A stretch of 18,515 bases of DNA from the NCBI RefSeq assembly GCF_006345805.1, contig NW_021824484.1, forward strand, positions 1 through 18,515, given 5' to 3'. This document shows positions 1-18,515 of this stretch, one piece after another; within the stretch, counting starts at the first letter, position 1, and each line of letters opens with the position of its first letter. Under the pieces are notes generated by a model. That model made no database searches, was not told the origin of the DNA, and saw nothing but the letters and a program-made list of their open reading frames with translations. Position numbers and translations under genes: made by a program. This stretch comes from Octopus sinensis (lineage: Eukaryota).

Positions 1-601
1 TAATAGGAGAGGAGAAAGAGAAGGACGTATGACATGTACACACACACACAAACGCACACATACAGACAGGCGCGAACACACATACGCGCGCGAACACACG
101 CACGCCAGCGCACAATCACACACACACACATATATATATTATGCGCAAAGAAGAAAGAAAGAAAGAGAGAGAAAGAGAGAGAGAGCGTGCTACAACAGTA
201 TAAAACACATATTATTTTAGTTTTCCCTCTGCATTTTACAAATTTCGGTGTTTATCTTGTATCAGGAATCGTATTCCCCAAACACCGACAGCAACCGAAG
301 AATATGCCACACCAGCCCTAATGAAACGAATACCAATTCCTTTAAACAAGCACCAAAGCACACACATTCTTAGATGAAGTGTAGAGTTAGTTTTAAATAA
401 AGTTAGTTGAAGATTGAGACATATTTGTGGGACCCATGGTATTTTGTTAAGGAAAGCTTTTTAAGGGATCACAAGTGGAGAAAACAAGTCGTTTGATCTT
501 GTTTCTGCTTCTCCACAATCATTAACAGACCAGATATTAGACATGAAGAAAGTAGAGAATACATATTGAATAACAGAAAATCTGGAGAAACATACGCTTT
601 A

Positions 602-700
<99 letters not shown>

Positions 701-739
701 ATTCTATCTATCTATATATCTATCTATATATCTATATCT
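602..739. repeat. (TATC)n microsatellite
   Basis: Direct tandem TATC run, degenerating to TATA/TATC at the 3' end. Confidence 0.97.
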
Positions 740-748
740 CAGTACATA

Positions 749-1285
749 CAGGGTGTTCAAAAAGTCTCTCCGCAGTAAATTTTTTCATCCTGCGCATGCG
801 CAACTTGGCTATCACTGCGTGGGCGGCCGGATGTCAGCCATTGTCCCTCAGCCATTGTGTATCCTTCAGCGTGTCGACATGCGATGCGAACCATTGAAGA
901 TCGCACATACTTCGCGCATTACCATGGCGCTACTTCAAAAGTTTTTCGGTGAACGGATTATTTCGAAGGGTCTTTGGCCACCAAGAGCCCCTGATTTAGT
1001 ACCGCCAGACTGTTTTTTTCTGGGGAGCAAATAAAGGATCAATGTGCAAGAATCACCAGAAAGCCATTAATGAGCTAAAAGACGCCTCAGACTCTCCAAG
1101 ATGTATTTCAAAACCTGTGTAGAAGAGTTAGTATTAAAAATGGAGGCCGACACTTTCAACACCTCTTAAAAAGTTTTCTTAAAGTCTTGTAAAGACTAAT
1201 ACATTCTTTTATAGTCTTATACCATCTTATAAATATTTATTTTGCAATAAAATACTCACTTCGGAGAGACTTTTTGAACACAGTG
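749..1285 (+). mobile_element. Internally deleted Tc1/mariner-superfamily DNA transposon (537 bp)
   Basis: 28-bp TIRs: CAGGGTGTTCAAAAAGTCTCTCCGCAGT (749-776) vs ACTTCGGAGAGACTTTTTGAACACAGTG (1258-1285), 3 mismatches. TA flanks both ends (747-748, 1286-1287). Internal peptide AHTSRITMALLQKFFGERIISKGLWPPRAPDLVPPDCFF matches the WPPRSPDLxPxDFFLWG motif around the last catalytic Asp. Confidence 0.93.
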
Positions 1286-1294
1286 TATGTACGT

Positions 1295-1432
1295 GAGTGT
1301 ATAGCTGTGTGATTAAAGGGGACACCTCGTTTGGTGCTTAGTCCTACTGTGCGAAAACCATGAACAAGTATTTTGTATCAAGCCAAGCTTAGAAGATTTA
1401 GTAGACGGAAATTGTACGGAAGCATGCTGTAT
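1295..1432 (+). mobile_element. Old, degenerate 5' half of SINE family C (see 17622-18018)
   Basis: GATTTAGTAGACGGAAATTGTACGGAAGCATGCTGTATAT resembles GATTTGGTAGACGGAAACTGAAAGAAGCCTGTCGTATAT of the full copy, and likewise runs into a TA/TG microsatellite. Confidence 0.55.
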
Positions 1433-1450
1433 ATGTATGTATATATATAT

Positions 1451-1486
<36 letters not shown>

Positions 1487-1487
1487 C

Positions 1488-1523
<36 letters not shown>

Positions 1524-1545
1524 GGTGTGTGTGTAAATATAAAGG

Positions 1546-1576
<31 letters not shown>

Positions 1577-1841
1577 AATAATGATGCAAATAACACGCTT
1601 GGGTTGATATATAAAATATACATAGAAATATACACGGATATACTTTTAAGGGATACAGGCACATATACACATACACAAGTACATATATATACATACATTT
1701 ATATGTATATATATACATACATACACACATTCATAAACACACACACACACACAACACACATATATACATATTTATATATCTATATATACACACTTCCACA
1801 CACAAATACATATATACATATCTGTATATCTCTATATGTCT

Positions 1842-1876
<35 letters not shown>

Positions 1877-2037
1877 CACATACATACATTCATACATGCA
1901 TACATACACACACACACACGCATACCACCACACACTATATATATAATTTTTATGTAAACATAACATTTAATCTGTTATGTAAATTTGTTATGTAAACAAT
2001 ATATATACATATATAGATAGACACATACATACATACA

Positions 2038-2072
<35 letters not shown>

Positions 2073-2095
2073 GTACATAATATATATATATATTA
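1433..2095. repeat. Compound TA/TG/GA/CA/CATA microsatellite field
   Basis: Direct inspection; explains the YIYI/HTHT ORFs. Confidence 0.92.
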
Positions 2096-2160
2096 TGTTT
2101 ATATAACAAATTTAGATCACAAAAATACAAAAAAATACTGAAAACTAAGAGGGGAGGGCA

Positions 2161-3640
2161 TACCACCCACCTATCCTTTTTAAGAACATTGTGAATGGTG
2201 TCCGAAAAAGGATTTCGAATATGTCCTCCATTAGAAAACTTTTCGACGTCGCGCCTCCCTATTTGGAATCCAGTCGGTTTAAGGACCGCATCTATATGCC
2301 TGGCCCCAAAACTCACAGAATAAGTGCTACCATAAAGACGTTTGATTTGCCCCATCCTTCGCATTCAATGTCAAGATTTGCGTGGGATGGATATTCCCTA
2401 GATTAGTGAACAAACACTTCACAGAGTCACATAGATACGGTCTTTGTTTAAGAGACACCACTTAGGGGTCTCTTTCATGTGTGCGCCCAGCATTGAAAAA
2501 TATCAGTGAGCGATCCTAAACCACGCACAGATGCAGGATGCTCATCCAGGGTTAACAATGAGTACGCAGCAGATACGATGGTTGCTGCAACTCAGAGGGT
2601 GCAGTGTACGAGACTGAGTGAGTGACAGGTACTGGTAAGTGCAGCGTCGACTTTAGCAGCAACAATAGCAACGACGCCATCAACTCAGTCGCCGATGGCA
2701 ACAGCGGTGATAGCAATCGTAACGATGGTGGAAATTACACCAGCAACGTGTCAAGCGGCGGCGGCGGGATCAATAGCAACAGAAGTTACAGCAACAACAG
2801 CACCAGCAGTGGAGGCGCAATGGCCCAGTGGTTAGGGCAGCGGACTCGCGGTCAGAGGATCGTGGTTTCAATTCCCAGACTTGTGTGTGTTTATTGAGCG
2901 AAACACCTAAAGCTCCACGAGGCTCCGGCAGGAGCTGGTGGAGACCCCTGTTGTACTCTTTCACCACAACTTTCTCTCACTCTTTCTTCCTGTTTCTTGT
3001 CCCCGATTTCCTACGCAACCGCTGAGCCTGGATGCGCATTCATCCATCCGTCGATGCTCTCGGTGTTGGGGGTTGAACTGCTTTCTCTTCTGCGGGTCTT
3101 ACGTATAGCAAAGGACCACGTTTCGGACTTCTCAGAAGACCGCTTCGCTCAACAAACAAACAAACAAGCACCAGCAGCAACACCAATGGCAGCAGCAATC
3201 CCAGCTGTGGCAGCAGTAGCAGAACCAGCGGAGGCAGCAGCACTGACAATGTTTCCCGTATTGACAACAGTAATAGCAGCTGTGTTACCATGAGCACAAG
3301 GGTACAGGCACGGAAATATGTCGGTTCTTCAGGATTTTCCGTTCAAGTATCGTCTTAGCAATTACAGGTCCCCCTTTACAATGTCAGAGATGCACAACAC
3401 TAGGTCCCAGGCCAGCTACGTATGGCATTTCAAAGAGGAAAGGAGCCATACAAAATTGAATGAAATCTCCTAGAACAACTGAAGCCGTACTTCAGCGGGT
3501 GCAAACGATGTAAGCTTTGCTTGGGTGAAAGAACAAGAATCCTGAAAATTTCACTGGACTTGGTAACCTATTTAAACTCTAAAAAAGAGATGTTTTGTCA
3601 GTGCCCACATCAGAGGAAATTCCTGTTACGAACACAGAAT
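2161..3640 (+). mobile_element. Decayed Penelope-like element 1: RT C-terminal region, low-complexity linker and GIY-YIG endonuclease, interrupted by a SINE
   Basis: Manual translation across stops and frameshifts. 2161-2505: YHPPILFKNIVNGVRKRISNMSS..LFDVAPPY, then V*FAPSFAFNVKICVGWIFPRLVNKHF..SLFKRHHLGVSFMCAPSI (cf. the PLE pattern HPP..I..RLS / WFNPPF..NV..IG..F..L.DKHF / SYSCMPN). 3310-3635: KYVGSSGFPFKYRLSNYRSPF..ASYVWHFKE..KPYFSGCKRCKLCLGE..LNSKKEMFCQCPHQRKFLL. Confidence 0.82.
2809..3166 (+). mobile_element. tRNA-derived SINE family B, tail type 1 (resembles the octopus OR1/OR2-type SINEs)
   Basis: tRNA-like head with A box TGGCCCAGTGG and B-box-like GGTTTCAATTCCC; (CAAA)n tail; TSD AGCACCAGCA at 2799-2808 and 3167-3176. 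Confidence 0.9.
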
Positions 3641-4366
3641 TTTTCATTTGTCGAGTAGAGAAATGTTAACACCTTCACACGCTATTGTGTCCACGACTGA
3701 AGCCGATCTAAGGGAGATGACTCCACCCGGATAAAGATTTTAGCTGTAGAGAATCTTTTCCGAATCTTTACTTACAAAATTAATTGATCATGACGTTTTC
3801 CTCCCGCCAGTTGTAAAAAGGTTAACACACACACACACATACATTTGTCTCTCTTGCACACACACACACATGTATATATATATTTATATACATACGTGTT
3901 TATATAAACACGTGTACTCAAGTGCACTGTTGCACAATTAGGGAGAGAGAGCGGGAAGGGAGCAAATATGAACAGAATGTCAAGAATGGAAACCACATCC
4001 CTGAGTTCACTCGGTTAAACATAATTCCACTCTGTTGCCTTCATCACATGCATTTACATATTTAATTAAATTTTTACTTCTCATTCCTTTCTCTCTCTCT
4101 CTCTCTTTCTTTCTTTTTCTCTTAATTCATTAGGAAAATAAACTAACCCTGTGTTGTGTCATCGGTTTATGGAAGAAAGGATTAGAGGAAATAAACAAAC
4201 AAACACACCAACAAACAGGAAGTGATCAGTTCAGTTAATTTCCTGTTTACATGCAAGTGCGACCAGGAATGTCTTCTACGATGTGAAACAAAAACAAAAA
4301 GAAGCACATAAAATAAAAGGAGAAAAAATGACTACCCACAAGCAAAAAAAAAGCAATGTTGTTGTT

Positions 4367-4750
4367 AAGGAGGTGAATTTGTAGAAACGTTAGCAAGCCG
4401 GGTAAAAAAGGCTTAGCAGCATTTAGTCCGTTTTTACATTCAGAGATCAAATTCCGCCGAGGTCGACTTTGCCTTTCATCCTTTCAGGGTCGATTAAATA
4501 AGTACCAGTTACGCACTGGGGTCGAAATAATCGACTTAATGCGTTTGTCTGTCCTTGTTTGTCCTCTCTGCGTTTAGCCCCTTGTGGGTAGTAAAGAAAT
4601 AGGTATTTCGTCTGCCGTTACGTTCTGAGTTCAAATTCCGCCGAGGTCGACCTTGCTTTTTATCCGTTTGGGTTCAATAAACAAAGCACCAATTGACCAC
4701 TGAAGTCGACTTGTCCCTTCCCTGAAAGTTGCTGGCCTTGTGCCCAAACT
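4367..4750 (+). mobile_element. SINE family A, dimeric form (core repeated twice)
   Basis: Core TCAAATTCCGCCGAGGTCGAC(T/C)TTGC..ATCC..GGGTC..TAAA occurs twice; homologous to five other copies in the window; possible TSD TTGTTGTT (4359-4366 / 4753-4760). Confidence 0.88.
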
Positions 4751-4846
4751 TCTTGTTGTTTGTGGTGCAGTTAAGTGCTGTTGAGTTGCTGAATCTTTCA
4801 ACCGGAAGGAGAAATCTTTTGTTATGTTTCTTCAGTCGTTTATGTT

Positions 4847-5049
4847 CTAAACACAGAGAGGACAAACAAGGACAGACAAACGGATTAAGTCGATTATATC
4901 GACCCCAGTGCGTAAATGGTACTTATTTATCGATCCCGAAACGATGAAAGGCAAAGTCGACCTCGGCGGAATTTGAACTCGGAACGTAACGGCAGGGGAA
5001 ATACGATTACGCATTTCGCCCGCTAACGTTTCTGCCCGCTCGCCGCCCT
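4847..5049 (-). mobile_element. SINE family A, head plus first core, 3'-truncated
   Basis: Reverse-complement match to 4367-4580. Confidence 0.9.
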
Positions 5050-5383
5050 CTGGCTGCGATAATAATAATGTAAATATTGTTAGGTTATTTTCTCCCATCC
5101 TCTCCTTATTCCTGAACATTTTACAAATATTCTTCCATAAGAGCCAACTTATTGTTTTTGATATAAAAGTGTATTTTTCGAATCCTATGAATAATAAAGA
5201 TAACAAAATTTATGAAAATCAGAGCCGGTTGTGTTTTAACAGATTATGACAGACAGGTCTGTGTGAGGGGGATGTCGACAAACATCGAAACACCGTAGGC
5301 ATAATGCTCCAAATGTTATGAAAACGATAACAACAAATACATTTTAACGCTGCCATTATTGTCTTTGAAAAGGGCACGAGAGG

Positions 5384-5575
5384 AAGGCAGAGTTTTAACA
5401 GATTAAACTGCCTCGCGGTATTTAGTTACGTTCGCATACATTGTCAGTTCAAATCCCACCAAGGTCAACTTAGACTTTTATCGTTTTAGGGTCAATGAAA
5501 TAAAGTAGAGATCAAATGCATACGACAAAGTTCTTCGTTCAAAAATAACAGGTCCTGAGTCAAAAAATTTAAAAC
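5384..5575 (+). mobile_element. SINE family A, old degenerate copy
   Basis: AGTTCAAATCCCACCAAGGTCAACTTAGACTTTTATCGTTTTAGGGTCAATGAAATAAAGTA is a diverged core; boundaries are approximate. Confidence 0.7.
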
Positions 5576-5580
5576 CATTA

Positions 5581-5982
5581 TTCTTTTCTACTCTAGACAC
5601 AAGGCCCGAATTCTTTTTTTGGGGGGGAGCAGTCGATTAATTCGACCTCAGTATGCAACTGGTACTTAATTTATCGACTCCGAAAGGATGAAAGGCAAAG
5701 TCGACCTCGGCGGAATTTGAACTCAGAACGTAAAGACAAACGAAATACCTATTTCTTTACTACCCACAAGGAGCTAAAAACAGAGGGGACAAACAAGGAC
5801 AGGCAATCGAATTAAATCGATTACATCGACCTCAGTGCGTAACTGGTACTTAATTTATCGACCCCGATAGGATGAAAGGCAAAGTCGACCTCAGCGGAAT
5901 TTCAACTCAGAACGTAAAGTCAGACGAAATACCGCTAAGCATTTCGCCCGGCGTGCTGACGTTTCGGCCAGATCGCCGCCTT
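5581..5982 (-). mobile_element. SINE family A, full dimeric form
   Basis: Two cores (AAAGGCAAAGTCGACCTC(G/A)GCGGAATTT) separated by the same spacer as in 4367-4750; head ends ..TCGCCGCCTT; tail TTCTTTTCTACTCTAGACACAAGGCCCG. Confidence 0.92.
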
Positions 5983-6300
5983 CACCAATCAAATAGTGGG
6001 GCAGTTTACTAATGGCTGTGTCATCTCTGTAATATTTAGTATGTGGCTGTGTTAGAAATAACTAATGCTGCAATCTATCGAGGAGACATATATAGAGGCA
6101 TTCCATCCATGCCCCACACAACACAGTGCTTTCTCGTTTTCTAAAATAGAGGGATGTTTCTTTGTGCTCTTGTGGCTTTGTAGTATTTGAGTGTCTGCTT
6201 GACTGTGCCTTTCGATCTCAGTGCTACTGTGTGTAGGTGTGTGTGTGTGCGTGTGTGTGTACCTAGAGTGCATTTTCTTTGTTTCTTTTACTTTTTCCCT

Positions 6301-6354
6301 ATAATAATAATAATAATAATAATATAATATTATAATAATAATATAATAATATTA

Positions 6355-6405
<51 letters not shown>

Positions 6406-6422
6406 TAATAATAATAATAATG
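6301..6422. repeat. (AAT)n microsatellite
   Basis: Direct tandem run. Confidence 0.97.
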
Positions 6423-6632
6423 AGTATTGTTGATGTTATATACTCCAAGAAACTTGTATGGTTAAGGGATTATATTCAGAATTATCCAACGGAGCATATC
6501 TCTAAATACTTATCTCATGTGAATATTATTGGATTTATATATTAATTGTCGAATAGCCTATTTTGAATATCTAACTGAGTGCAAACCGGTAAACGCTTGT
6601 AGGTCCCAAGAAGAAAAATATACACACTCAAA

Positions 6633-6666
<34 letters not shown>

Positions 6667-7043
6667 ATATAACAATATTGACCATGGTTACCGTGGTCTT
6701 TTTCGTAGGCTTTTCTTCCCACGGATAAACCTTACTTGCTTTCCCCTTTACACCATACACGATCCCTATTGATCGTTTTTTTTCCTCTTCCCCTTTTTTC
6801 CCCTTTTTTCTTTTTTCATTTCTCTTTTCTTTTGTTCCTTTTCCTTTTCTTCTTTTTTTATTTTTATTTTTTTTATTATTTTTTTTTTTGTTCTTTTCTT
6901 CCCTTTTACGATCCCTCTTGATCGAAAACCTACGCCACCCCCTTTTTTTCTTTTGTTTTTTGTTTTTTTCATCCCCCAAAAGAAAAGCTCTACCTTGTAA
7001 CTTGTCCCATCTGTGTGCAGCCCTGTGTGGCCAATAAAGAAAC
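6667..7043 (+). mobile_element. Probable 5'-truncated LINE 3' UTR (L1/Tx1-like) lying inside a (TATC)n tract
   Basis: T-rich non-coding segment ending CAGCCCTGTGTGGCCAATAAAGAAAC (polyA signal at the terminus); TATC runs on both sides (6633-6665, 7045-7192); duplicated hairpin ACGATCCCT(A/C)TTGATCG at 6759-6775 and 6908-6924. No coding sequence, so the clade is an inference. Confidence 0.6.
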
Positions 7044-7044
<1 letters not shown>

Positions 7045-7077
<33 letters not shown>

Positions 7078-7082
7078 GTCGC

Positions 7083-7144
<62 letters not shown>

Positions 7145-7192
7145 AATCCATCCATCGATATTTCTAACAATCTATCTATCTATCTATCTATC
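7045..7192. repeat. (TATC)n microsatellite
   Basis: Direct tandem run with interruptions. Confidence 0.95.
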
Positions 7193-7803
7193 TTCTGTTA
7201 ATTGTCAAATTCTTCTTTTCATGTCTACATATATTTGAGTCTGTCTGTAAGTAAATCTGTATGTTTCTATTATATTTAAGTACATAGAAGAATGCATTAT
7301 GTATGTACCCGAGTATGTCTACATGCATATCATCTTGATGGGTGTTAGGGCATCAGACAGCTTGGTAAATGTTAGCACATGTGTTACAAGTCAAGAATAT
7401 TGCTGTTGACATATAATTTCTGACAAACATGTTAGACATTTCTCATCTGCAAGAATCAACAGGATGTTTTTACAGTGTTTCCCTCGGCCGTTGTTTGTGT
7501 TGTTGCTGTTAGTCTTTTTTCTTGTTGCTTCGGCTTTAAATGCTGGTGTTCTAGTTGTTGTTGCTGTTGTCACTATTCGTTCCCGCTGTTTTATTTTGCA
7601 TTTCATTTTCATTGAATTAACGCCATATATAAACAATATAAACAAATAAACAAATTTTGACAAATATTTATATTAAAAAAAAATACGAATATTTTTTTCA
7701 AATTTATTTTTCTTTGCTTTCACGCAATGATACGTTTTGTTCAAAATATTTTTTCTCTTTTTTTCCTCTCCATATTTTTTGTCCTTAATTCTTTCTATCA
7801 CAG

Positions 7804-7812
7804 AACAGCTTG
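7804..7812 (+). other. Candidate 9-nt microexon AACAGCTTG of an unidentified host gene
   Basis: Long polypyrimidine tract, branch-like CCTTAAT (7783-7789), acceptor CAG (7801-7803), perfect donor G|GTAAGT (7813-7818), no AG dinucleotide in 7555-7801, length a multiple of 3, located in non-repeat sequence. Confidence 0.62.
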
Positions 7813-7914
7813 GTAAGTCTTAGAATTAGAATTGTAAAAAGTAAAATAACAACAACAACAATAACAACAAATTAAACCTTTAATCTTGGTGCCATTGTCT
7901 TGGTAGATTTATCG

Positions 7915-8146
7915 CAGTGGATTTGGAAGTAACGTTAGTCTCGGGAAGAAACATGAACACGGAGGACGAGATTCTTAGGAGAATTTGGTCTGGTTCTTTA
8001 TCCTGCGAGTTCAAATCCAGCTGGGGTCTACTTTGCTTCTCGTTCTTTCGGGGTCGGTGAAATAAGAACCAGTTGAACACGGAGGTTGATGTAATCGATT
8101 TACTCCCCACCCCTACCCAGTTCCAAGTTTCTTGTCTAATGGAGAA
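7915..8146 (+). mobile_element. SINE family A, old degenerate copy
   Basis: GAGTTCAAATCCAGCTGGGGTCTACTTTGCTTCTCGTTCTTTCGGGGTCGGTGAAATAAGAACCAGTTG..GATGTAATCGATTT matches the family A core; boundaries are approximate. Confidence 0.75.
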
Positions 8147-8955
8147 ATAATTATTTACCACCTGAATGTCGTACCTTGCCCCAGTTCCCGCCTGACAAGA
8201 CTGGAACACTTTCCGCTAGAAGCGACGCCTTCCATTTTTCAGGGGCTCCATCTGCTGGCTACACTCGCTGAGTGGAGGAGGGAGCAGGCTGTGGATAATG
8301 ATGTTGAGATAAATGCTGAGGCTACGGCATTTCCAGCATTTCCTTGACAGGGAGCAGGGGCCGTCGCTGTTTGTCTCCTTGACTGAGCTACACTCCTGAT
8401 TCAAGCGTAGACCGAGTCAGAACACCCAATAAATGAAGTGCCTTCAGACGCTCACAGCCCTTTGCCTGTTGGGCGAGGTGTTCGGTAGGAGTTCCATTAT
8501 GGCGGGCTATACAAGTTTAGCTGCGGGAAAGAGTGACGACGTTCTCGGAGAGACTCAGAAGGTCGATGGGAATCAACTTGCTAGTCTGTTCCGAAGAAAT
8601 TTTGGACCGGGGCCTATATATAGTTTCCAGAAGTCTTTGGCCTGATAGTGAAAACGAGGGACATAGCCGGTTCGAGATGAACTCTGCAGGCATAGAAATA
8701 CCGTTAACTGAGATGCGCGCAGAGCATCGAAACTGTTCTGTTCGCACTTGGCCAGTGGCCAAGCATTGCTGGCTTATGGGTTTATGCCGAACATCTACAG
8801 TCATGTGTAGGACAGATCCGGCTATACGCTTAGTCTAGTGTAAACATCCTCATGCAACCTTTCTTGGCTGCTAAAGACGGACAGGGTCCGGTGACCTTAG
8901 CGAAAGTGGTTGTGTGGTGGGTCAGATTGAATGGGATGAAGTCAGACCCCGTCAT
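8147..8955 (+). mobile_element. Decayed L1/Tx1-clade LINE ORF2 C-terminal fragment (post-RT region plus zf-RVT-like domain)
   Basis: Translation across lesions: IIYHLNVVPCPSSRLTRLE; LFRRNFGPGPIYSFQKSLA*; PVRDELCRH; RCAQSIETVLFALGQWPSIAGLWVYAEHL; LAKVVVWWVRLNG. This fits the W..LP.RD.L..CPRC...ET..H....C......W..A..IW..R pattern of L1-clade ORF2. Confidence 0.78.
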
Positions 8956-9435
8956 CTTCGTGGTGGAATTCTAGGATCTGAGCAGAACGTGCAAAATTTT
9001 GGCTACGCATGATTTGTACCTCTTTGATCCCTTTACATATGGGGTAGATTTCATCACGATACTCCACTTGATTGTACGTGGTGTGCAGTCAATCTTCAGA
9101 TATTGCACATGACAGACCAACTTAGTGGCTTTATTTTGGGCGATCCGAAATGTAGGGCAAATGCAAGCCCATGAACAAATATTCTGTTCTACTCTAGGCA
9201 CAAGGCGAGAAATGTTGAGGGAGGGGACCAGTTGATTAGATCGACCCCAGTGCGTAACTGGTACTTAATTTATCGACCGCGAAAGGATGAAAGGCAAAGT
9301 CGACCTCGGCGGAATTTGAACTCAGAACGTAAAGATAGACGAAATATCGCTAAACATTTCGCCCGGATTGCCAACGTTTTTGCCAGCTCGCTGCCTTCCC
9401 ATGAACAAATATTGTCGAACTGGAGGACACCACCC
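8956..9435 (-). mobile_element. Penelope-like element 2: GIY-YIG endonuclease C-terminal fragment, interrupted by a SINE
   Basis: ORF 8971-9201(-) contains TFRIAQNKATKLVCHVQYLK..TIKWSIVMKSTPYVKGSKRYKSCVAKILHVL, homologous to the endonuclease tail at 3400-3560 (S.YVW.LK..I.W.I....PY..G.KRC.LC). Confidence 0.72.
9184..9397 (-). mobile_element. SINE family A, full monomer with a perfect 16-bp TSD
   Basis: CCCATGAACAAATATT at 9168-9183 and 9398-9413; single core, intact head and tail. Confidence 0.95.
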
Positions 9436-9464
9436 TGAATCTAATTTTTTTGCTAGAAAGATAG

Positions 9465-9596
9465 ATAATTATACATACATAGATACTTACACACACATGT
9501 ACATAATATATATATATATGTACGCATATATTAATCAATATTTATATACGTGCACATATCGATATACATTCATATGCACCACGCATATACTGTATA

Positions 9597-9647
<51 letters not shown>

Positions 9648-9808
9648 TATATATATATTACATATATATATATATGTTTATATATATATGTATATATATA
9701 TATCTATATCTATATATATACAAATATATATATATATATATATATATTAACACACACATATATATATATATGTTTATATATATATGTATATATATCTATA
9801 TCTATTAT
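9465..9808. repeat. (TA)n-rich microsatellite abutting the 3' end of PLE 3
   Basis: Direct inspection. Confidence 0.93.
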
Positions 9809-9898
9809 CTAAGTAAGGAAAAATTTTTTTTAAATGCAGAATGCTCAAATGAAAGAAATTTTAATAAAATGAGAAATTGATAAAATATAATGTATATT

Positions 9899-9939
9899 TA
9901 TTCAACCGGTTTTCGTCATTGTATAACTTGTCAAGAATA
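9899..9939 (-). ncRNA. Minimal type I hammerhead ribozyme-like motif, U3-A8 variant
   Basis: UAUUC-UUGACAA-GUUAU(ACA)AUGAC-GAAAACCGGUU-GAAUA: 5-bp stem I, 5-bp stem II, palindromic stem III, one extra A in the GAAA run, AAUAAA immediately downstream. Confidence 0.65.
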
Positions 9940-10579
9940 TTTATGTTTTAAAGTTTTTTTAAAAATTAGAAAGGGGAAAAAAAGAAAATTGCATTGTTTT
10001 TTGTAAAAGAATAATGATAAAAATGTACAAAAATTAAAATAAGTTCTCGATACATTGTGAGTTCGTTGTGTATCTTGAGTTTTATGGTTGTTCACGAAAA
10101 AATTACCTTGAGGTGTTAAGATCCAAAGGGATTAAGAGCATGTGTTGTGTTGTTCAATTCAGCATGTTTGCAGGACAGGAAGTAGTAGTAATTGTGGTTC
10201 TGGTTCTTCAGTTCCTGTATTGTGAGTAAGGGGAGACAACTCTTTTGAGTTCTTCAATAAAACCCAATTATAAAATATAAAATATCATTTAGCTTCATTT
10301 CCGTTATCTTTTTTATATAATTGCTTGTTAACTTAACTTTCAGATTTTAACACTTTATTTATATTATTTTCTAATTATATAAATCTGCATAGACAATTGC
10401 ATTTCAAATTGTCATATCATTTATAATAAAAATGATAGTAATAACAACAATAGTAAAAAATGATATTTAAGAAATAAGTTTTAGCTTGAAGTGATGAATG
10501 CATGGTATCTTTATATATTTGTATTAGTCCATCCATGAAGAGTGAGGTAGAGAAGGAAGTTTGATCAACGAGAGGTTGC

Positions 10580-11742
10580 ATGTTAAGTTGTGTTTGGAAT
10601 TTTTCAATAAAGAGATTCTCCTTGTTAATTCTCTCCTGTGTGGTGATCCCGTCTTTACATTGGTAGAAGGGGAATATATAATTTGGGGTTTAAGTCTCTA
10701 GCACATGAGTCTAAGTGGTCACTCAGTGGAATTTGTGGGTATTCCGGGAGATTTATTTGTTCTTTATGACCGTTACGTTTACGTAACGGGAGACTTGTTT
10801 GTCCAACATAATTATGTTGCAACCAGCGCATGTGAGAACGTAGATAAGGTTCTCGGAGGAACAGGAGAAGTTAGTCTTGATTTTAAACTTCGTACCTTGT
10901 TTGAGGTAAATTCAGAGCCTTCAAGTAGAAAGGGGCAGGTACCACAGTTTGAGCGTGCACATTTTTTTACTGTTGGGGGTGGATGTGGTGTGTGAAGTTT
11001 GGCATTTGTCAAGAGTTTTTTAAAGATTTGTGTTGCCTTTTGCATTTGAGGATTTTGTGTGTATTTATAATGTTTTTCATTTTTGGGTCTGTTGACAGTA
11101 GACTGAGGTTTTGTATGATTGTGGTGTATGCTTCGATATTTTTGGGGTTGTGGGTGGAAATGTATGGAAGTATTTTGAGGTTGTGTGTGGTGTTAGGTTG
11201 GGTGGTTTTCAGTGTAGTGTTGTCTAGTTCTTTGGCGCGTTTTATTCCATACTCTATAAGGTGGAGGGATATTGATGTTGTAATAGTGTTTCTTTGAGGT
11301 CTTGAAGGGCATTTTCTCGTGTTTTTGGATCCGAGACAATGGTGCATACCCTTTTAGCTAGATTGAAAGGGATATTTGTCTTGTGTGTTTTGGGGGCATG
11401 AACTAAAGAGGGGTATTGTTGTGAGTCTGTAGGTTTGTGGTAGATGTCTGTTATGATTTGGTTCTTAGGTGTTTTTATAATTAGGAGATCAAGGAATGGG
11501 AGATGATGTTTGCTTAATTCCATAGTGAATTGGATGTTGGGATGTATGTTGTTTAGTATGGTTTTGAATTCCAGGAGTTTTTCATAAGGTTCTTTCCATA
11601 TGATGAAACAATCATCTAAATACCTTTTCCAGTTTTCCATTAGGTAGGTGTGGAAAACATGTCCAAATTTCTGGCTTGATATTTCATAGAGTGACAGTTC
11701 GAAGTAACCCATTATGAGGTTCGCAAGGACTGGTGCAGCCTC
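10580..11742 (-). pseudogene. Frameshifted PLE reverse transcriptase / GIY-YIG endonuclease
   Basis: AAPVLANLIMGYFE, WKRYLDDCFIIW (catalytic YxDD), HPNIQFTME, LPFLDLLI, TDIYHKPTD, NIPFNLAKRVCTIVSD; linker KKCARSNCGTCPFL; endonuclease SENLIYVLTCAGCN../NYVGQT..H..PLSDH..ENLFIEKFQTQLN. Several short indels. Confidence 0.93.
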
Positions 11743-11757
11743 TATATCTATATATAT

Positions 11758-11816
<59 letters not shown>

Positions 11817-11855
11817 TGTATATATGTGTGTGTGGCGATGAGTATGTGTATGTAT
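11743..11855. repeat. (TA)n / TG microsatellite at the truncated 5' end of PLE 3
   Basis: Direct inspection. Confidence 0.95.
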
Positions 11856-12233
11856 GCATTCATGGGCAGGCATATCTATGAATGCACATATACACACACA
11901 TGCACTCACACACAGATGGAGATATGCTTTCGGTCAACAATGGAGAGATATAGGCAAAAAAAAACAACAACAAAAACTAATTAAATCTTTGTCTGTACTT
12001 CTCCGTCGCATCTGTTACTTATTATCATCAGCATCACCGTCATCGCCATCATCATCACAGTAATTACGACACGAAGTTAGTTGTATTTATTGTGACTTCT
12101 GGAAAATGTTCTTGTGGAAGTCCTAAGTATTGTTTTGTTTCGGTGCGTGTGTTTATAAATTCTTTTAATCTTAGAAAAATTACCATTTCTAAATCTCCTA
12201 ACAAGAGATATTCAGCAACAGTACTTTGGAGTA

Positions 12234-12573
12234 AAGATTGTTTGCCAACATAACATGGCAGTCCTGGTTTAGGACGAATGTTGCTGTAATTTAGCCCCAT
12301 GAGACATCGTCTCCAGCTGGCTATACGACATGATCTGTGTCCCTATATTTTCGAACAAGGGAATCTAGCACCCCCACTCAACTCAAAATAACCCAGAAAT
12401 CGCGATACACAGATATTGTTTTGAGCTGAATGGGGGTGCTAAATTCCCTTGTTCGAAAACATAAGGACACAGATCGTGTCGTACAGCCTGCTGGAGACGA
12501 CGTCTCCTGGGGCTAAATTACAGCAACATTCGTCCTAAACCAGGACTGCCATGTTATGTTGGCAGCCAATCTT
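12234..12573. mobile_element. Foldback / MITE-like element: 158-bp inverted arms with a 24-bp spacer
   Basis: 12234-12391 vs reverse complement of 12416-12573: 13 mismatches and no indels by manual alignment. No clear TSD, so the superfamily is unassigned. Confidence 0.88.
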
Positions 12574-12702
12574 CTTTTAATCTTGTTCGGTATTTCTCTC
12601 CTTCCATTCTTCAGTCTCTCTCAGTTGGGTAACTTTCAGGATTTACTTCTGTAGTTGTAGGCTTTGTTTCGATTACCATTCACACACATGTATGTATGTA
12701 TT

Positions 12703-13057
12703 GTGGAGGCGCAGTGGCCCAGGGGTAACGGCAGCGAACTCTCGGTTTCGATTTTCAGACTAGGCGTTGTGAGTGGTTATTGAGCGAAAACACCTAAAGC
12801 TCCCCGAGGCCCCTGAATGGGGTGGCGGCGAACCCAGCTGTACTCTTCACCACAACTTTCATTCTTTCTGCTGTACCTGTATTTCAAAGGGGCCAGCCTT
12901 GTCACACTCTGTGTCACGCTGAATCTCCCCGAGAACTACGTTAAGGGTTCGCATATCTGTGGAGTGCTCAGCCACTTGCACGTTAAATTCACAAGCAAGC
13001 TGTTCCGTGGATCGGATCAACTTGAACTCTAGTCGTCGTAACCGACGGAGAGCTGTA
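12703..13057 (+). mobile_element. tRNA-derived SINE family B, tail type 2
   Basis: Head GTGGAGGCGCAGTGGCCCAG and body TTATTGAGCGAAAACACCTAAAGCTCC..TGTACTCTT..CACCACAACTTTC shared with 2809-3000; unrelated 3' half; TATG repeats on both sides. Confidence 0.88.
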
Positions 13058-13258
13058 GTATGTATGTACGTATGTATGTATGTATGTATGTATGTATGTA
13101 TGTATGTATGTATGTATGTATGTATGTATGTATGTATGTATGTATGTATGTATGTATGTATGTATGGATGTATGTATGTATGTATGTATGCATGTATGTA
13201 TGTATGTATGTATGTATGTATGTATGTACGTATGTATGTGTGTATGCATGTATGTAAA
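13058..13258. repeat. (TATG)n microsatellite
   Basis: Direct tandem run. Confidence 0.97.
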
Positions 13259-13399
13259 TATATTCATAAACACACACAAACACACAAAAATCTGTACAGC
13301 TTGTAATGAAACTTAGTTGTATGGAATAGCGGTAACACGAAACTCGGTGTGCCGACAGCGTAACATATCAGTTTAAATTGGTTTTATTATATAAAATGT

Positions 13400-13456
13400 A
13401 CACACGCACACACACACCACACACCTGCACTTATATACATATATAATATATGTCTG

Positions 13457-13542
<86 letters not shown>

Positions 13543-13735
13543 TATATATATATGTATATAATATATATATATTATATATATGTATATAAATGCATGTATG
13601 TATGTGTGTGTGCATGCATGTATGCATGGGTGTGTATGTCTGTGTGTGTAATTATTTATGTGTGTATGTATGCATGTGTGTATGGATATATGTGTAAATG
13701 TATATATGCATGTGTGTATGTATGTATGTATGTAC
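13400..13735. repeat. Compound CA/TA/TG/TATG microsatellite
   Basis: Direct inspection. Confidence 0.92.
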
Positions 13736-13848
13736 GTATCTTGAAGATGCCAATTGTTTCTCCAAACATTGAGAAGCTGTCTACGAAGCAGACACAACTG
13801 TCTTTCCCCTTCCGCCTCCCACCCCTCTAGTTAGCGTTATCAGCAAGC

Positions 13849-14010
13849 ACATCACCATCATCATCATCATCATCTTAATCTCTGATGAACACCATCACTA
13901 TCACAAAAAACACGGTCATCATCATCACCATCGTCATCATCATCGTCGTCGTCGTCATCGTCATCGTCATCATCACCATTCATCATCATCACCATCATCG
14001 TGGTCATCAT

Positions 14011-14041
<31 letters not shown>

Positions 14042-14425
14042 ATACAACTACAACCAGAACCATTGACATCATCACCATTCTCACCGCCATCGCCAACATC
14101 ATCATCAGCACCACCACCACCACTACCACAACCATCCTCCTCCTCACCATCATCACCACCACCATCATCATCATCATCGCCATCACCATCACATCTGTCC
14201 CCGCCTCCTCACCATCTCCACCTACTTGATAAAAAATGGCGTGTGCCTGGAGCGTTGCATTAAACTCGTCTCATCTGTTTCCTGCTTACCGTACGCCATG
14301 GCTTCAGTCCATGTGCTTTTTCCTTCCCCCTCCGCCTCAACCTCACTTCCTCACCCGCTTCCTCCTCCCGCTCCTCCTCCTCCTCCTCTCCCCTTATCTT
14401 CCTCCATGTCACTATCATCATCATC

Positions 14426-14457
<32 letters not shown>

Positions 14458-14528
14458 CTTCAACATCATCATCATCATCATCTCATCATCATCATCATCA
14501 TCATCAACATCATCATCAGCATCATCAT

Positions 14529-14575
<47 letters not shown>

Positions 14576-15030
14576 CCACCACCACCACCAGGATTATGAT
14601 GATCGTGATGAGCATCGTAGTCCTCCTTGTCTTCTTCCTGATCATTATCATCATCAACATAGCCCTCCTCCTCGCCACCACATCATCATCATCATCATCA
14701 TCTGCATTCTCCTCCTCCTCCTCCTCGTCATCATCATAATCATCACCATCTGCAGCAGCAGCAGTAGGGGTGGTCACTGCTGCATTTAGAATAGAATAAA
14801 TTAAACTTCACACGCTTCTTATCTTCCCCCTTCGTCTCCCCACCACCATCATCAGCAACGCCACCAACGGTAACCACACTATGATAACAACAGTAGAAGC
14901 ACCACCACCACCACCACCACCACCACCACCACCCATACTATTACAACAATCATCATGACCACAACCAACACTATCACCATCACCAACCCCGCATTTAATA
15001 CCACAACCACCCATACCACTACGACAACGT
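13849..15030. repeat. Long degenerate trinucleotide field (CAT/CAC/CCT/CGT)
   Basis: Blocks at about 13849-14222, 14335-14765 and 14835-15030; source of the poly-H/I/S/M/D ORFs. Confidence 0.92.
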
Positions 15031-15149
15031 CGAATATGTATGTATGCATGTACGTACATACATACATACATACATACATACATAAATACATACATACATA
15101 TATACATACATACATATATGTATATGAAAGAATGGAGTTGAACGACGAA

Positions 15150-15267
15150 TTAACAAAATTCCTTTATTTTCGACATATGTTTCGAAGGCTGCATATTCCT
15201 AATTGCGAAGGAATGAGGAGTACATTATGTCGCTTTCTCATCAGGAAAAGCAAGGAACTTATGTCAA
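15150..15267 (-). ncRNA. Type I hammerhead ribozyme with canonical core
   Basis: On the - strand: AAGUUCCUUGCUUUUC-CUGAUGA-GAAAGC...GCCUUC-GAAA-CAUAUG-UC-GAAAAUAAAGGAAUUU. Core at 15238-15244 and 15180-15183; GUC cleavage triplet with the cut between 15172 and 15171; palindromic stem III ACAUAUGU; 16-nt stem I with a 2x2 internal loop, extendable by 6 bp. Confidence 0.85.
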
Positions 15268-15483
15268 CATCAAAATGCACAAAGAACTTTTAGATGATTG
15301 CTCACACGGAGCCCATACATACATACATACATACATACATACATACATACATACATACATACATGCATACATACATACATAAAGTTAATCCAAACATGAA
15401 AACTCAAGAGAAAACACAACAACGCGAGGACGTGGAACAAGTATAGTATTATTGGACGCTCAGGAAGGAAGGGAAGAAAGAGG

Positions 15484-15518
15484 GTTTTAGGTTTCGAGCG
15501 GAGCTCTTCGTCACAAAC
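15484..15518 (-). ncRNA. Degenerate minimal hammerhead motif
   Basis: GUUU-GUGACGA-A-GAGC(UCC)GCUC-GAAA-CC-UA-AAAC: stems I and II are perfect, C3 is replaced by G, and stem III ACCU is one change from the palindrome ACGU. Confidence 0.6.
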
Positions 15519-15721
15519 ATAGGAAAAGGAAAGATCCAAGGAAGGGAAGACGGAGGAAAAAAAATCGCCAACGGTACACACGCAGTCACATTTTGAATCA
15601 CATACATACATACATACATACATATATACATACATACATACATACATACACACACACAACACACACATATGTACATATATATCATGAAATAACTGTTACT
15701 TTCTCAGATGCAGCACGGAAT

Positions 15722-15772
15722 TTTGTCAGTGAAGAGGTCGCGGTCTAAAAGCGACGAAAATATTTTGGCAGA
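15722..15772 (+). ncRNA. Degenerate minimal hammerhead motif
   Basis: UUUGUCA-GUGAAGA-G-GUCGC(GGUCUAAAA)GCGAC-GAA-AAUAUU-U-UGGCAGA: 7-bp stem I (2 GU pairs), 5-bp stem II, palindromic stem III, C3 replaced by G. Confidence 0.5.
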
Positions 15773-15855
15773 TTAAATTTAAATGTTGAAGTGGAATCTA
15801 ACGGTTTTTGTGTGTTCTTAAATGGCTCATAAACTCTTTCCACGCTGCAATTGTT

Positions 15856-15877
15856 TATATATATATATAATATATAT

Positions 15878-15971
<94 letters not shown>

Positions 15972-16004
15972 TGTTTGTGTGGTGTGTGTGTGTGTTGTTG
16001 TGTG
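15856..16004. repeat. (TA)n-(TG)n microsatellite
   Basis: Direct inspection; corresponds to the internal microsatellite of SINE family C. Confidence 0.93.
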
Positions 16005-16180
16005 TCTCTGTGTTTGTCCCTCCACCCATCGCGCTTGACAACCGTAACTTTGTGGTTCGGCAAAACAGACCAATAGAATAAGTACGAGGTTTACAAAGGA
16101 TAAGTCCTGGGGTTTATTTCATAGACTAAAGGCGGTGCTCCAGCATGGCCGCAGTAAAATAACTGAAACAAGTAAAAGAA
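16005..16180 (+). mobile_element. SINE family C, 3' half
   Basis: Matches 17825-18018 (GGTTCGGCAAAA..ATAGAATAAGTAC..AAGGCGGTGCTCCAGC.TGGCCGCAGT..ACTGAAACAAGTAAAAGA). Confidence 0.9.
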
Positions 16181-16306
16181 TGAAAAAAAGATATAAAAGA
16201 ATATATATATATCGATGCTATTATGCAAAAGTGTCGTAAGTCCAGAATGTTGCTTTTTCAGAAACCGAAAAAATAGTTTCACCATTCCATAGCAAAACGG
16301 TTGTAC

Positions 16307-16467
16307 TACACTTTGATAATATTTGATATTTTGTGTCTGAGGCAGCTGGAGATACGATAGTTTGTCCAAAAGAACCGGCTATTGCAAGCAAAAATGAATA
16401 TTGAAAAGAAAACGCATTTGGCCAAATTTGGATGTGCAACAGATTAGCATATTTACAACTGTGTATG

Positions 16468-16522
<55 letters not shown>

Positions 16523-17033
16523 TATATATATATATATATATAAAAGTAAGTTGTGTGGCCTGTCTCCTACGATTTAGATTCCTAACTACTCCCACATTTT
16601 GCGGTGCAGTTTATCCAAAACCGGGTATCTTAGTCGTGATTCATATCGAGCCTTCTGGGTATTAGCGCGCGGCTACGATGAGTCTACGATTTAAAAAAAT
16701 TACTATCATTTTTTTCCCATTTTAATGCATTTCTTTCGCTATTATATAAGGGAAGTAACTCTCTGAAAATGTCTACGATGAGTCAACGATTTTAAAAAAA
16801 TTACCATAATTTTCTTTCCATTTTTTATGCATTTTTTTCCTATTTTTTGGCTATAACTCTCTAAAAATGCTTATATAGTTATTTCCCTTACAAACCCGAG
16901 CAACGCCGGGCAATACTGCTAGCATACACTTTGACAATTTTTGATATCTTGGCATCCGAAACAGCTGGAGATACGATAGTTTGACCAAAAGAACCAGGTG
17001 TTGCAAGCAAAAATAAATACTGAAAATGAAACG
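16307..17033. repeat. Dispersed direct repeat of about 108 bp (16307-16414 and 16925-17033)
   Basis: About 17 differences by manual alignment (about 84% identity); shared block CAGCTGGAGATACGATAGTTTG.CCAAAAGAACC. Confidence 0.9.
16521..16922 (+). mobile_element. Non-autonomous Helitron
   Basis: 3' GC-rich hairpin CCCGAGCAACGCCGGG (16895-16910) followed 8 nt later by CTAG (16919-16922); 5' end TATATATAAAA merges into a TA tract, so the start is approximate; internal ~100-bp tandem duplication (16673-16772 / 16773-16870); no TIR or TSD. The base after CTAG is C rather than the usual T. Confidence 0.78.
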
Positions 17034-17064
17034 TGGAGGAACAGACACAGACCACAAAAATATA

Positions 17065-17100
<36 letters not shown>

Positions 17101-17264
17101 CGATGGGTTTCTTTCAGTTTCCGTCAACCAAATCCGATTACAAGGCTTTGATCGACCCGAGACTATAGGAGAAGACACTTGCCGAAGGTGTCACGTAGTG
17201 GGACTGAACCCGGAGTCATGTGCTTGTGAAGCAAGGTTCTTACCACACAGCCACGCCTGCGCCT
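17034..17264 (-). mobile_element. SINE family C, 5' half
   Basis: Reverse-complement match to 17622-17840, including the head and the internal microsatellite. Confidence 0.9.
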
Positions 17265-17280
17265 GTATATATTTATTTTA

Positions 17281-17530
17281 TCTATAACTTGTTTTGGTCA
17301 TCAGACTGCGGCCAGGCTGGAGCGCCTCCTTAAAGGGTTTTAGTCAAACTAATCGACCACAGGACAAATTTTCTTTATTAGCCTGGTATTTATACTATCG
17401 GTCACCTTTGCCGAACTGTTAAGTTACGGCCACATAAACACACCACCAGTGGTTGACATGCGTTGGTGGTGGACAAACACAGACACACAGACACTCATAC
17501 ACAAACACACATATATACATACACACACAC
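17281..17530 (-). mobile_element. SINE family C, 3' half (diverged)
   Basis: Reverse-complement match to 17810-18018. Confidence 0.85.
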
Positions 17531-17621
17531 AGACTTGATAAGTGCCAACACACGAAATACTCGGACCTGGAGTCACTCTGTTGCTTCTGCAAAATATTAA
17601 TAAAAAAAAATATACATACAT

Positions 17622-18018
17622 AGGCGCAGGAGTGGCTGTGTGGTAAGTAGCTTGCTAACCAACCACATGGTTCCGGGTTCAGTCCCACTGCGTGGCATCT
17701 TGGGCAAGTGTCTTCTGCTATAGCCCCGGGCCGACCAATGCCTTGTGAGTGGATTTGGTAGACGGAAACTGAAAGAAGCCTGTCGTATATATGTATATAT
17801 ATATGTGTGTGTGTGTGTTTGTGTGTCTGTGTTTGTCCCTCTAGTATTTCTTGACAACCGATGATGGTGTGTTTACGTCCCCGTCACTTAGCGGTTCGGC
17901 AAAAGAGACCGATAGAATAAGTACTGGGCTTACAAAGAATAAGTCCCGGGGTCGAGTTGCTAGATTTAAGGCGGTGCTCCAGCGTGGCCGCAGTCAAATG
18001 ACTGAAACAAGTAAAAGA
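17622..18018 (+). mobile_element. SINE family C, full-length tRNA-derived SINE with an internal TA/TG microsatellite
   Basis: A box TGGCTGTGTGG, B-box-like GGTTCAGTCCC, CORE-like CTTGGGCAAGT, internal repeat at about 17785-17825, A-rich tail. Confidence 0.92.
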
Positions 18019-18104
18019 TAAAAAGAAGATACTCACACACACACACACACACACATTTACACATGCATACCTACATACATGTGTCTGTGCGTTGTATGTG
18101 TTGT

Positions 18105-18348
18105 GGTGGGGTCCGGTGTGGGTGTGCGCCGACTCCCCAACGGAATCTAAGCCTGCCAAATGACATCGTGTCATGCGTAGATCTCATCACCGATAAATCA
18201 TTCATTATTATCTTCCAACGGTTATCAGATCTGTCACCCATATTCACCTATTCCTCCCACCCCAAACACTTCGCGGTCATCATTATTTACACCAACTTCT
18301 CATTGAAATTCTTATGTTTATATCACCCTTGTGGCTAATATAAAGCCA
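18105..18348 (+). mobile_element. Possible LINE 3' end
   Basis: Ends CACCCTTGTGGCTAATATAAAG, similar to the 7018-7040 terminus, and is followed directly by (ATT)n. Confidence 0.4.
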
Positions 18349-18386
18349 TTATATTTATTATTATTATTATTATCATTATTATTATA

Positions 18387-18424
<38 letters not shown>
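18349..18424. repeat. (ATT)n microsatellite
   Basis: Direct tandem run. Confidence 0.95.
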
Positions 18425-18427
<3 letters not shown>

Positions 18428-18515
18428 GTTCGACTTTTGCTTTAAATTTGTGCACGTTGTCTCCAAGTCTCACCCAGGGACCTCAAGAGACAACAAGTTG
18501 GGAGTTCATGTTGGT

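Follow-up and report, generated by a model that had tools for sequence, protein, structure and literature searches.

Hammerhead-bearing ends of three Penelope-like element families, probably gathered by successive insertion, in a microsatellite-rich cluster of Octopus sinensis

Three sequence islands in an 18,515-nucleotide stretch of Octopus sinensis DNA (contig NW_021824484.1, forward strand; the whole stretch is called the window) are, with high confidence, hammerhead-bearing pseudo-LTR (pLTR) ends of three autonomous Penelope-like element (PLE) families with a preference for TA-rich DNA, likely brought together by successive insertion. The cluster is a pile-up of PLE ends in microsatellites, an already known bias, and no new system. 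An earlier note on this DNA had put the islands forward as its best candidate for an undescribed system; this claim is withdrawn, as the islands are ends of autonomous PLEs and the microsatellite bias of PLEs is published (PMC8557442). Likely undescribed are two features of family 3, its natural G3-C8 hammerhead core and an extra G at the starts of its short copies. Statements on published work refer to the available parts of the cited sources.

Layout of the cluster

The non-repetitive islands lie at 15126-15313, 15381-15599 and 15683-15856 and are separated by CATA/CA/TA tracts, as the earlier note had described. Its statement that they are not tandem copies also holds: the best BLAST match between islands has E 0.14, so the islands are unrelated, and each is treated here as the representative of its own family (families 1, 2 and 3; Table 1). 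The description of the islands as strung on one microsatellite tract had to be given up, because 15600-15682 is upstream sequence of element 3 itself: window positions 15600-15856 align to a long family-3 copy with 91.5% identity over 259 columns from 15600, and the tract between islands 2 and 3 is therefore element DNA. Identity to the nearest siblings is 97-98% for island 1, 93-95% for island 2 and 91-95% for island 3. At its 5' junction (to 15317), island 1 and the host tract have TATG in common. Immediately to the left, the cluster borders on (ATC)n/(CAC)n trinucleotide repeats that extend over about 1 kb (13916-14960).

Table 1 Features of the cluster in window coordinates. Strand is given as +, - or. 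(none assigned).
Feature	Position	Strand	Remarks
(TATG)n/(CATA)n tract left of island 1	15036..15120	.	Left end is a fold-back; may be the 5' end of element 3
Island 1, 5'-truncated pLTR end of Hydra-type PLE	15121..15313	-	Apparently youngest; ends at first of two 3'-end clusters
Intact type I hammerhead, island 1	15159..15257	-	Long stem II, palindromic stem III, core CUGAUGA from 15244
(CATA)n spacer between islands 1 and 2	15314..15380	.	Probably split continuation of the element 3 tract; low complexity
Island 2, solo pLTR of Neptune-like PLE	15381..15598	-	From A of Inr-like TCATTC to the fixed 3' end of the family
Degenerate minimal hammerhead, island 2	15484..15519	-	C3>G at 15514; G>C breaks the stem III palindrome
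Single G beside island 2	15599..15599	-	Mismatches element (C) and host repeat phase (A)
CATA/CA tract of element 3	15600..15682	+	Between ORF stop and pLTR in full-length copies; island 2 landing site
Island 3, pLTR end of Neptune/Nematis-type PLE	15683..15856	+	Apparently oldest; first of two 3'-end clusters, then (TA)n
Putative family-3 transcription start	15706..15706	+	A of TCAGAT; short copies with extra G pile up here
Minimal hammerhead scaffold, island 3	15721..15773	+	8-bp stem I, 5-bp stem II, palindromic AAUAUU, U17 at 15765
(TA)n host target, element 3 3' junction	15857..15934	.	

Hammerhead scaffolds and family cores

At E<=1, Rfam matched no hammerhead in the window; what it returned were miRNA families, resembled by microsatellite sequence. 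Islands 1 and 3 were recovered by a relaxed type I scan. A strict minimal hammerhead (min-HHR) scan, in which stems I and II, a palindromic stem III, and a Watson-Crick 3-8 pair all had to be present, gave three matches in a 400-kb background sample (40 evenly spaced genome places), all in the three families, and 0, 0, and 0 matches in three shuffles. Applied to the islands, it passes only island 1; the window copies of islands 2 and 3 have G3 opposite G8. The earlier note had assigned one hammerhead to each island (two on the minus strand, one on the plus strand), which is right for the type I scaffold and wrong for the strict motif.

Stem I of the island 1 hammerhead pairs 15249-15245 with 15171-15167 and is extended by a distal helix; cleavage is predicted from the modelled fold after C17 at 15172. 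The copies in islands 2 and 3 are both predicted to be inactive, the former from the changes listed in Table 1, the latter from G3-G8 in place of the G3-C8 of its family core (GUGAACA). In family 1, CUGAUGA is intact in 36 of 39 examined copies. Family 2 has CUGACGA (40/81) or the U4C variant CCGACGA (32/81), and family 3 GUGAACA (80/94) or GUGAAGA (9/94), so counted among examined copies. At family level all three families have the minimal type I hammerhead core, with a Watson-Crick 3-8 pair, GAAA, and UH, together with stems I and II and a palindromic stem III. Covariation was scored for family 1 in seven sequences, a small and related set, on a structure drawn from the window copy: 90.9% of cells were paired and 6 of 29 pairs had changed on both sides, versus 39-47% paired and 0-1 pair changed on both sides in slid-structure controls. 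The minimum-energy fold of a family-3 sibling has stems I and II formed and the core open. Computed cofold energies are lower for the dimer than for a pair of monomers (differences of 8.1, 4.2, and 1.9 kcal/mol), in a fold other than the catalytic one.

The G3-C8 pair is the rule in family 3. Among the first 100 of 5,932 matches to a second core pattern of this family, 96 are G3-C8, 2 G3-G8, 2 C3-C8, and 0 C3-G8, and copies with an intact ORF carry G3-C8. A chromosome-local subfamily (G000:C20; L093, L095, and others; loci are numbered L) forms a starred branch of 10 long copies in the family-3 tree, and several of its members are G3-G8, which suggests spread after loss of the core pair. The natural 3-8 covariant reported in the cited passages is U3-A8 (PMC3088659; PMC4209133), and an engineered C3G/G8C double change partly restores cleavage (PMC11167929; PMC8495972). 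In the available text of the literature searched, no natural G3-C8 hammerhead was found, only engineered ones (PMC11167929, PMC8495972, PMC3884650). The repeat annotation of Octopus vulgaris counts Penelope-like families and, in its available part, leaves hammerheads unmentioned (PMC13282606).

Copy number

Exact 23-24-nt core patterns match the genome (2.72 Gb, microsatellite-rich; about 5% of the 400-kb sample lies in TA/CA/CATA runs) 814 times for family 1, 9,620 times for family 2, and 5,344 times for family 3. Reversed-pattern controls gave 0 matches, so that the high copy number of the islands is not due to chance. Scaling by the share of examined copies with the exact core (28/40, 36/86, and 60/121 for families 1, 2, and 3) gives about 1,200, 23,000, and 11,000 copies, respectively, estimates that come from biased samples. 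Distant relatives of family 1 (73-81%) occur at three places in the 400-kb sample.

Parent elements

Whether any island copy is attached to an RT/GIY-YIG ORF had been raised in the earlier note; attached copies were found for all three families, with parent DNA 96%, 88%, and 86-91.5% identical to islands 1, 2, and 3, respectively.

In the family-1 parent L092, two island-1 copies enclose an RT ORF (582 aa) and a GIY-YIG ORF (310 aa); in L030 the island tail runs straight into the RT frame. In the L092 protein RWL and DKT are present, CCHH is absent, and CxxC and CxH surround the conserved E and N of the endonuclease (EN); the CxCX5C linker was not located in the family-1 parent. These protein motifs match the description of the Hydra clade (Craig et al. 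2021, PMC8557442, section 11), which likewise has RWL/DKT, no CCHH, CxxC/CxH, a hammerhead (HHR), and (TA)n insertion, and they point to a Hydra-type PLE; in this motif-based comparison the family-1 ORF differs in being longer, with an Asn-rich insert. Long Asn-rich inserts are seen in PLE frames of L092 (4019-4951) and L141 (1210-4341) and are also present in rotifer Penelopes (PMC3846280).

Long copies of family 2 were located with an upstream query from L054. Upstream of the island, the parents L118 and L120 have decayed pieces of RT, of a C-x4-C-x2-C linker, and of GIY-YIG. In family 3, L137-L140 have open frames of 793-1,042 aa with the island about 0.9 kb downstream, the 1,042-aa frame of L137 containing RT and GIY-YIG; in L093 and L095 the island is linked to RT and EN pieces. 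A long CA/CATA tract lies between stop codon and island in the long family-3 copies. Translations of family-2 and family-3 parents contain a CX2-5CxxC linker and CCHH in EN, as in the clades Neptune and Nematis, where the linker likewise precedes a GIY-YIG domain with CCHH and a microsatellite bias is also found. By likeness of motifs, family 2 would be a Neptune-like PLE and family 3 a Neptune/Nematis-type PLE; the Neptune label of family 2 is in part our assumption from RT motifs.

Partial tandems, in which pLTRs flank the ORF or one continues into it, occur in L092 and L030 (family 1) and in L139 and L130 (family 3), and none was seen for family 2. Pfam returned nothing relevant for the L092 frames and the window PLE remnants, and GIY-YIG and RVT_1 only below threshold for the other parents. 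A PDB sequence search with the family-1 RT gave 0 matches. One parent element has its best protein match, at 57% identity, in an entry labelled Octopus vulgaris.

Other elements in the window

The earlier note counted PLE RT/GIY-YIG remnants three times in the window. This number is reduced to one clear remnant and one weak one. The clear one (10582-11859, minus strand) is a Neptune-like PLE of a fourth family with RT thumb, linker, and GIY-YIG, and contains a TA tract at 11743-11825; downstream of it, at 9899-9939 (minus strand), lies a hammerhead-like remnant with a U3-A8 core and a palindromic stem III. The weak one (8980-9153, minus strand) matches the family-1 EN frame with 34% identity over 59 aa (E 0.002) and is possibly an old PLE fragment. 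As parents of the islands these remnants were rejected, with no DNA match to the parents and 28-38% protein identity; that the window's own remnant mobilised the islands likewise found no support. A MITE-like element with long terminal inverted repeats is found at about 12222-12575, and SINE-like dispersed repeats at 17075-17271, 17667-17804, and 16160-16212; L092 also carries insertions of the latter, in the stretch that separates its first pLTR from the RT frame.

Targets, 3' junctions, and stacking

Among top-hit copies, (TA)n with n of at least 8 follows the 3' junction in 24 of 28 (family 1), 27 of 29 (family 2), and 13 of 29 (family 3), versus 3.7% of background positions (113,966 in all), an enrichment with p<1e-11 for each of the families. 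The family-1 count was made with L030 as reference, L030 and the window copy being left out; with a tail reference whose own sequence continues into a microsatellite, the count is 11 of 29. In position-ordered samples (TA) follows in 17/30, 11/30, and 16/30 copies, which are lower bounds because x-drop end mapping stalls at small indels; some of the 5' ends mapped in this way are subfamily divergence. The enrichment in microsatellites that the earlier note had suggested looking for is thus present. It had also named, as a possible refutation, that the islands be ends of autonomous PLEs and lack such enrichment: they are PLE ends, with the bias published (PMC8557442), and their junctions are enriched in TA.

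The 3' ends of family 1 fall into two clusters, at about +5..+28 and +168..+175, and those of family 3 into two at about 0 and +57; family 2 has one fixed 3' end. Two such clusters, separated by a tail, have been explained by two internal RT start sites (PMC11167929), and a microsatellite bias has been published for Neptune, Naiad, and Hydra PLEs (PMC8557442).

Head-to-head inversions are frequent in families 1 and 3, in line with the inverted, 5'-truncated copy that EN+ PLEs can have at their 5' end. Among position-ordered loci an inverted neighbour lies within 400 bp in 10 of 27 family-1, 12 of 26 family-3, and 0 of 28 family-2 loci. Another of the three families is present within a 3-kb locus in 10 of 140 distinct loci (expected 3.1-5.4; p 0.0015-0.047) and within 150 bp in 4 loci (expected 0.6-1.0), the expectations resting on rough densities. 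Clustering across families is 2-3-fold above expectation, and the idea of a landing pad holds in modest form. A second stack is found in L025 (G000:C14:22511305-22514485, about 896-1681), in the order 2, inverted 3, 1, with short TA tracts in between. In L232, families 1 and 2 are 17 bp apart.

A chance neighbourhood of three abundant repeats with no common targeting is a very improbable account of the cluster. The families together amount to about 13-20 copies per Mb, and at the most generous density up to 0.7 triples would be expected in the whole genome; however, two triples were seen, the window and L025, the latter among 29 loci where 0.009 were expected, and the TA enrichment of the junctions given above speaks against it in every family. 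Of the two alternatives in the earlier note, independent insertion of PLE termini into AT/CATA microsatellites is the one that stands, on the evidence of the autonomous PLE ends, the TA-enriched 3' junctions, and the clustering across families.

Fixed 5' ends and the extra G

Few position-ordered copies (3/30, 1/30, and 1/30 in families 1, 2, and 3) reach more than 40 bp upstream of the island. At one base, preceded in the element by C or T, the starts of short family-3 copies pile up; the window copy of island 3 reaches upstream of this base. Where a non-templated purine stands before the pile-up base, G:A is 87:13 (first 100 of 735 matches), versus 28:72 at a control position four bases further in (first 100 of 101 matches; Fisher p 8e-18). 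The base outside the extra G is mixed (C9 T8 A7 G1 in 25 loci, two side-by-side pairs among them). Two sources of the G were tried and rejected: a common short 5' exon, as this -2 base is mixed in the 25 loci, and a subfamily with a templated G, as the upstream element sequence is absent in 24 of the 25.

In family 2 the start is the A of TCATTC, with 937 non-templated starts and T82 G12 A6 before it in the first 100; the dominance of T is mostly T from TA tracts, and island 2 in the window has G, which to judge from the sequence is likely cap-derived (15599). Family 1 has a looser 5' cluster near TCATTA, with an extra G in 2 of 5 cases, both at inversions. The extra-G signal is strong only in family 3. 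In all three families the 5' pile-up is at a TCA motif, a short distance upstream of the hammerhead. We take the extra G to be a copied cap, by analogy with L1, and TCA to be an initiator, by likeness to Inr motifs. So read, the extra G of family 3 likely marks a capped sense transcript that was copied from an internal priming site to its 5' end.

It is rather unlikely that the fixed 5' ends are ordinary truncations at microhomology or RNA structure, with the extra G contributed by template switching. This reading can draw on the many family-3 junctions that are fold-back inversions, several of them G junctions in which the inverted arm could supply the G, on the A or AT that family-2 starts have in common with TA tracts (T in 82 of 100), and on a second family-3 5' cluster 15 nt further in that has no G. 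Against it, the G is also found at non-inverted junctions in TA/AT-rich host DNA (L274, L279, L284, L289, and L290), non-templated starts are about 7-fold rarer at the control position and A-rich there, and the pile-ups of all three families are at TCA, which we assume to be an initiator. Copying of a capped transcript is the reading kept here.

At 15686-15707 (plus strand) family 3 has a branch-point-like sequence, a pyrimidine tract, and AG at the putative start, and the upstream CA/CATA tract may lie within a retained intron; in Penelope of D. virilis an intron end abuts the HHR (PMC4209133). No start or end pile-up was seen in the four contig runs covering the stretch, whose RNA nature is a guess. 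Nothing on point about capped or TSS-anchored solo PLE pLTRs was found in the literature searched. An antisense self-priming template model has been proposed for PLEs (PMC3846280).

Are the short copies a lineage of their own?

The second alternative of the earlier note, in which small non-autonomous ribozyme or retrozyme elements make up a family of their own, found no support: the loci sampled contain no head-to-tail arrays (one same-strand neighbour in 81 distinct loci), and short family-3 copies interleave with long ones. Two versions of it were weighed.

In the first, short copies are SINE-like, solo pLTRs transcribed from an internal promoter of their own and copied in trans by PLE protein; we regard this as distinctly unlikely. 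Short copies do far outnumber long ones, and they start at an Inr-like site, so that a downstream promoter could survive in them; non-autonomous PLE derivatives have been described (MRC1, PMC8557442). The family-3 tree (21 short and 32 long copies) gives no sign of such a lineage, however: the short/long label changes 14 times (about 16.7 times on average in shuffles), a single change occurs in 0% of bootstrap trees, there is no clade and no diagnostic column, and for 19 of the 21 extra-G copies a long copy is no more distant than another short one. A full-length capped transcript, moreover, would directly yield the same ends. Family 2 is less clear-cut. Its tree (18 short and 13 long copies) is partly clustered, with a starred branch of 9 short copies only and a mild clustering of the short/long label (19-20 of 500 shuffles as low); its parents were found decayed, yet there are about 9,600 exact cores; and sister subfamilies with other 5' sequences exist. 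The only contrasting column falls where the 3' ends are ragged. Of 30 position-ordered family-2 loci, about 12 differ by having other common upstream sequences and form sister groups; in L182-L211 these have the HHR region in common and differ in 5' sequence (L183/184/187; L192/195/198/203/204; L186/196). A non-autonomous sub-lineage within family 2 is possible.

The second version makes the islands non-LTR retrozyme monomers that the hammerhead processes to circular RNA and that are then reinserted. This is hardly credible. The size of 170-220 bp and the type I HHR would fit, and retrozymes have been proposed to derive from PLE pLTRs (bioRxiv 10.64898/2026.07.22.740005). Retrozymes, described in Cervera and de la Pena 2020 (PMC7229834) and in the same preprint, resemble the islands as short type I HHR units akin to PLE pLTRs, but are head-to-tail tandem repeats that yield circular RNA, whereas the present copies are solo or inverted and ORF-linked. 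Among the 81 distinct position-ordered loci sampled, a same-strand neighbour within 400 bp was seen only once, and there a microsatellite separates the two copies; the copies end away from the cleavage site, with the HHR in mid-copy; the HHRs are of the minimal PLE type; and all three islands are contiguous with ORFs in long copies. Ends of autonomous PLEs therefore remain the preferred reading for the islands.

Proposed mechanism and history of the locus

RT would start internally on a capped, pLTR-initiated sense RNA and run off its 5' end after about 150-220 nt; the cap would be copied as one extra G, giving solo pLTRs of fixed length, island 2 among them. Longer copies such as island 3 could derive from read-through tandem transcripts. 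The hammerhead would be a passenger in solo copies, a reading based on copies that span the cleavage site uncut and on two of the three window hammerheads being dead.

At the locus, a 5'-truncated family-3 copy, cut within its own CATA tract, would have entered (TA)n (junction at 15856). Family 2 would then have entered the CATA tract of element 3 in antisense, as a start-to-end solo copy, and family 1, the youngest, would have entered the same tract last, also in antisense, through the TATG microhomology at its 5' end. This order (3, 2, 1) rests on identity levels and low-complexity alignment.

Taken jointly, that solo pLTRs are strong-stop-like cDNAs of capped sense RNA and that family 3 carries an active G3-C8 hammerhead (about 6,000-11,000 copies) under selection is a proposition to which we give even chances.

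Comparison with known systems

The min-HHRs of PLEs described in PMC4209133 are like those of the present families: they lie in pLTRs flanking an RT and GIY-YIG ORF and have a short stem I and a palindromic stem III. Also common to both are G10.1-C11.1, an NUH site (including U17), and an extra base after position 9 (here in families 2 and 3), as well as the prevalence of solo motifs and the opposite-strand pairs 100-700 bp apart. The two differ in that a U3-A8 core covariant is reported there and G3-C8 is found here in family 3, and in that solo motifs are ascribed there to truncated PLEs, with ends unmapped in the available text. The Poseidon PLE of PAc (Frangieh et al. 2024, PMC11167929) likewise has two 3'-end clusters, AT-rich targets, and an HHR dispensable for insertion; its tail is 30-40 nt, versus about 57 nt in family 3 and about 150 nt in family 1, and the available text of that paper contains no TSS-anchored solo copies, cap-derived G, or natural G3-C8.

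Significance

PLE families that have TA-rich targets in common, one of them importing a microsatellite of its own, provide inserts that seed later inserts. The pair G3-C8, in about 96% of family-3 copies, would be a third natural 3-8 pair beside C-G and U-A, and hammerhead scans requiring CUGA would miss it. Its maintenance, as far as sequence comparison goes, suggests that a PLE hammerhead was once selected for its catalytic activity. The cap-like G, present in hundreds of copies at one fixed start on the sense strand, speaks for capped sense templates and gives a candidate start site; it thus bears on which strand serves PLEs as template and on how their 5' ends form. If the joint proposition above is true, selection would have acted on a G3-C8 ribozyme that is not needed for insertion itself, and hundreds to thousands of genomic copies would preserve an in vivo record of where transcription of each family starts, which strand serves as its template, and where its priming sites lie.
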